This document shows positions 1-64,000 of a stretch of 64,000 bases of DNA, piece after piece. The notes beneath the pieces were generated by a model. That model saw only the letters and a program-made list of their open reading frames with translations, did not search any database and was not told the origin of the DNA. Position 1 is the stretch's first letter, and each line of letters begins with the position of its first letter. The stretch is from Candidatus Saccharimonadota bacterium (GTDB taxonomy: Bacteria; Patescibacteriota; Saccharimonadia; Saccharimonadales; Saccharimonadaceae): contig JAFRJK010000008.1 of NCBI GenBank assembly GCA_017432305.1, positions 78,866-142,865 of the forward strand, written 5' to 3'. A program made the translations under genes and the position numbers.

Positions 1-77
1 ATCACTTTTCATGAGTAGTCCTTCTACTATCATTATACCACAAAATACTGAAAAATGCAAGTTTCAAGGGGTGGTTT

Positions 78-1094
78 TTAGCTCTGCTTTTCAAGATGTC
101 TCCTTGCTTTTTCAGTTACAACGCGCCCTCTCGGCGTTTTTTCGATAAAACCAAGTTGAATTAAGAATGGCTCGTAATAATCTTCGATTGTTGTCACTTC
201 GTCACCCGTTAAAGCCGCAATGGTCGTTAATCCCACCGGTCGATTCCCGTAACTTTCAAGCATTAAATTCATCATGTTTCGATCTGCCGGATCAAGCCCA
301 AGCGAGTCGATTTCCATGAGTTCCAAAGCTTCTTTTGCGATTTTTTCATCGATAATCCCATCACCGTTCACATCGGCATAATCGCGCACACGTTTCGTTA
401 AGCGGTTTGCAATCCTAGGAGTTAAGCGCGAACGAGTTGCAAGAATTGAAGTTGCTTCTGGCTTTATCGGCGTGTTTAAAATCTTCGCAGTTCGTTCAAT
501 AATTTTTTCAATTTCTGGGACTTTATAATATTCGAGACGGTGTGTGATGCCGAAACGGTCTCTAAGTGGGCCGGCTAGGGAACCGGTTCTCGTCGTTGCT
601 CCGATTACCGTAAAATGTGGAAGGTCGAGCCGAACGCTTCTCGCCGCTGGACCTTTCCCAATCACGATATCGAGTTTATAATCTTCCATTGCGGAATACA
701 AAATTTCTTCTACGGCGCGCCTAAGTCGGTGAATTTCATCGATAAATAAAACATCGCCTTCTTGGAGATTTGTCAAAATCGAAGCGAGGTCTCCGGCGCG
801 CTCAATCGCCGGCCCACTCGTCACTCGAAAGTTTGCTCCAATTTCATGCGCAATCACGTTCGCCATTGTCGTTTTTCCAAGCCCAGGTGGACCATATAAT
901 AAAACGTGGTCGAGCGCCGTTCCATCATCGCGTTTTTTCACTGCATCAATCGCGAGTTTCAGATTTTTCTTTAATCGTTCCTGGCCGATATACTCAGAAA
1001 AAGTCGTCGGGCGCAAACTTTGCTCGATTACTTGTTCTTCCGCATCTTCTTCGTGTGTCGTATTGTCTATAACTCTTTCAATTCCCACTGTCAC
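78..1094 (-). CDS. ruvB: Holliday junction branch-migration helicase RuvB
   Basis: 338-aa ORF with Walker [10 protein letters not shown] and a DEIHRL box. The layout is RuvB-family along the full length. Confidence 0.95.
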
Positions 1095-1141
1095 CTCCGA
1101 AATATCTGTTATAATGATTATATCACGAAATGGAGAGAAAT

Positions 1142-1678
1142 ATGGATTTTAAAGAGAGTAGAACTTATAAAAACCTACAAACTGCTTTTGCTGGCGAGAG
1201 CCAAGCTCGCGTAAAATATCAGTTCTTTGCTTCCCGTGCTAAAAAAGACGGTTACGAACAAATCGCTGAAATTTTTACCGAAACTTCTGATAACGAAAAA
1301 GAGCACGCGAAAATTTGGTATAAATTGATGAACGACGGCGTTGGTGATACAAAAGAAAATCTTCAACTTGCAATCGAGGGCGAGGATTACGAATATACCG
1401 AGATGTATAAGGAATTTGCGAAAGTCGCTCGTGAAGAGGGCTTCGAGGAAATTGCCACAAAGTTCGAACAAGTCGGGAATATCGAGAAAGAACATGAAGA
1501 TCGTTATAAAAAACTTTTGAAAAATATCGACGAAGATGTTGTCTTTAAAGGCGACGAAGTTACAGTTTGGAAATGCCGCAACTGTGGTTATATTACCGTC
1601 GGCGACAAAGCTCCAGAAGTCTGTCCAGTCTGTGACCATCCACAAAGTTTCTTTGAGAAGAGAATTGTCAACTTCTAA
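1142..1678 (+). CDS. rbr: Rubrerythrin
   Basis: Ferritin-like diiron ExxH motifs ([16 protein letters not shown]) plus a C-terminal rubredoxin-type CRNCGY...CPVCDHP. GGAG lies 6 nt upstream of the ATG at 1142. The ORF-track start at 1130 is also possible. Confidence 0.85.
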
Positions 1679-1700
1679 AATATCTGTTATAATAACGAGC

Positions 1701-1786
1701 GGAAGGGTGGCCGAGTGGTTGATGGCACTGGTCTTGAAAACCAGCAGGTTAACGCCTCGCAGGTTCGAATCCTGTCCCTTCCGCCA
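1701..1786 (+). tRNA. tRNA-Ser (anticodon TGA), CCA encoded
   Basis: Acceptor GGAAGGG/CCCTTCC, anticodon loop CTTGAAA, long variable arm, T-loop GGTTCGAATCC. A TATAAT box lies about 12 nt upstream. Confidence 0.9.
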
Positions 1787-1787
1787 A

Positions 1788-1822
1788 GCATAAAAATAGG
1801 CCAAATGGCCTAATTTTTATGC
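1788..1822 (+). terminator. Long hairpin / intrinsic terminator after tRNA-Ser
   Basis: GCATAAAAATAGGCCA-aa-TGGCCTAATTTTTATGC is a near-perfect inverted repeat containing a T-run. Confidence 0.6.
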
Positions 1823-1861
1823 ATGAAAAAGACCCACTAGATTTAGCGAGTCTTTTGGAGG

Positions 1862-2065
1862 TTACTTGTTAGATAAATATTCCTCGAAGGGCAGACCTTC
1901 TTTCGTGATTTTCTCGGCAACGGAACGTTCGCCGATATATCTGAAGTGCCAAGGCTCATAATTATAGCCTGTGACGTTTTCCTTACCTTCGGGATACCTG
2001 AGAATGAAACCATATTTTGCGAGTTTCGAGTGGACTTTTGCGAAGATTTCTCGTTCTGCAATCAT
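1862..2065 (-). pseudogene. C-terminal remnant of a VanY/M15B D-Ala-D-Ala carboxypeptidase
   Basis: 67-aa ORF containing KYGFILRYPEGKENVTGYNYEPWHFRYIG, which is only the last ~65 residues of the family. Its start overlaps the stop of the upstream ORF (ATGA). Confidence 0.5.
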
Positions 2066-2622
2066 AAAGTTTTTCCGTAGACATCGCCCATCTTGTAAAA
2101 AAGGTTCCCTGGATGATGCATATCATTTAACATCCTACTATACCAATCCGGGATTTCTCTACAAAATCTTCCGCCCCAAAGGGGATAATAGAAGATGCCA
2201 CCTCGGCAATTCAACCAAATTTCCCATATTATGGTTTCAATATCATAACGATCTTTGCTCCCATATATGAAAGGCGCCGCTATAGCGGGAGGAATCCTAA
2301 CGCTGAGAATGTTGTTATAAACCTCAGCCTCCTCGAAGAAAAAATACTCAGATACCTCAATGCCTTCTCCAAAATAAGGAAGACCGCCACTGGCGATAAC
2401 TATTATCCCAAAGCCGTCTTCAGGATCCAACAGCCGAATAGGTAACCGATCTCCTTCCGATATAGAATATCTACTTAACGGAGCATATGTGTCCAGCTCA
2501 TTCGAGCTATTGACTTCGAGTTTTTTAGGCTCATATTTCCTTTTTCTCCCGAGCCCGACCGGCAGCCAAAGCTCATCCGTAGAGTAGTTATACTCTCCGT
2601 TCACAAAATTGTAAAACATCAT
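2062..2622 (-). CDS. Hypothetical protein (186 aa)
   Basis: Long ORF in a coding-dense context with no motif I recognise. Confidence 0.45.
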   Translation of the reverse strand: MMFYNFVNGEYNYSTDELWLPVGLGRKRKYEPKKLEVNSSNELDTYAPLSRYSISEGDRLPIRLLDPEDGFGIIVIASGGLPYFGEGIEVSEYFFFEEAEVYNNILSVRIPPAIAAPFIYGSKDRYDIETIIWEIWLNCRGGIFYYPLWGGRFCREIPDWYSRMLNDMHHPGNLFYKMGDVYGKTL

Positions 2623-2731
2623 AACTATGCCCTCCTTATACTAAGTGTGCGTTTTTGACAACAAAAATACCTACTTCTGTCCTTATTATAACACAAATTA
2701 GCCAAAAAGTCAATATAAGCTTAAGCGAGAA

Positions 2732-4045
2732 CTATTCTTCTTTTTCTATCGGCGGTAAATCTGCCGCCCAATCTCCTGGGCTTGTATCGGAATAAATAAT
2801 CGAATCCTGACCCATCTGTTCTTTCGTTCGAATTAGGCTTTCTTTCGGATTATTTTTTGCAATCGCAACTTGTTTTCGGATCCCCATTTTATCGAGTTGT
2901 TCTGCATAGTGTCGGCGTAATTTTTCGGCCGTCTTCGGGCTTAATTTATCAAGAACATTCGCGAATTTATTTACAACCGTAAGTGATGCCGCGCCGATTT
3001 TTCCTTCCTCATTCATTTTTCGGAGTGTCGAAACAGTCTCTTTAGGCAATCTTGTCCAAAGATATCCTGTCTGCTTTCCATAGCCATCAGCATGGTCTTT
3101 AACGTCGGTTGAGTTTGAGAAGAAAAGTTCAACGCCCGGAATTTTTACTGCAAACTCTTTATCCGCTGGCTCACCCAAAGATTTTTCTGCAATATTGTAA
3201 GAAATAATTGGCGCAATTCCACCGTTTAAAATCTTCGAATTTTCTGGGAAAGCTTCGTGGACGGATTTTAGAATACTAGGAGAAAGCGTTGCGAAAATCG
3301 CCGTATCGGTTAAACCTCGTTCTTCGAGAAGATTTCTAATATTTTCGAGTAGCTCATCGTGACTTTCTTCCGATGCCCCAAGCTCCTTAATTTCAAGCAC
3401 AACTTTATGATTTTCGTTATCTTCCTGATATTTTTTAAAAATATCAAGCCCATCTTCAAGTGACAACCTTTGTCCAGTTTTCTCAACTTCCTCGCTTGTC
3501 ATCTCATGAATATGCTTCGAAAATAGAAATCTTGCGCCCGCACGCGGTGAATGTGAAATCCAAGGCTTCCCATCCTTATCAAAACGAATATCAAGTTCCG
3601 GAATACTCGAGCCACTTTGAAGTTCCTGTTCTAAGGCTTCTTTTGTATTAATTTGTTTATGATTAACGATGTTATAATCGATTTGGTTTTCGAGCGATCG
3701 GTCGACATCTCCAAGTGCCGCTTCAAGTTGTTTTATCAATGCATCCGCTTGAGTCTCTTCCGGACTCTTTAAAGTTTCAACATACTCAACTGGCATTTCC
3801 GATTTTTCAGTCTCGCCATTTTCAAATTCATCTAACGCCATCAAAGCAAGCGAAACTTTTCCGAAATTCTTATAAAGCGCTGCTCGGTCAAGCAGCTTTT
3901 CTTTATCATCACTTAAAGAATCTACACCATCATTTTCCGAATCCTCAAATGGGTTTTCTAGTCCATCGGTAATATTATCCCATTCCGTGACTTTTTCACT
4001 AGCTTCTATCTCGTCGTTGTTTATATTTTTCGGATAGTCTTCCAT
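2732..4045 (-). CDS. Hypothetical protein with an acidic N-terminus and a weak GDPD/PI-PLC-like motif
   Basis: 437-aa ORF. ELDIRFDKDGKPWISHSP loosely resembles the E.D...KDG..V.HD motif of glycerophosphodiester phosphodiesterases. The start is leaderless (TATAAT rc at 4052-4057, 6 nt from the ATG). Confidence 0.5.
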   Translation of the reverse strand: MEDYPKNINNDEIEASEKVTEWDNITDGLENPFEDSENDGVDSLSDDKEKLLDRAALYKNFGKVSLALMALDEFENGETEKSEMPVEYVETLKSPEETQADALIKQLEAALGDVDRSLENQIDYNIVNHKQINTKEALEQELQSGSSIPELDIRFDKDGKPWISHSPRAGARFLFSKHIHEMTSEEVEKTGQRLSLEDGLDIFKKYQEDNENHKVVLEIKELGASEESHDELLENIRNLLEERGLTDTAIFATLSPSILKSVHEAFPENSKILNGGIAPIISYNIAEKSLGEPADKEFAVKIPGVELFFSNSTDVKDHADGYGKQTGYLWTRLPKETVSTLRKMNEEGKIGAASLTVVNKFANVLDKLSPKTAEKLRRHYAEQLDKMGIRKQVAIAKNNPKESLIRTKEQMGQDSIIYSDTSPGDWAADLPPIEKEE

Positions 4046-4080
4046 ACCCTAATTATATCATAGGCGGGGAGTGCAATTTA

Positions 4081-4111
4081 AAAGAAAAAACCCGGGAAAA
4101 CTTCTCCCAGG
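4081..4111 (-). terminator. Intrinsic terminator downstream of the 315-aa gene and mini-ORF
   Basis: The minus strand reads CCTGGGA-gaagttt-TCCCGGG followed by TTTTTTCTTT. Confidence 0.7.
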
Positions 4112-4127
4112 TTTAATCTAGATAAAA

Positions 4128-4141
4128 GGATCACCTCCTTA
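4128..4141 (-). promoter_or_regulatory. 14-nt perfect Shine-Dalgarno (TAAGGAGGTGATCC) with no downstream start codon
   Basis: The plus strand reads GGATCACCTCCTTA, identical to the canonical 3' end of 16S rRNA. On the minus-strand transcript this is a 14-nt anti-SD complement, and no ATG/GTG/TTG follows within 15 nt. Confidence 0.5.
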
Positions 4142-4186
4142 AGCTGACTTAGAAAGTTTCTGTTTAAGCTCTAAAAACATAAACAT
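4139..4186 (-). CDS. Candidate 15-codon mini-ORF (MFMFLELKQKLSKSA)
   Basis: AAAGGAGG (rc of 4193-4200) lies 6 nt upstream of the ATG at 4186. The stop TAA is the first three bases of the 14-nt super-SD. Confidence 0.25.
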   Translation of the reverse strand: MFMFLELKQKLSKSA

Positions 4187-4211
4187 CACCCACCTCCTTT
4201 AAATGAGTTTA

Positions 4212-5159
4212 TTAGCTTTCTGAAACGTCGAACTTCGAATTCTGCCAAGCTCGATCAAAACTTGACCAATCGAGGACTTTACCTTTTCTCGTGGCGATAT
4301 GTTTCTTTCCGATATCCATGAGATAACCGTCCCAAGTATGTTCAGGTGCACAAGTTTCGAACACGCTCCCCTCGTCCGAATTTACCCAACATGCTCCGAA
4401 TAACATTGGCACGGGTGCAAGCATCTTACTTTCCGGTGCAAACATCAAAATCTGTAACTGCCGGTTGTCCGCCTTCGTCATATCAATCGAAAAAGCCGCA
4501 TAAGCCACTCTGTCCTCAAGCAGACCTTGATAATTTGCATCTTCAATGAGATTATGATAAGCCCTCTCCGCTATTGCGCTGTCGTTCTCCCATAAATCGT
4601 CGGTATAGACCGAATCAGCATCGATTCTTGCAACTCCTACACTGACGAATTCTTCGCAGATTTCACTCCGTGCGACATTATGTTTTCTGAAAGGAAGAAT
4701 CGTATAATTATCAATTATCTCGCGACAATCAATAAAAATAATCGCCTTTTTCTCGCCTTCCGGTCCGTTATAATGGATCTTCAACTTTTCCGAAGCCAGC
4801 CGAATATTCATGCCAAGACTCTCCGCAATGATATCGACAAATGTGCTATTTGCCACCGGAAATTCTCTCGGCTGTCCGCGCACAATTAAATCGTCGCCGT
4901 CATAACTGTACTTTTTCAAAGGACCTTTTTTCCGGCTCGACACAATCAATTCTCGCGTGAGCCGTCCGACATGAACGCTGTATAACCCATCTCCGCTGTC
5001 CGTTATTTCTTCTCCGTTTCCAATCTTCAAGTTCTGGGCCCTTTGGTCCTTTCCTCGATCAATCGTCAGGGAATAATAACTCGGGTGGATAAATATTTCG
5101 TCCGGTTTCTCCGGCTCCTTTGCGGTCGGTTCCGCCACAGTTCTTTTTCTTTCGAGCAT
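4212..5159 (-). CDS. Hypothetical protein (315 aa)
   Basis: Long ORF with no recognisable motif. Confidence 0.45.
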   Translation of the reverse strand: MLERKRTVAEPTAKEPEKPDEIFIHPSYYSLTIDRGKDQRAQNLKIGNGEEITDSGDGLYSVHVGRLTRELIVSSRKKGPLKKYSYDGDDLIVRGQPREFPVANSTFVDIIAESLGMNIRLASEKLKIHYNGPEGEKKAIIFIDCREIIDNYTILPFRKHNVARSEICEEFVSVGVARIDADSVYTDDLWENDSAIAERAYHNLIEDANYQGLLEDRVAYAAFSIDMTKADNRQLQILMFAPESKMLAPVPMLFGACWVNSDEGSVFETCAPEHTWDGYLMDIGKKHIATRKGKVLDWSSFDRAWQNSKFDVSES

Positions 5160-5281
5160 TTAAAGCCCCCCTTTCTCTCTAATTCAACCTTAATGTTCTT
5201 CATCCCACCAATAACTATTTTATTATATCATAAAATGCCGATTTTTCAACTTTCAAAGCGTTTTTGTGGTATAATATCTCT

Positions 5282-6232
5282 ATGATTTGGAACGAATTAC
5301 CGAAGCATTTTACCGCTCTCGCACCTATGGAAGGTGTGACCGATTCAGTTTTTCGTGCCGTAATAGAAAAAGCCGGTCGCCCAGATTTATTCTTCACTGA
5401 ATTTACGAACGTCTCGAGCTTCGCTTCTGAAAAAGGTCGTCACGATGCTCTTGATCGTTTAACCGTGACCGAAACCGATGCGCCGATTATCGCTCAAATT
5501 TGGGGAAAGAATCCGGAACATTTTGCACTTCTAGCATCTAAACTTGAAGAACTCGGATTTTCTGGACTTGATTTAAACATGGGTTGTCCGGATCGTCACG
5601 TAAATAAAGCCGGTGGTGGTGCCGCAATGATAAAAACCCCAGAGCTTGCGTCCGAGTGTATTAAAAAAGCTCGCGAAAACACGAATCTTCCAGTTTCGGT
5701 AAAAACTCGTCTTGGATTTTCCTTTATCGATGAATATAAAACTTGGCTTCCGTTTTTACTGAATCATCATCTCGCCGCCTTAACCGTCCATCTTCGAACG
5801 AGGAAAGAAATGTCGAAAGTCGAAGCACACTATGAGCTAATCCCGGAAATTCTAAAAATGCGCGACGAAATCTCGCCAGAAACAAAACTGATTATTAATG
5901 GCGATATTCGTGATAAAAAACACGTTGAAGAACTCGCGAAAAAATATCCCGAAATTGATGGTTTTATGATTGGTCGTGGAGTTTTTGGAAATCCATTTTG
6001 TTTCACAGACCACACTCCAACAAACGAAGAATTAATTAATCTTTTCCTCTACCATCTTGATCTTTATGATGAAAAAGCAAAAAAGGCTCGATATCCTTTC
6101 GAACCTCTAAAACATTTTTATAAAGTCTATATTAATTCTTTCGACGGCGCTTCGGATTTGCGTGTGAAATTAATGGAATGTAAAACCACCGACGAGCTCC
6201 GAAAAGTTTTAGCTGATTTTCAAAACGCCTAA
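5282..6232 (+). CDS. tRNA-dihydrouridine synthase (Dus family)
   Basis: LAPMEGVTDSVFR and NMGCP...KAGGGAAM motifs. The start is leaderless: TGgTATAAT at 5270-5275, then 6 nt, then the ATG at 5282. Confidence 0.85.
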   Translation: MIWNELPKHFTALAPMEGVTDSVFRAVIEKAGRPDLFFTEFTNVSSFASEKGRHDALDRLTVTETDAPIIAQIWGKNPEHFALLASKLEELGFSGLDLNMGCPDRHVNKAGGGAAMIKTPELASECIKKARENTNLPVSVKTRLGFSFIDEYKTWLPFLLNHHLAALTVHLRTRKEMSKVEAHYELIPEILKMRDEISPETKLIINGDIRDKKHVEELAKKYPEIDGFMIGRGVFGNPFCFTDHTPTNEELINLFLYHLDLYDEKAKKARYPFEPLKHFYKVYINSFDGASDLRVKLMECKTTDELRKVLADFQNA

Positions 6233-6289
6233 GTTTGTTTATTGTGCTTTGTTGTGTTATAATAACAGGGTATTAAACTCAATATATAT

Positions 6290-6366
6290 GGCAACGTAGC
6301 TCAGTTGGTTAGAGCGTGGGACTCATAAGCCCAAGGTCACTGGTTCGATCCCAGTCGTTGCTACCA
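6290..6366 (+). tRNA. tRNA with CAT anticodon (elongator Met or lysidine-modified Ile2), CCA encoded
   Basis: GGCAACG/CGTTGCT acceptor stem (G1-U72), loop CTCATAA, T-arm GGTTCGATCC. Met and Ile2 cannot be distinguished by eye. Confidence 0.85.
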
Positions 6367-6374
6367 TAAAATCC

Positions 6375-6399
6375 AACTTGCCGAAGGCAAGTTATTTTA
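6375..6399 (+). terminator. Intrinsic terminator (possibly bidirectional)
   Basis: AACTTGCC-gaa-GGCAAGTT followed by ATTTTA. Confidence 0.7.
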
Positions 6400-6915
6400 C
6401 CTTCTATTTCGAATATAATCTAGCCCCTTATTATATCTATTTTCTCTTATCCAATCCGGCTTTTTATTCCCGCCTTTTCTTTCTTTTCCACTTCCGTTTT
6501 CCTTATTATTATATCCGCGAGTCTTAAATCCTTTTGTTTTATTACATCTCGAACAAGTTAGAACGAGATTTTTTGTTGCATTCGTTCCGCCGTAAAAAAG
6601 TGGCACAACATGATCGACATGAGTATAAGGTGTATTAAGCCCAATCAGTCTTTTACACCAAGCACATCTTTTCTTTTGGCAAATCCACTGCTCTCTCTTC
6701 CATTTTTTAAATCGCTCTGATTTTTTTAGTTCCTCAAACTCGTACCGTAATCTCCACCACCGCTCATATCGTGCCTTATTTTCCGCCTTAAAATCTCGAT
6801 ATGGTTTTCTTTCCCATTCTTTTTTTCGTTTCTGCCACTTTAAGAAACTAATTTTACTCATCACCGCGACAAGAAATAATATTACCACAAGAATAAAACA
6901 ACCCACCACTTCCAT
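6397..6915 (-). CDS. HNH endonuclease with an N-terminal transmembrane helix
   Basis: HVDHVVPLFYGGTNATKNLVLTCSRCNKTKG is an HNH motif. Cys pairs CQKKRCAWC are present. The N-terminus VVGCFILVVILFLVAVM is hydrophobic. Confidence 0.75.
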   Translation of the reverse strand: MEVVGCFILVVILFLVAVMSKISFLKWQKRKKEWERKPYRDFKAENKARYERWWRLRYEFEELKKSERFKKWKREQWICQKKRCAWCKRLIGLNTPYTHVDHVVPLFYGGTNATKNLVLTCSRCNKTKGFKTRGYNNKENGSGKERKGGNKKPDWIRENRYNKGLDYIRNRR

Positions 6916-6987
6916 AATTTAATCTTACCACTTTTTCCATGAGAACTCCCGAAAATCTGTGTGGTATAATATAAAAAGGAGAAAATT

Positions 6988-7383
6988 ATGAAAAAGAAAT
7001 CTGGTTTTACTATTATTGAACTTGCTGTTGTGATTGTGTTTGCAACACTTCTTGTTGTTTTATTCTTCATTCAAAAAGCGAACACTGAAGCTATGCACCG
7101 TGATGAACAAAGAAAAGAAGCGATAAATGCTATGTATTACGCTCTTGAAGAAGGATTTTTTATCGAAAATGGTTATTATCCAGAAGAAATTTCTGAGGAG
7201 AACTTAAAGGTGATGGACCCACAACTCTTCACCGATCCTTATGGGATTAATCTTGGAAAAGACGGTAGCACCTATTCCTATGAACCAGCAAATTGTGATA
7301 ATGGAAAATGTAAAGAATACACTCTCCGCGCAAAGCTTGAAAAAGAAGATGAATACGTTAAGAAAAATCGCGAGACAAAATAA
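6988..7383 (+). CDS. Type IV pilin / pseudopilin (prepilin-type N-terminal methylation motif)
   Basis: KKSG/FTIIELAVVIVFATLLVV is the classical G|FT(L/I)IE cleavage-methylation signal. AGGAG lies upstream. Confidence 0.75.
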   Translation: MKKKSGFTIIELAVVIVFATLLVVLFFIQKANTEAMHRDEQRKEAINAMYYALEEGFFIENGYYPEEISEENLKVMDPQLFTDPYGINLGKDGSTYSYEPANCDNGKCKEYTLRAKLEKEDEYVKKNRETK

Positions 7384-7961
7384 TGATTGCTCATATAAAG
7401 GGAACTATTGCTGAAAAATTTCTAAATTCCGTTATTGTCGACGTAAACGGTGTTGGTTATGAAATCGCTTTAACCGCGCTCGATTATGAAGCCGTAAATG
7501 TTGGTGAGGATCATAAATTCTATACTCATCACGCAATTCGCGAGAACGCCGAAGAACTTTATGGCTTTTCAAGTCTCGCTGCAAAAAAGTTATATGAGCT
7601 TTTAATTTCTGTTAATGGTGTTGGCCCGAAAGCTGGAATGGCAATTTTATCGCTCGCCGCTCCAGAAGAAGTTCGAAACGCCATCGCAAACGCTGATGTT
7701 GCTTTTGTCTCGAAAGCAAGTGGTGTAGGGAAGAAATCTGCTGAACGTGTTATTGTCGATTTACGCGATAAGGTTGGACTTCCATCTCATGTCGGTGCAA
7801 CTGAAATTGTAACGAGAACGGCAATAATGGAAAATGATGAAGCTCTTGATGCGCTCATCGCTCTTGGTTTCCCATTAAAGGAAGCGACTTCCGCGCTTGA
7901 AAAAATCGATAAATCTCTCCCGACCGAAGAGAGAATTAAATTGGCTTTAAAGAATAAATAA
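7383..7961 (+). CDS. ruvA: Holliday junction DNA helicase subunit RuvA
   Basis: MIAHIKGTI...VDVNGVGYEI, then HhH repeats (VNGVGPKAGMAIL, ASGVGKKSAERVI) and a C-terminal domain III. Confidence 0.9.
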   Translation: MIAHIKGTIAEKFLNSVIVDVNGVGYEIALTALDYEAVNVGEDHKFYTHHAIRENAEELYGFSSLAAKKLYELLISVNGVGPKAGMAILSLAAPEEVRNAIANADVAFVSKASGVGKKSAERVIVDLRDKVGLPSHVGATEIVTRTAIMENDEALDALIALGFPLKEATSALEKIDKSLPTEERIKLALKNK

Positions 7962-7992
7962 AAAGCCTCGAAACATTGTTCGAGGCCAAGGT

Positions 7993-8379
7993 TCAATTAT
8001 TACTAGTTTTTTCTGGGATTCTAATTGTTGTTATTGCAAAGGCTAAAATAAGTTTCGGTAAAAATCCAATGACTTTAAAACCGGGGATAATTCCTGACGC
8101 AATATAAACGGCAATTAAAACAGTAAGAAGCGCCGAGAAAAGTAATCCAACCCAGGTCGCTATTAACATCCACTTACTCGCGCCAATATCGGCCGCGGCA
8201 TAGAATGCTTTAATTGCAAAGAGCATAAGTATTAGAACCACAGGAATTGACACAGCGGAAATTAAAAGAGTTGTGAGAATAATTGCACCTATCCCACTAA
8301 CTTGAACTAAATCCGGGAAGAAATATGATGCTACCCAAATAACAATACTAGTAATAATAAAATTCACAACTTGTTTCAT
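7993..8379 (-). CDS. Small 4-TM membrane protein (phage holin family IV / YvlD-like)
   Basis: 128 aa with four hydrophobic segments. The N-terminus VNFIITSIVIWVASYFFPDLVQVSG resembles that family (from memory). Confidence 0.45.
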   Translation of the reverse strand: MKQVVNFIITSIVIWVASYFFPDLVQVSGIGAIILTTLLISAVSIPVVLILMLFAIKAFYAAADIGASKWMLIATWVGLLFSALLTVLIAVYIASGIIPGFKVIGFLPKLILAFAITTIRIPEKTSNN

Positions 8380-8530
8380 AACCCCACCTCCTTATTTTTT
8401 GAAACAATGTGTGCTGTTTATATTATAACATAATATGAAGATTACGCAACTAAAAACTAACAGGTTACAATAAGATAAAAATATGGTATAATATATGAAA
8501 GATTTAAAAACTTAATTTTTGAGGAACTAT

Positions 8531-9232
8531 ATGTCAGGACATAGTAAATGGGAAACGACAAAGCGCCAAAAAGCCGTTGTTGATGCAAAACGCGGCGCGC
8601 TTTTTACGAAAATTGGTAACCAAATCGCTATTGCTGCTCGTGCCGGCCAAGATCCAGCGATGAACCCGTCGCTTGCAATGGTACTTGAAAAGGCTCGTCA
8701 CGCAAACATGCCAAAAGCAAACATCGAACGTGCAATTGCTCGTGCTGCTGATAAAAACTCCGCAGCTCTTATTGAAGAAACTTATGAAGCTTATGGCCCT
8801 GCTGGCGTCGGAATTATTATTGAAGTTGCAACCGACAACAAAAACCGCACAATGCCTGAAGTCCGTCACACTCTCGATAAAAACGGTGGTCGTATGGCCG
8901 ATCCTGGTTCTGTCATGTTCCAATTTGAAAGAAAAGGTGTAATTTTCATTTCCGACAAAGGCGAAGACGCTCTAATGACTGCACTCGATGCTGGTGCTGA
9001 GGACGCGAGTGAAGAGGATGATGGAATTGAAATTATTACTGCCCCAACTGAACTCATGAAAGTTCGCCAAGCTCTTATTGACGCTGGCATGACTGTAACT
9101 TCAGCTGAACTTAAATATGTCCCAACTACAACTGTTCCAGTCGAAGGCGAAGATGAAGAAAAAGTTTCCAAACTTCTTGAAGCTGTCGACGATCTCGACG
9201 ATGTTGTAAACGTTTTCACAAACGCCGCATAG
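8531..9232 (+). CDS. yebC: YebC/PmpR family DNA-binding regulator
   Basis: MSGHSKWETTKRQK start with GAGGA upstream, and family-typical sequence throughout. Confidence 0.9.
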   Translation: MSGHSKWETTKRQKAVVDAKRGALFTKIGNQIAIAARAGQDPAMNPSLAMVLEKARHANMPKANIERAIARAADKNSAALIEETYEAYGPAGVGIIIEVATDNKNRTMPEVRHTLDKNGGRMADPGSVMFQFERKGVIFISDKGEDALMTALDAGAEDASEEDDGIEIITAPTELMKVRQALIDAGMTVTSAELKYVPTTTVPVEGEDEEKVSKLLEAVDDLDDVVNVFTNAA

Positions 9233-9257
9233 ATATTATTAAACTAACTCTACTCCG

Positions 9258-9467
9258 TTGGATTTTTGGAGGGGTGGGAGATATTCTCGTAGTGATGGCC
9301 AAATTGCCATGCGGATAGTGGACGGTAACAAATGGGAGAATAAGGCTTTTAGCTCCACTAACGCTTGGAATACACATATGAACCATGCAGCTGGTGGCAC
9401 TGCATCGGTATGGGTTGAAACGAATAATTTTAGAGGAGACGGGTATTTCATCCGTTGCGCAACGGAT
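9258..9467 (+). repeat. FWRGG-IRC cassette E1
   Basis: Head TTGGATTTTTGGAGGGGTGGG at 9258-9278. Tail ATCCGTTGCGCAACGGAT at 9450-9467, shared with E2. Reads LDFWRGGRYSRSDGQIAMRIVDGNKWENKAFSSTNAWNTHMNHAAGGTASVWVETNNFRGDGYFIRCATD. Begins at TTG, not ATG, and has no SD. Confidence 0.85.
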
Positions 9468-9662
9468 AGGAAACCCGAACCCCCGATAATCTGACCAGCC
9501 ATGGTGCACAAAGGTAGTGCTGCCACCAGTATGCAGACCTAGATTAGCGTCAGCTGCACGATCGGACCCAGTAGCACGGTTATACCAAATTCGCCCCCAA
9601 GTAGTACGTACATGTACTTGACCGTAAGAATAATAATATTCCCCACCCCTCCAAAAATCCAA
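9450..9662 (-). repeat. FWRGG-IRC cassette E2
   Basis: Head rc at 9642-9662. Reads LDFWRGGEYYYSYGQVHVRTTWGRIWYNRATGSDRAADANLGLHTGGSTTFVHHGWSDYRGFGFPIRCATD. Converges on E1 and shares its tail palindrome. Confidence 0.85.
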
Positions 9663-9666
9663 CGGA

Positions 9667-9868
9667 TACGCAACGGATATTATTCCCATTACCACGATAA
9701 GGAATACCTTCTACCCAGATGTTAGTAGTAGTGCCATCAAAGCCAGTAGATAGATTAGAGCCATGTGTTGCACTATAAGCGAGATAAGCCCACCAATACC
9801 CAATCTCTATGCGAGCAAAAGCACCACCACTAGTCCGATAATAATACCCACCCCTCCAAAAATCCAAG
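9667..9868 (-). repeat. FWRGG-IRC cassette E3 (tandem with E2)
   Basis: Head rc at 9848-9868. Tail ATCCGTTGCGTA (rc of 9667-9678) abuts the TCCGTTGG lead-in of E2. Reads LDFWRGGYYYRTSGGAFARIEIGYWWAYLAYSATHGSNLSTGFDGTTTNIWVEGIPYRGNGNNIRCVS. An in-frame ATG at 9930 sits behind GAGGAG (9935-9940). Confidence 0.85.
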
Positions 9869-10003
9869 TAGATAACCATTTGCATTTTGTAACGCTTACG
9901 GTTATAATGAAAATACAAGTCGAGGTCCATAAAGCTCCTCGCCGTCACAAAATTTGACGTACACTCTGTGGACGAGGCATAAAGCCGACGAGCCCTAACC
10001 CCT

Positions 10004-10450
10004 CTAATTTGGAGGGGCGCACTTTTTTCTAGGTTTTCCTCGATAATTTGGGTTCATCGGGTATTCTCGCACTTTATCGACGATGTTATAAAAAATCTTT
10101 TCGGAAACAAGTCCGATCGGCTCATTTAAGCGTTTCGCTGAGTAGCGTTCGATTTGATTTAATAACGCATAAGTAGTTTCTCCGTCAACAATCACTTCCT
10201 CGGTCCAATTTTCATTCCTCTGTCTAGTCCTCGTAAAAGGAATGCCATAAAATAAGTGACCATTTATCTTACTAAAAACAAGCACTGGCCGGCGGAAAAG
10301 CTCGCCCTTCCCATCTTGCTCCGAGCCAATATTCACTCCGACCGAACACCACCAAATCTCTCCGTTATGAAACATAAATTCATACTCGCCTGCATTTAAC
10401 TTTTTCTTTATCCGATTCCATCCATCAAAATCTTTCTGATAATTTTCCAT
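10004..10450 (-). CDS. PemK/MazF-family toxin-like protein
   Basis: 148 aa. DFDGWNRIKKKL...GEIWWCSVGVNIGSEQDGKGELFRRPVLVFSK matches the long MazF/PemK subfamily (from memory). No recognisable antitoxin is adjacent. Confidence 0.6.
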   Translation of the reverse strand: MENYQKDFDGWNRIKKKLNAGEYEFMFHNGEIWWCSVGVNIGSEQDGKGELFRRPVLVFSKINGHLFYGIPFTRTRQRNENWTEEVIVDGETTYALLNQIERYSAKRLNEPIGLVSEKIFYNIVDKVREYPMNPNYRGKPRKKCAPPN

Positions 10451-10472
10451 AAATTCCTTTCATAGTGCATCA

Positions 10473-10678
10473 CCCAACGGATGATCCATCCAAGACCTCT
10501 CGGGCTATCGGCACTACCCGGGTATACCGTGGTCGAATTATATTGGTTGCCGGCATATATGCTTAGATAATTGCTCCTGTCACTATGGGTTGAACGGCGA
10601 GTTTGCCAGCGACCATGGGTCACACGATAATAGATAGCCCCAGACGTTTCATAATTCCCACCCCTCCAAAAATCCATT
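10473..10678 (-). repeat. FWRGG-IRC cassette E4 (degenerate tail; the only copy starting with ATG)
   Basis: Head rc at 10658-10678 reads ATGGATTTTTGGAGGGGTGGG. Reads MDFWRGGNYETSGAIYYRVTHGRWQTRRSTHSDRSNYLSIYAGNQYNSTTVYPGSADSPRGLGWIIRWV. Tail is ATCCGTTGGGTG. Confidence 0.8.
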
Positions 10679-10692
10679 CAGAGCAATATTAC

Positions 10693-11844
10693 TTAGAAAT
10701 AATACTCGTCCTCAATCGGCTCGTTAATTGCGCGTTTGATTAAGTCATATCTAAACCCCTGCCGAAGCAGATGTTGAATCAGTTTTCTATCGTCGTAACC
10801 TCTTCGACGTTTTTTTGCAATCACTTTTTTAATTTCAATTTCATCATCTCGGGCTTTCTCGCCGTTTTCATCCTCGCCCATCACCTCTTTAATAATATCT
10901 TCTGAGACACCTTTAACCCTAAGTTCGAGCCAAAGTTTTTTCTCCGACGTTCCTTTAATCCGGTTTCTATTTTCGACAAAATATTTTGCAAACGCCTCAT
11001 CATCAATCACTTTCATATCGATTAGTTTTGCAATTACTGCATCGATATCTTCATCTTTAATTGGTGCTGCTGGCTTTCTTGGCAAATTTGTTCTTGCGAA
11101 ACCACGATATTCAAAGCGGTTATCCGCATATTCTGAATCACGATCCACTCCAGTTGATTTTGCAAAACTATCCGTCCCTAAATCCTTATTTGAATCTGGG
11201 TTTTTCTTTCGTCTTTGCTCACGTTTCTCTTTTAGCTGTTCGTTCTTATCATGCACTTTTTGTCTAATTTCGCGAACCTCTTGGCGATATTCCTCGTCAT
11301 TCTCCAGTCGTTTTAAGAAGTCGTCATACCTTTGTTGTTCAATTTTACGTTTAAATTGTTTTCGACGAAGATAATTCCGAATTTCTCTCTCGGAATGTGG
11401 GCGCGTAAAAGCATACTCAAGTGTTCTTTGAAAAAGTTTTCCAAAATCGGATGCCGATTGAAACTCATTAATTTGTTCTCTTGTATAGACTTTCCCAACT
11501 CGGATTCCAAAATCAGACACCTGATTGATCGTTAAGGAAAAAGCAAATCTCCCACCAAGGAAAACATTAACGCGGTTTTTATCCTTTACTCCCGGACGAA
11601 GATCAGTGACTTCACGTGGGTTCATTCTCCCTCTTGGTCTTTTCGGAAATTTTAGCCCAGCGGTTTTGTCAATAAAATCATCTTCAAAATCCTCAAAATC
11701 ATCCACCTCATCATTATCATCCCCCTCATCTTCGAACTTGCCGAGTTTTTTATCTCGGAGATTTATAATTTCCACCAATTTTCTCCAAATAAATTTTTGA
11801 TAATTCCATGGCAGTTTTCGCAACCCGTAACGGCTCTTTTGCAT
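10693..11844 (-). CDS. recX: RecX-like regulatory protein (unusually long, 383 aa)
   Basis: Lies downstream of recA. Contains RecX-type helical repeats (FTRPHSEREIRNYLRRKQ; LELRVKGVSEDIIKEVM; RRGYDDRKLIQHLLRQGFRYDLIKRAI). The predicted start overlaps the NUDIX gene by 95 nt, so the true start is uncertain. Confidence 0.55.
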   Translation of the reverse strand: MQKSRYGLRKLPWNYQKFIWRKLVEIINLRDKKLGKFEDEGDDNDEVDDFEDFEDDFIDKTAGLKFPKRPRGRMNPREVTDLRPGVKDKNRVNVFLGGRFAFSLTINQVSDFGIRVGKVYTREQINEFQSASDFGKLFQRTLEYAFTRPHSEREIRNYLRRKQFKRKIEQQRYDDFLKRLENDEEYRQEVREIRQKVHDKNEQLKEKREQRRKKNPDSNKDLGTDSFAKSTGVDRDSEYADNRFEYRGFARTNLPRKPAAPIKDEDIDAVIAKLIDMKVIDDEAFAKYFVENRNRIKGTSEKKLWLELRVKGVSEDIIKEVMGEDENGEKARDDEIEIKKVIAKKRRRGYDDRKLIQHLLRQGFRYDLIKRAINEPIEDEYYF

Positions 11845-12316
11845 TTTTATCTATGAACGATGTAAATTCAGAAAGTGGAACCCATTTTACTTCGGAAACT
11901 TCTCTATCATCAAAGTGAAAATCATCTCCTCGCCCCGTCCAATCACAGATAAAGTAATTATTAATAAGGCTTCTTTGCATCCCATAAAGCGAGAAAAGAT
12001 ATCTTAAATCACTCTCTTTTATCTCGATTCCGATTTCCTCGCGAGCTTCTCGGATTGCCGCCTCGGTAATTGTTTCGCCATAATTCATATGACCGGCTGC
12101 CGAAATGTCCCACTTATTGGCGTTATGTACGAACTCAGAGCGATGTTGGAATAAGACTTCAATCCCATTTTTAGTTCTTCTATAGAGCCAAACATCAACC
12201 GCCCCGACCGCAAAATCTGAGCCCATACTCGGATTATCGAGTGCCGAATCGTACCCACCGTCTTTTAGAGGAATGCCAGAAAGACTATAAGCTTGCCATA
12301 ACTCCCCTTTATGCAT
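11750..12316 (-). CDS. NUDIX hydrolase
   Basis: Nudix box GHMNYGETITEAAIREAREEIGIEI. Confidence 0.8.
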   Translation of the reverse strand: MHKGELWQAYSLSGIPLKDGGYDSALDNPSMGSDFAVGAVDVWLYRRTKNGIEVLFQHRSEFVHNANKWDISAAGHMNYGETITEAAIREAREEIGIEIKESDLRYLFSLYGMQRSLINNYFICDWTGRGDDFHFDDREVSEVKWVPLSEFTSFIDKNAKEPLRVAKTAMELSKIYLEKIGGNYKSPR

Positions 12317-13347
12317 TAGTCTTCTTCCTCAGCTTTTGCGCGAACTTTTTTCTCAATTTCCGCCATCAACTTTGGATTTTCTTTGAATAGTTTCTTTACT
12401 GTCTCACGGCCTTGGCCAATTGTCTCGCCATTATATTTAAGGAATGCACCAGCTTTTTCAACTACGCCATATTGTACCGCGAGGTCGAGAATATCGCCGG
12501 TCTTTGAAATACCTTCATTATACATAATGTCGAACTCAGCTGTCCTAAATGGTGCCGCAATCTTGTTCTTCACAACTTTAACTTTTGTCCTGTTTCCAGA
12601 AACATCATCGCCATCTTTAATCTGTCCGATTCTACGAATATCAAGACGAACCGACGCATAGAATTTAAGCGCATTACCACCAGTAGTTGTTTCTGGATTT
12701 CCGAACATCACGCCAATCTTCATACGAATCTGGTTAATGAAAATAACTGTTGCTTTTGATTTTGCAATAATACCAGTGAGTTTACGCATTGCTTGTGACA
12801 TTAAGCGTGCTTGAAGCCCCATTTGTGCGTCACCCATATCACCATCAATTTCAGCTTGCGGAACGAGCGCTGCGACCGAGTCAACAACGATTAAGTCAAC
12901 CGCACCTGAACGAACGAGCGTCTCACAAATCTCGAGTGCCGATTCGCCGTTATCTGGTTGCGAAATTAAAAGATTTTCTGTGTCAACTCCGATGCGTTTT
13001 GCGTAAGCTGGGTCAAGTGCATGCTCTGCATCAATGAACGCAGCTTGGCCTCCGCCTTTTTGGACTTCAGAAATTGCATGAAGCGCAAGTGTAGTTTTAC
13101 CGGAAGATTCCGGGCCGTAGATTTCGATAATACGACCTTTTGGATACCCACCACCAAGTGCTAAATCAAGCGATAAAGAACCGGAAGGAATTAATTCGAC
13201 ATCGATTTTTCTCGTTTCACCGAGTTTCATAATCGAGCCTTCGCCGAATTGCTTGGTAATTTGTGCCACCGCAAGTTTTAGAGCTTCGTTCTTCCCGTCA
13301 TTTTTTTCTGCCTTTGTAGCCTTTTCAGTTTGAGTGGACTTTGCCAT
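12316..13347 (-). CDS. recA: Recombinase RecA
   Basis: GPESSGKTT Walker A and full RecA-family sequence. AGGAGG lies 7 nt upstream of the ATG at 13347 (MAKSTQ...). The ORF-track start at 13389 is unlikely. Confidence 0.95.
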
Positions 13348-13555
13348 TTTATACCTCCTAAATGTTATGTCTATTATATCATTCTTCACCCCAAAAATGA
13401 AGACAGGCTCTCTGATTTCGGCTACGGCTCTTTTGAGTAGAGCGCGTTGGTCTTTAGAACTTTAAGGCAGAAACCCTAACCCTAACGTAACAAATATTTT
13501 TTTATCCTGCAAGCACAAGGATTATGGAGTTTTACTTTTATGTTATAATATCTAT

Positions 13556-13777
13556 ATGATAAAAATTTATACCACTGATACTTGCGTCTATTGCCATGCT
13601 CTCATGGAGTGGCTTGATGAACAGGGAATTAAATATGAAGAATGTGACGCGAATCTAGACCCAACTATTTCTGGAGTCCCAGTCACTCGTATTGAAATGG
13701 CCGACGGTTCAATCCGTGAAATTATTGGTTTCGACCGTCCAGCGATCAAGAAAGCTTTAAAGGAATTAGCCGCCTAA
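13556..13777 (+). CDS. Glutaredoxin-like protein (NrdH-like)
   Basis: 73 aa with the CVYC redox motif in a thioredoxin-fold context. Leaderless: TATAAT at 13544-13549, 6 nt, then ATG. Confidence 0.7.
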   Translation: MIKIYTTDTCVYCHALMEWLDEQGIKYEECDANLDPTISGVPVTRIEMADGSIREIIGFDRPAIKKALKELAA

Positions 13778-13778
13778 A

Positions 13779-14516
13779 ATGAAAAAACCGAAGCTGCTCT
13801 TTGTTCATGGTTTCCGTGGGAATCATCTTGGCTTGAAAGAGACAAGAGATTATCTTGAAAATCTCGGTTATGATTGCTATGCTCCGGACATCCCACCAGC
13901 TTTTAATACTCAAGCCGAAAAAGTCCCAGAACTTGAAGGCTATACAGCCGACGCCTACGCAAAATGGATTGCTGATTATATTAAGATGCATAAACTAGAT
14001 CGCCCAATTTTAATTGGTCATTCGATGGGCTCGATTATCTCCGCTGCTACTGCCGAAAAATATCCAGATTTAATTAATGACAAAATTTTCTTACTTTCTC
14101 CGATTTGCGTCACCCCGCCGAAATTCATTTGTAATCTCGCTCCGCTTTCTGTCATCCTCCCGAATAAAATGATTGGTTATCTTACAACAAAATATCTTCT
14201 CATTAAAAAAGATAAAGAGACTCTAAAGAAAACCCTAGAACTTACCTATAAATGTACTGAGAAATTTACTTCAAAAAGAAACACTGGTCACGCTGCAAAA
14301 TTTAGTATTTCCTATGCCATCTCCGATTTTAATTTTAAAAAGAACTGCGTTTTTATCGCTGGCGATACTGATAAGTTAAATAGCAGAGATCAAGTAAAAT
14401 CCGTCGCAGAAAAATTTGGCACTGAACCGATTTTTATCGAAAAATCCGGCCATCTTATTAACTATGAAGAGCCAATAAAACTTGCTGAAATAATTGCCGA
14501 AAAATTAGAAGACTAA
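13779..14516 (+). CDS. Alpha/beta-fold hydrolase
   Basis: LFVHGFRGNH oxyanion region and the nucleophile elbow GHSMGS. Confidence 0.75.
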   Translation: MKKPKLLFVHGFRGNHLGLKETRDYLENLGYDCYAPDIPPAFNTQAEKVPELEGYTADAYAKWIADYIKMHKLDRPILIGHSMGSIISAATAEKYPDLINDKIFLLSPICVTPPKFICNLAPLSVILPNKMIGYLTTKYLLIKKDKETLKKTLELTYKCTEKFTSKRNTGHAAKFSISYAISDFNFKKNCVFIAGDTDKLNSRDQVKSVAEKFGTEPIFIEKSGHLINYEEPIKLAEIIAEKLED

Positions 14517-15058
14517 ATCCATTTAATAAGGCGCTTATATTCTTCAGAGTCTTTTTCGTATGAGTCAAGAATATCTTCGGTATAAGTTTTTCCGTTCGAG
14601 ATATTTAAAGTTTCAACTTCTGGGCAAGACGCAAGTAGTCTAATAATTGCCTCGTCAGTATCAATATTCGTCATTGATTTCCTTTTGTCAGTGGAGTGCG
14701 AATGAACGCGGAGTTCTTTATAAACGAACCTCTTGATTCCCGCTTGGAGACAATGTTTAAGACAATTCTCACAAGTTGCAATCATATTATAAAGCGTACA
14801 ACCAGTTAGATCCCTTCCTGCAAAAATTAGCGCGTTCATCTCCGAATGAATCGCAAAATAATATTTCATCGGGCGTTCTGAAAGCGTCATTTTTGATTCG
14901 TCCGCACCTTGGATTGTTCCGTTGTAACCGAAAGAAACTGGTCGCTTTTTTTCATCAACGATTACACACCCATTTTTTGAAGACGGATCCTTTGATTTCT
15001 TCGCAACCGTCTCTGCGATTTCCATGAAATATTCGTCCCAAGACATCTTTTTGTCCAT
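14513..15058 (-). CDS. Deoxycytidylate (dCMP) deaminase / ComEB family
   Basis: HSEMNAL ... CENCLKHCLQAGIKRFVY is the zinc-binding CDA motif (H-x-E, C-x2-C). Confidence 0.8.
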   Translation of the reverse strand: MDKKMSWDEYFMEIAETVAKKSKDPSSKNGCVIVDEKKRPVSFGYNGTIQGADESKMTLSERPMKYYFAIHSEMNALIFAGRDLTGCTLYNMIATCENCLKHCLQAGIKRFVYKELRVHSHSTDKRKSMTNIDTDEAIIRLLASCPEVETLNISNGKTYTEDILDSYEKDSEEYKRLIKWI

Positions 15059-15203
15059 CTTAAAAACCTCTTATTTTCTTTAGTATATCACAAAATAAAA
15101 AACTAGCGCCCCTTAAAACGCTCATGCTTGTCATGTTAAAAAATCTTTGTTAGTATGGGGAAGGCTTAAGAGACTAGAATTAAATATTTAACGAGGAGTA
15201 TTT

Positions 15204-16910
15204 ATGAGGTCTCTTTTTAAAATCTCTCTATTATTTTCTATCCCAATTTTAATTTTCATATCTAGTACTAACGTTAGTTCGAAGGAAGCTGAATCTTGCT
15301 CTGATTTTGAATTCATCTTCGCGCGCGGTTCCGGTCAAAATCTAAACGACACCGACTTTAAAGCGTTTAAATCTGCAATTTCCACGAAATTGAGTGGCTA
15401 TTCGTTCAATATCTATGAACTTGGTCAAGATGGAACTAGTGAAAGTTACCCAGCGATTAGTGTCGCTAATTTTAAAGCGATTAGCGTCTTCCTCTCGGCT
15501 GGAAAATCTTATGAGTTTAGTGAGTCGGTCGAGAAAGGTGTGAAAGAATTAAAATCCCGTATCGTCTCCGAATTGAAAAGATGTAAAAATAAAAAATTCA
15601 TTCTCGCTGGCTATTCCCAGGGTGCGTTAGTAATAAACTATACTCTCCCAGATATTGACGCAAATAAAATCGTCTATGCCGCAACTTTTGGCGATCCAAA
15701 GCTCTACCTCCCAGAGGGGAAGAACCCAAAAAGCACCGCTTGTAAGAATATCGGTCTTTCAAACTATCGCATCTATGTCCCAGATTGCTATGTTGAGGAA
15801 GGTATTCTTACTGCCTTGAAACCTTATCAACAGCCCGAATATCTCGATAAACTTGGAGCCTTTTGTAATATCAATGACTTTATGTGTGGCTCGAATCTTA
15901 ATATTTTAAACCCGATGGAAGGCCACACAGCTTATAATTCTAAGAATGGTTACGAAAAATTTGCGGAGATTATTCTTGAGAAAATTAAATTAACAAGTGG
16001 TGAAAGTCCTAAGAACAAGACCGATATTTCTTTAGAAACAACCTCTACCTATTCCGCCTCCCGCCCGAAAGATATTGTTGTGCTTTTTGATTGTACGCAA
16101 TATGTTCTCGGTTCGGAATTGCTAAAAGAACAAAAGGCAATCGTCGACAGCCTAAGGGATAAGCTTGTTGGCTACGCCGAACATGGCGCAAGAGTCGCCG
16201 TCGCTAATGCTTGTTCCGTCTCGAATAAATTTGATGGTTACAGTTACTCGAACTTCGATATATGGGTTCCGTTCACAAGTAATAGTCTTTGCGCAAGAAT
16301 CGACGAATTTAACCTCCATCATTTCCAAAACGTTTTCCGCTATCAACTAAATAATAATTACAATAATATCTATTCTGCAATTCGCCAAGCCATAAAACTT
16401 GATACCTGGCGTAACGGTGCAGATAAACATATTATCGTCATCACACATACTAATTATTCATCCGCGAAAAGTGCCGATGGGACTGGTGCTAACACGGTAA
16501 TTGAATCCGCGAAAGATGCCGGGGTAAAAATTTCATTTGTCACTAGCAACACTTTAAAAAATGATCCAAATTATCTCAATATTATTAGCGAAACTAGTGG
16601 AATAAATATTGGTGATGATTTTTCAAAGATTAAATTTTCGAGGAACGCTATTTCGGAAGAAAAAACGAAACTTTTCATGAAAGAAATTAGCTTGAACCAA
16701 AGTTCCGAATATAGTGTCATTGTCGTAAACGATGTTGTCTATGGCTATTCGCGTGAGAAAACTTTGAAGATTATCGGACTCGATGCCTCACGAAAAAACG
16801 TAATAAAAGTTATTGGATATAACGCCGCCGGTGAAAGAATTTCCGATAAAACTTATAATATTAATCCTGAAAATATTGGCGCCCCAGATTGTGGCACTGC
16901 TTTAGACTAG
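15204..16910 (+). CDS. Secreted cutinase-like serine esterase fused to a vWA-like domain
   Basis: Signal peptide. CSDFEFIFARGSGQ and GYSQGA are cutinase-family hallmarks. The C-terminal half (IVVLFDCT...IIVITHTN) looks vWA-like. Confidence 0.55.
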   Translation: MRSLFKISLLFSIPILIFISSTNVSSKEAESCSDFEFIFARGSGQNLNDTDFKAFKSAISTKLSGYSFNIYELGQDGTSESYPAISVANFKAISVFLSAGKSYEFSESVEKGVKELKSRIVSELKRCKNKKFILAGYSQGALVINYTLPDIDANKIVYAATFGDPKLYLPEGKNPKSTACKNIGLSNYRIYVPDCYVEEGILTALKPYQQPEYLDKLGAFCNINDFMCGSNLNILNPMEGHTAYNSKNGYEKFAEIILEKIKLTSGESPKNKTDISLETTSTYSASRPKDIVVLFDCTQYVLGSELLKEQKAIVDSLRDKLVGYAEHGARVAVANACSVSNKFDGYSYSNFDIWVPFTSNSLCARIDEFNLHHFQNVFRYQLNNNYNNIYSAIRQAIKLDTWRNGADKHIIVITHTNYSSAKSADGTGANTVIESAKDAGVKISFVTSNTLKNDPNYLNIISETSGINIGDDFSKIKFSRNAISEEKTKLFMKEISLNQSSEYSVIVVNDVVYGYSREKTLKIIGLDASRKNVIKVIGYNAAGERISDKTYNINPENIGAPDCGTALD

Positions 16911-17107
16911 TTTTTCTTTGAAGAAAGATGATAGTGATCGCCGTACTCGCACTTATAAACTGAAAGTTCTGGCGCATCATGATCGTATTGCGCTACCTTT
17001 GCCGCTACTTCCGCCTCTTCGCGGGTATCATAAGAAATCTTCTGTGTCTCTCCAACCCAGCATTTCTTCGGCTCGTACACCCCTAAATTCTGGTTCACTT
17101 TTCTCAT
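16907..17107 (-). CDS. Small hypothetical protein (66 aa)
   Basis: ORF with a TATAAT about 21 nt upstream on the minus strand. No family recognised. Confidence 0.35.
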   Translation of the reverse strand: MRKVNQNLGVYEPKKCWVGETQKISYDTREEAEVAAKVAQYDHDAPELSVYKCEYGDHYHLSSKKN

Positions 17108-17198
17108 AACTTATCTAGAAAAACATTATATCCCACATCTCAAAAATTATAAAGTGCTATAATAATGGCGGAATAATATAAGATAAAAAGAGGGAAAA

Positions 17199-17768
17199 AT
17201 GAGAAAACACGGGTGCAATTCTGTTTATTTTGGTAGCGAAAAGAAAATTTTAAAAGCTTTTTCGAAAGTTCTAGTAGAGACGCGCTCTGTTAATGTAAAA
17301 ACTCGCCAGATTTCGAAAGCCGCTGGTATTGCGAATTCGTCATTTTATATTCACTACCACTCCCTCACAGATTTAATCGAGAAAAATGAAGAGAAAATTC
17401 TTGATGGCCTCAACCTTGAGGTTCGAAAAATGGCTAGAAAGGATTGTTCGCTCGAGCAAGCTTATCGGAATATTCTTCTTTATCTCTATAAACACCGTGA
17501 TTTTTTAGATATTATTATGAAAATTAAAAATGTTGAAACACCAATGAAAATTCTCCGTTATATTAAGCCACTTATTGATGAGAATTGGGAACGTTTTGGT
17601 GATAAAGTCAGCGAATATATCTTCTTACAATTCTCCTTTACTGCGATGGTAGAATTTTTAACCTGGCAAAGCGAACGTTATTCGCTTGAAAAAATCGGGA
17701 AGCACGCACATAACCTCGCTAACCTCACCATCTCCGCTCCGAGTTATTTCGGAAAACTTTATTACTAA
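17199..17768 (+). CDS. TetR-like transcriptional regulator
   Basis: N-terminal HTH-like TRQISKAAGIANSSFYIHYHSLTDLI and typical TetR size. Confidence 0.5.
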   Translation: MRKHGCNSVYFGSEKKILKAFSKVLVETRSVNVKTRQISKAAGIANSSFYIHYHSLTDLIEKNEEKILDGLNLEVRKMARKDCSLEQAYRNILLYLYKHRDFLDIIMKIKNVETPMKILRYIKPLIDENWERFGDKVSEYIFLQFSFTAMVEFLTWQSERYSLEKIGKHAHNLANLTISAPSYFGKLYY

Positions 17769-17907
17769 CCACCATAAATAGTGTTTGAGCCTAGTCTAAA
17801 AACGCTAAATATCGGGGTTGACTTTTAAATTTTTCATTTTGTACTACCTCTGAACGACGCTAGAAAAAATGTAGTAAATATTACAACAAAATATAAGCAT
17901 TTTCATA

Positions 17908-17960
17908 TTGACACCACACATATAGTGCCATAAAATAGAAACAGACACTAGATATAGCGT
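17908..17960 (+). promoter_or_regulatory. nrdD promoter (TTGACA-17-TAAAAT) with two candidate NrdR boxes
   Basis: TTGACA at 17908-17913 and TAAAAT at 17931-17936. Box 1 ACCACACATATAGTGC at 17913-17928 and box 2 ACACTAGATATAGCGT at 17945-17960, 32 bp centre to centre, compared with the consensus acaCwAtATaTwGtgt. Confidence 0.45.
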
Positions 17961-18054
17961 CGGAAGGTTACAGGAAAATATTCCAAACAACAATTAATAA
18001 TAAATAAAAACCACAAAAAATATAATTTGGACACGAAACTAGGAGGTAATTTTT

Positions 18055-20412
18055 ATGTTCAAAAAAATCCAGAAGCGAGACGGGAAAATCGTCAACTTCA
18101 ACCCCGAAAAAATCGTTGATGCTATCGCTGCGGCCGGTAGTGCAACGGAGGAATTTAAATATGATCGCGCGAAACAACTTGCTGAAAAAGTTGTAAAAGT
18201 TGCGGAAGATGAAATTAAAGTCCGTACCCCGAAGGTCGAGCAAATCCAAGATATTGTTGAACAAGTCTTAATGGAATCGAGTTTCAAACGTACCGCAAAG
18301 GCCTACATTACTTATCGTCAAGAGCGAAACCGCACTCGCGATGCAAAATCTAACCTTATGGAAGCTTACAAAAAGATTTCGCTCGCTGATGCTTCGGAAG
18401 ATTCCGACATTAAACGCTCAAACGCAAACGTTGATGGAAACTCTGCTATGGGTAAAATGCTTCAATTCGGGGCTGAGGGCTCGAAGGAATTTGCAAAAAC
18501 CGTATTAATGGACCCGCGCTTTGCCGCTGCTCATGATAACGGTGACATCCACATTCATGATCTCGACTTTTATGCCACCGGAACCCTAACCTGTTGCCAA
18601 ACCGACCCACTTATTCTCTTTGCCGACGGCGGTTTTAATACCGGCCACGGTCACCTACGCACTCCAAATTCGATTGGTTCCTATGCTGCGCTCGCCGCAA
18701 TTATCCTCCAAGCGAACCAAAACGAACAACACGGTGGCCAATCTATCCCTAACTTTGACTACGCAATGGCTCCAGGTGTTGATAAAACCTTTAAGAAATC
18801 CTTAAGACGTAATCTTGAAAAATATACCGAATTCACCGGAAAGAAACTTAAAATTAAAATCCCTGAAGACATCAAATTCGGTGAAGACGAGCGTTTAAAG
18901 AAACTTAAAGTTCCTGAAAGTGTGATTAAAACCTCAAGCGAAGATACTGAAAAACAAACTCTCCAAGCTATGGAAGGTTTTATCCACAATCTTAACACAA
19001 TGCACTCTCGCGCTGGTGCACAAGTGCCATTCACTTCAATTAACTTCGGTACTGACACTTCCGATTCCGGCCGTCTTGTCTCGAAATACTTACTCGAGGC
19101 AACTATGAATGGTCTTGGAAAAGGTGAAACCCCAATCTTCCCAATCTCGATTTTCAAGGTTAAAGAAGGTGTAAACTATAATCCAGAAGATCCAAACTAC
19201 GACCTCTTCAAACGTTCAATGGAAGTCTCCGCAAAACGTCTTTTCCCGAACTTTACCTTTATCGACGCTCCATTCAACCTTCAATATTATAAGAAGGGCG
19301 ACTATCGTACTGAAATCGCGACGATGGGCTGTCGTACTCGCGTCTTTGGCTCCTGCTTCCCAGAATCCGACGGTATCGTCACTGGCCGCGGTAATTGTTC
19401 CTTCACTACGATTAACCTCGTCCGTCTCGGTATTAAACATGGAATTTGTTTGAAAGAACGCAAAGAAGCTGATTGGTCTGGTTTCTATAAAAACCTTGAC
19501 GAAATGATGGACCTCGTTAAAGACCAACTTCTTGAACGTTTCGAATTCCAAGCAAACCAACATGTTCGCAATTTCCCATTCCTCATGGGGCAAGGGAACT
19601 GGTTCGGTTCCGAGAAACTTGGTTGGAACGATACTCTTCGTGACGTAATTAAACACGGAACCCTCTCGATTGGCTTTATTGGTCTCGCTGAGTGTCTCGT
19701 TGCTATGACTGGAAAACACCACGGCGAATCTGATGAATGTCAGGAACTCGGTCTCGACATTATCACTCACATGCGTGAACGTTGTGATGATTATACGAAG
19801 AAATATAAATTAAATTTCTCGCTTCTCGCAACCCCGGCTGAAGGTCTTGCTGGTCGCTTCACAAAGATTGACCGTAAAGAATACGGAAAAATTAAAGGTG
19901 TTACCGACCGTGACTTCTATACAAACTCCTTCCACGTTCCAGTTTATTATCCAATTTCTGCCTTTGAGAAAATCGACAAAGAAGCTCCATATCATAATCT
20001 TTGTAACGCTGGTCACATTTCCTATATCGAGCTTGATGGCGATCCAAGCGACAACATCGAAGCCTTTGAAGCTGTGATTCGTCACATGCACGATACTGGT
20101 ATCGGCTATGGCTCCGTAAACCACCCAGTCGATCGCGACCCAGTTTGTGGTTTCGCCGGAATCATCAAAGGGAATCGTTGCCCAAGCTGTGGTCGTAAGG
20201 AAGATGATGTCCTCTTCGAGAGACTCCGCCGTATTACTGGTTACCTTGTCGGCTCACTCGAACGTTGGAACGATGGCAAGAAAGCTGAAGAGGCTGCCCG
20301 CGTTAAGCACGATGTCTGTCTATGTGACAAAGACGGTGTCTATTCGAAAGCTGAAAAAGCCGCTCGTGAAAAAGCAAAAAGAACTTCAAGGAAAGCTCTA
20401 GGAAAAGCATAA
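18055..20412 (+). CDS. nrdD: Anaerobic ribonucleoside-triphosphate reductase (class III), with ATP-cone
   Basis: 785 aa with an N-terminal ATP-cone, a CPSCG zinc site and the glycyl-radical motif RRITGYL. AGGAGG is the RBS. Confidence 0.95.
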   Translation: MFKKIQKRDGKIVNFNPEKIVDAIAAAGSATEEFKYDRAKQLAEKVVKVAEDEIKVRTPKVEQIQDIVEQVLMESSFKRTAKAYITYRQERNRTRDAKSNLMEAYKKISLADASEDSDIKRSNANVDGNSAMGKMLQFGAEGSKEFAKTVLMDPRFAAAHDNGDIHIHDLDFYATGTLTCCQTDPLILFADGGFNTGHGHLRTPNSIGSYAALAAIILQANQNEQHGGQSIPNFDYAMAPGVDKTFKKSLRRNLEKYTEFTGKKLKIKIPEDIKFGEDERLKKLKVPESVIKTSSEDTEKQTLQAMEGFIHNLNTMHSRAGAQVPFTSINFGTDTSDSGRLVSKYLLEATMNGLGKGETPIFPISIFKVKEGVNYNPEDPNYDLFKRSMEVSAKRLFPNFTFIDAPFNLQYYKKGDYRTEIATMGCRTRVFGSCFPESDGIVTGRGNCSFTTINLVRLGIKHGICLKERKEADWSGFYKNLDEMMDLVKDQLLERFEFQANQHVRNFPFLMGQGNWFGSEKLGWNDTLRDVIKHGTLSIGFIGLAECLVAMTGKHHGESDECQELGLDIITHMRERCDDYTKKYKLNFSLLATPAEGLAGRFTKIDRKEYGKIKGVTDRDFYTNSFHVPVYYPISAFEKIDKEAPYHNLCNAGHISYIELDGDPSDNIEAFEAVIRHMHDTGIGYGSVNHPVDRDPVCGFAGIIKGNRCPSCGRKEDDVLFERLRRITGYLVGSLERWNDGKKAEEAARVKHDVCLCDKDGVYSKAEKAAREKAKRTSRKALGKA

Positions 20413-20420
20413 AACTTAAG

Positions 20421-20449
20421 GTTTACCCCGCATAAAAAACGGGGTAAAC
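20421..20449 (+). terminator. 10-bp hairpin between nrdD and nrdG (attenuator or partial terminator)
   Basis: GTTTACCCCG-cataaaaaa-CGGGGTAAAC followed by TTATCTT. Confidence 0.5.
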
Positions 20450-20467
20450 TTATCTTAAAGGAAGAAA

Positions 20468-20992
20468 ATGCTAGATTTTAAATCTCCAGTTAAAGGTTCA
20501 AGTAAGACTAAAATTCGCCTTAGTGGCCCAATTGAACGGGATTCGATTGTTAATGGATATGGCCTTCGCGCTGTCGTTTGGACACAAGGATGTTTTATCC
20601 ATTGTAAAGGTTGCCAAAATCCCGAAACTTGGGATATGGAAGCTGGAGTTTTGGTTGACGTTGAAGATGTGAAAAAAGAACTTGCCAGCCTAAAAGGCCA
20701 AACCGGCTTAACTTTCTGTGGCGGCGAGCCATCCATCCAAGCCGAAGCTTGCATTGAAATCGCAAGATTTGTGAAAAAAGAGCTCGGGTGGAACGTCTGG
20801 AGTTTTTCTGGATTTACTTACGAGATGCTGAAACAACGCGGTGGTAAACAATGGGAATTTGTAAAAGAACTTGATGCTCTTATCGACGGCCCATTTATTC
20901 TTGCTGAACGCGACCTGACTTTGAAATTTAGGGGCTCTAGAAACCAGCGCCTGCTCCATCTAAAAAATGGCGAAATCACGAAAATTGAATAA
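20468..20992 (+). CDS. nrdG: Anaerobic RNR activating protein (radical SAM)
   Basis: VVWTQGCFIHCKGCQNPETW is the CxxxCxxC cluster motif typical of NrdG. Confidence 0.9.
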   Translation: MLDFKSPVKGSSKTKIRLSGPIERDSIVNGYGLRAVVWTQGCFIHCKGCQNPETWDMEAGVLVDVEDVKKELASLKGQTGLTFCGGEPSIQAEACIEIARFVKKELGWNVWSFSGFTYEMLKQRGGKQWEFVKELDALIDGPFILAERDLTLKFRGSRNQRLLHLKNGEITKIE

Positions 20993-20993
20993 A

Positions 20994-21869
20994 TTAAATT
21001 TTAAAATAATTTTTATGAATTGTTACTAATTTGTCGTTCGGCAGGTTAAATTTTTTCTCGGGTGCGTAATTTCGAATCGCAAAAAGAAAGTCATTTAGTT
21101 GCGGTCCGGTCAGCTTAATCTCATTTTTCTCAAGCGCGAAGCGTAAAATCTCAATTGAAACTTTATCATCCAAGTCCGAGAACCATTCACGTTTTAAAAC
21201 TCCATTTTCCGGCATCATCGAATCTAAAATTTCCTCGATTTCCGTGCGCTTTTTTTGTTGTGAAAAATACAACGTTTTTATCTTTTGATTAAGTTTAAAA
21301 TGCTTTTCCGGATCCATTGTTGAAACAATCTCGCGAATTCGATTCCGAAGATATTTGTCGGACGAATTCGTCGGGTCTTCGCGAAAAACGATTTTGTTTC
21401 GCGCCGCATAAACTAGAATATCTGCCTTACTTTCTGGCATTAAAACGTCATCCAATAAAAACGGACGGACGACATTTTCTGTCGAAAACGGTGTCAACCC
21501 GCGCCAAGAAGTTCCACGAATTAAATTAATAAAAACGCTTTCAACCAAATCATCTAGATGGTGTGCTGTGAAAATTTTTACCTCCTCGTTTGGAGATTGT
21601 TTTAAAACGTCTTCGCGAACTTTAAATAAAAATTTATATCTCGCTTCGCGCGCTTTTTCCTCCGAAACGTTTGGCCCGAGCTCCGATTTTCCGACTATGA
21701 TTTTAACTCCGAGTTCTTCGCAACGTTTTTGAACGAACGTTTCATCATTATCTGCCGATTTTCTCGTTCCATGGTTAAAATGTGCGACTAAAATATCCTC
21801 GTCGTCCTTAAATAAATCGAGGAGGACCATTGAGTCCACCCCACCAGAAACTGCCAAAATTTTTTTCAT
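20994..21869 (-). CDS. tilS: tRNA(Ile)-lysidine synthetase
   Basis: PP-loop AVSGGVDSMVL, and HHLDDLVES. Confidence 0.9.
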   Translation of the reverse strand: MKKILAVSGGVDSMVLLDLFKDDEDILVAHFNHGTRKSADNDETFVQKRCEELGVKIIVGKSELGPNVSEEKAREARYKFLFKVREDVLKQSPNEEVKIFTAHHLDDLVESVFINLIRGTSWRGLTPFSTENVVRPFLLDDVLMPESKADILVYAARNKIVFREDPTNSSDKYLRNRIREIVSTMDPEKHFKLNQKIKTLYFSQQKKRTEIEEILDSMMPENGVLKREWFSDLDDKVSIEILRFALEKNEIKLTGPQLNDFLFAIRNYAPEKKFNLPNDKLVTIHKNYFKI

Positions 21870-21895
21870 AAAACTTGTGTTATACTAATTATAGC

Positions 21896-22495
21896 ATGTT
21901 AATTACCGGTTCAAAATTGTTAAATTGCCCAGTTTTAAGTCTTCATGTTGGAGGCCAAATTGCTGAAGTTAAAAGTGATATTATCGACCCGAACGATTTA
22001 AAAATTGTTGCGTTAAATGTTAATGGCCCACAAACTGGCGATGGTGAACACGGCGATATTCTTGACACTCGCTCAGTCCGCGAATATTCGAGCCTTGGGC
22101 TTATTATTGATAGTATTGACGACCTCGTTTTAAGTGATGACGTAATAAAAATTAAAAAAATCTTGGAACTAAACTTCTCACTCATTGGGCTAAACGTAAA
22201 AACCAAAAAAGGCACAAAACTCGGAAAAGTTACTGATTATACTTTCGATACGGACACTTTCACAGTTATGCAAATTATCGTTAAACGTCCAATTTTAAAA
22301 TCAATTATTGATCCAGAATTAATTATTGGCCGTTCCGAAATTAAAGAAATTAACGACTATGAAATTGTCGTAAAAGATGAGGAAGAAAAAATCCGAAAGC
22401 AAGCCACGAAAAAAGATTTTGTTCCAAATTTTGTAAATCCTTTCCGTGAAGGCGTATTCACGCCGAACGAAAATTATATCGAGGATGAAGAATAA
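21896..22495 (+). CDS. PRC-barrel domain protein (two repeats)
   Basis: LITGSKLLNCPVLSLHVGGQIAEVKSDIIDPNDLKIVAL resembles YlmC/YmxH-type PRC barrels. The ATG at 21896 is preferred. Confidence 0.5.
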   Translation: MLITGSKLLNCPVLSLHVGGQIAEVKSDIIDPNDLKIVALNVNGPQTGDGEHGDILDTRSVREYSSLGLIIDSIDDLVLSDDVIKIKKILELNFSLIGLNVKTKKGTKLGKVTDYTFDTDTFTVMQIIVKRPILKSIIDPELIIGRSEIKEINDYEIVVKDEEEKIRKQATKKDFVPNFVNPFREGVFTPNENYIEDEE

Positions 22496-22911
22496 TGGAA
22501 AAACGCTTTAGCTCCGAAAAGGAGATGATAAAATTTGGCGAAGAAATTGGGAAAAATCTTTCTCTACCGTCCGTGATTGAGCTAATTGGCGATGTTGGAA
22601 CTGGAAAAACTACCATCACAAAAGGTATCGCGAAAGGTCTTGGTATAAAAGACGAAATAACAAGCCCGAGCTTCACAATCTCGAAACGTTACAATTTTGG
22701 TGATGATAAAAGCCTCGTCCACTACGATTTTTACCGCCTAAACGAACCGGGAATTATGAGCGAAGACTTAATAGAAAATATTTCAGACGAAAAAACCATT
22801 GTAGTCATTGAGTGGGGTGATTCAATTTCTAATCTTCTTCCAGAAAAACATTTGAAATTTTTGATTACTTTAAATGATGACGGAACTAGAACGGTAAAGG
22901 AGCTACTATGA
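22495..22911 (+). CDS. tsaE: tRNA t6A37 biosynthesis ATPase TsaE
   Basis: GDVGTGKTTITKGIAKGLGI...SPSFTI...HYDFYRL. Confidence 0.85.
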   Translation: MEKRFSSEKEMIKFGEEIGKNLSLPSVIELIGDVGTGKTTITKGIAKGLGIKDEITSPSFTISKRYNFGDDKSLVHYDFYRLNEPGIMSEDLIENISDEKTIVVIEWGDSISNLLPEKHLKFLITLNDDGTRTVKELL

Positions 22912-23240
22912 AATTATATTTAGACACCTCGACTTCGATGACGATTTTAAAATTAGATGAAAAAGAGTATAAAGAGGAACTCGGTCGAAATCTCGCCGAA
23001 AAGCTACACGTCTTCATCCATGAAAAATTAGTTGAAAATGGAAAAGATTGGAACGATATTTCTGAAATTACTTTTATGAGTGGCCCAGGTTCGTTTACTG
23101 GGCTTAGAATTGGCGCTGCCGTTGTGAACGCTCTAGCTTCCGAACTCGAAATCCCACTTTATAACCATCACGGCGAAAAGGTTCCGCTAATTCTTCCAGA
23201 ATACGATCGCCCAGCAAACATTTCTTCCCCGAAAAAATAA
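22908..23240 (+). CDS. tsaB: TsaB-like protein, short form (110 aa)
   Basis: MKLYLDTST...GPGSFTGLRIGAAVVNALA. Only the N-terminal half of a typical TsaB is present. Confidence 0.7.
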   Translation: MKLYLDTSTSMTILKLDEKEYKEELGRNLAEKLHVFIHEKLVENGKDWNDISEITFMSGPGSFTGLRIGAAVVNALASELEIPLYNHHGEKVPLILPEYDRPANISSPKK

Positions 23241-23305
23241 ACATAAATATCTTGCAAAATGCAAAATGCTTATGTTATAATTAGAGGAGTTATAAAGGGA
23301 ATAAA

Positions 23306-24364
23306 ATGAATCCAGAAGAAAATAATAGTAAGGCTGCTCCTACTACGGTCGGTGGTGTGACGTTTGGTGGCGGCTTTAATGGTTCGGCAGAAACGCCGGC
23401 TCCTAACACGCCACAATCTGCACCAGAACCAGTCGACCCAATCGTCGAATCTACTGGAGAAGAATTTGATGCAGTAATGAATGGAACTAACACTCCAGCT
23501 CCGGAGACTCCTAACGAAGCGCCGAGCGCTGGACAGTCTGTTGAACAACCAACTAGCGCCCCAGTTGCGCAAGATTTAGACCAAGCTCCAATCCCGAGCA
23601 ACCTTTCGGTCCCAGTTTCTTCGCCGACACATTTTGACGAACAAAATACCGTTCGCCCAATCGTCCAAGACCCAGGCACCCCGCTTGATGGTAGTAAAAA
23701 GAAAAAAGGTTTTAAAGCTCCGAAAGCTCCAGTTGATCCTGAAAAACAACTAAAAAAATTTAGCGCAATGTCGGTTATCTTTGGAATCCTTTCCGTTATC
23801 TTTATGGTTACGACTGTTGTCGCTCTCGTTTTATTCATGAATCGCGAAAGCGATCTCACCACCGCAAATTCAAAATTAAAAAATGCAAACACAATTATTT
23901 CGGCAATCGAAGAATCAACTGGCGTTTCGCCAATCACATCGGTCGCTGACCTTCCAGTCTATAAAGCTACAACCGGTTATATTTATCTTTCTGAATGGAA
24001 TATCAGAATTAAAATCCCGAACGATCTTGAAAATGTTTCATACATCTTAAACCAAAATCGTTATCACCCATCGATCTGCTTTAATGCAGTCCAAAAGAAC
24101 ATTCAATATTTCCCAGATTTTGCAAACATCGCGCTTAATCCAGGCCGAATGGGTTGTCTAACTCGCATCCCGGTATCTGATGGTAGCCTCGATGCAACGA
24201 CTGGAATTTCCTATGGCACTCAAGTCTTCACTTATAAAGACTACAATTACTTCTACACTGGCCCAATCGATTATAGCAAAGACGAAGCAAATCTAGGCCT
24301 TGAACACACCGCGCAACAAATCGTTAAAAACATGTTGACTGACAACATCGAACAATACGAATAG
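23306..24364 (+). CDS. Membrane-anchored hypothetical protein (Pro-rich N-terminus, one TM, extracytoplasmic domain)
   Basis: 352-aa ORF with GGAG upstream and TM segment MSVIFGILSVIFMVTTVVALVLF. Confidence 0.5.
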   Translation: MNPEENNSKAAPTTVGGVTFGGGFNGSAETPAPNTPQSAPEPVDPIVESTGEEFDAVMNGTNTPAPETPNEAPSAGQSVEQPTSAPVAQDLDQAPIPSNLSVPVSSPTHFDEQNTVRPIVQDPGTPLDGSKKKKGFKAPKAPVDPEKQLKKFSAMSVIFGILSVIFMVTTVVALVLFMNRESDLTTANSKLKNANTIISAIEESTGVSPITSVADLPVYKATTGYIYLSEWNIRIKIPNDLENVSYILNQNRYHPSICFNAVQKNIQYFPDFANIALNPGRMGCLTRIPVSDGSLDATTGISYGTQVFTYKDYNYFYTGPIDYSKDEANLGLEHTAQQIVKNMLTDNIEQYE

Positions 24365-24383
24365 TCTAAAAATTCACATTTTT

Positions 24384-24415
24384 CCCCTGTATATGATATA
24401 ATATCTATACGGGGG
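24384..24415 (+). terminator. Hairpin terminator
   Basis: CCCCTGTATA-12 nt-TATACGGGGG followed by ATTTTAATTT. Confidence 0.6.
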
Positions 24416-24507
24416 ATTTTAATTTATAACTAAACTTTGTTAAATTTTGATAATTCCGCTGGTACAAGGAAAGTATTAGCAAAAATTTGAGAAATAGAAA
24501 GAGGAGT

Positions 24508-26025
24508 ATGGAGATAATTTTTCCAATTATCGCCGCCATTGTTGGTCTAGCAGGCGGTGCAGGTGCCGTTTTTGCATACAACAAGAAAAATGAAAAAGGC
24601 GGCAAAAATAAAGCCGACGATTTAATTCGAAAAGCTAAAAATGAAGCTTCCGACATCGTCTCGAAAGCCCGAAAAGAAGCTGCGGATATCGCCGAAAAAA
24701 CTAAATCTGAAGAAGATGAACACCGAAAAGAATGGCGAAAAACTGAAAATCGCCTTTCTGAACGAGAAACCCTTCTTGACGGAAAACTCGATCAACTTGA
24801 GAAAAAATCTGAAAAACTCGTAAAACAAGAAAAAGAAATTGAAGATTTAAAAACTGAAATTCGCGACATTCGAACAAAGCAACAAGAAAAACTTGAAAAA
24901 ATTGCTGGACTTTCTAAAGCTGATGCTAAAGAAAAACTCATGGCTATGACCGAACGTGATATTAAAGACGATCTCGCGAATTTAATCACAAAAGAGCAAA
25001 AAGAAATCAAACGTGACATTGATGAAACTGCACAATCAATTCTCGTTACTGCGATGGAACGTATGTCTTCCGAAGTGACCGCTGACCGAACTATTACTGC
25101 ATTAAAACTTCCTGATGATGAAATGAAAGGCCGCATTATTGGTAAGGAAGGTAGAAATATCCAAGCATTACAACGTGCAACCGGCGTCGATATTATGGTC
25201 GACGATACTCCGGGCATGGTCGTTTTGTCTAGCTTCGATCCAATTCGTCGTCAAGTCGCAAGATATGCTCTTGAACGTCTTATGAAAGATGGTAGAATCA
25301 ACCCAACTTCAATCGAAGAAGCAGTTATGAAAGCCGAACGTGAAATCGAAAAAGAAGTTGTTCGTGCTGGTGAAGATGCTGTTCGTGAGGTCGGGCTTGT
25401 CGGAATTCCGGCGGAACTTATCCATCTTCTTGGTGAATGTAAATTCCGTACTTCCTATGGTCAAAACGTTCTTCTTCACTCTGTCGAAATGGCACATATT
25501 GCTGGTATGATTGCTGAAGAAATTGGCGCTGATAAACGCATTGCTAAAACTGCCGCTCTCATGCATGACATGGGTAAAGCCGTGACACATAAAATCGAAG
25601 GTAAGCACGCCGAAATCGGTGCTGAACTTGCAAAGAAATATGGTATGCCTGACGAAGTCGTTACTGCTATCGCCGCTCATCATGACGATATCGAGCCAAC
25701 CACTCCGGAAGCTATCATTGTTAAAATCTGTGACTCGCTTTCTGCAGCACGTCCTGGTGCAAGAAATATTTCTGCTGAAAACTTCGTAGAACGTATGAAA
25801 GACCTTGAAAACATCGCAACTTCTTTCTCAGGTATCGACAAGGCTTATGCAATTTCTGCCGGTCGCGAAGTTCGTGTTGTTGTCGAGCCAAAACAAGTCG
25901 ATGATTTAACGGCACTTAAACTTGCTCGCGATATTGCTGATAAAATCGAAGCGACAATGAGTTACCCTGGCATTATTAAAGTTAATGTCATCCGCGAAAC
26001 TCGCGCAATCGAATACGCAAAATAA
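24508..26025 (+). CDS. rny: Ribonuclease Y
   Basis: N-terminal TM and coiled coil, KH domain (GRIIGKEGRNIQALQRATGVD) and HD domain (HDMGKA). GAGGAG is the RBS before the ATG at 24508. Confidence 0.9.
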   Translation: MEIIFPIIAAIVGLAGGAGAVFAYNKKNEKGGKNKADDLIRKAKNEASDIVSKARKEAADIAEKTKSEEDEHRKEWRKTENRLSERETLLDGKLDQLEKKSEKLVKQEKEIEDLKTEIRDIRTKQQEKLEKIAGLSKADAKEKLMAMTERDIKDDLANLITKEQKEIKRDIDETAQSILVTAMERMSSEVTADRTITALKLPDDEMKGRIIGKEGRNIQALQRATGVDIMVDDTPGMVVLSSFDPIRRQVARYALERLMKDGRINPTSIEEAVMKAEREIEKEVVRAGEDAVREVGLVGIPAELIHLLGECKFRTSYGQNVLLHSVEMAHIAGMIAEEIGADKRIAKTAALMHDMGKAVTHKIEGKHAEIGAELAKKYGMPDEVVTAIAAHHDDIEPTTPEAIIVKICDSLSAARPGARNISAENFVERMKDLENIATSFSGIDKAYAISAGREVRVVVEPKQVDDLTALKLARDIADKIEATMSYPGIIKVNVIRETRAIEYAK

Positions 26026-26033
26026 ACTCGAAA

Positions 26034-26060
26034 AGGCGCCTCAAAAATGGGGCGCTTTTT
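26034..26060 (+). terminator. Intrinsic terminator after rny
   Basis: AGGCGCC-10 nt-GGCGCTT followed by TTT. Confidence 0.65.
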
Positions 26061-26090
26061 GCATGAATCTAAAAGTGCTATAATAAAAGT

Positions 26091-27254
26091 ATGAAGAAAG
26101 CTTCGGCTAAGAATAAAAAGACGAAAAAAGTTAAAAATATAAAAGCGCCTGTTGTAAAAATTATTGATAAATACCAAAATGACCGACGCTATCGAATTCG
26201 CTTTGCCTCAATTATTCTTATCGCCGCCGTTATTACAATAATTTCAGTTTTTGCAACGCTTTTTATTGCACGTGAACAAATTGCTGAAAATATCAGGGCT
26301 GCCCAAGAACAAAATAAAATTACAGATTATGGCGTGACGAGCGAAGTTTGTTATTTTAAAGACGAAGACGGTCCACAAATTGTTCTAAATGGCGATATCG
26401 AAATGACAATTACGGAAGGTGAAGAATACCTTGACGAAGGCGCGAAAGCTGTGGACATTTGCGATGGTGAAGTTGAAGTGAAAATCGAAGGCGAAGTCGA
26501 TCGAAATAAAGCCGGCTCGTACCAAGTTACTTATTTTGCGACCGATAAAGCGGGCAACACTTCTTCGGTTGTTCGCATCGTGAACGTAAAAGCTCGTCCA
26601 GTCGCCTCTACGGTAAACGTCCCGAACGGTCCAAAAATCATCTATCTAACTTTCGACGATGGTCCAGGTCCCGACACCGGGAGACTACTCGACGTTCTTA
26701 AAAAATATAATGTAAAAGCAACATTTTTCGTGACTTGTAACCGTGCCGAACACCGCGCAATGATTACACGAGCAGCAAACGAAGGGCATGCGATTGGTCT
26801 TCATACTTGCACACATAACTATGCTAGCGTCTATGCAAATGACACGGCCTACTTTAATGATTTAGGCTCAATCTCTGGGCTCGTAAAAGAGCTGACTGGA
26901 AAAGAATCGAAACTCGTGCGTTTTCCGGGTGGTTCTTCAAATACCGTTTCAGCAAGATATAGTAAAGGAATTATCTCGCGAGTGGCTACTGAACTTAATC
27001 GACGCGGGTATGTTTATTTCGATTGGAACGTTTCGAGTGGTGACGCAAGTAACGGGGTTAATAGCTCAGACCGAGTTTATAGTAATGTGATAAAGGGATT
27101 AAGAGGGGACTATTCTATCGTTCTTCAACACGATATAAAAAGTTTTTCGGTCGATGCGGTTGAAAGGATTATTAGTTACGGCCTTTCTAATGGCTTTACC
27201 TTTAAAGCTCTCGACACTGCTTCTCCAACCGCCCACCATCGAATTAGCAATTAA
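26091..27254 (+). CDS. Polysaccharide deacetylase (NodB homology) with TM anchor and Ig-like (DUF5011-like) domain
   Basis: IYLTFDDGPGPDT, KATFFV and HTCTH motifs. Leaderless: TATAAT at 26079-26084, 6 nt, then ATG. Confidence 0.85.
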   Translation: MKKASAKNKKTKKVKNIKAPVVKIIDKYQNDRRYRIRFASIILIAAVITIISVFATLFIAREQIAENIRAAQEQNKITDYGVTSEVCYFKDEDGPQIVLNGDIEMTITEGEEYLDEGAKAVDICDGEVEVKIEGEVDRNKAGSYQVTYFATDKAGNTSSVVRIVNVKARPVASTVNVPNGPKIIYLTFDDGPGPDTGRLLDVLKKYNVKATFFVTCNRAEHRAMITRAANEGHAIGLHTCTHNYASVYANDTAYFNDLGSISGLVKELTGKESKLVRFPGGSSNTVSARYSKGIISRVATELNRRGYVYFDWNVSSGDASNGVNSSDRVYSNVIKGLRGDYSIVLQHDIKSFSVDAVERIISYGLSNGFTFKALDTASPTAHHRISN

Positions 27255-27284
27255 AAAAACGCCTTTTTGGCGAAAGACATTTTA

Positions 27285-27360
27285 TGGAGCCGCTGGCAGG
27301 GCTTGAACCTGTGACCTGCTCGTTACGAATGAGCTGCTCTACCAACTGAGCTACAGCGGC
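27285..27360 (-). tRNA. tRNA-Thr (anticodon CGT), CCA encoded
   Basis: The rc reads GCCGCTGTAGCTCAGTTGGTAGAGCAGCTCATTCGTAACGAGCAGGTCACAGGTTCAAGCCCTGCCAGCGGCTCCA. Confidence 0.85.
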
Positions 27361-27404
27361 ACCTAGGGGTATTCTAACATATTTCTCAAGAAAAACAAAG
27401 CAAA

Positions 27405-27418
27405 CCCCAAAAATCCTA
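27405..27418 (-). repeat. Truncated cassette head remnant
   Basis: The rc reads TAGGATTTTTGGGG and is preceded by conserved spacer S1. The body is missing and tRNA-Thr lies 45 nt further on. Confidence 0.6.
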
Positions 27419-27465
27419 CAGAGCAATATTAGCTGTCTTTAATATTAAAGTTTAATTTTACTCCG
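27419..27465. repeat. Head-to-head junction spacer S1 (47 nt, AT-rich)
   Basis: Reverse complement of S2 (29050-29096) with one mismatch. Confidence 0.85.
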
Positions 27466-27674
27466 TTGGATTTTTGGAGGGGTGGGCAATATGATCGAAG
27501 CTCCGGTAAAGTCGGTGCTCGCCTTTCTCACTTTTGGTCATTTACGCGTTTTTACACATATAGCGAGCTTGGTCGAATATCAATTGTTGCTACTTGGATT
27601 GAAAACAGTACTGGTCTAATTACTTTTGGCACAATGTATGGCGGACATGGAGGTCGTATCCGTTGCGCACGGAT
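27466..27674 (+). repeat. FWRGG-IRC cassette E5
   Basis: Head at 27466-27486. Reads LDFWRGGQYDRSSGKVGARLSHFWSFTRFYTYSELGRISIVATWIENSTGLITFGTMYGGHGGRIRCARI. The 17-nt tail ATCCGTTGCGCACGGAT is shared with E6. Confidence 0.85.
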
Positions 27675-27863
27675 AGAAATCCCACGACCTTTATATTCAG
27701 AAGTACCAGCTACTATATAGCCAGCATTATTTACGATTGACAGTATGAGTAGTTCGCCTCTCTCAGTAATATAGTCCCTATAGATCTGATAATACCCGCC
27801 AATTGCACGGTTATTAACTCCACCCCACGAACGAGTATAGTCCCCACCCCTCCAAAAATCCAA
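27658..27863 (-). repeat. FWRGG-IRC cassette E6
   Basis: Head rc at 27843-27863. Reads LDFWRGGDYTRSWGGVNNRAIGGYYQIYRDYITERGELLILSIVNNAGYIVAGTSEYKGRGISIRAQRI. The Cys is lost through the 1-nt-short palindrome. Confidence 0.85.
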
Positions 27864-27892
27864 GAGAGTAGATTTAATGATATAATATATAT

Positions 27893-28804
27893 ATGTACGA
27901 TATTACGATTATTGGTGCAGGGATTGCCGGAATGACGGCAGCAATTTATGCCCGTCGCGCGAACAAAAAAGTCCTCGTTCTCGAAGGAAAAACTTATGGT
28001 GGACAAATTGTTGAAACTGAAAAAATTGAAAACTATCCTGCAGCCCCTGGTATTGCTGGACCGGAACTCGCAAAAAAAGTTTATGATCAAATGATGAAAT
28101 TTAACCCAGATTTTAAATATGAGAAAGTTTTAGGGATTTCTAAAAATGACGACGGTTTTAAAATAACGACTGACGAAAGCGAATACTCATCAAAAACAGT
28201 TGTCATTGCGACCGGAACGAATTATAAAAAAGCTGGGCTTGAAAATGAAGCTGAGTTGACTGGAAGAGGGGTTTCATATTGTGCAACTTGTGATGGCTCG
28301 CTTTATAGAGATAAAGAAATTGCAGTGTTCGGAGGTGGAAATTCCGCGCTCTACTCCGTACTTTATCTCTCAGATTTAGCCTCAAAAGTCACGGTCATTC
28401 ATCGTCGAAATGAATTTCGTGGAGATGACGCCTTAGTTAAGAAAATCAAAACAAAAGAGAATGTCGACTATAAACTCGGAAAAGTTGTAAGTGAATTAAA
28501 GTCTGAGGACGGAAAGCTTTCGAGTATCGTTTTGAAAAACGTCAAAAATGGCGAAACCGAAGAGTTGAAAGTTGCAGCGCTTTTTGTTGAAATTGGACGT
28601 GAACCGGACAATTCGATTTTTAAAGATTTAGTCGAGCTAGACGAAAAAGGCTATATTAAGGCAGACGAAGACGGGAAAACTTCAGCTTCCGGATTTTTTG
28701 CAGCTGGCGATTGTCGAGCGAAAACTTTAAGACAAATCGTTACGGCAAGCTCAGACGGTGCAGCGGCAGCCTCGAGCGCAATTGAATATTTAAATTCAAA
28801 GTAA
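27893..28804 (+). CDS. trxB: Thioredoxin-disulfide reductase
   Basis: GAGIAGMTAA FAD motif, CATCDG redox centre and GGGNSA NADPH motif. Leaderless: TATAAT at 27881-27886, 6 nt, then ATG. Confidence 0.9.
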   Translation: MYDITIIGAGIAGMTAAIYARRANKKVLVLEGKTYGGQIVETEKIENYPAAPGIAGPELAKKVYDQMMKFNPDFKYEKVLGISKNDDGFKITTDESEYSSKTVVIATGTNYKKAGLENEAELTGRGVSYCATCDGSLYRDKEIAVFGGGNSALYSVLYLSDLASKVTVIHRRNEFRGDDALVKKIKTKENVDYKLGKVVSELKSEDGKLSSIVLKNVKNGETEELKVAALFVEIGREPDNSIFKDLVELDEKGYIKADEDGKTSASGFFAAGDCRAKTLRQIVTASSDGAAAASSAIEYLNSK

Positions 28805-28814
28805 TTATATCCAG

Positions 28815-28860
28815 TTGGATGTTTGGTAGGCATGGCAGTCGCATCCGTTGCACAACGGAG
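28815..28860 (+). repeat. Collapsed cassette Ec (degenerate head fused to tail)
   Basis: TTGGATGTTTGGTAGGCATGG (head-like) plus 7 nt plus ATCCGTTGCACAACGGAG (tail shared with E7). The interior is deleted. Confidence 0.6.
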
Positions 28861-29049
28861 AGGACCGCCATAACCTCGATAATAATAACTCGTAACCCAA
28901 ACACTAGCAAAGCTAGAAGTAACATCTGCGTACAAGCGGGAACTATATTCGGCGTTTATAGCTCGGCGCGACCACCACTGGAAATATCTCCCGCGATTAC
29001 AAACATTCCCGCTAACAGGACAATACAACCCACCCCTCCAAAAATCCAA
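28843..29049 (-). repeat. FWRGG-IRC cassette E7
   Basis: Head rc at 29029-29049. Reads LDFWRGGLYCPVSGNVCNRGRYFQWWSRRAINAEYSSRLYADVTSSFASVWVTSYYYRGYGGPLRCATD. Confidence 0.85.
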
Positions 29050-29096
29050 CGGAGTAAAATTAAACTTTAATATTAAAGAAAGCTAATATTGCTCTG
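29050..29096. repeat. Head-to-head junction spacer S2
   Basis: CGGAGTAAAATTAAACTTTAATATTAAAGAAAGCTAATATTGCTCTG. It is the inverted copy of S1 and is homologous to S3 and S4. Confidence 0.85.
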
Positions 29097-29303
29097 TAGT
29101 ATTTTTAGAGGGGTGGGTATTATGCACGGTCTAGCGGTAGCGTTACTAGTCGCGCCCGTAATAGTTATGGGTGGACTAATAGAGCAGGTAGTGCTACTTC
29201 TTCGTTCGGCCTAATCATGCATCCGCATAATGATCAAGGATTTATAGAATCATCTGCCAATTTCAACCGTGGCCATGGATGGTTTCTCCGTTGCGCAACG
29301 GAT
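29097..29303 (+). repeat. FWRGG-IRC cassette E8 (two TAG stops in the head)
   Basis: Head is TAGTATTTTTAGAGGGGTGGG. The remainder is open: RGGYYARSSGSVTSRARNSYGWTNRAGSATSSFGLIMHPHNDQGFIESSANFNRGHGWFLRCATD. Confidence 0.85.
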
Positions 29304-29492
29304 AGAATTCCCCCACGCTCTTTTGTTATTAGCTTGAGGCCAAACATAGGGGTCATCATCATTTATACCAGTGTCTAAAAGATTATGATGAGTACTTGCT
29401 GTAGCCGTACGGTACGTCATATATCCTCCAGTTGTGCGACCTCGAGGTCTGCCATAGCTACTACTATAACCCCCACCCCTCCAAAAATCCAA
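29286..29492 (-). repeat. FWRGG-IRC cassette E9
   Basis: Head rc at 29472-29492. Reads LDFWRGGGYSSSYGRPRGRTTGGYMTYRTATASTHHNLLDTGINDDDPYVWPQANNKRAWGNSIRCATE. Shares its tail with E8. Confidence 0.85.
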
Positions 29493-29648
29493 CGGAGCAA
29501 GAAGCTGATAAAAAGTAAGTTTACTTACTTTTTAGAAGCGACGCAGGTCCGTCTATAGCGAAGCTAGACGGAGCAAGAAGCTGTCTAAAGCTAAGTTAGA
29601 CGAGGCACTTTTAGACATAACGAGAAAAATATTGTATAATAAACATTA

Positions 29649-31517
29649 ATGAATACCGAAAAAATCCGAAATTTTTGTATTATTGCACATATTGACCACG
29701 GCAAGTCCACTCTTGCCGATCGGATGATGGAAATTACAAACACTGTCGAAAAACGTGAGATGAAGTCCCAGCTCCTGGACAGTATGGAGCTCGAACGCGA
29801 AAAGGGAATTACAATTAAACTCGCTCCAGTTCAAATGGATTATAAAGGCTACGAGCTAAATCTTATTGATACTCCGGGCCATGTTGATTTCTCTTATGAA
29901 GTTTCACGTAGCCTCCAAGCCGTTGAATCCGCAATTCTTGTTGTCGATGCGACACAAGGTATTCAGGCCCAAACTCTCGCAAACGTTTACCTTGCGCTCG
30001 AACAAGATTTAACAATCATCCCAGTGATAAACAAAATCGATCTCCCGGCCGCAAATGTTGAAAAAGTCACAAATGAAATTGTCAATCTCCTCGGCTGTAA
30101 ACCCGAAGAAATCATCCCAGTCTCCGCCAAAACCGGCCTAAACGTCGAAAAAGTACTAGACGCAATTATAGAACGCGGATCATCACCAAGTTTTTGGGAG
30201 TTGCCGGACGCAGCTAAGGAGGCTGAGGAGTCGAGCCCTGTGGAGACAGGCGCGAGGACTCCGTCTCCAGAAAACTTGCGTGATGAACGCGCTAAAACTC
30301 GTGCTCTAATCTTCGATTCTTATTTTGATGACTATCGCGGTGTGGTCCTTTATGTCCGCATCGTGAATGGGAAAATTGAAAAGAACGCAAACATTCACAT
30401 GATGGAAAACCGTACTAATGGCATCGCGCTTGAAGTTGGCGTTTTAAAACCAAAAATGGTTCCGAAGGATGAACTAAAAGAAGGTGAAGTTGGTTATATC
30501 GTTACAAACCTAAAAACTACTCGTGAAGCAAAAGTTGGTGATACAGTAACATTACAAAAACAGCCCGCGACCACTCCACTCCCAGGTTATAAAAACGTTT
30601 TGCCATTTGTTTATGCTGGCTTTTTCCCAGTGTCGAATGATCAATATAAGGACTTAAAAGAAGCAGTTGAAAAACTCGCACTTTCCGATTCAGCCCTGCG
30701 TTTTGAGCCAGAAAATTCACCAGTTCTAGGCTTTGGACTTCGTATTGGTTTCCTTGGGCTTCTTCATATGGATATTATCCGCGAGCGCCTAGAGCGTGAA
30801 TTTGATCTCGATCTCGTCGTGACTAATCCGTCGACAAATTATGAAGTGAAATTAAATAACGGTGAAGAAATCGAAATAAAATCTGCGGCTGATTTGCCGG
30901 ACATGAGTGAAGTTCTAGAAATTCGTGAACCGTGGGTAAAAGGCGAAATTATCCTTCCAGTTTCAATGATTGGGAACGTCCTAAATCTTATAGTTGAAAA
31001 ACGCGGACTTCATAAAGATATTTCGTATATGGAAGATCGCGCACTAATTAATTTCGAAGCCCCAATGGCAAATCTCTTAACCGATTTTTATGACCAATTA
31101 AAATCTCTAACTTCCGGTTATGCATCGTTTAATTATGAAATTTCGGATTATAGGACTGAAGACTTAGTCCGTGTTGATTTTCTTGTCGGCGGAAATAAAA
31201 TCGACGCTTTAGCGATTATGTGCCACCGTTCAGAATCCGACGCCATTGGCCGCGACATCACGAAAAAATTAAAACAAGTCATTCCACGTCAAAATTATGA
31301 AGTTGCACTCCAAGCTGCAATTGGCGCCCGTATTATCGCTCGCGAAACGATTGGCGCATATCGAAAAGATGTGACCGTGAAAATCCATACTGGTGACCGT
31401 GATCGTAAAGCAAAACTTCTCGAAAAACAAAAACGCGGTAAAGCTAGAATGAAACGCTTCGGAAAAATTGACATCCCATCAGAGGCCTTCACCGTTATGT
31501 TAAAACGAGACGACTAA
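29649..31517 (+). CDS. lepA: Elongation factor 4 (LepA), with a ~25-aa GC-rich insertion
   Basis: IIAHIDHGKST, DTPGHVDF and NKID GTPase motifs and a LepA C-terminal domain. The insertion lies at about 30177-30299. Confidence 0.95.
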   Translation: MNTEKIRNFCIIAHIDHGKSTLADRMMEITNTVEKREMKSQLLDSMELEREKGITIKLAPVQMDYKGYELNLIDTPGHVDFSYEVSRSLQAVESAILVVDATQGIQAQTLANVYLALEQDLTIIPVINKIDLPAANVEKVTNEIVNLLGCKPEEIIPVSAKTGLNVEKVLDAIIERGSSPSFWELPDAAKEAEESSPVETGARTPSPENLRDERAKTRALIFDSYFDDYRGVVLYVRIVNGKIEKNANIHMMENRTNGIALEVGVLKPKMVPKDELKEGEVGYIVTNLKTTREAKVGDTVTLQKQPATTPLPGYKNVLPFVYAGFFPVSNDQYKDLKEAVEKLALSDSALRFEPENSPVLGFGLRIGFLGLLHMDIIRERLEREFDLDLVVTNPSTNYEVKLNNGEEIEIKSAADLPDMSEVLEIREPWVKGEIILPVSMIGNVLNLIVEKRGLHKDISYMEDRALINFEAPMANLLTDFYDQLKSLTSGYASFNYEISDYRTEDLVRVDFLVGGNKIDALAIMCHRSESDAIGRDITKKLKQVIPRQNYEVALQAAIGARIIARETIGAYRKDVTVKIHTGDRDRKAKLLEKQKRGKARMKRFGKIDIPSEAFTVMLKRDD

Positions 31518-31541
31518 ATAGTCTAATTTAATACTGCTCTC

Positions 31542-31748
31542 TTGGATTTTTGGAGGGGTGGGAGATATAAATACAATTCCGGCATAATAGAAAGCCGCCT
31601 CGGACTTAGTGAGTGGTGGGAATTAGTTGCATATTCAGATAACGGCGGGTATTATTTTGATACTTACGATGGCCCCGAAACGTCGTCAGTATGGACTCCG
31701 GGAAGATATAGAAGAGGCCTAGGGCTATTTCTCCGTTGCACAACGGAG
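31542..31748 (+). repeat. FWRGG-IRC cassette E10 (solo)
   Basis: Head at 31542-31562. Reads LDFWRGGRYKYNSGIIESRLGLSEWWELVAYSDNGGYYFDTYDGPETSSVWTPGRYRRGLGLFLRCTTE. Tail is CTCCGTTGCACAACGGAG. Confidence 0.85.
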
Positions 31749-31754
31749 CAATAA

Positions 31755-31781
31755 CTAGCACTCTTGACCTTTAAGTGCTAA
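31755..31781 (+). promoter_or_regulatory. CIRCE operator overlapping the hrcA promoter
   Basis: cTAGCACTC-ttgaccttt-aAGTGCTAA compared with the consensus TTAGCACTC-N9-GAGTGCTAA. TTGACC (31764-31769), 17 nt, TATAAT (31787-31792), 6 nt, then ATG. Confidence 0.8.
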
Positions 31782-31798
31782 AGCGCTATAATGTACTC

Positions 31799-32539
31799 AT
31801 GAATATTACCGAGCGTCAAAAACAAATTCTCTTCGCAATTATCGAGGAATATGCCGAGGTTGCTGCCCCTGTTGGGAGTGTTACACTCGCTAAACTTTTT
31901 GATGTCTCCTCCGCAACAATTCGTGCCGAAATGAGTCGTCTCGAAGAGGCTGGCTTAATCGCTCAACCACATACTTCCGCTGGTCGTATTCCGACCGACG
32001 CTGGCTATCGTTTTTATGTAAATTCTTTGACTGAACAACCTGAAAAATCTGAATTCGAACCAACAAAAATGCTCGGTGCCGGTACAACTCCAAACCGAAA
32101 TGTTCACGCTCTCGAAGTTCGTATCTCATCTCAAGAACGCACCGATTATGCAATCCGTAGCGCGGTCGATATGCTCGCCGAATTAACCGGGAATCTTGGT
32201 CTTGGAACGATTGGCGACCAACTTTATCTTTCCGGAATTTCTCGTCTTTTCGCCCAACCGGAATTTCTCGACAACTCTCGCATCCAGGGCGTTGCAAAAC
32301 TCCTCGATAATCTCGAACCATGGTTAAAAGAAGCTCGTCCGGGCGAACCGCTAAATATTTTCATCGGCTCGGAAAACCCAATCGGAAAAACTTCCGGTGT
32401 TAGCTTAATTATTTCAAAATTTAGAAGTCCGTATTCTGATAATTCCTACATCGGCGTCCTTGGCCCAACCCGCCAAAATTATGCTGAAACGATGCGCCTA
32501 GTCCGCCATGCTGGGAACATTCTTGAAAACAGCTTATAA
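31799..32539 (+). CDS. hrcA: Heat-inducible repressor HrcA
   Basis: MNITERQKQILFAIIEEY...VGS..LA and full-length family resemblance. The ORF-track start at 31775 lies inside the promoter/CIRCE and is rejected. Confidence 0.9.
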   Translation: MNITERQKQILFAIIEEYAEVAAPVGSVTLAKLFDVSSATIRAEMSRLEEAGLIAQPHTSAGRIPTDAGYRFYVNSLTEQPEKSEFEPTKMLGAGTTPNRNVHALEVRISSQERTDYAIRSAVDMLAELTGNLGLGTIGDQLYLSGISRLFAQPEFLDNSRIQGVAKLLDNLEPWLKEARPGEPLNIFIGSENPIGKTSGVSLIISKFRSPYSDNSYIGVLGPTRQNYAETMRLVRHAGNILENSL

Positions 32540-32549
32540 GGAGATAAAA

Positions 32550-33008
32550 ATGGAATTAAAACCGAAAAAATCAGTTAAAGAAAGTGCTGAAGTTGCAAAA
32601 CTCGAAGCCGAAAAAACCGAACTCTTAAACGATCTGCAAAGAACTCGGGCTGATTTTGAGAACTTCCGAAAACAAGTCGATCTCCAAAAGTCTCAAGCGA
32701 AAAAACTCGCCGAAGATTCGACGGTTATGAAGATTTTACCGTTAATCGACGATATGTCGCGCGCAATTTCTGCAAATCCGGAAGCTCTTTCTCCAATTTC
32801 AAAAACGTTAGAAAAAACAATGAGTGAACTTGGACTTTCTAAAATCGAGACATCCTCCGGAACTGATTTTAATCCAGATCTTCACGATGCCATTTCGATG
32901 GAAGAAAGTGATGGCGAAAAAGAAGTTATCGCCGAAGAACTCCGCCCGGGATATCTTTATAATGGTGAAGTCCTCCGCCCAGCCATGGTGCGTGTGAAAC
33001 GGATTTAA
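32550..33008 (+). CDS. grpE: Nucleotide exchange factor GrpE
   Basis: RTRADFENFRKQ motif and C-terminal beta domain ...GYLYNGEVLRPAMVRV. AAGGAG lies before the ATG at 32550. Confidence 0.9.
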   Translation: MELKPKKSVKESAEVAKLEAEKTELLNDLQRTRADFENFRKQVDLQKSQAKKLAEDSTVMKILPLIDDMSRAISANPEALSPISKTLEKTMSELGLSKIETSSGTDFNPDLHDAISMEESDGEKEVIAEELRPGYLYNGEVLRPAMVRVKRI

Positions 33009-33209
33009 TACGCAACGGATATTCATCCCAAATCCCCTATTGTTTCCACCTGAGTTCCAAATACTAGCTTTACCACCGCTAGCAATAGTATTCATATGGG
33101 AACCTTGATAATTAGTGGTTGCATTATTGCCCCACCAAACGCCTGCATGTATGCGCCCGAAAATATTCGCAGAGCCATAAGCTTGACTCCCACCCCTCCA
33201 AAAATCCAA
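33009..33209 (-). repeat. FWRGG-IRC cassette E11
   Basis: Head rc at 33189-33209. Reads LDFWRGGSQAYGSANIFGRIHAGVWWGNNATTNYQGSHMNTIASGGKASIWNSGGNNRGFGMNIRCV. The tail starts on the base after the grpE stop. Confidence 0.85.
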
Positions 33210-33251
33210 TCGGAACAATATTACTATAATACTAAAACTAATTATGCTCTG
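33210..33251. repeat. Head-to-head junction spacer S3
   Basis: TCGGAACAATATTACTATAATACTAAAACTAATTATGCTCTG. It contains a TATAAT. Confidence 0.8.
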
Positions 33252-33466
33252 TAGTATTTTTGGAGGGGTGGGTATTACGATCGCGAAGGTGTTGGTCGCA
33301 TTTCAAATCGCATTTCCTATAGCGCCTTTCTAACAAATTACCAATTTGAAGTTGGGCCGAACAATGGCGCCGCTCTCGTTTCTCGAATTGGTGATGGAAC
33401 TACCGTAACGTGGGTGCCAGGGATTTCTAACAAGGCGTTTGGGTTTTCTATCCGTACGCAACGGAT
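33252..33466 (+). repeat. FWRGG-IRC cassette E12 (TAG at the first head codon)
   Basis: Head is TAGTATTTTTGGAGGGGTGGG. Reads YFWRGGYYDREGVGRISNRISYSAFLTNYQFEVGPNNGAALVSRIGDGTTVTWVPGISNKAFGFSIRTQR. Confidence 0.85.
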
Positions 33467-33652
33467 AGCAATTCCATAACTTCTGTTGCTAGTAGAATAA
33501 AAGAAATGAGCAGTGCCGTTCGTATCATATTTCGAGTTTAGATAGTATGCCGTTGTAGCTCCAGCAGCAACTTTCATCCATGACCTACCGCCTTCAAGTC
33601 GTCCCACAACAGCACCATTAACACCATACTGACCACCCCTCCAAAAATCCAA
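33450..33652 (-). repeat. FWRGG-IRC cassette E13
   Basis: Head rc at 33632-33652. Reads LDFWRGGQYGVNGAVVGRLEGGRSWMKVAAGATTAYYLNSKYDTNGTAHFFYSTSNRSYGIAIRCVRI. Confidence 0.85.
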
Positions 33653-33697
33653 TCGGAACAATATTACTATAATATTAAAAGAACTAATTATGCTCTA
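33653..33697. repeat. Head-to-head junction spacer S4
   Basis: TCGGAACAATATTACTATAATATTAAAAGAACTAATTATGCTCTA. About 90% identical to S3 by eye. Confidence 0.8.
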
Positions 33698-33897
33698 TTA
33701 GATTTTTGGAGGGGTGGGTACTATACTAGGTCATTTGGCGCTGCTAGTAGCCGTAACGCGAGTGGATTTTGGTGGGCGGGTTATGCTCTTGGTGGATCTA
33801 GCCGTGTACTAAATACTGGCATCACCGATGGGGGATATACTGGACCGCAAAGTGAATACCATGCTGGTGGAGGACTCTATATCCGTGCGCAACGGAT
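33698..33897 (+). repeat. FWRGG-IRC cassette E14 (TTA at the first codon)
   Basis: Reads LDFWRGGYYTRSFGAASSRNASGFWWAGYALGGSSRVLNTGITDGGYTGPQSEYHAGGGLYIRAQR. There is no start codon in frame. Confidence 0.85.
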
Positions 33898-34089
33898 GAA
33901 GAACCCCCAGGTCCTGCGGTTGTTTGCCGGCACATAAACACTAACTTTTGAACCTTCGTTTTGAATATCAGAAGCTAGATACCAAGCTTTTTCTTCCGAA
34001 CCAGCAACACTAGTCCACCAGTTCCCCCATGTTGTACGGTCACGGATAATGATATTAGACCAATAAGTCCCACCCCTCCAAAAATCCAA
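33881..34089 (-). repeat. FWRGG-IRC cassette E15
   Basis: Head rc at 34069-34089. Reads LDFWRGGTYWSNIIIRDRTTWGNWWTSVAGSEEKAWYLASDIQNEGSKVSVYVPANNRRTWGFFIRCARI. Confidence 0.85.
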
Positions 34090-34128
34090 TGAGAATACGA
34101 ATATGTTATAATCTTAAAAAGGACTTTT

Positions 34129-34734
34129 ATGGATGAGAGAGTAGAAAAAATCAAAGCTTGGCTTGGGACTGGCAGTATCAACATTTTTGGACTTCCAATG
34201 AGCGGAAAAGACACCGTCGGTCTCCGCCTTGCGAAAATGTTAGGCGCCGAATTTTTATCTTCCGGCGAAATAATCCGCGAATATGAAGATAAACAAAACG
34301 ACCACATGACCGAAAACGGAAAGCTGATCCCGACCGATAAATTCTACGACATTGTTCTTCCATATTTTCACAATGAAGATTTAAAAGATAAGCCTCTAGT
34401 TTTAAGTTCAATCGGCCGTTGGGAAGGCGAAGAGGATGAGGTAATTGAAAACGCAAAACGAGCTAACCACGAAATAAAAGCCGTTATTCATCTCGATTTG
34501 GCTGAAGAAGATGTTAGAGAGCGCTGGAAGGCAGCGAAAGAACTCGGCGATCGTGGAATTCGTGGTGACGATGCTGACCCGAAAGTTTTTGAAACGAGAA
34601 TCAAAGAGTTCCACGAAAAAACTATCCCGGTTTTAAATCACTACTATGAACTCGGAGCTCTAATTGAAGTCGATGCAAGCGGTACTCGTGACGAAGTCTT
34701 TGAAAATGTCTTAAACGCCTTAAGTGTGCTATAA
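34129..34734 (+). CDS. Adenylate/nucleoside-monophosphate kinase-like protein
   Basis: P-loop FGLPMSGKDTVG, then SSGEIIRE and a LID-like RGDD. Divergent from canonical Adk. Confidence 0.55.
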   Translation: MDERVEKIKAWLGTGSINIFGLPMSGKDTVGLRLAKMLGAEFLSSGEIIREYEDKQNDHMTENGKLIPTDKFYDIVLPYFHNEDLKDKPLVLSSIGRWEGEEDEVIENAKRANHEIKAVIHLDLAEEDVRERWKAAKELGDRGIRGDDADPKVFETRIKEFHEKTIPVLNHYYELGALIEVDASGTRDEVFENVLNALSVL

Positions 34735-34744
34735 TGGACTTATT

Positions 34745-35761
34745 ATGTACGGGTCCGGTTTTTCAAAAGAAAAGATAAAAAAGAAAATTCGTGCTGCGAA
34801 CTATATTACCGTTGCACAGATTTTCCTAAAAGACAATTTTTTACTAGATCGCCAGCTTATTAGCGATGATATCAAGCCGAGGTTACTCGGCCACTGGGGA
34901 ACTTGTCCTGGTGTGAATATCGCTTATAACTGTTTAAAATCCTACTTTGATGATGAGAACTTTTCATTTATTTTAGGACCTGGCCACGGTTTTCCTGCAC
35001 TTCAGGCTAACTTATTTATTGAAGGTGAAATTGAAAAAGTTGATAAAAAAGCGACAAGAAATCGCTCCGGTCTTGAATATATTTGCAAAAACTTTTCCTG
35101 GCCTGGTGGTTTTCCATCCCACTGTACTCCAGTTACTCCTGGCGTAATTTGTGAAGGTGGTGAACTTGGCTACGCTTTTGCGATGGCTTACGGCTACGTT
35201 CTCGGACATCCTGAAAAAACTACTGCCGTCCTAATTGGCGATGGCGAATTTGAAACTGCAACCGCGCTCGCTTCGATGAACTTGAACAAAATGTTAAGTG
35301 GAAAAAATAATGGTAGTGTTCTTCCGATTCTTCATCTTAACGGTTATAAAATTTCCGCGCCGACGATTGCTGGGCGAAAATCTGAGAGGGAATTAAATGA
35401 ATTAGTCCGTGGCTTTGGATTCACTCCGATTCTTGTTCGTGGTGATAACGAGGATGCGGAAGCGGCGATTGACTACATCATCGATGATTTTGAAAATGCT
35501 TTGAAAGAAGCTGATGAAATCTTTAGAGCAATTAAACGTGGTGAGAAGAAAAACCCACCATTTATTATTATGAAAACCGACAAAGGCTTAACCGGCCCAG
35601 AAGAATTAAATGGCGAAAAACTCCGTGGGAACTTTAAGTCGCATCAAGTTCCTTTACCCAATGCTAAAACTGATAAAAACGAACGTGAAATCCTTGAAAA
35701 ATGGCTATCTTCATATCGCTTTATTGAACTTTTCGATGAAGAGAAAGGGTTTGTAATATAA
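34745..35761 (+). CDS. xfp: Phosphoketolase, N-terminal part (split gene)
   Basis: RLLGHWGTCPG, GPGHG, EGGELGY, GDGE and PILHLNGYKI motifs. It ends with the stop/start overlap TAATG. Confidence 0.8.
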   Translation: MYGSGFSKEKIKKKIRAANYITVAQIFLKDNFLLDRQLISDDIKPRLLGHWGTCPGVNIAYNCLKSYFDDENFSFILGPGHGFPALQANLFIEGEIEKVDKKATRNRSGLEYICKNFSWPGGFPSHCTPVTPGVICEGGELGYAFAMAYGYVLGHPEKTTAVLIGDGEFETATALASMNLNKMLSGKNNGSVLPILHLNGYKISAPTIAGRKSERELNELVRGFGFTPILVRGDNEDAEAAIDYIIDDFENALKEADEIFRAIKRGEKKNPPFIIMKTDKGLTGPEELNGEKLRGNFKSHQVPLPNAKTDKNEREILEKWLSSYRFIELFDEEKGFVI

Positions 35762-36945
35762 TGACTGAGAAAAAATCTACTGCAAGAACTTTTGGTGAAA
35801 TGCTAAAAAACGAGGTGAAAAATAATGAGAAATTTTATTTCTTCTCCCCGGACGAAACAACAAGTAATCGCCTCGACGCAATCTACGATGAAACGACTCG
35901 CGCTTGGTCGAATTTAAATATTGAACCACAAGATCTTCCGGAGGGTGACGGTGGACACATTATCGAGCTTCTCTCCGAGAATACACTTTTCTCGGTCATG
36001 ATTGGCCACATTATGGCTGGCGAACCGGCAATGATGGCGAGCTACGAAAGCTTCTTCACGATTATCGTTAGTCAAATTCTCCAACAACTAAAGTTCTTTG
36101 AACAAAGCGAAACTGTTAGCTTCCGTCCGGATTATCCGGCAGTAAATCTTTTAAGTACTAGCACTTGTTGGCGCCAAGATCATAACGGCTTTTCACACCA
36201 ATCTCCGATGCTTGTCTCGGCACTTCTCGAACGCCCTGGCAATAAAGTAAACTGTCTTTTCCCAGTTGATAGTGAATCTGCGAAAGAAACTTTTAAATTC
36301 ATGATGAATAGTGAAAATGTTGTAAATCTTACAACATTCAACAAAACCGAAGAGCCACAATACATTAATCCTGAACACGCTAAATACCAATTTGAAAATG
36401 GCGCGAGTGTCTTCAACCTTAATAATAAACGCGGTGAATTTGTTGACCCTGGAAAAGAAGGTCTCGGCGAAGCGGATATTGTTTTCGCGACTGCTGGTGA
36501 CATTGCAACTCGTGAAGCTATCGAAGCAATCAAATCTCTAAAAGAAGATTTTCCAAAAGCAAACTTCAGACTTATTAACATCCTTGCGCTTTCGCACGAT
36601 AAAATCGGTACAACCGAAAACCAAATGGATAAAAATACCTTTGATAAAATGTTTGGCAAAGTTGCTCCAATTATTACGAATTTCCATGGCTATGCTGACG
36701 CACTTAAAAATATCATCGGAAACTATACTGACGAAACTCGCGTGATTGCACATGGTTTTGAGGAACACGGTTCGACAACCACTCCGTTTGATATGCTTGC
36801 ACTAAACCACGCAAGTAGATACGACCTTGCGCTTGATGTTGCAAAAGAAATGCATCGCCCTGATCTTGTTGAAAAATATGAAGATCTTATCGCCCAGAAT
36901 TCCGGCCACGCCCGCGAGTTCGGCGAAGACTTGGTTGAGCTTTAG
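35761..36945 (+). CDS. xfp: Phosphoketolase, C-terminal part (split gene)
   Basis: FSPDETTSNRL and WRQDHNGFSHQSP motifs typical of the middle and C-terminal XFP domains. Confidence 0.8.
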   Translation: MTEKKSTARTFGEMLKNEVKNNEKFYFFSPDETTSNRLDAIYDETTRAWSNLNIEPQDLPEGDGGHIIELLSENTLFSVMIGHIMAGEPAMMASYESFFTIIVSQILQQLKFFEQSETVSFRPDYPAVNLLSTSTCWRQDHNGFSHQSPMLVSALLERPGNKVNCLFPVDSESAKETFKFMMNSENVVNLTTFNKTEEPQYINPEHAKYQFENGASVFNLNNKRGEFVDPGKEGLGEADIVFATAGDIATREAIEAIKSLKEDFPKANFRLINILALSHDKIGTTENQMDKNTFDKMFGKVAPIITNFHGYADALKNIIGNYTDETRVIAHGFEEHGSTTTPFDMLALNHASRYDLALDVAKEMHRPDLVEKYEDLIAQNSGHAREFGEDLVEL

Positions 36946-37669
36946 AAACTCTCGAAACTTTTTTGGAGACAACTCCAGTTTTTCCACTATTTTTGATTTT
37001 TGCAAACACCATCCGTCCAGAATTTGTTTGAATGAATTTCTCAAAAATTGCTTCAATCTCATTACCGACTTTTTTTGACGCATTATCGACAACTACCATT
37101 GTTCCTTCAGGAAGATAGCCAATGCCTTGTTTTGGGTTTGAACCAACCGCTACGATTTTAATTTTAAAACTATCTCCCGGGACGAATTCCGAGCGCAACT
37201 CATTCGCGAGTTCATTTGGGTTTAGAACGTCGATTTTTTCCGTTTCTGCTACTTTTTGGAGATTATAATCGCAGGTATAAATTAAGCCTTTATTTTCTTT
37301 TGCAAGTTCTATCAATCTCTCGTCAACTGGCGTTCGATCGAGCGCATCTTCTAAAATTTCCGTATCACAAAACACTACGCGTTCAAGTTCATTTGCGACG
37401 TCCATCCCAAATCTTGCACGACTACGTTTTTCGGAATCTTTTCCGTCTGCGAGAAGTTGTAATTCGCGAATTGCCGAACGTGGAATAATTAAGTTATCGC
37501 CTAAAAATCCAGTCTTCGCAATATGCAAAATCCTTCCATCCATCAGTCCGGAAGTATCAACGTAAATTTTTCGTTTGTTGCTGTTTGATTTTGTTTTCTT
37601 GAAGCTTTTTAAAACTAGAAAAGTTGTTTCAAGAAGAATCAAAACAGACAAAATAATTAATAATGTCAT
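36887..37669 (-). CDS. PIN/TRAM domain protein (YacL-like), membrane-anchored
   Basis: YVDTSGLMDGRILHIAKTGFLGDNLIIPRSAIRELQLLAD. N-terminal TM and a C-terminal TRAM-like beta region. Confidence 0.7.
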   Translation of the reverse strand: MTLLIILSVLILLETTFLVLKSFKKTKSNSNKRKIYVDTSGLMDGRILHIAKTGFLGDNLIIPRSAIRELQLLADGKDSEKRSRARFGMDVANELERVVFCDTEILEDALDRTPVDERLIELAKENKGLIYTCDYNLQKVAETEKIDVLNPNELANELRSEFVPGDSFKIKIVAVGSNPKQGIGYLPEGTMVVVDNASKKVGNEIEAIFEKFIQTNSGRMVFAKIKNSGKTGVVSKKVSRVSKAQPSLRRTRGRGRNSGR

Positions 37670-37776
37670 CCAATATATTTTACCATAAAAACTAAAAAAC
37701 TCAACCTCGCTGAAACGTTGGAAATATCCCCTAAACGTGCTATACTAGAAAGAGTTATAAAATAAGTAGAGGTGGT

Positions 37777-40563
37777 ATGGAGAAGAAAAAAGGAAAGACT
37801 GCAAATAAAAAAGCAGCTAAGTCCACTACGGGCGGTTTTAAAAGCTTTTCGAACAAAGCCAAAACCGCTGTTTCTAGTGGCTCAAGTAAGATAAAGACTG
37901 GCGCTGGTGGCCTTAAGAAAGCAATCTTCAAAAAAGGTGGAAAGGATATGAATGTCTATTCCAGCCTTAGCTATCGTCATAAAGCTAAAAAAGAGGCAAA
38001 AGCCAGAAAAGACGCCGAAGAACTTTCGCGCTTACCAAAAAACCCGGTAAAACGTTTCTTCGCGAAACTCCATCCAAAGCGCGTCGCGAAGTTTGTCTTC
38101 AGTAAACGCGGACTTTTCTTCTTCCTCAAAACCATTGCAGCCGTTATTCTCCTCGGCATTATCACAATTGGCGGTCTTTTCCTCTATTATAAAAAGGATC
38201 TTGAATCAATCCACCTCGATGAAATGAAAGTTTCTGAATCGGTTAACACCTACCTCGACCGAAACGGAAACGTCCTCTGGGAAGATAAAGGCGATGGCGA
38301 TTATCGTCTCGTGGTTGATGGTGAAAACATTTCGCGTTACATGCGTGAAGCAACTGTTGCGATTGAGGATAGAAACTTCTACAACCACAAAGGTATCGAT
38401 TTCGTTGGTATCACCCGTGCTGCTTGGTCAATTTTAACTGGCCAAGGCGTTCAAGGTGGTTCTACTTTAACTCAGCAGCTTATTAAACAAGTTTACTTCT
38501 CCGATGAAGCTGCTTCCGCGAACCGTGGTGGTCTCGCTCGTAAGGTTAAAGAGATGATTCTCGCAATCGAAGTCGAGAAAATGTATTCTAAGGAACAAAT
38601 CATCACCTTCTATCTTAATGAATCTCCTTATGGTGGTCGTCGTAATGGTGTCGAATCTGCAGCTCAAGCCTACTTTGGTAAAAGCGCAAAAGATTTAACC
38701 CTCGCCGAGGCTTCGCTCCTAGCTGCCATTCCGAATAACCCTGCAGTCTTAAACCCATATAACACCTATGGCAATGAGGCTCTCATCGCTCGTCAGAGAA
38801 AAACTCTCGATGTGATGTGCGAGATGGGCTATATCACTGAACAAGAACGTGATGAAGCAAAAGCTGTAAATATTCTCGACACAATCCGTCCTGAAACTGG
38901 TCAATACGAAAACATTAAAGCTCCACATTTCGTTCTCGAAGTTAAAAAACAACTCGAGGAAAAATATGGGATGAAAACGATGCGTGCTGGTGGTTTCACA
39001 ATTAAAACCACTCTCGATATTCGTGCTCAAGGAATGGCTGAAGCTGCAGTCGCTGAAGGCGCAAAATACACTTACATGAATAAATCTGACAACCTCGCAC
39101 TTTCTTCTGTTGATGTTGAAACTGGCCAAGTTATCGCAATGGTAGGCTCCATCGATTGGAATCGTGATGTTTATGGTGAGCTCAACGCCGCAACTTCCGA
39201 CCTCGAACCAGGTTCGACAATCAAGCCTATTCTCGACTATGGCCCACTCTTTATGCAACGTGATGGCCAAAACTATGGTCCAGGCTCGATTTTGAAAGAT
39301 GAAAACATCGATAAACTTTATTGTGGCGGTTACTCTGGTTCTTGTATGCTTCGTAACGCTTCAAACAAGTTTAATGGGAATATCACAATCCGAAAATCGC
39401 TTGGTAACTCCCTCAACATTCCAGCCGTAAAAGCACTCTACATTAACGGTATTGAGAATTCGCTCGAAATCGCACATAAACTTGGCGACGTTTCGTATTG
39501 TGCAAACTCTGAAAACTATGGTCTTGCAATCGGTATCGGTTCCGGTTGTACTGTCAAACCAATCGAACATGCAAACGCTTTCGCTTCAATCTCCCGTGGT
39601 GGTGTTTATAAACCACTCGCTTACGTCCTCGAAATGAAGAACTCAAGTGGCGATATTATTGAAAAATGGGAAGACACTGAAGGTGAACGCGTCTATGACG
39701 CACAAGTTGCTTATATGCTCGAAAGCATTCTTTCCGACGCTTCCGCTCGTACAATTACCTTCGGCTCGCAAGCAACTAGCTTCGGTTTCAACGTTAACGG
39801 CGTTGTTACTGGTTCGAAAACTGGTACGACTACTACCTCGAACGCAAACGTGACAAAAGACTCTTGGATGGCAAGTTTCTCGACCGCTATCGCAACAACC
39901 GTTTGGAATGGTAACCACGATGGTTCCGGCCTTTCTTCCTCGTCTAACTATGTTGTGAGAAAAGTTGTCTCTGCTTATATGGAACCAGTCCATAAAGAGC
40001 TTTACGCAAGTGAAGGCAAATGGAAATCTGGTGATACCTGGGACAAACCTTCTGGTATCCAAAACCTAACCGTAAATGGTCAAAAGGATATTTGGCCAAG
40101 CTGGTACAATTCGAAAACTTCTGGCGTGACGAAAGAAACTCTCGTCTTTAACTCTGTGAATAAGAAGAAAGCAACTGCTTGTACTCCGGAATCACTTAAA
40201 GAATCAATCGAAGTTTCAGTCATGACCGACCCAGTTTCCGAGTCGAAGATTTATAGTGGCCTCCCGGATGGTTATGATGAAAAGGCTGATGACGATTGTG
40301 CCTACGTCATCCCAACTGTTGCTATCTCTGGTTATAGTGGCGGGAAGCTCGTCTTTGGCGCCGTAAAAGGTAGCGCAGGACTAAACTCCTATATTGTCTA
40401 TAAGAAGACTGGCAACGAGGCTGAAAAACAAGTTAAATCTGGTACTGTTAAAGAAGGAACGAATACCGTCGAAGGAATCGAAGCTTCAGCTGGCGACACC
40501 CTTCGCGTGATGGTGACTGATGTAAATGGCACTTCCGACTCCGCGACCTATAAAGTAAAATAA
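37777..40563 (+). CDS. Class A penicillin-binding protein (glycosyltransferase + transpeptidase)
   Basis: EDRNFYNHKGID and GGSTLTQQL (GT51). STIKP and SGT/KTG-type motifs (TP). Confidence 0.9.
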   Translation: MEKKKGKTANKKAAKSTTGGFKSFSNKAKTAVSSGSSKIKTGAGGLKKAIFKKGGKDMNVYSSLSYRHKAKKEAKARKDAEELSRLPKNPVKRFFAKLHPKRVAKFVFSKRGLFFFLKTIAAVILLGIITIGGLFLYYKKDLESIHLDEMKVSESVNTYLDRNGNVLWEDKGDGDYRLVVDGENISRYMREATVAIEDRNFYNHKGIDFVGITRAAWSILTGQGVQGGSTLTQQLIKQVYFSDEAASANRGGLARKVKEMILAIEVEKMYSKEQIITFYLNESPYGGRRNGVESAAQAYFGKSAKDLTLAEASLLAAIPNNPAVLNPYNTYGNEALIARQRKTLDVMCEMGYITEQERDEAKAVNILDTIRPETGQYENIKAPHFVLEVKKQLEEKYGMKTMRAGGFTIKTTLDIRAQGMAEAAVAEGAKYTYMNKSDNLALSSVDVETGQVIAMVGSIDWNRDVYGELNAATSDLEPGSTIKPILDYGPLFMQRDGQNYGPGSILKDENIDKLYCGGYSGSCMLRNASNKFNGNITIRKSLGNSLNIPAVKALYINGIENSLEIAHKLGDVSYCANSENYGLAIGIGSGCTVKPIEHANAFASISRGGVYKPLAYVLEMKNSSGDIIEKWEDTEGERVYDAQVAYMLESILSDASARTITFGSQATSFGFNVNGVVTGSKTGTTTTSNANVTKDSWMASFSTAIATTVWNGNHDGSGLSSSSNYVVRKVVSAYMEPVHKELYASEGKWKSGDTWDKPSGIQNLTVNGQKDIWPSWYNSKTSGVTKETLVFNSVNKKKATACTPESLKESIEVSVMTDPVSESKIYSGLPDGYDEKADDDCAYVIPTVAISGYSGGKLVFGAVKGSAGLNSYIVYKKTGNEAEKQVKSGTVKEGTNTVEGIEASAGDTLRVMVTDVNGTSDSATYKVK

Positions 40564-40582
40564 ACAAGTTTAAAATCCTTTA

Positions 40583-40610
40583 AAGTGCGCTCTAAAATTG
40601 GGGCGCACTT
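40583..40610 (+). terminator. Hairpin after the PBP gene
   Basis: AAGTGCGC-12 nt-GCGCACTT with a weak T-tract. Confidence 0.5.
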
Positions 40611-40640
40611 ATCTGTTATTTATGATATAATTAAACTATT

Positions 40641-41939
40641 ATGAAGTTATCAGAAGAGCTAATTTGGCGTGGATTTCAAGCTGAAACCACGATTAAAGAT
40701 CCATCAACTTTAGATACTAGAGAAAACAAGCAGTTCTATTGGGGTGCAGATCCAAGTGCCGATAGTTTAACTATTGGTAACCTCGCCGCCTTAATGATGT
40801 GCGCTTGTTTTGTCCGCCATGGTTATAAACCATATCTTCTCGTTGGTGGCGCAACTGGCCAAATCGGCGATCCAAAAGAAAATGGCGAACGTGATTTGAA
40901 ATCTATTGAAGAAATTGAACATAATAAGGAATGCATCAAAAAACAAATCGAGTCGATTATTTCTCCTGATAGCGCTGCAAATACAAAAGATGACGGCGAC
41001 GCTGAAAATGATGGTTGGGAAGTCACGATGGTCGACAACTACGATTGGTTTAAAGATATGAACTATCTTGAATTCCTCCGTTCTGTTGGTAAGGCTTTCT
41101 CGATGACTCAGCTTCTCGACCGTAAATTCATTCAAAACCGTATCGGCGAAGGTGGTTCTGGAATCTCATACGCAGAATTTAGCTACACTCTTATTCAGGG
41201 CTATGATTTCTGGCATCTCTACAAAGAATATGGCATTGATCTTCAGATTTGTGGTGCCGATCAATATGGAAATGCGTCTTCCGGCATCCATCTCATTAAC
41301 AAGTTTGAAAATACTGAGGCTAATGTTTGGTCAACTCCGCTTGTTATCGACCCAGCGACTGGTCGTAAATTCGGAAAATCCGAAGGGAACGCTATTTGGC
41401 TCGCTCCAACCGACAACGGGCAAGGAAACTACACTTCCGTCTTCGACTTCTACCAATTCTGGCTCAACCAACCTGATGAATCTGTTGAATATCTTCTTAA
41501 AATCTATACCATTTTAGGAAAAGAAGAAATCGAATTAATTCTCGCCGAACATAGAACATCTCCAGAAAAACGCATCGCCCAAAAAGCCTTAGCAAAAGGT
41601 GCAACCGAAGTTGTTCATGGTAAAACTAGTGCTGAAGCGGCGATAAACTTAACAGAAATTCTTTTTGGCGATAGAAAACTTGGCCTTCTTTCTGAATCTG
41701 AAATCGAGGGAATTGCAATGCTCCTCCCGACGATTAAACTTAGCGAAGATCGCGCTCAAATCAATATTGTCGACGCTCTTGTCGAGACTGAACTTGTCTC
41801 TTCGAAAGGCGAGGCAAGAAAAATGATTACAGCAGGCGCAATTTCAGCTAATGGCGAAAAAATTTCTGATGATAACTTTATGATTATGTCACTTTCGATT
41901 TTAAAACGTGGGAAAAATAAGTTTGCATTAGTAAAATAA
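40641..41939 (+). CDS. tyrS: Tyrosine--tRNA ligase
   Basis: Class I HIGH-like region, KFGKSEGNAIWL (KMSKS) and a C-terminal S4 domain. Confidence 0.95.
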   Translation: MKLSEELIWRGFQAETTIKDPSTLDTRENKQFYWGADPSADSLTIGNLAALMMCACFVRHGYKPYLLVGGATGQIGDPKENGERDLKSIEEIEHNKECIKKQIESIISPDSAANTKDDGDAENDGWEVTMVDNYDWFKDMNYLEFLRSVGKAFSMTQLLDRKFIQNRIGEGGSGISYAEFSYTLIQGYDFWHLYKEYGIDLQICGADQYGNASSGIHLINKFENTEANVWSTPLVIDPATGRKFGKSEGNAIWLAPTDNGQGNYTSVFDFYQFWLNQPDESVEYLLKIYTILGKEEIELILAEHRTSPEKRIAQKALAKGATEVVHGKTSAEAAINLTEILFGDRKLGLLSESEIEGIAMLLPTIKLSEDRAQINIVDALVETELVSSKGEARKMITAGAISANGEKISDDNFMIMSLSILKRGKNKFALVK

Positions 41940-41959
41940 TTAGAAACTTAGGAGGTAAA

Positions 41960-42748
41960 ATGAAAAAAGTTCTATCTTTCGATATCGATCAAACTTTAAA
42001 TGTTGCAAAAACTCCAATCACGGAAGAAATTGCCGAACTTTTAACAAAATGTCTAAATCATTTTGAGATTTGTCCAATTTCCGGCCAAAAATTCGACCAA
42101 TTTCTAATCCAAATCGTGAACCCGATGTTAGATTACGCAAACGTAACCGAAGAACAACTCTCTCACCTTCATCTTTTCGTCGCCCAAGGAACGCAATATT
42201 ATAAATATAATCCCTCAGGAGCTGGTTACGATGAAAAAAATTGGGAAAGAGTTTATAATTACCCATTAACCGACGAACAAGTTGAAAAAATCACGAAAGC
42301 AATTGAAGAATCGGCGAAAGAACTTGGCTTCTGGGAAGAAGATAAATTAAAACCTGGTGACGAAATTATTGAAAATCGCCTCTCTCAAGTTACTTTTTCG
42401 GCCCTCGGGCAAAAAGCTGGCACTGAAGAAAAATATGCCTGGGACCCAGATTGTAAGAAACGTGAAAAAATCGTCGCATTATGTAAGGAAAAGGCTCCAG
42501 AATTCCAATACGAAATCGGCGGAACGACTTCAATTAACGCAATCACCCCAGGGATGAATAAAGAATTTGGCATGACAAAACTCCTCGAATATTTGAAAGT
42601 TAAAAAAGAGGATGTTCTCTATTTTGGCGACATGACGCAACCTGGCGGGAACGATTATCCAGTCGTGAAAATGGGCTTTGATACTATTACGGTCCGCTCC
42701 CACGAAGACACTGCCTTTGCACTCCGTGGCATATTAAATGTTTTATAA
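41960..42748 (+). CDS. HAD-IIB family hydrolase (phosphomannomutase-like)
   Basis: FDIDQTL motif I, then ...GDMTQPGGNDYP motif IV. Confidence 0.65.
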   Translation: MKKVLSFDIDQTLNVAKTPITEEIAELLTKCLNHFEICPISGQKFDQFLIQIVNPMLDYANVTEEQLSHLHLFVAQGTQYYKYNPSGAGYDEKNWERVYNYPLTDEQVEKITKAIEESAKELGFWEEDKLKPGDEIIENRLSQVTFSALGQKAGTEEKYAWDPDCKKREKIVALCKEKAPEFQYEIGGTTSINAITPGMNKEFGMTKLLEYLKVKKEDVLYFGDMTQPGGNDYPVVKMGFDTITVRSHEDTAFALRGILNVL

Positions 42749-42769
42749 CGCTTATGGTATAATAGAACT

Positions 42770-43546
42770 ATGAAAACGTATATTGTGGGCAACTGGAAGA
42801 TGAACCTTTCTGTGGGCGAATCTTCAATCTATCTTCAAAAACTTTTAAAACGTATTAAATTAGCAAAGGGCTTAGAAGTCGCGATTGCGCCGAGCACGAT
42901 TGCGCTCCAATCTTTAAGTGTCCAACTTGAACGCAGTAAGTCGAAAATTAAACTCTGTGCGCAGAATTTTTATCAAAAAGATTATGGTGCTTATACTGGC
43001 GAAGTTTCCGTGATGCAACTCCGCGGGATTGTTAATTATTCGATTGTCGGGCATAGCGAGCGCCGCTATATCTTTGGCGAAACGAATAAAGACTTAAGAC
43101 AAAAAGTTGCTGCTGCAATTCGAAATAATATCACTCCAATTCTCTGCGTTGGTGAGACTGAAAATGAGAGAAGCTATGGCGAAACGAAGGATGTACTTCG
43201 TGACGAAATTTTTGGCGCACTTTCAGAAATTGATGCTGATGATGTAAAAAAAGTGATTATCGCCTACGAGCCAGTTTGGGCAATTTCTAGTACAAAAGAC
43301 GCGAAAATTGCTTCTCCAGACGATATTGCAGATAGCGTAAAACTAATTCGAAGTGAATTAAAAGAAATTTACGGGAAAGAAGTCTCGGAAGAAGTCCCAA
43401 TTTTATATGGCGGTTCGGTCAACCCGAACAACGCCGGCGCCTATCTTACAATTCCTGGTGTGAACGGACTTTTAATCGGCGGAAGCAGTTTGATTTCGGA
43501 TCATTTCGTCGATATTATCGAGATTGCAAAGCGTGTAAAGAGCTAA
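42770..43546 (+). CDS. tpiA: Triose-phosphate isomerase
   Basis: GNWKMN, GHSERR, AYEPVWAI and GGS motifs. Leaderless: TATAAT at 42758-42763, 6 nt, then ATG. Confidence 0.95.
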   Translation: MKTYIVGNWKMNLSVGESSIYLQKLLKRIKLAKGLEVAIAPSTIALQSLSVQLERSKSKIKLCAQNFYQKDYGAYTGEVSVMQLRGIVNYSIVGHSERRYIFGETNKDLRQKVAAAIRNNITPILCVGETENERSYGETKDVLRDEIFGALSEIDADDVKKVIIAYEPVWAISSTKDAKIASPDDIADSVKLIRSELKEIYGKEVSEEVPILYGGSVNPNNAGAYLTIPGVNGLLIGGSSLISDHFVDIIEIAKRVKS

Positions 43547-43594
43547 CTTTTTTGCATTTTTTCACGAAATACTATACAATAAAAAAAGATACAA

Positions 43595-44689
43595 ATGAAC
43601 GACAAAGATATGTTTGAAACTGAGGAAAAACCAGCAAACCGCCCACATAAGCGAATGATTGATTTTGTGCCACGCGCTGCTGCTGGCTCTAGTTCGCATA
43701 CTCCTAGAGATACTGGCCTGCTTTCTGAGGCGGAGAAACGCCGCCATGAAATCGCGAAAAAAGAAGTCCAGCGTCGTGAAGAAATCCACCGTCAAATTGA
43801 AGTCCAAAAAGAACACGATATTATTATGCGTCGCCGCGAAATCGCTGCTCGTCAGGATTTAGCGCGCCGTATTGAGATGGAGAAGAAAGAGAACGAAGAA
43901 GCTCTTGCTGCACACGAAAGAGAATTGATGGCTGCTCGTGAAAGGGAAGAAATCGCGCGAAAACGCGCCCTTATCGAACGTCTTGCAAGGTTTGAACGCC
44001 AAAGAGCTATCGCTGAGCGTCGCGCAAAACAAGCTCGTGCAGAACTTGCTCGCCGTCGTGAAATGGAAATTAAGCCTCGTGTAGAGGTTAAAGATAGCAC
44101 TCCTGAAAATATTCCTGAGAAAGAAGCCGGTGTCGAAAGAAGGCTTGGCTCGGTTGAAGATTTTGAAGCAGAATTAAACGACCTTGAAACCGCTGCAGAG
44201 CTAATTGAGGCTGAAGAAAACGAAAATGTCGAGGCGATGATGAAAGATAATCGCCCGAATAATTTCCTTGAAGATATCGGGAATGTCTCAGTAAAGAAAG
44301 AAAAGGCGAAAAAGAAACCTGAAAATAAGATTGAAGAAGAGGATTCTTCAAAGAATAATGATCGCTATGTTCTTGGTGGCTACTCGCCGTTTATTAACAC
44401 CGAAGTTGAGAAACGCCCGCTTTCTGGCGGAACGAAGACCTTAGAATCGACTGCCCACGCTACAAGAAAACCAGCAGGCCGTTATGTCCCTTATGAAGAA
44501 CCAATCCCACATAAAAATATTTACGAACGCTCGCTTGCAAAAGAGAAGAAAAATGGGAAAGATGTCCCGACGATGGTGGTTGGAGAAGCTTCGAAAGGTT
44601 CGAAAGTTTCGCTTATTATTGCGATTGCTTTAACAATTATTCTTGGCGCTACAGTCGGTGCGATTGCTTATCTTGCGATTTTCCAATAG
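43595..44689 (+). CDS. Hypothetical E/R-rich coiled-coil protein with a C-terminal TM anchor
   Basis: 364-aa ORF with a long charged repeat-like region and a C-terminal SLIIAIALTIILGATVGAIAYLAIF. Confidence 0.5.
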   Translation: MNDKDMFETEEKPANRPHKRMIDFVPRAAAGSSSHTPRDTGLLSEAEKRRHEIAKKEVQRREEIHRQIEVQKEHDIIMRRREIAARQDLARRIEMEKKENEEALAAHERELMAAREREEIARKRALIERLARFERQRAIAERRAKQARAELARRREMEIKPRVEVKDSTPENIPEKEAGVERRLGSVEDFEAELNDLETAAELIEAEENENVEAMMKDNRPNNFLEDIGNVSVKKEKAKKKPENKIEEEDSSKNNDRYVLGGYSPFINTEVEKRPLSGGTKTLESTAHATRKPAGRYVPYEEPIPHKNIYERSLAKEKKNGKDVPTMVVGEASKGSKVSLIIAIALTIILGATVGAIAYLAIFQ

Positions 44690-44698
44690 GTGGTAAAA

Positions 44699-45139
44699 AT
44701 GAATGGTTCTACTCCCGGCGACAATAAACTTGTCCGAAAATTTGTGATGAAAGGCGATAAAAAGGAGGATTTTTTCCATACCTCTGGTTACGCTGACGCC
44801 CAAAATGCGGATCATATCGGATCCGCCTCGACTGGAATGACGATGGAAGAGCGAAAGGCAATCGAGGAAAAGCGCAAATTCGTCCAAAAATACAATAATT
44901 CAAAGATTTTCCAAAGTAATACAAATTTAAATCACGCAAAAAAGTATACTCCGCGAACCGAGGGTGGCGCGAACGCACTTTTTGGTTCGAGAAATCGAAT
45001 TGACACCGTTGGCGACGCAAACGGGAATATTAGAGTTGGCTACGGTCGCACGGCTGGCGGAACGGCGAACGACGCAAAGGGAATTGGAAGTGTCGGCGGA
45101 AACGTCCGTGGTATTGGTCAAACTGCTGTAAAACCATAA
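44699..45139 (+). CDS. Hypothetical protein (146 aa)
   Basis: ORF with AGGTGG before the ATG at 44699. No motif recognised. Confidence 0.4.
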   Translation: MNGSTPGDNKLVRKFVMKGDKKEDFFHTSGYADAQNADHIGSASTGMTMEERKAIEEKRKFVQKYNNSKIFQSNTNLNHAKKYTPRTEGGANALFGSRNRIDTVGDANGNIRVGYGRTAGGTANDAKGIGSVGGNVRGIGQTAVKP

Positions 45140-45150
45140 TTATCACTCTG

Positions 45151-45361
45151 CTACGCAACGGATTGAAAGACCACTTCCCCGCCGGTCGCCATCTCCTGTA
45201 TTACTCATAGAAATATTAGTTGTTCCAGCGTCTTGTCCGGTTACGAGACAAGCTGCGGAGTCATTAGAAAAGGTATATTTTCCTCTGTAGCGCCCATTAG
45301 ATAAGCGCCCCCAAATACCACCCATGCTACGACCATAAGCCCCACCCCTCCAAAAATCCAA
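45151..45361 (-). repeat. FWRGG-IRC cassette E16
   Basis: Head rc at 45341-45361. Reads LDFWRGGAYGRSMGGIWGRLSNGRYRGKYTFSNDSAACLVTGQDAGTTNISMSNTGDGDRRGSGLSIRCVAE, then a stop. Confidence 0.85.
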
Positions 45362-45433
45362 TGGAGCAAGAAGCCTCTAAAGAGGTTAGAGGGGTTGTTT
45401 TTTTTAGATTTTTTAGTATAATAATAAAGACTT

Positions 45434-45511
45434 GGTGGGATTAGCTCAGATGGTTAGAGCGTCTGATTGTGGTCCAGAAGGTCGTCGGTTCGATCCCGAT
45501 ATCCCACCCCA
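45434..45511 (+). tRNA. tRNA-His (anticodon GTG) with encoded G-1 and CCA
   Basis: G-1 plus GTGGGAT/ATCCCAC acceptor, C73, loop TTGTGGT, T-arm GGTTCGATCC. Confidence 0.85.
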
Positions 45512-45550
45512 GTAAGAACCGAGCAAACGAGAAAGTTCATTTTCTCACTT

Positions 45551-45625
45551 GCGAGTGTAGTACAGCGGTTAGTATGCAAGTTTTCCAAACTTGAGATGAG
45601 GTTTCGACTACCTCCACTCGCACCA
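45551..45625 (+). tRNA. tRNA-Gly (anticodon TCC), CCA encoded
   Basis: GCGAGTG/CACTCGC acceptor, anticodon arm CAAGT-TTTCCAA-ACTTG, T-arm GAGGT-TTCGACT-ACCTC. Confidence 0.9.
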
Positions 45626-45627
45626 AA

Positions 45628-45650
45628 AACCCTTCGGGGTTATTTTTGTT
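45628..45650 (+). terminator. Intrinsic terminator (UUCG loop) after the tRNA pair
   Basis: AACCC-ttcg-GGGTT followed by ATTTTTGTT. It ends 7 nt before the E17 head. Confidence 0.7.
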
Positions 45651-45656
45651 GTTCTC

Positions 45657-45864
45657 TTGGATTTTTGGAGGGGTGGGTATTATTCTAGTTCGAACGGTGG
45701 TATTTGGGGTCGCATTATAGCAAAATTCATGCGGACGAAGGTGACCGTAGACGGCGATCGTAGTGGCGACATTAATACTGGTGTGATGAGTGGCGAGACT
45801 ACCACTTTCGTAGCTTCATCTTGGGCAGACCCTCGAGGTGCGGGGTATTTTATCCGTTGCGTAG
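45657..45864 (+). repeat. FWRGG-IRC cassette E17
   Basis: Head at 45657-45677. Reads LDFWRGGYYSSSNGGIWGRIIAKFMRTKVTVDGDRSGDINTGVMSGETTTFVASSWADPRGAGYFIRCVA, then a stop. Confidence 0.85.
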
Positions 45865-45918
45865 CTTAAACTCTGCAACAGATACGAAATCCATGTTATA
45901 ATCTTAAAAAGGAGTCTT

Positions 45919-46464
45919 ATGAATATTTATGATTTTGAACTTAAAAACCGAGACGGGAAAAGCGTAAAAATGTCCGATTTTAAGGGGAAAGTTCTCATCA
46001 TCGTCAACACTGCGACTGGCTGTGGCTTCACTCCCCAATACGAAGGCCTTGAAAATCTCTATAAAAAATACCACGAAAAAGGTCTTGAAATCCTCGATTT
46101 TCCTTGTGATCAATTCGGCCACCAAGCCCCTGGAACTGACGACGAAATCCATAACTTCTGTGTCTTAAAATACAACACGACTTTTGACCAACTCGCTAAA
46201 ACAGAGGTAAATGGCGATAAGACCGAGCCGCTCTGGACTTTTCTTAAGGAAAAAATCGAAGACGATGAGATAAAAGGCGCGAAAAATAAACTCGCAATGG
46301 TCGCAATCTCGAAACTAGCGAAAAAAACTGGCGAAAAAGGTTTTATTAAGTGGAATTTCACGAAATTTCTCGTCGATAAAGAGGGAAATGTCATCGGCCG
46401 TTTCTCTCCGACGATGAAACCTGAAGAATTTGAAGATAAAATTATTTCGGCACTCGACCTCTAA
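45919..46464 (+). CDS. Glutathione peroxidase family protein (Cys type)
   Basis: LIIVNTATGCGFTPQYEGLENLY and WNFTKFLVDKEG motifs. Confidence 0.9.
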   Translation: MNIYDFELKNRDGKSVKMSDFKGKVLIIVNTATGCGFTPQYEGLENLYKKYHEKGLEILDFPCDQFGHQAPGTDDEIHNFCVLKYNTTFDQLAKTEVNGDKTEPLWTFLKEKIEDDEIKGAKNKLAMVAISKLAKKTGEKGFIKWNFTKFLVDKEGNVIGRFSPTMKPEEFEDKIISALDL

Positions 46465-46473
46465 TTTAAGAAA

Positions 46474-46701
46474 ATGCGCTGCGCTGTATCTGTTAAACCT
46501 GGTTCAAAAGCGGAAAAACTCGAGATTTCGGGCGATAAAATTTTGATTCGCACTCCGAAACGCGCCCACGACGGCGAGGCAAACGACGCCGTCATAAAAA
46601 TCCTCTCGAAACATTTTCATGTCGCGAAGGGGAATATTACGATTCTTCGCGGGAAAACCTCTCGAGAAAAGCTAGTCGAAATCATCGGAAAACCCGCCTA
46701 A
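46474..46701 (+). CDS. DUF167 (YggU-like) small protein
   Basis: VKPGSKAEKLEI...DGEANDAVIKILSKHFHVAKGNITILRGKTSREK. Confidence 0.65.
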   Translation: MRCAVSVKPGSKAEKLEISGDKILIRTPKRAHDGEANDAVIKILSKHFHVAKGNITILRGKTSREKLVEIIGKPA

Positions 46702-46748
46702 AATTCCCGAAAATCTCTAGCCGAAGCCTGTCTACTGTGTTCTAATAC

Positions 46749-46777
46749 TTGACAATAATAAGCATATGTGCTATAAT
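46749..46777 (+). promoter_or_regulatory. Consensus sigma-70 promoter TTGACA-17-TGcTATAAT
   Basis: TTGACA at 46749-46754 and TATAAT at 46772-46777 with an extended -10 TG. A leader of about 125 nt follows. Confidence 0.7.
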
Positions 46778-46906
46778 GAGGGTATCCTGGTTGAAAGGGC
46801 CAGTCATTCTAATTACCCTTTTGAACCCTGAAAAATTGGTGAGATGTAACTATTGACACACTTTTTTCTCCCCTAGGGGGGACACACAAAATAGGAGGAA
46901 AAAAAT

Positions 46907-47689
46907 ATGTTTGATCAGTTAACAAAAGACCTCATGGCGGAACATGAGGCGATGAAAAATATCCTGGCGGGTAAGGATAAGAATAAACCCGCAAAGCCGA
47001 TCGTAAAGGCCGACGGCACCCCTGTCAAGTCCGAACCCACAAAGGCGGACGAAGATAAGAAGGATGCCGATAAGGCAGAACCTAAGAGGACCGTCAAGAA
47101 AGTTGTCCAGAAGGACGACAAGAAGGATGAACCGAAGGATTCCGGTAAGCCTGACTCTGAGAAGGCTGACAAGGCAGACCCTAAGGATACTCCGAAGAAA
47201 GGCGATTCGAAGCCGATTAAGAATTCGGCACTCGAGGCCATAACTGAGGCGTTCCAGTATGCGAAGACCGACTCCTTGAATAAGGATGTCCAGGCCGCTA
47301 TACAGGGAGAGCCGATAACGGATAACCTCCGTAAGACGCTCGAAGTCCTCGTGGACAACGAGAAGTTCTGTCAGTTTCTCCTCTCTCAGTGCGAAGTCGC
47401 GAAGAGTAGGGAAAGAGACAGGCAGTATACGCTATCTCATAAGTACGTCGACATCGACGGAGACGGAATACCGGATGTAGCAATCGAGGCTCTCGGTAAC
47501 CGAGATCTCGGGTTATACAACATCGAGATTAAGGTTATACGCACTGACAAGGACGGCAAGGAAATCGGCGAAGCCACAGCGGCTGAAGCCGAGAAGTATC
47601 TTAAGGAACTCAACAAGGCAAAGGACACCCCGAAGGGTGGCGATAAGGGTGGTTCTGAGCCCAATCCGGAGGCCGACGAGGCCGAATAA
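46907..47689 (+). CDS. Hypothetical Lys/Asp-rich protein (260 aa), higher-GC island
   Basis: AGGAGG is the RBS. The N-terminal half is low-complexity K/D/P-rich. Codon usage (AAG, GAC, CCG) differs from the surrounding genes. Confidence 0.5.
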   Translation: MFDQLTKDLMAEHEAMKNILAGKDKNKPAKPIVKADGTPVKSEPTKADEDKKDADKAEPKRTVKKVVQKDDKKDEPKDSGKPDSEKADKADPKDTPKKGDSKPIKNSALEAITEAFQYAKTDSLNKDVQAAIQGEPITDNLRKTLEVLVDNEKFCQFLLSQCEVAKSRERDRQYTLSHKYVDIDGDGIPDVAIEALGNRDLGLYNIEIKVIRTDKDGKEIGEATAAEAEKYLKELNKAKDTPKGGDKGGSEPNPEADEAE

Positions 47690-47858
47690 AAATCTCACCA
47701 ATCTTACGGGAAGGTCGCTAGTCTAGCGGCCTTTTCTCATCTTAAGAAATCTTTAAAGATCGCCCAAAAACCCTATTTAACCATAAAAACTTTAGAAAAT
47801 CAAGACTTTTCCACCCCTCACCCCTGTTTTTAGCCATAAGCGAAATATGTTATAACTA

Positions 47859-47887
47859 TTGACTTTTACGCTTATGTATGCTATAAT
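47859..47887 (+). promoter_or_regulatory. Consensus promoter TTGACT-17-TGcTATAAT
   Basis: TTGACT at 47859-47864 and TATAAT at 47882-47887. The ATGT(A/G)TGCTATAATG block is shared with the 46749 promoter. Confidence 0.7.
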
Positions 47888-47893
47888 GTAAGT

Positions 47894-48168
47894 AGTCAGT
47901 GGGAGTGGGCTCCGGGCCCATAAAGATACGTGAAAACGTCTTTAGGAAACCGGCTTAAAATCACCTCATCGACGACCATTAAAAACCGAATCATCTCAGG
48001 TACAAATGTACCTGTTTATATATGTGGCATGTCTGGTTTCATGCCACGTCCCGCTCGCGGGATTTCCGGTTCGCCGGAAAGGAGTCGAGAGGGGCGTGGT
48101 GAACCCCTCTCGGCTTTCTTGCACACGAAAATATACATTTTTTGGCGGATAGCCACGGAGGTAGAAAT
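47894..48168 (+). ncRNA. ~275-nt highly structured leader / candidate cis-regulatory RNA or sRNA
   Basis: Six consecutive hairpins. Five are strong: CAGGTACA/TGTACCTG, GTGGCATG/CATGCCAC, TCCCG-ctcg-CGGGA, CCGG-ttcg-CCGG and CGAGAGGGG/CCCCTCTCG. The first (TGGGC/GCCCA) is weak. No ORF with an RBS is present. Confidence 0.4.
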
Positions 48169-48798
48169 ATGAAACTAGTTATAGGTTTAGTTATCGCGAT
48201 TTTAATCGCACGACAATTTACATTAGCAATAGAAGCAGGCAGTATAGATGATGACGGAACAGTAACGTTTACTCCGAAGCCTACGACAAAACTTTGTTTC
48301 GTAGGAATCGCTGGAATCGTTATGTACATTTTCTATATGCTTGGCCTTTCGAACCCGAAGGCAGTCCTTTGGTTCACGGCCGTTGCTTCTTTCGCTTTAT
48401 TGCTATGGTACAACCGAGTGTCTTACAATATTCCGGAAATGTTCGCCCCGATACTACTCAGTTTCGTTGGGCTGACTTTCGCGTCACTTGCGAACGGAAT
48501 AATGAAGGTAAACAATGTGGCGCCTTGGATTTTTATAATCGTTGAGGCGCTCCTCGCCGTTCTTGTGATTTTCATAGGAATTCGGCACACATCCGAAGAG
48601 TCGAAAGAGTTGTCGGATGACGCCGATGACCCCTCTTCGCCCAAGCTACGGGATATCTGGAAGGAAATCCCTCTGAAGGATTACCTTGGACTCGTGGACT
48701 GGAAAGCAGTTTTCGTTTTTATAGCAAAATCTGCTGTAATCGTAGGCTTAGTTGCTGGCTTGGTTTATTTACAAATCAGCCGTAACTTCTTCTTTTGA
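48169..48798 (+). CDS. Polytopic membrane protein (209 aa), island gene
   Basis: GGAGG lies 7 nt before the ATG at 48169. Five to six hydrophobic segments. Confidence 0.55.
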   Translation: MKLVIGLVIAILIARQFTLAIEAGSIDDDGTVTFTPKPTTKLCFVGIAGIVMYIFYMLGLSNPKAVLWFTAVASFALLLWYNRVSYNIPEMFAPILLSFVGLTFASLANGIMKVNNVAPWIFIIVEALLAVLVIFIGIRHTSEESKELSDDADDPSSPKLRDIWKEIPLKDYLGLVDWKAVFVFIAKSAVIVGLVAGLVYLQISRNFFF

Positions 48799-48816
48799 GA
48801 AAAGGGGGACAAAACT

Positions 48817-50508
48817 ATGAAAAAAATAGGAATCTTTGGCTGGCTTGTAATCATAATCATAGCCGGCGCAGGTTTAACTTGGGTAGTTGGGCACGGTTTC
48901 AACTATCTTAAGAACTGGAAAGCAGAAATGGCGCAATATGACGACAATATCGACGGTTTAACGAGCGCCGATGGAACTGTCGCGAATACTAGCGAGAACA
49001 AGGTTTCCGTGAACGAAGTTACGCCCGACGTTGGAGAAGATGAATGGGCAAAAGCCGAAGCTGAGGCTAAGGCAGAACTCGCGGCGGAAGCCGAAGCGGA
49101 GAATGAGGGTTTAGACCCGACCGACCCGCTTTACGACCTGAAGCTCAGTCTTCTTGTTAATATCGACGAAGAAACTCTCGCGAAATTAGAGAGTTTTCCG
49201 CTCGATTTCGATGACAGCTCAATGCCGAATCGGAATGAAGAGCGAACCCTCGCCGCTTCTAAAGTTGGCTGGGGAACGGAAGGAAAGCGTATGTATGATG
49301 CAGTTGCTTTTCCTTACGCGAACGTCGAGAAAGACAAGAAGTACACGAAGGAAGATGCTGAAGCGATGGATCGTGAACAGCGCGCGAGAAACATCCAGAA
49401 CCTTGTGGTTCAAAAGATGATTCTCGATGCCTGGGCTTACATCACAATCCAGGATGGCACTTCGGTTGCGGGAGTCAACAAAGAGTGGGTAGATATATAC
49501 AACGATTACTACAAACAGTATGGACTTGGTGCGTTCGTAACGTACCATACGAAATACTGGGAGAAGTACGGAATAGAATTACCCCACGACGGTGAGAGTA
49601 AGAAGGAATGGTATAAAAACCATCCTGACGCTCCTCCAATCACAAAAGAGCTTAAGGAAATCGTCTTAAACAACGACGGCTCGAAAAAGCTTTTCGTATC
49701 CGCTTATTCCGAGAAAATCGGAAAGCGAATTAACGCGTGGTTAGACCGCTGTACGCTCGAAGGTGTCGAGAAGTATTCGACTTGGAATTATTGGTACTTG
49801 AACGACCAACTCAATGCGAATTGGGTTGAGGCGCTTCATAACACCGATAAGGATAAGGTCGAGACTTTACTCGCAAATATGTATGCCGTTTACGTTAAAT
49901 ACGATAACGGCAAAGAGCGTGTCATCCTCGTAGGTTTTAATATCTACGACGGGCGAATCATCATCGTTGAGCCGAAGGCTAAGCCGGCAACGGCGAAGCC
50001 GAGTTCAAATACCGGGAAGAAGCCTTCGGGGAAATCACCAACCCCGCAAAGCATAACATCTGTAATTCCGGTTAACCCAACTCCTACCCCGACAGGCACT
50101 CCAACGCCTACGCCTACGCCAGTTCCGTCACCTACACCCGTACCGGATCCGGAGAAAAATCCTCTGGATGACCCTGTCCATAAGGGTAATGCGGATACTG
50201 GCGGAAAGGATAATGTTCCCGGTCAATCTGATCCTGGCGCGCCTAGCGAAGATCATTCGAAGGATGACATGCAGGACGCTGGCGGTGGCTCCGATAACAA
50301 CGGAGGCCACTCTGATCCCGTCACAGTCACTCCTGAAACTCCTGGCGGAGGCGACTCCGGCGGAAGTGGCGGTTCCGGTGGCTCCGGTGGCGGAGACGAC
50401 GAAAACAAACAAAATTATGGCGATGACGGTGGGTCTGGCTCTAATAATGGTGGAGACGACGGCAGCGCTGGAAACGGCGGCGAAGAAATTACATTACCAC
50501 CAACCTAA
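48817..50508 (+). CDS. Membrane-anchored or secreted protein with a PT-rich linker and Gly/Asp-rich tail (563 aa)
   Basis: N-terminal TM segment, then PTPTPTGTPTPTPTPVPSPTPVP and a GGSGGSGGSGGG tail. No catalytic motif recognised. Confidence 0.55.
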   Translation: MKKIGIFGWLVIIIIAGAGLTWVVGHGFNYLKNWKAEMAQYDDNIDGLTSADGTVANTSENKVSVNEVTPDVGEDEWAKAEAEAKAELAAEAEAENEGLDPTDPLYDLKLSLLVNIDEETLAKLESFPLDFDDSSMPNRNEERTLAASKVGWGTEGKRMYDAVAFPYANVEKDKKYTKEDAEAMDREQRARNIQNLVVQKMILDAWAYITIQDGTSVAGVNKEWVDIYNDYYKQYGLGAFVTYHTKYWEKYGIELPHDGESKKEWYKNHPDAPPITKELKEIVLNNDGSKKLFVSAYSEKIGKRINAWLDRCTLEGVEKYSTWNYWYLNDQLNANWVEALHNTDKDKVETLLANMYAVYVKYDNGKERVILVGFNIYDGRIIIVEPKAKPATAKPSSNTGKKPSGKSPTPQSITSVIPVNPTPTPTGTPTPTPTPVPSPTPVPDPEKNPLDDPVHKGNADTGGKDNVPGQSDPGAPSEDHSKDDMQDAGGGSDNNGGHSDPVTVTPETPGGGDSGGSGGSGGSGGGDDENKQNYGDDGGSGSNNGGDDGSAGNGGEEITLPPT

Positions 50509-50560
50509 TTCATCCCAATCATTCGGGGAACGACAAACCACATATGATGTACCTTATACT

Positions 50561-50584
50561 TGGGGGAGCTCATTTGCTCCCCCA
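50561..50584 (+). terminator. 9-bp GC-rich hairpin at the island end
   Basis: TGGGGGAGC-tcattt-GCTCCCCCA with no clear T-tract. Confidence 0.45.
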
Positions 50585-50728
50585 GTATCCAAAAATTTGT
50601 ATTTGAGACGATTCGGTTTTATATGGTTAAGACGAAAATTAACAATTCGGCTAGCAAACCATTTATAAAACCATCTTTTATATTAACTTTAATTTTTTTA
50701 TTTCTACTTAAATTAAGAAAGGAGCTTT

Positions 50729-52186
50729 ATGAAAAAAGCTATTAAAATCGCTGCGATTACTGCTGCTGTCGTTGCTGCTGGTGCAGTTACAACCGCTGTA
50801 GTTTCCGCTTGGGGTGATAACACCGGCGGTCGTAGAACCTATACTGTCGACGAGATCAACAAAGGTGCTCTTGGCGACAAAATCGTCTTTAACTCAATTA
50901 AAGACGACACTCTTCCAAAAGATAATATCCACGATGAACGTAACTTCGTTGGCGCTCGTGACGCTACCGTCGCTAACAATGGTTGGAACGGTAATGATAT
51001 CGAAGTTGAAGAAGGTAAAACTTATTATGTTCGCCTTTACGTCCACAACAATAACCCTAAAGGTACAAAAGCTGTAGCAAAGGACGTTACTGTTAACTTT
51101 AGCCTCCCAACCGTCGTTTCTACTGAACAACGTGTTGATGGTTATATTAACGCTTCGAACGCAACTCCTTCTAAATATTGGGATGACGTTGTGTTCAAAT
51201 CAAAAGATGGTCGTAAATTCTACCTCGATTATATCGAAGGTTCCGCACTTCTCGAAAACAACAGCGTCGGTAAAAAACCTGGCCTAACCCTTTCGGATAG
51301 TGTTGTTACTTCCGGTACAAAAATCGGTTATGATGCTTTAAATGGTGAAGTTCCTGGCTGTTACCAATATGCTAACTACATCACAATTAAAGTTAAACCA
51401 GTTTTCGAATCTTCTGAGATTCAAAAGACTGTTCGTAAACTTACTGATGAAAAGTTTAGTGAGAGCGTAACTGCTAAAATTGGTGAAACTGTCGAGTATC
51501 AAATTCTTTATAAGAACTTAAACAACTCGGAAGTTAAAGATGTCACCCTTCGTGACTCTCTCCCAACCAACATGGAATATATTAAGGGTTCAACAATCCT
51601 TTACAACTCTAACAACCCTAAAGGCTTAACTTATAACACTAACGATAAACTCACAACTGAGGGTATTAATATCGGTGGTTATAAAGTTGGTGGTAACGCA
51701 TACATTCGTTTCCGCGCAACTGTTAAAGATGCAAGCCTCGTTTGTGGCAATAACCGCCTTATTAACTGGGCAAAAGCTGTGAACCGCGTTGGTACTTCGA
51801 CAAATGTCGACTACTTCGCAGTCCAAGATTCTGCAATTGTCCTCGTCGATAAAGAATGTGAAAAGCCAGAAATTGTTAAATGTACAATTAAAGATGGTAA
51901 ATACTATGGCAAGGCAGGCAACGTTGTCGATGAAGCAACTTACAAGGAAGAATGTGAAAAGCCAGATGATCCAGAGACTACAAAATGTGCAGTCAAGGAT
52001 GGCAAATATTATGGTAAGGATGGCGCAATCGTAGACGAAGCTACCTACAAGAGAGAATGTGAAAGCCCAGAAGATAAGAAACTCCCAGATACTGGTGCAT
52101 CAGCAATCGCTGCTGGCGCAGTTGGTCTTGGTGGTACCGTTTCCGCTGCTGGTTACTACATCGCTAGCCGCAAACAATTACGCTAA
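50729..52186 (+). CDS. LPXTG cell-wall-anchored surface protein (DUF11/TIGR01451-like repeat domain plus Cys-bracketed tandem repeats)
   Basis: Signal peptide. GETVEYQILYKNLNNSEVKDVTLRDSLPTNMEYIKGS. A C-terminal LPDTG, hydrophobic stretch and RKQLR sorting signal. Confidence 0.8.
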   Translation: MKKAIKIAAITAAVVAAGAVTTAVVSAWGDNTGGRRTYTVDEINKGALGDKIVFNSIKDDTLPKDNIHDERNFVGARDATVANNGWNGNDIEVEEGKTYYVRLYVHNNNPKGTKAVAKDVTVNFSLPTVVSTEQRVDGYINASNATPSKYWDDVVFKSKDGRKFYLDYIEGSALLENNSVGKKPGLTLSDSVVTSGTKIGYDALNGEVPGCYQYANYITIKVKPVFESSEIQKTVRKLTDEKFSESVTAKIGETVEYQILYKNLNNSEVKDVTLRDSLPTNMEYIKGSTILYNSNNPKGLTYNTNDKLTTEGINIGGYKVGGNAYIRFRATVKDASLVCGNNRLINWAKAVNRVGTSTNVDYFAVQDSAIVLVDKECEKPEIVKCTIKDGKYYGKAGNVVDEATYKEECEKPDDPETTKCAVKDGKYYGKDGAIVDEATYKRECESPEDKKLPDTGASAIAAGAVGLGGTVSAAGYYIASRKQLR

Positions 52187-52241
52187 TTAAAGGCCGCTCT
52201 AAGTATAAAACTTAGGCGCTAGCACGAGTTAGCGCACGAAG

Positions 52242-52277
52242 ATCCCCCAACTCGAAAGACGCGGGGGATTTTTGTTG
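52242..52277 (+). terminator. Intrinsic terminator
   Basis: ATCCCCC-14 nt-GGGGGAT followed by TTTTGTTG. Confidence 0.65.
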
Positions 52278-52346
52278 TAAAAACCTCGCTGTCCGCCGGA
52301 AAGTATGTTGACCTTATCAATATGCTTATGGTATAATTTACCCGTG

Positions 52347-55300
52347 ATGGGTCAACACAAAAAACTCCTAACTCCTCTTAAAGTTGCTTGTCTTGTTTTT
52401 TCATTTTTCGCCCTCACTTTTATCATTAACACAATCTCGACCAATTCTGTTCACGCGGCGGAAACTAAATGTCTCCAATTCAGCTATAAATTCAATGGAA
52501 AAAGCGGCTATAAATCCGCTCCGGTTTGTTTCCCAGTCGAAAATGGGAAGATAACTAAAGCTTCTGAATTTACCGTGAACGGGGGGAATCATTACGGCGA
52601 TACTGCCGCTTGGGATGTCTGCGATAGTGCAACTGGTCTTTGTACGATTGCTAACAATAATAATGGGGTCTACATCGGTTTTGGTCTTAAAAACGGCGCG
52701 AATGATACTGGTTATGGCGACCCTACAGCAGTTTGTAGCTCATCAGGCTTTAAAGTGTATGGCTGTTCGAGTAATGGCGGTTATAAACCAGTAAAAGATG
52801 GAGACGATTGGGAAGCGACTGTAACGGCGTTTAATAATTTCTATAAAGATTACCTCGCTAAGGGCCAGCTCAGTTACATCGATCCAGTAACCGGTGAATC
52901 AGTTGATATTAATGTCGAGTACGAAGGCAATGCATCTAGTAAAGCTAGTAAAGAAAATGAAGTCGACCCAGGCACCGGTGATGTAATAATTAACCCAGGC
53001 ACCGGCGACATTATTACGGAGGAACCGACCGAGGACGATGATGGCGAAATCGATAGCCGTGAAGCAGGTTGTTATCAGGAATCAGGCTCGATGGGCTGGA
53101 TTATTTGTCCAATGATTTTTGGTATGAGAGACGTTGCGACCGGTATTTATGATGGAATTGAAGGTTTTCTCCAAATTAGCGACAGTATCGTCGGAAGCAT
53201 TACTGAAGGCACATCGGGTAGCGGCTCAATCTTTAATGCTTGGACACTATTTAGGAATATCGCAAACATTCTCTTCGTAATCTTCTTCCTCTTTGTTATT
53301 TTCTCTCAACTCACTGGTTACGGAATTGATAACTACGGGATTAAGAAAATGCTCCCGAAACTCATTATTACTGCGATTCTTGTTAACCTTAGCTTTATTA
53401 TTTGTGCTATCGCAGTTGATATTTCGAATATCCTAGGACACACATTAAATAACTTCTTCTCCACTCTTTCAGTAAACGCTTCAATAAACGGTGCCGCTAT
53501 CGATGCTGCAAACCCTGCCGCAACAATTAGACAAATCATTGCTTATGTAGTCGATACTGCATTAGTGGTTGGCGCTACTGGCGGTATTTTAGCAGCCAGT
53601 ATCGCGCTCGGTGGTTGGTCGCTCGTGCTTCCAATCCTTCTCTTCCTCCTCACTTTTGTTATCTCGGTTGTCTTCGCCTTTGTTGCACTTGGTCTTCGTC
53701 AGGCTGCTGTCGTTGTCTTAATTGCAATCGCTCCAGTCGCATTCGCTCTTAATATCCTGCCGAATACGGAGAAATACTTTAAGAAGTGGATCGATGCGTT
53801 TAAGGGCGTTCTTGTAGTTTATCCAATTATCGGCGCTCTTGTCGGTGGTGGCAACTTTGCTGGCCGCGTCTTAATTGGAACTGGCGGCGATTTCTTAATG
53901 GTTCTTGTGGCGGGGCTTCTCTTCGTTGTTCCATTCTTCCTAATTCCATCCTTAACTCGTAAATCACTTGACGGTATCGGGAATCTCGGTAGTCGTCTCC
54001 AAGGCCTCCGCCGTGGTGCAACTGGCAGTGCTCGAAACGCTATAAATGGCACTCAAGCTGCAAAGAACTTCCGTTCTGACATGAACGAACGTCAGGCTCA
54101 AGCTCGTGCTCAAAGATACTTAAACTCTCGTCGCGGCCGAAGAACTAGAGAAGCTCTTGAACGTGGAGACAATGTCAGTATAAGACAAGCACGTAGATTC
54201 TCTCGTGCTCAAGAATTGGCACAAACTGGAACCAAAGCCAATCTTGCTGCTTATGACACTACACTTAGTGCAACCGAAACAGGAAATAAACTCACTCGTA
54301 TGCAAAATGAAGGTTTTGCTGCACGTGAGGCTGGTATTAGAAACAAAGCTCTCGAAGATGCGATTACTGACCAAATGGCACTTTATGAAGATGACGGCAC
54401 ATTTAGCAACCTCAGTAAATTCCAAACCGAGGTCGAAAATGCCGCCGCAAATAACGACAGTGCAAAACTCGAAGCTTTAATGCGTACTGCTGCAAAAGGT
54501 AATGACCATCAACGCGAGCATCTCATTCTCGGTATGAACAACGCATTCCGAAGTGGCAACGTCAGTGAAGAGATGGCCGCGAGATATGCTGGGCATATCC
54601 AAAGTAATGGTATCTATAAAACACAAGATCGCTCTGCAAACGACCAAGCTGACCATATCATGAGATTGATTAACGGTGAAATAAATGGGCAGACTTATGC
54701 TAGCGCTAATGGCGCAGATCTCATTTCGGATAACTTCGCTGGTAGAGGTATTATTAATGGTAAACAGACTGGCGCTATGGCCTTTAACTTTGATGACGGC
54801 GAATTTAATACGCTTGTTAGAGGCATGAACAATTTGTCTAGTGATGATAGAAAAAAGATTTCCGAAACGATGGGGAACGCGCTTTATCTAAAACAAAACG
54901 ATCCAACTGGGCAATATAATAATGTTAAGCCTGAAACTCTTGACCAAATCCGAAAAGTTATTGCTGCGGCAAACGGTATGGATGTTAATAATGCATCTCA
55001 GGAAGCAATAAACGCCTTTGTTAATAATGGCGACTATATCCACCAACCAGAAAGTGTCCTAAATGTCGACCATAGCAATAGTGGGAATCAAGGCCAACAA
55101 TACTTCGATAATGACGGGAACCCTACCTGGGATGCTGGTGGTAGTAATCCGGCTCCGACTCAACCTACTCCGCCGACACCTACGCAGCCCGCTCCAACTA
55201 CTCCACGTCCAACTTCACAAGCTCAAAGTTATTTCGACGATAATGGCAACGCTACCTGGGATGCTGGAACTCCAGCTCCGGTCCAACCGGTTTCGGCGCC

Positions 55301-55571
55301 TGTTACTCCAACCACTCAGCCAGCTTCAACTCCATCGCAATTAGTCCAACCAACACAAGCTCCAGCTTCACAATCAGCACCAACAATCGATACTAGCCTT
55401 ATGTCGAGCAATCCTGATGTTGCCGCTGCTGAACAAGCTGCGCTTGACGTCATGAATAGAGAACGGAACGAAGCAAATCTCCGAAATGCTGTTGATGCAA
55501 ATGGAAACCCGCTTTTTGGAAATAATAATAACAACAATAATAACGGTGACTCTGGCATAATCTTACCGTAA
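52347..55571 (+). CDS. Very large polytopic membrane protein (about 1075 aa), tentatively VirB6/TrbL-like
   Basis: Promoter TTGACC-18-TATAAT lies 9 nt before the ATG at 52347. The protein has a signal/TM segment, a Cys-containing ectodomain, at least 6 TM helices (residues about 300-560), a long charged tail, P/T/Q repeats and poly-Asn. The VirB6-like call rests on architecture only. Confidence 0.55.
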   Translation: MGQHKKLLTPLKVACLVFSFFALTFIINTISTNSVHAAETKCLQFSYKFNGKSGYKSAPVCFPVENGKITKASEFTVNGGNHYGDTAAWDVCDSATGLCTIANNNNGVYIGFGLKNGANDTGYGDPTAVCSSSGFKVYGCSSNGGYKPVKDGDDWEATVTAFNNFYKDYLAKGQLSYIDPVTGESVDINVEYEGNASSKASKENEVDPGTGDVIINPGTGDIITEEPTEDDDGEIDSREAGCYQESGSMGWIICPMIFGMRDVATGIYDGIEGFLQISDSIVGSITEGTSGSGSIFNAWTLFRNIANILFVIFFLFVIFSQLTGYGIDNYGIKKMLPKLIITAILVNLSFIICAIAVDISNILGHTLNNFFSTLSVNASINGAAIDAANPAATIRQIIAYVVDTALVVGATGGILAASIALGGWSLVLPILLFLLTFVISVVFAFVALGLRQAAVVVLIAIAPVAFALNILPNTEKYFKKWIDAFKGVLVVYPIIGALVGGGNFAGRVLIGTGGDFLMVLVAGLLFVVPFFLIPSLTRKSLDGIGNLGSRLQGLRRGATGSARNAINGTQAAKNFRSDMNERQAQARAQRYLNSRRGRRTREALERGDNVSIRQARRFSRAQELAQTGTKANLAAYDTTLSATETGNKLTRMQNEGFAAREAGIRNKALEDAITDQMALYEDDGTFSNLSKFQTEVENAAANNDSAKLEALMRTAAKGNDHQREHLILGMNNAFRSGNVSEEMAARYAGHIQSNGIYKTQDRSANDQADHIMRLINGEINGQTYASANGADLISDNFAGRGIINGKQTGAMAFNFDDGEFNTLVRGMNNLSSDDRKKISETMGNALYLKQNDPTGQYNNVKPETLDQIRKVIAAANGMDVNNASQEAINAFVNNGDYIHQPESVLNVDHSNSGNQGQQYFDNDGNPTWDAGGSNPAPTQPTPPTPTQPAPTTPRPTSQAQSYFDDNGNATWDAGTPAPVQPVSAPVTPTTQPASTPSQLVQPTQAPASQSAPTIDTSLMSSNPDVAAAEQAALDVMNRERNEANLRNAVDANGNPLFGNNNNNNNNGDSGIILP

Positions 55572-55583
55572 AAACCACTAAAG

Positions 55584-55608
55584 AACGCGCCTAAAAAGCG
55601 CGTTTTTT
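55584..55608. terminator. Bidirectional intrinsic terminator
   Basis: AACGCGC-ctaaaaa-GCGCGTT followed by TTTT, between convergent genes. Confidence 0.75.
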
Positions 55609-55619
55609 AATCTCAAATT

Positions 55620-56447
55620 TTAATTATTTTCGCAGGATTTTAAGACGTCTTCAAAAAGGACTGAAACTGTAAGCGGGCCGACTCCGCCAACTTTCGGCGT
55701 GATTGCAGAAAGATCGGTTCTTTCGCGAATCTCGTCCGAGATATCTCCAACGAGCATTCCGTCTTCGCTCGCCGTTCCGGCATCAACAACCACCGTTCCC
55801 GGTCTAACCATTTCGTTTAAAATCAAATGCGGATTTCCAGTTGCCGTGACAATTACGTCAAATTTTTTAAGCCCAGAAAAATCTGAACCACGATGAAAGA
55901 CTTCCACGCTGAATCCCGAATTCGTCCACATCCGAATTAATGGCGCTCCGACGAGTTTTCCTCGCCCAACAATCGCGATTTTTTTATCAAAAAGTTCAAT
56001 ATTATGTCCAGCCAGTAGCCAATTTATCGCCGTTGCTGTCGCCGAATCGAAAACTCGCTTTTCTTCGCGTCCATCGTAATTCGCGAGCCCATCAACATCT
56101 TTTTCTGGCACAATTTCATTAACAACTTCCTCGGTCCAATCGGGATTTGTAAGTGGAAGTTGGACGATAATCCCGGAAACTGATATATCATCGCTCGCTT
56201 CCTTAACTGCCGATTTTAATTTTTCTAAGCTCGGCTCTTTAACAAATAAATCAACAACCTCAACACCAATGTCCTCGCCATAATGTTTTTTTAGCTCGAC
56301 ATATTTCGTAATGACCGGGTTATCAGAGTCGCGGATAATGACAAGTTTCGGAAACTTTTTTAAAGAACGTAAAGCCTTAACCTGGTGTGCTTGACGTTCT
56401 TTAATAAACCCAGCGAGTTCTCGCCCGTCTAAAATCTTCGTTGCCAT
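55620..56447 (-). CDS. folD: Bifunctional methylenetetrahydrofolate dehydrogenase/cyclohydrolase
   Basis: ILDGRELA start, GIIVQLPL, and VVGRGKLVGAPL; GGVGPLT. Confidence 0.95.
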   Translation of the reverse strand: MATKILDGRELAGFIKERQAHQVKALRSLKKFPKLVIIRDSDNPVITKYVELKKHYGEDIGVEVVDLFVKEPSLEKLKSAVKEASDDISVSGIIVQLPLTNPDWTEEVVNEIVPEKDVDGLANYDGREEKRVFDSATATAINWLLAGHNIELFDKKIAIVGRGKLVGAPLIRMWTNSGFSVEVFHRGSDFSGLKKFDVIVTATGNPHLILNEMVRPGTVVVDAGTASEDGMLVGDISDEIRERTDLSAITPKVGGVGPLTVSVLFEDVLKSCENN

Positions 56448-57448
56448 TATTTTTGCTCCAACCCGATTACATTTGGTTCTTGCTCGAGAGAAAAACCGAA
56501 TTTTTCTTCGACAGCCTTTGAAATTTCTTCGACTGCTTTTTCTAAATCGCTATAACTCGTCGCCGATTCGTTAATAAGAACTAGCGCCGCCTTGTCGGAA
56601 ACTTTAAATCCATAAAAATCTTTACCTTTTAACCCCGCATTCTCAATTAGCCATCCCGTATTAACCTTTGTGCCATGGTGTGGGATCCCACGCTCGTCGA
56701 GTTCTGCGACCTTATCTTCCGAAACATAAACATTCTTAAAGAAACTGCCCGAACTTGCCTCTTCTTCCGGTTTTGGAAGTTTGCTGTCGCGAATTTTTCG
56801 GACTGCCTCGGCGATAATTTTTGGATCTCGCGAGGAAATTCCATTTTCGTCTAAATATCTTTGGAGCGAATTATAAAGTTCGCCTTCAACCTCACCTTTT
56901 TTAAGCTTGAAGTTAACACTTAAAATAAAATATCGTCCACGCTCATTAGAATTAAAAATTGAATGTCGGTATGAAAAGTCACATTCTGCTTTTTCTAAAG
57001 TCTTAAACTTGCCCGTCTTAAAATCAAACACCTCGACACTTAAAATCGTGTCTTTCACTTCCTGCCCGTAGGCTCCGATATTTTGGACTGGTGCCGCTCC
57101 GACTGTTCCCGGAATTCCCGCGAGACATTCGACTCCCGAATACCCACGCTCGACTATAAATGAAACGAAATCATCCCATTTTTCTCCGCCAGAAACATTA
57201 AACTCTCCGTCTGGAATTTCCGTAATTCCTAAAATCTTATTTAAGATAATTGCGCCACTAAATCCTTCATCTGTCCCGAAAGTATTCGCACCTGCGCCTA
57301 GAAAATAAAAGGGAAGATTTTTCTCTCGAACAAAATTAAACGCCTTAACAATATCGTCTTTTGTATGAATCTCAATTACATATTTCGAAATCCCGCCAAT
57401 TTGCATTGTTGAAAGGCTCGAAATTGGGATATTTTCTTCTATTTTCAC
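56447..57448 (-). CDS. murB: UDP-N-acetylenolpyruvoylglucosamine reductase
   Basis: FAD-binding PCMH region (LGAGANTF..., GIPGTVGAAPVQNIGAYG) and a C-terminal MurB domain. Confidence 0.9.
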   Translation of the reverse strand: MKIEENIPISSLSTMQIGGISKYVIEIHTKDDIVKAFNFVREKNLPFYFLGAGANTFGTDEGFSGAIILNKILGITEIPDGEFNVSGGEKWDDFVSFIVERGYSGVECLAGIPGTVGAAPVQNIGAYGQEVKDTILSVEVFDFKTGKFKTLEKAECDFSYRHSIFNSNERGRYFILSVNFKLKKGEVEGELYNSLQRYLDENGISSRDPKIIAEAVRKIRDSKLPKPEEEASSGSFFKNVYVSEDKVAELDERGIPHHGTKVNTGWLIENAGLKGKDFYGFKVSDKAALVLINESATSYSDLEKAVEEISKAVEEKFGFSLEQEPNVIGLEQK

Positions 57449-57507
57449 CCTTTAATTTTATCATAATCCACTCGACTTTTCCATGCTCTTAAGATATAAT
57501 CATAAGT

Positions 57508-57882
57508 ATGATGACAAAAGGTCTGATTTTCTGGTGGTATGGTGACGGCTATAGACTTTTTGCTAAAAAAATTCTTACAAAGCTTGGCGATACGGTCGAT
57601 TTTTTCTCGATTGGATCGCTCTTAAAAACGCTTTTTGCGCCTTATCGCCAAATTTCCGCAAATGCATCCGGCGTTTCCGTCGACGGGAAAATTTTAGCGT
57701 TTATTGATCGCCTCGTTTCGCGTCTTGTCGGTGGTGTCGCGAGAATCGGTATTGTTCTCGCTGGAATAGTCGTAATTGCTCTCCAGCTTATATTCTCGAT
57801 TATCTCCTTTATTTTCTGGCCACTTCTTCCGCTCATGCCAATAATTTCTATTGTTTTATGGGTTATGGGAGTTGCACTATGA
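57508..57882 (+). CDS. Small membrane protein (124 aa)
   Basis: Two C-terminal TM segments. TATAAT lies 7 nt upstream of the ATG. The stop overlaps the next start (ATGA). Confidence 0.45.
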   Translation: MMTKGLIFWWYGDGYRLFAKKILTKLGDTVDFFSIGSLLKTLFAPYRQISANASGVSVDGKILAFIDRLVSRLVGGVARIGIVLAGIVVIALQLIFSIISFIFWPLLPLMPIISIVLWVMGVAL

Positions 57883-60281
57883 ACGATTTAAATAAATTTA
57901 ACTATAACTCGACTCGTGCAAAATATGCTCGCCTCGGCCATAAATTAAATTCCGTTATTATTAATATAATTCTAAACATTTTTGCCTTTTCAATGTTAAT
58001 TTTTGGCATTATTCTTATTGTAACTGGTAATTCGATTGGCTGGCTTCTCATTGGTATTTCTAGTATTTTTTTCATTTTTATCATCGTGACGGAAATGCTC
58101 CTCGTAAAAGTTCCGCTTGGTAAAACCGAAGACATTAACGACCTTTTGTCTAGTAACTCACTGGCTCTAATGGATAAAAATCCAACTCCGAAAAAAATAG
58201 CTGATAAACTCATAAGAACTCGTTCTGGACGTTTTCTTGCGCTTCGTTTTGGGATTATTCCAAGACTCCTCGAGGGGATTGCGAACGACCTTCCGGACGA
58301 TATAACTCCAATTTTTGAAATCTCTAGGAAGATTATGAAAAAAATCGGTGCAACTCAAATTTCTGGTGGAATTCTCGCAGTTGCAATTATTGAGTCTCAC
58401 GAAAATCACGAAGAAATTCTTGCTCGAATGCGTTTAAGTCTCGATGATCTTTATGAGGGGGTTACGTGGTATAACTACCTCCATGGTCTCGTTAAAGATT
58501 CGAAGAAAAAACGCCGTGATGGTGGGATTGCGCGCGACTTTACTTTTGGCTTTACTCCAATGCTTTCTCGTTTTGGTCAAAATATCTCCGCGATTCGAAA
58601 CGCTAATATGAAAACCCAAATCTTCCGCACGACAAACAAAGAAGCAATCGCCCAAATGATTGAAATCTTTAGTGGTGGTGGTCGTCAAAATGTTGCTTTA
58701 ATTGGCCCAGAAGGTTGTGGTCGCTCGACGATTGTTAACGCTTTCTCGGAAGAATTGCTTGACGCAAATTCAAAGATTAAAAATAATCTAAAATTCCGCC
58801 AAATCTTTAAACTTGATGCTTCCGCTTTGATGAGTGGTACTGATGGCCAGGGCGATATTGAACGTCTCGTTACGATGTTATTAAACGAGGCCTATTCCGC
58901 GAAAAATATTATTATTTATCTTGATAACGCTCATCTTTTCTTCGAGGCTGGTGTTGGCTCGGTTGATATTTCGAACCTTCTCCTCCCGATTCTCGAAGCT
59001 GGAAAACTCCGAACAATTCTTTCGTTTGATGAACAAAGATTCCTTGAAATCTCCGCAAAAAATCCGGCCCTAACTAATGCCCTAAATAAAATCATTGTCA
59101 CTCCAGCGGATGAAAATGAAACGATGAAAATTATGGAAAACCAAGTCCCATACCTTGAATATCGCCATAAAGTCACTTATACTTATTGGGCTTTAAAGGA
59201 GGCTTATCGACTTGGCGAAAGATATGTTAAAGACCTCGCGATGCCAGGGCGAGCAATTCGTGTTCTTGAAGATTCCGCACGCTATTCTAAAGACGGTTTA
59301 GTTTTTGGCGAATCCGTTTCTGAAGCAATTGAAAAATCCGAGGGCGTAAAACTCCAAACCTCAACCGACACTGTCGAGAAAAAAGATAGACTCTTAAATC
59401 TTGAATCTCTAATTCACGAACGAATGATTGATCAAGAGCAAGCAGTTCACGCCGTTTCCGACGCGCTTCGCCGCGCCGCTGCTGGAGTCCGAAACGAAAA
59501 TAAACCAATCGGGACTTATCTCTTCCTCGGTCCGACTGGTGTCGGTAAAACTGAACTTGCAAAAGCATTATCGGAAGTTTACTTTAATGGTGAATCCGAG
59601 ATTATCCGTATTGATATGAACGAATATGTCGAAAGCTCCGATGTAAATCGTCTTATCGCCGAGGGAGCAACCGATGCAATGTCTCTTACCGCGCAAGTCC
59701 AAAAACATCCATTTTCCGTTGTTCTTCTTGATGAAATCGAAAAGGCTGCTCCAGAAGTTTTGACAACGCTTCTCCAAATGCTTGATGAAGGTATTCTTCG
59801 TGACACGAAAAACCGCGAAATTTCGTTTAGGGATGCAATTGTAATTTGTACTTCGAATGCTGGCGCTGATTTAATTCGTGAGAAAATAAAAAACGGTGAA
59901 GGATATGACAGCTTAAAAGATGAATTAGTAAATCATCTAATTGAGTCGCGTGAATTTAAGCCAGAATTCTTGAACCGTTTTGATGAAATTTGTATCTTTA
60001 AACCACTCGAAAAAGACGATTTAATGAAGATTTGTGACATTTTAATTAAGAACGTGAATAAAACTCTTGCTCCGCAAAAAATTTCCGTTTCTCTCGACGA
60101 TGACGCAAAAGCGCTATTGATCGAAAAAGGCTATGATCCAATGCTTGGTGCTCGTCCAATGAGGAGAATTGTTAGCAAAACCGTCGAAAATATCGTCGCG
60201 AAAAAGAGTCTTGGCGGCGAAATTGGAAGTGGCTCGAACGTGATAATAACTAAAGCTGAAATAGAAAGGGAACTAGAATGA
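57879..60281 (+). CDS. Membrane-anchored two-domain AAA+ ATPase of the Clp/Hsp100 family
   Basis: N-terminal TM helices replace the Clp N-domain. NBD1 is GPEGCGRST and NBD2 is LFLGPTGVGKTELAKAL. The sensor/arginine region GARPMRR is present. Confidence 0.8.
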   Translation: MNDLNKFNYNSTRAKYARLGHKLNSVIINIILNIFAFSMLIFGIILIVTGNSIGWLLIGISSIFFIFIIVTEMLLVKVPLGKTEDINDLLSSNSLALMDKNPTPKKIADKLIRTRSGRFLALRFGIIPRLLEGIANDLPDDITPIFEISRKIMKKIGATQISGGILAVAIIESHENHEEILARMRLSLDDLYEGVTWYNYLHGLVKDSKKKRRDGGIARDFTFGFTPMLSRFGQNISAIRNANMKTQIFRTTNKEAIAQMIEIFSGGGRQNVALIGPEGCGRSTIVNAFSEELLDANSKIKNNLKFRQIFKLDASALMSGTDGQGDIERLVTMLLNEAYSAKNIIIYLDNAHLFFEAGVGSVDISNLLLPILEAGKLRTILSFDEQRFLEISAKNPALTNALNKIIVTPADENETMKIMENQVPYLEYRHKVTYTYWALKEAYRLGERYVKDLAMPGRAIRVLEDSARYSKDGLVFGESVSEAIEKSEGVKLQTSTDTVEKKDRLLNLESLIHERMIDQEQAVHAVSDALRRAAAGVRNENKPIGTYLFLGPTGVGKTELAKALSEVYFNGESEIIRIDMNEYVESSDVNRLIAEGATDAMSLTAQVQKHPFSVVLLDEIEKAAPEVLTTLLQMLDEGILRDTKNREISFRDAIVICTSNAGADLIREKIKNGEGYDSLKDELVNHLIESREFKPEFLNRFDEICIFKPLEKDDLMKICDILIKNVNKTLAPQKISVSLDDDAKALLIEKGYDPMLGARPMRRIVSKTVENIVAKKSLGGEIGSGSNVIITKAEIERELE

Positions 60282-60886
60282 GTCTCAGCCTCGAAAAACT
60301 AAAAAATAAAAAACGCATAATTATTTCGATGTTTGTTTTTTGGCTAGTTTTTCTCGCGATTTTATTTGTTCATGTCGCAACTGGTACTGCACGCCTTCGC
60401 ACCGACTTTTCGATTTCGAAATATGTCGGACTTAGCTTCCCATCTGCAATCGCTTTTCTTATTACTAATATTTTCGTTTCTGTCGCAATTTGGTGTCATG
60501 TTCGCGGGACTGTGAAGAATAATACCGTCCGGATGCTTCTGAAAATTATTATTGTAATGTTGATCGGATTATCACTTTTCCCAATCGGGCTCTTTGATAA
60601 TATTATCCCAGAGCCAGTCCTTTTTGGCCGCACTCCAATTTCGCTTCTCCACGTTTTAACCTCGCGCACTATGTTTATCGTTATGGCAGCGCTTGCAGTT
60701 TATATTTTCTTTGTCGAACGAAAAACTGAATTTACAATGCGTTCGAAAGTCGCGATTATTTTTGCGATTTACGCCATGATTTGTTTAGCACTCTTCATCT
60801 TCTTCCCGCAAGTTTTTTGGGGATTAAACATCTTAATCGAATCACTCTACATTGCGATTTTCTTCGCTTTTGTCTATGTTTTATAG
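60278..60886 (+). CDS. Polytopic membrane protein (202 aa)
   Basis: Six hydrophobic segments. Translationally coupled (ATGA) to the AAA+ gene. Confidence 0.45.
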   Translation: MSLSLEKLKNKKRIIISMFVFWLVFLAILFVHVATGTARLRTDFSISKYVGLSFPSAIAFLITNIFVSVAIWCHVRGTVKNNTVRMLLKIIIVMLIGLSLFPIGLFDNIIPEPVLFGRTPISLLHVLTSRTMFIVMAALAVYIFFVERKTEFTMRSKVAIIFAIYAMICLALFIFFPQVFWGLNILIESLYIAIFFAFVYVL

Positions 60887-60949
60887 ATAGTTTTTCAGTT
60901 TCATTTCAGCTTTGGCTCCGATAATGTATAATATAAAAAGGAGCATTCT

Positions 60950-61609
60950 ATGAGAGTATTATACGTTGAAGATGAACAATTTCTTGCCGAAGCCGTAAAA
61001 CACAACCTTGAAAAAGACGGTATTTCAGTTGACCTTGCAAATGATGGAAAAGAAGGTCTTGAAAAGGCTTTGCAATCGATTTATGATTGTGTGATTTTAG
61101 ACATCATGCTTCCGAAGCTTTCTGGAACCGACATTTTAAAACGCATGCGCGAGAAAAAAGTTGGAACTCCGGTGATTATGCTCTCCGCTCTTTCTGAAGT
61201 CGAATCGAAAATCAGTCACTTAAACCATGGTGCAGACGATTACCTTTCAAAACCGTTTAAAACTGCAGAGCTCGTCGCGCGGATAAAAGCACTTCTCCGT
61301 CGTCCAAATATTATAAACATCACGAAATTAAAATACAGTAATCTCGTTCTTGATAAATCGACAATGAGTCTAAATGGCGAGCAACTTACTGCAAAAGAAA
61401 GCGAAATCATTGCCGAATTCATTCAATCCCCAGAAAAATTAATCAATAAAGAATATCTTCTTGCGAAAGTTTGGGGCGAGGAAGGCGTTGGCGAAGATAA
61501 TTATATTGAATCCTACATTTCTCGAATCCGAAAACTTTTAAAGAAAGTTAAAAGTAAAGCGAAAATTATAACAATTCGAAATCTCGGATATAAATTAACG
61601 GATAAATAA
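60950..61609 (+). CDS. OmpR-family response regulator
   Basis: Receiver domain (DLANDG...ILDIMLPKLSG...KPF) plus a winged-helix C-terminus (IRNLGYKL). Confidence 0.9.
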   Translation: MRVLYVEDEQFLAEAVKHNLEKDGISVDLANDGKEGLEKALQSIYDCVILDIMLPKLSGTDILKRMREKKVGTPVIMLSALSEVESKISHLNHGADDYLSKPFKTAELVARIKALLRRPNIINITKLKYSNLVLDKSTMSLNGEQLTAKESEIIAEFIQSPEKLINKEYLLAKVWGEEGVGEDNYIESYISRIRKLLKKVKSKAKIITIRNLGYKLTDK

Positions 61610-61610
61610 A

Positions 61611-62549
61611 ATGTTTAAGAAACTTCGAAATAAAATTATTATCATCACAATGACGATTACGACCGCCGTCTTACTTTTAGCCGGTGGCAGTATCATGTTC
61701 TTCACTTCGACTATTCGCCCAGAGCCAAAACCTTTTATGAATCCAATTAATTTTGACTCTCCTTTCACTCCACAAGAAGTTAAAGAATATATTAAAAACG
61801 ACCGAAAAGAAGGTGATACTCAGCTTCTCGGGACCCTTCTTACTGTCGGCATTTCGATTGAGCTAATCGTTTTCCTAATATCGTATTATCTTTCGAAAAA
61901 AATTGTTGAGCCAGTAAAAGATTCTTACGAGAAACAAAAGTTATTTATCGCGAACGCTTCACATGAGCTTAAAACCCCACTTGCCGTAATCGAAGCGAAT
62001 ATTGAAGCACTCGATGTCAAAAAAGAAAATAAAAAGTGGAAAGATAATATTGAAAATGAAATTAATCATGCAAATAAACTTGTTCTTGATCTTTTAAAGC
62101 TCGCAAAAATGGACGCTGGAAATATTGAAAAATCTCCAATTTCTAAAGTTGATTTGGAGAAAGAATTAAAAAATCGCATTGAAATTTTCAAACCAAAGTT
62201 TTCCGGAAAAATTAACTTTAAATCGGGCGAGAAAATGACTAGCTATTCTCTCCCGAAACAGGATTTTCTCGAAGCTCTAGATATTCTGCTTGATAACGCG
62301 ACAAAATATGGAGAAAAGAAAATTACTGTTTCGCTCGATAAAAATAATATTTCCGTTGAAAATGATGGCGCAACAATTAAGAAAAATGATCTCGAAAAAG
62401 TTTTTGATCGTTTTTATCAAACTGATAAAACAAAGGAGGGTTCCGGTCTTGGGCTCGCAATTCTAAAAGCAATTTGCGAAATAAACGGTTGGAATGTTTC
62501 CTGCGAAAGTAAAAATAAAAAGACAAAATTTATAATTTCTCTACACTAA
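61611..62549 (+). CDS. Sensor histidine kinase
   Basis: Two TM segments, H-box ANASHELKTPL, N-box LLDNATKY and G-box GSGLGLAI. Confidence 0.85.
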   Translation: MFKKLRNKIIIITMTITTAVLLLAGGSIMFFTSTIRPEPKPFMNPINFDSPFTPQEVKEYIKNDRKEGDTQLLGTLLTVGISIELIVFLISYYLSKKIVEPVKDSYEKQKLFIANASHELKTPLAVIEANIEALDVKKENKKWKDNIENEINHANKLVLDLLKLAKMDAGNIEKSPISKVDLEKELKNRIEIFKPKFSGKINFKSGEKMTSYSLPKQDFLEALDILLDNATKYGEKKITVSLDKNNISVENDGATIKKNDLEKVFDRFYQTDKTKEGSGLGLAILKAICEINGWNVSCESKNKKTKFIISLH

Positions 62550-62607
62550 TTTTCAGTTTCGTTTAAGAAACGACATTTATACTAGCCTTAATAACGAAAG
62601 GAAAACT

Positions 62608-64000
62608 ATGTTTATATTTAAAAATGCGCTAGTTTCCATTACCAGAAATAAAGGTAGAAATATTTTAATTGCACTAATTATTATGGTGATTGCAGCGGCT
62701 TGTGCTGTTACACTCGCAATTCGTGAAAGTGCAGAAAAAATTATCGGAAGCTATGAAGAGCAAAATAAAATCGAAGCAACGATTAGCTTAGATAGAAATA
62801 ATTTAATGAGCGAGTTTAAAGATGGAGAAAAATCTCCAGAAGAAATGATTAATTCATTTAATAATATTGAAAGTGTTTCAGAAGATGAGATAAAAACTTA
62901 TGGTGAAAGTGAATACCTAAGCGGCTATTATTATACCTATGACCTTTCTGTAAACGCAAAAGATATTCAAGAAGCGACCGATAGTCTAGTTAAAGAAACG
63001 ACCACGACCGAAACTGAAAGCACGACGAAAACTGAAAAATTTGGGAACTTTAGCGGTGATATGGGTATGCCTCCAATGGGTGGCGGTTCGAGCGGATCTT
63101 CCGGCTCGAGAACTACAATCGATCGAAAAACTACAACAAAGAAAACCGAAAAAATCTTCAACGAAAAAGCTGAATCCGGCGCTTTCACTTTAACCGGCTA
63201 TAATAGCTACGACGACATGAAAGACTTCGTTAACGGAAATTATACAATTACAAGTGGCGAGGTTAGCGGTGATTTTGATAGCGATACCTGCGTGATTAGT
63301 GAAGAGCTTGCAACATTAAATAATCTTGAAGTTGGGAGTAAAATCACTATCGTCGATCCAAAAGATGAATCGAAGACCTACGAACTCGAAATCACGGGGA
63401 TTTATAAAGAAAATACCGACTCTTCGAGCGACATGGGAAAAATGTTCACGAATTCCGCAAATAAAATTATTACGAACGCAAATTTCGTGAAAAAAGTCCT
63501 CGCCGGGAATAGCAACCTAAAGGCAACCTTAACTCCAACTTTCATAGTCAAGGATAGTGAAAGTGTCGAAAAGTTTTCCGAAGAAGTAAAAGAAAAAGGT
63601 CTTTCAACTCGCTATGAGGTTACCTCGAACGTTGAAGAGATTAAAAACGCAACCGAGTCAGTTAAAAATGTCCGAGTTTTCGCAACTACTTTCCTAATCA
63701 TTACACTCGTAATTGGTGGTGTTGTCCTAATTGTGATTAATATGATTAATATCCGTGAAAGACGCTATGAAATCGGAGTTCTTAGAACAATCGGAATGAA
63801 GAAAAGTAAAGTCGCAGCCCAATTTATTATTGAACTTCTCATCGTTTGTATTGGCTCTTTATCACTCGGTGCAGTTGCTGGTTCGTTCGCTAGTGTTCCA
63901 GTTGCAAATTCGCTTCTTGAAAGTGAAATTAAAAACGCAAATAGTAAATATGAAAATATTAGTAATAACTTTGGTGGTGGACCGTCTATGTCTCCAATGG
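62608..64000 (+). CDS. FtsX/MacB-like ABC transporter permease (3' end outside the window)
   Basis: Open frame from the ATG at 62608 (AAAGGA upstream) to the window end, checked by manual translation. It reads MFIFKNALVSITRNKGRNILIALIIMVIAAA... then a large ectodomain, then ...INIRERRYEIGVLRTIGMKKSKVAAQFIIELLIV. Confidence 0.8.
   Translation, partial: MFIFKNALVSITRNKGRNILIALIIMVIAAACAVTLAIRESAEKIIGSYEEQNKIEATISLDRNNLMSEFKDGEKSPEEMINSFNNIESVSEDEIKTYGESEYLSGYYYTYDLSVNAKDIQEATDSLVKETTTTETESTTKTEKFGNFSGDMGMPPMGGGSSGSSGSRTTIDRKTTTKKTEKIFNEKAESGAFTLTGYNSYDDMKDFVNGNYTITSGEVSGDFDSDTCVISEELATLNNLEVGSKITIVDPKDESKTYELEITGIYKENTDSSSDMGKMFTNSANKIITNANFVKKVLAGNSNLKATLTPTFIVKDSESVEKFSEEVKEKGLSTRYEVTSNVEEIKNATESVKNVRVFATTFLIITLVIGGVVLIVINMINIRERRYEIGVLRTIGMKKSKVAAQFIIELLIVCIGSLSLGAVAGSFASVPVANSLLESEIKNANSKYENISNNFGGGPSMSPM

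Follow-up and report, generated by a model that had tools for sequence, protein, structure and literature searches.

Orphan cassettes of a variable C-terminal protein module as putative silent donors for gene conversion in a Saccharimonadota genome

Downstream of grpE, a Candidatus Saccharimonadota contig carries an array of five short cassettes. They are probably orphan versions, truncated at the 5' end, of a variable module at the C-terminus of a FISUMP-family surface protein, and serve as silent donors for gene conversion. They were found in a 64-kb stretch of DNA, analysed over its whole length and referred to below as the window. On another contig the same module is the variable repeat (VR) of a diversity-generating retroelement (DGR), and two diversification systems appear to act on it.

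Cassettes of the window

Immediately after grpE lie five cassettes of about 200 nucleotides in alternating orientation, each beginning with the same 21-nt head and arranged as follows:

33012..33209 (−): E11, orphan cassette; TTGGAT head at 33189-33209, tail ATCCGTTGCGTA ending at 33009
33210..33251: S3, AT-rich spacer within an asymmetric divergent head-spacer-head module
33252..33458 (+): E12, orphan cassette; head reads TAG TAT (a stop and no start), interior open
33448..33468: palindromic tail common to E12 and E13, TATCCGTACGCAACGGATA; hairpin of −7.3 kcal/mol as DNA
33458..33652 (−): E13, orphan cassette; TTGGAT head with one mismatch at the last G, IRCVRI tail
33653..33697: S4, second copy of the spacer module; TATAAT on the plus strand
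33698..33889 (+): E14, orphan cassette; head reads TTA GAT (no start codon), interior open
33880..33898: palindromic tail common to E14 and E15, TATCCGTGCGCAACGGATG
33889..34089 (−): E15, orphan cassette; TTGGAT head at 34069-34089

An adk-like gene (34129) begins 39 nt past the E15 head. The layout, order and orientation agree with those first described from the letters alone, and the coordinates were confirmed; the homology of the E11 tail does run to 33009, the base directly after the grpE stop codon (33006-33008). Inverted 21-nt heads bracket both convergent pairs (33252-33272 with 33632-33652, and 33698-33718 with 34069-34089), as had been claimed, with deviations in the heads of E12 and E14, where TAGTAT and TTAGAT replace TTGGAT, and in that of E13. 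The spacers are likewise bracketed by heads as inverted repeats. The head-spacer-head junctions, judged by eye to be direct repeats of about 90% identity, measure 92% over 89 nt with 3 gaps (33633-33720 against 33190-33274). The interiors had been called unrelated at the nucleotide level, and their pairwise identity of 45-59% is indeed that of the shuffled background (50 ± 3%). An origin of the cassettes as inverted duplicates of each other was considered and rejected, their identity being at background level.

The array holds five of the 17 such cassettes in the window. The 18-nt core of the head, GATTTTTGGAGGGGTGGG, occurs 17 times at three or fewer mismatches, against 0.04 expected from shuffles, and is identical at all 18 positions in 14 of the 17 cassettes, the interiors standing at random identity. 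Conservation of the head extends to synonymous sites, which points to constraint at the DNA level. Every cassette contains an open frame of 64-69 codons and no interior has an internal stop, and each head is preceded by a stop codon at a distance of 0-3 codons; conserved positions across the frames are R, G, W and C. TTG or ATG stands at the head in 14 of 17, E8, E12 and E14 having no start codon. The product of each cassette is the C-terminal stretch of ~66 residues (LDFWRGG…G..IRC) of a lectin-type FISUMP domain, and convergent pairs meet at the palindrome ATCCGTTGCGCAACGGAT or a 17-nt variant of it, the IRC tail being encoded on both strands. The remaining cassettes are:

9258-9458 (+): E1, convergent pair with E2
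9459-9662 (−): E2, convergent with E1
9670-9867 (−): E3, its tail 7 nt from the E2 head, placing E3 and E2 in tandem
10474..10677 (−): E4, lone cassette with an ATG head and an IRW tail
27466..27863: E5 (+) and E6 (−), convergent pair adjoining tRNA-Thr
28852..29492: E7 (−), E8 (+) and E9 (−), E7/E8 divergent and E8/E9 convergent; the E8 head reads TAG TAT TTT TAG (two stops)
31542..31739 (+): E10, lone cassette between lepA and hrcA, with its own tail palindrome
45155..45860: E16 (−, 45155-45361) and E17 (+, 45657-45860), divergent around tRNA-His and tRNA-Gly; both tails of the VR type (ATCCGTTGCGTAGC)

A truncated tail lies at 28834-28854 and a truncated head upstream of E5. The counterpart of E3 in a related strain (P0003) carries head mutations.

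Together the cassettes take up about 5% of this streamlined CPR genome window, which also encodes recA, ruvA, ruvB and recX. An Rfam scan of the whole window returned five tRNAs and nothing else. The exact 21-nt head had no match among GTDB species genomes, and none of the 60 matches of the 18-nt head in JGI metagenome contigs was a cassette (no open frame or tail).

The full-length protein and its DGR locus

A profile search placed the cassette at the extreme C-terminus of proteins of 564-605 amino acids. One of these, P0006, is a full protein of 564 residues encoded on another contig (L006) from the same sample series. The proposal that the cassettes are alternative C-terminal coding ends is borne out to this extent, that they are homologous to the variable C-terminus of a FISUMP protein. 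Residues 408-563 of P0006 and of P0270 align to FISUMP profile positions 38-186 (PF09603, TIGR02145), with PF09603 scores of 38.1 bits for P0270 and 27.3 for P0006 (cut-off 33.9) and TIGR02145 scores of 41.2-41.4 (cut-off 41.65); PF09603 is present in many homologs. From this full-length match, the cassette corresponds to approximately the last third of the domain. Pfam and NCBIfam scans of six cassette peptides alone gave no meaningful match, and homolog searches with one cassette and with the 17-cassette profile returned only the cassette itself and 9 proteins, respectively. Searched with Foldseek using an AlphaFold model of the full-length protein (pLDDT 87), the PDB gave no match at E ≤ 0.001; the weak matches, to pilin and adhesin Ig folds, stem from the N-terminal domain and hence do not inform on the cassette region.

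The locus on L006 comprises the target gene, an ORF of 331 aa, a reverse transcriptase (RT) gene and a template repeat (TR) in inverted orientation and, judged by its sequence, is a classic DGR. All TR-to-VR differences between head and tail lie at TR adenines, the IMH differs from the IMH*, and next comes a GC hairpin whose loop is 4 nt long (GCGCCA-GTAG-TGGCGC). A second, orphan VR (VR2, L006 534-824) is also diversified at adenine sites, and adenine-confined differences recur on contig L068. An 81-nt 3' element and the hairpin flank the TR and both true VRs. That VR1 and VR2 differ from the TR at adenines only is a sequence signature showing that the DGR is active.

Aligned with this locus, the invariant head of 21-27 nt (GCTCCG TTGGATTTTTGGAGGGGTGGG) corresponds to the 5' edge of the VR, and the cassette tail (ATCCGTTGCG...) to the start of the VR 3' targeting sequence (IMH). 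The TR has the same head (TTTGGAGGGGTGGG). Beyond these edges the resemblance ends: the window cassettes match the IMH over no more than its first 9-14 nt (ATCCGTTGCGTAGC), have neither the hairpin nor the 81-nt element, and are 47-57% identical to the only TR found, equal to background. At this identity the cassettes were rejected as VRs of the L006 TR. The window showed neither a cognate TR nor an IMH with hairpin, N-terminal target part or, among the ORFs scanned, RT, and the FISUMP N-terminal motif occurs in no frame of it. From the shared sample series, the shared heads and linking contigs, we infer that one genome contains both the window contig and the DGR contig.

Mosaic variants and the origin of new C-terminal ends

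An indication of how the cassettes may be used comes from natural variants of the expressed protein. Twelve variants of P0006 are identical through residue 501 save for the nearly invariant S294 and N491, and variation in the family is found only after DFWRGG, within the last 63 residues. Most of the 12 differ at template-adenine codons only. Contig L068 is 99.8-99.99% identical to L006 on both sides of the VR and has the same TR, and nucleotides 11504-11676 are replaced. The 3' 138 nt of its VR are identical to a P0040-type orphan (L071), and the preservation of all 31 adenines over this tract led us to reject RT-mediated transfer. Its 5' end matches a second orphan, P0088, exactly over 19 residues; P0088 itself lies behind an S4-type spacer. 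The same mosaic VR is found in a second assembly (L069), and P0270, the variant with the mosaic interior, on five contigs. A unique flank of L071 is 99% identical to window positions 29472-29570, which ties this orphan to the species of the window, and a P0040-type orphan is present in two diverged strains (89% identity). A crossover inside a cassette, with internal mosaic replacement, argues for gene conversion and not for inversion. No exchange involving E11-E15 themselves was observed in the assemblies compared.

A mosaic VR, a search that found no invertase or adjacent constant part, and a fixed cassette order favor a model of silent donors over a local shufflon. In this model a single expression locus elsewhere would encode the protein, with its last ~66 codons as the DGR VR, and homologous (RecA-type), segmental gene conversion at the DNA level would copy whole or partial cassette interiors into that VR. 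Crossovers could fall in the head, the tail or short conserved internal stretches such as TGGTGG, which encodes WW. The cassettes would thus supply new lectin scaffolds that the DGR could later overwrite or fine-tune. We infer the direction of transfer from orphan to VR, the recombination enzymes and the role of E11-E15 as donors. Three features of a silent-cassette system are present: a single expression site with near-invariant residues 1-501 and a variable end; 17 truncated copies with conserved head and tail, no upstream ORF and predicted to be non-expressed; and a VR, that of L068 and L069, built of a P0088-type 5' segment and an L071/P0040-type 3' segment.

Other observations sit less easily with silent donors. 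The homology arms are short for RecA-type recombination (21-27 nt and 10-14 nt). The spacer modules are asymmetric, with TATAAT and a start codon on one side only, which a purely silent-donor model leaves unexplained. Between the assemblies of this strain the array is 100% identical. In other species, few orphans lie within 10 kb of related targets: at 80 loci from named Saccharibacteria and Nanosyncoccus MAGs, 0-2 orphan-like matches were found per locus within that distance, and these are probably TRs.

A more elaborate proposal, which we regard as rather unlikely, takes heads, tails and asymmetric spacers as parts of a dedicated scaffold-switching system coupled to the DGR. The expression-site VR, and possibly the TR and the orphan VR2 as well, would swap sequence with a library of VR-sized cassettes spread over the whole genome. 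A programmed mechanism at the 21-nt head, either site-specific or assisted by transcription or cDNA, would drive the exchange in place of generic RecA recombination. The head-spacer-head modules would then be invertible or directional switches choosing which neighbouring cassette is transcribed or recombination-competent. If true, an ultra-small episymbiont would possess two-tier receptor diversification, combinatorial as well as mutagenic.

The cassettes could instead be non-functional debris, decaying duplicates of the target-gene 3' end or ectopic DGR integrations kept by chance in intergenic DNA. The damaged copies fit such decay (two stops in the E8 head, the IRW tail of E4, the truncated tail and head), as do the head mutations of the E3 counterpart and the missing IMH hairpin and 81-nt 3' element. 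This explanation is unlikely, however, given 14 of 17 head cores perfect amid random interiors, the absence of internal stops, the cost of about 5% of a streamlined genome, and the reappearance of orphan sequences in the expressed gene. Furthermore, E12 differs from its ortholog in a related strain (L073) by 8 synonymous and 2 non-synonymous changes (pS 0.186 against pN 0.015 in the frame of the cassette), a comparison of sequences that shows purifying selection on a cassette without a start codon.

The sequence-only reading had proposed a shufflon, that is, site-specific inversion at the inverted 21-nt heads, bringing cassettes or spacer into an expressed configuration. Several observations are in keeping with it besides the exact inverted-repeat heads around both convergent pairs and both spacers. 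Breakpoints between strains fall at heads, and S4 and the E15 head are places where short contigs end. The E12 ortholog in L073 has a TTGGAT head, and the polarity of the spacer module relative to E12 is reversed, TTGGAT facing E12 in L073 and TAGTAT in the window. In a short contig (L072), the 5' part of the target gene is joined at the head to the own locus of an rpsJ-linked orphan (L074). This junction may stem from a reciprocal event of the inversion type or from chimeric assembly, and leaves room for rare head-to-head inversions.

Nevertheless, a shufflon is decidedly unlikely. A Pfam scan of gene-like window ORFs of 110 aa or more, and of the neighbours on L001, detected no tyrosine or serine recombinase and no RT, nor did the sequence up to 10 kb from the expression gene yield a recombinase. 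The array is not entered by the constant 5' part of any gene; the gene using such ends is the DGR target on a different contig. Cassette order is static, with six assemblies from five samples colinear in order and orientation and 99.9-100% identical, these being consensus assemblies in which a low-frequency minority orientation could be missed. Moreover, internal mosaic replacement is impossible by inversion, and the dispersed sites would require inversions of at least 100 kb. The head is upheld as a boundary of exchange; local inversion in the manner of the R64 shufflon or of Gin/Cin/Min is not supported.

Each cassette might also be an independent small gene, translated into a ~68-aa protein from the TTG of the head on a leaderless mRNA started at a −10 box in the spacer. 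Every frame is open, 14 of 17 heads offer TTG or ATG, substitutions in E12 are biased to synonymous ones, and several cassettes were called as ORFs in gene prediction. Many genes of this genome have TATAAT some 8 nt ahead of the start codon, which suggests leaderless transcripts, and TAATAT stands at that same distance in E11 and E13. The spacer hexamers had been read as possible bidirectional promoters, and TATAAT/TAATAT are present in both spacers (S3 carries, on the minus strand, TAATAT at 8 nt from the E11 TTG and, at 33226-33231, a perfect TATAAT 20 nt before the E12 head), but a two-hexamer sigma-70 scan found no full promoter in the spacers, against 2.9 expected. A terminator scan of the array likewise found none. 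A Shine-Dalgarno-like motif precedes 1 of 17 cassettes compared with 11 of 19 genes, and TTG serves poorly as the start codon of a leaderless mRNA. A terminator or the tail of another cassette lies immediately next to several cassettes, leaving no promoter, and E8, E12 and E14 are open although start-less, E12 even under purifying selection. The peptide would be the last third of a FISUMP domain, with an invariant Cys and strands from a fold that is otherwise missing, and head conservation at synonymous sites indicates constraint on DNA. Small genes are, like inversion, decidedly unlikely.

Lastly, it is highly improbable that the reverse transcriptase copies the cassettes via RNA, with the cassettes acting as alternative templates (extra TRs) or as remote VRs, as the common head, the TATAAT boxes pointing into start-less E12 and E14 in the manner of a non-coding TR, and the adenine-diversified orphan VR2 might suggest, since the cassettes lack the IMH, hairpin and 81-nt element of the TR and true VRs, and orphans contain target-gene sequence (GCTCCGTTGGAT) that is absent from the TR.

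Significance and comparison with known systems

DGRs are thought to diversify a fixed scaffold at template-adenine positions only, and gene conversion from silent cassettes is known chiefly in pathogens that escape immunity. The silent-donor model brings the two together, and the mosaic VR is evidence that one protein module may be served by both; no precedent for a DGR VR rebuilt from orphan cassettes was found in the papers searched. Cassettes differing in framework and loop length would widen the binding repertoire well beyond that of a DGR alone. A donor role would also explain why about 5% of a streamlined CPR window is given to apparent gene fragments, and it would offer a handle on how episymbionts adapt host attachment. 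DGR surveys that require a TR-VR match, and gene callers, will miss or mis-annotate such cassettes.

With the R64 shufflon (Rci/sfx), the Gin/Cin/Min systems and Mycoplasma pulmonis vsa/HvsR, the array shares alternative C-terminal ends of a surface or adhesin protein, a conserved sequence at the 5' edge of each cassette, and cassettes in both orientations and convergent pairs. In contrast with those systems, no recombinase, adjacent constant segment or alternative orientation was found, and the exchange seen is non-reciprocal and segmental.

The L006 locus resembles the DGRs of Bordetella phage BPP-1 (Mtd), Treponema denticola, Legionella and CPR clade-2 in its RT, TR and C-terminal VR in a C-type-lectin-like (FISUMP) fold, as well as in its adenine-specific differences, IMH versus IMH*, GC hairpin and second diversified VR2. 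Unlike DGR VRs, the window cassettes match no TR, lack IMH and hairpin, and are unattached to a target gene. For non-TR DNA to take the place of a VR interior, so that the VR no longer matches its TR, lies outside the DGR mechanism.

The remaining comparison is with Neisseria pilE/pilS and Borrelia vlsE/vls. In contrast with those systems, the donors here are scattered singly or in small clusters of alternating orientation in core-genome intergenic DNA and not gathered in dedicated loci; they are at random identity to one another and to the expression site except for head and tail, whereas vls cassettes share ~90% identity with theirs; a DGR has the same module as its VR; and the host is a CPR epibiont from ruminant-gut-type samples, with no known immune-evasion context. 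What is common to them is one expressed gene with an invariant part and many promoter-less, 5'-truncated partial copies, short conserved sequences bounding the variable cassette (17-bp repeats in vlsE), expression-site variants that are mosaics of different donors, and the presence of genes for RecA and RuvAB.

Cassette anatomy of the grpE-adk array

The five units between grpE and adk belong to a family of 17 orphan cassettes (E1-E17) in the window, and they are arranged as follows, together with other features of the window:

33009-34089: E11 (-), E12 (+), E13 (-), E14 (+) and E15 (-), five units of 192-207 nt each, with two AT-rich spacers, S3 and S4, between them
28834-28854 (+): cassette remnant, an isolated tail (…GRHGSRIRCTTE) opposite E7, directly after a thioredoxin-reductase-like gene
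about 27407-27425: cassette remnant, a truncated B-side head ctgtagGATTTTT upstream of E5, beside tRNA-Thr
6397-6915 (-): HNH endonuclease ORF adjoining tRNA-Met
10004-10450 (-): PemK/MazF-like toxin ORF between E3 and E4
34745-35761 and 35761-36945: two abutting phosphoketolase ORFs (XFP_N, 338 aa; XFP + XFP_C, 394 aa), present as such in every assembly and evidently a split or frameshifted gene

In its own orientation, each of the five units opens on TTGGATTTTTGGAGGGGTGGG or a sequence close to it. Across the 64 kb of the window, the 18-nt core of this head is found 17 times, where shuffled sequence gives an expectation of 0.04. The coordinates and descriptive statements of the sequence-only reading all hold. 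The two head-spacer-head junctions, described as direct repeats of about 90% identity, are 92% identical over 89 nt; the interiors, described as unrelated at the nucleotide level, share 45-59% pairwise identity, equal to the shuffled background (50 +/- 3%); and the array does start right after the grpE stop codon, the homology of the E11 tail (ATCCGTTGCGTA, minus-strand reading) stopping at 33009, one base past it.

An open frame of 64-69 codons is present in all 17 cassettes, with the pattern L-D-F-W-R-G-G ... R ... W ... G-x-x-I-R-C, in which R, G and R are invariant and F, W and Y near-invariant. Convergent pairs meet on an 18-nt palindrome, ATCCGTTGCGCAACGGAT (17 nt in E12/E13 and E14/E15), whose two strands both code for IRCATD and which folds into a hairpin. 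Divergent junctions are asymmetric, one head reading TTGGAT and the other being start-less (TAGTAT in E8 and E12, TTAGAT in E14), and the same asymmetry is found in related strains.

The cassette-encoded module and its retroelement

Pfam and NCBIfam contain no family match for the cassette peptides alone. A profile of the 17 cassettes, searched against 1.8 billion representative proteins, gave 149 matches, the majority being 60-140-aa ORFs that begin at the motif. Three proteins, P0006 (564 aa), P0023 (572 aa) and P0060 (605 aa), have it at their very C-terminal end. P0006 ends in ...ICPKGWQLP...NGAPLDFWRGG...GFYIRCVARQ; its residues 408-561 align with positions 38-186 of the FISUMP domain (PF09603, TIGR02145), and its homologs carry PF09603. 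A cassette thus covers about the final third of a C-type-lectin-like FISUMP domain, and includes the few codons (A/T-P/L-L) preceding DFWRGG in the full gene. The cassettes are almost certainly orphan C-terminal modules, of the variable-repeat (VR) type, of a target family of diversity-generating retroelements (DGRs).

One member of the P0006 cluster is annotated as Candidatus Saccharibacteria bacterium; the nearest named relatives are found in ruminant and mouse gut MAGs and in Candidatus Nanosyncoccus. A second lineage of short orphan ORFs (P0020, P0024, P0036, P0044, P0045, P0047, P0061 and P0063; …PLNFLRTGYY…AVRCVVREG) is related to the 605-aa P0060. Its members look like adenine-site variants of one template, which suggests that other Saccharibacteria commonly have orphan copies of VRs as well. 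In Foldseek, the N-terminal beta-sandwich of P0006 (residues about 55-200, model m435497a21d0e) weakly resembles subunits of pili and adhesins of their tips (CsuE, CfaB, FimH pilin domain; E about 4e-3, probability 0.97-0.99), a hint from modelling of a fimbria-like adhesin.

The P0006 gene lies on the 110-kb contig L006, which comes from the sample series that also yielded the contigs carrying the window sequence, and we infer that window and DGR locus share one genome. Three features of this locus are needed here:

directly downstream of the P0006 gene: an ORF of 331 aa that matches no family, and a reverse transcriptase of 375 aa (RVT_1)
534-824 of L006 and L068: VR2, a second, orphan VR after rplU, with no N-terminal ORF
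13938-14018 (-) of L006: third copy of the 81-nt GC-rich 3' element, 98% identical to the post-VR1 copy

The opposite strand of L006 carries a 268-nt repeat 90% identical to the 3' end of the P0006 gene. Between TTTGGAGGGGTGGG and ATCCGTTG, all differences fall at adenines of the downstream copy (AAC to TTC, CAC, TAC, GGC etc.); the next 20 nt differ at non-adenine sites (ATCCGTTGCGTAGCGCGCCAG in the VR vs ATTCGTTGTGTGGCGAGGCAG in the template repeat, TR) and are followed by a GCGCCA-GTAG-TGGCGC hairpin. DGRs are reportedly defined by a TR, a VR, differing 3' targeting sequences (IMH in the VR, IMH* in the TR) and a hairpin. Given these features at L006, the window head marks where a DGR VR begins at its 5' side, and the window tail corresponds to the first bases of the IMH. 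The alignments show the cassettes to be homologous to the VR module, on which the DGR evidently acts as well. Twelve P0006 variants from different samples are invariant through residue 501, except for the nearly invariant S294 and N491, with all other variation beyond; the DGR is active in nature.

VR2 has 60 nt of target-gene homology upstream of its head, a full IMH and the 81-nt 3' element. Over 11.5 kb, L006 and L068 differ at 24 positions, all of them inside VR2 and at TR-adenine sites, and the DGR therefore diversifies a VR that appears unexpressed. The third 81-nt copy, directly downstream of the reverse transcriptase gene, is preceded by only the last ~20 nt of a VR (…TATCCGTTGCGTAGCGCGCCAGTAG); it may represent a VR that has been truncated, or it may belong to the template RNA.

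The window cassettes were rejected as VRs of the L006 TR: their identity to it is at background, they lack the IMH hairpin and 81-nt 3' element that flank TR, VR1 and VR2, and they carry the target-gene sequence GCTCCGTTGGAT, which is absent from the TR.

Evidence for exchange between orphans and the expression-site VR

The evidence throughout comes from consensus metagenome assemblies. Three of the 13 P0006 cluster members, P0270, P0273 and P0269, have interiors that cannot derive from the TR. P0270 is present on five contigs of up to 203 kb. On L068, its locus matches L006 at 99.8-99.99% identity from position 1 up to the last base of the head, 11503, and again from the tail onward, with an identical TR; nucleotides 11504-11676 are unrelated to L006. 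The 3' 138 nt of this interior are identical, all 31 adenines included, to an orphan cassette on L071, the identity ending in the tail after ATTCGTTGCGTAG, beyond which each has its own flank. L071 carries a unique flank 99% identical to window 29472-29570, which places its orphan in a strain of the same species as the window. At the start of the P0270 interior, 19 residues, SYRRSEGAIKLRDNHGFWW, are identical to another orphan ORF, P0088, which reads out of a spacer whose translation is that of window S4. Two donors have thus contributed to the expression-site VR, which is a mosaic that switches between them at the conserved WW codons, a natural VR evidently assembled from two orphans; the same mosaic is present in a second assembly, L069. 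Because every adenine in the 138-nt tract is preserved, DNA-level recombination is favoured over DGR reverse transcription, and because a P0040-type orphan is also found in the more diverged strain L073 (89% identity to L071), the orphan-to-VR direction is more parsimonious. At 7199-7214, the IMH region of L069 reads, compared with L068, ATCCGTTGTGTGGCGAGGCAG, a synonymous TR-type IMH* that might lock a cassette-replaced VR, making it refractory to DGR homing.

The P0273 cassette is identical to the orphan ORF P0029. On its 3-kb contig (L072, JGI 3300029305), the 5' 1.5 kb of the target gene are joined exactly at the head to the orphan's own locus as on L074: cassette, rpsJ (opposite strand) and another head. 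Either the two loci recombined reciprocally at the head, or a ~29-nt repeat gave rise to a chimeric assembly. No transfer involving E11-E15 themselves was seen in the assemblies compared.

Selection, turnover and the silent-donor model

Read in the cassette frame, E12 and its L073 ortholog are separated by 8 synonymous and 2 non-synonymous differences (pS 0.186, pN 0.015); no such bias is seen in four of the five other frames, and one antisense frame is similar (8 synonymous, 1 non-synonymous). Since E12 in the window starts with TAG, this bias indicates purifying selection on the coding capacity of a cassette untranslatable in place. On this pattern, the orphans are conserved as coding sequence, and it is unlikely that they are debris, given that their heads are conserved, their frames are intact, pS greatly exceeds pN and their sequences recur at the expression site.

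Homology between strains breaks at heads. L073 keeps the order and orientation of E12-E13-S4, with an E12 head of TTGGAT and different flanking cassettes on both sides; L071 has three extra cassettes beside the E9 flank; and on L070 the E2 ortholog differs in two clusters (codons 7-21 and 57-68, multi-nucleotide and synonymous differences mixed) and its partner cassette has been replaced. These breakpoints, extra cassettes and replacements show that arrays change on an evolutionary time scale. In six assemblies from five samples, the grpE-adk array itself is colinear, with 99.9-100% identity; short contigs end at S4 and at the E15 head, as expected from the 89-nt repeats. The sequence-only reading had proposed a local, invertible shufflon. 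In its favour, heads occur in inverted orientation, homology breaks at heads, the spacer in L073 has the opposite polarity, and L072 has its junction. That proposal has become quite improbable: the six assemblies are static, no constant gene part adjoins the array, the expression-site VR is an internal mosaic, and the window ORFs scanned (housekeeping genes, recA, recX, ruvA and ruvB among them) include no site-specific recombinase or reverse transcriptase.

Ahead of many genes in the window (upstream of 29649, 31799, 34745, 40641, 42770, 26091 and 27893), a TATAAT box ends some 8 nt from the start codon and no Shine-Dalgarno sequence is present, suggesting widespread leaderless transcripts in this genome. 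E11 and E13 have TAATAT at that distance, as independent leaderless small genes would, but there is little probability that the cassettes are such genes, since the starts are TTG, start-less cassettes are nevertheless conserved, the peptide is a partial domain only, and the head is conserved at synonymous sites. That they are extra TRs or remote VRs is highly improbable, as the 3' elements are missing and the adenines intact.

We consider it rather likely that the orphans, E11-E15 included, are silent donors for segmental gene conversion into the expression-site VR. Cassette interiors would be copied by homologous recombination with crossovers in the 21-27 nt of the head, in the 10-14 nt of the tail and in short conserved stretches of the interior; because head and IMH stay intact, a VR renewed in this way could subsequently be overwritten by the DGR.

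In the literature searched, we found no precedent for silent-cassette conversion combined with a DGR on one module; Roux et al. (2021) say only that domains may become fused to C-lectin ends through intragenic recombination. In its silent-cassette mode, the proposed system would work like pilE/pilS and vlsE/vls; its cassette geometry is like that of shufflons but lacks their recombinase; and it is superimposed on a canonical DGR. What would be new is the combination, two known modes of diversification on one module.
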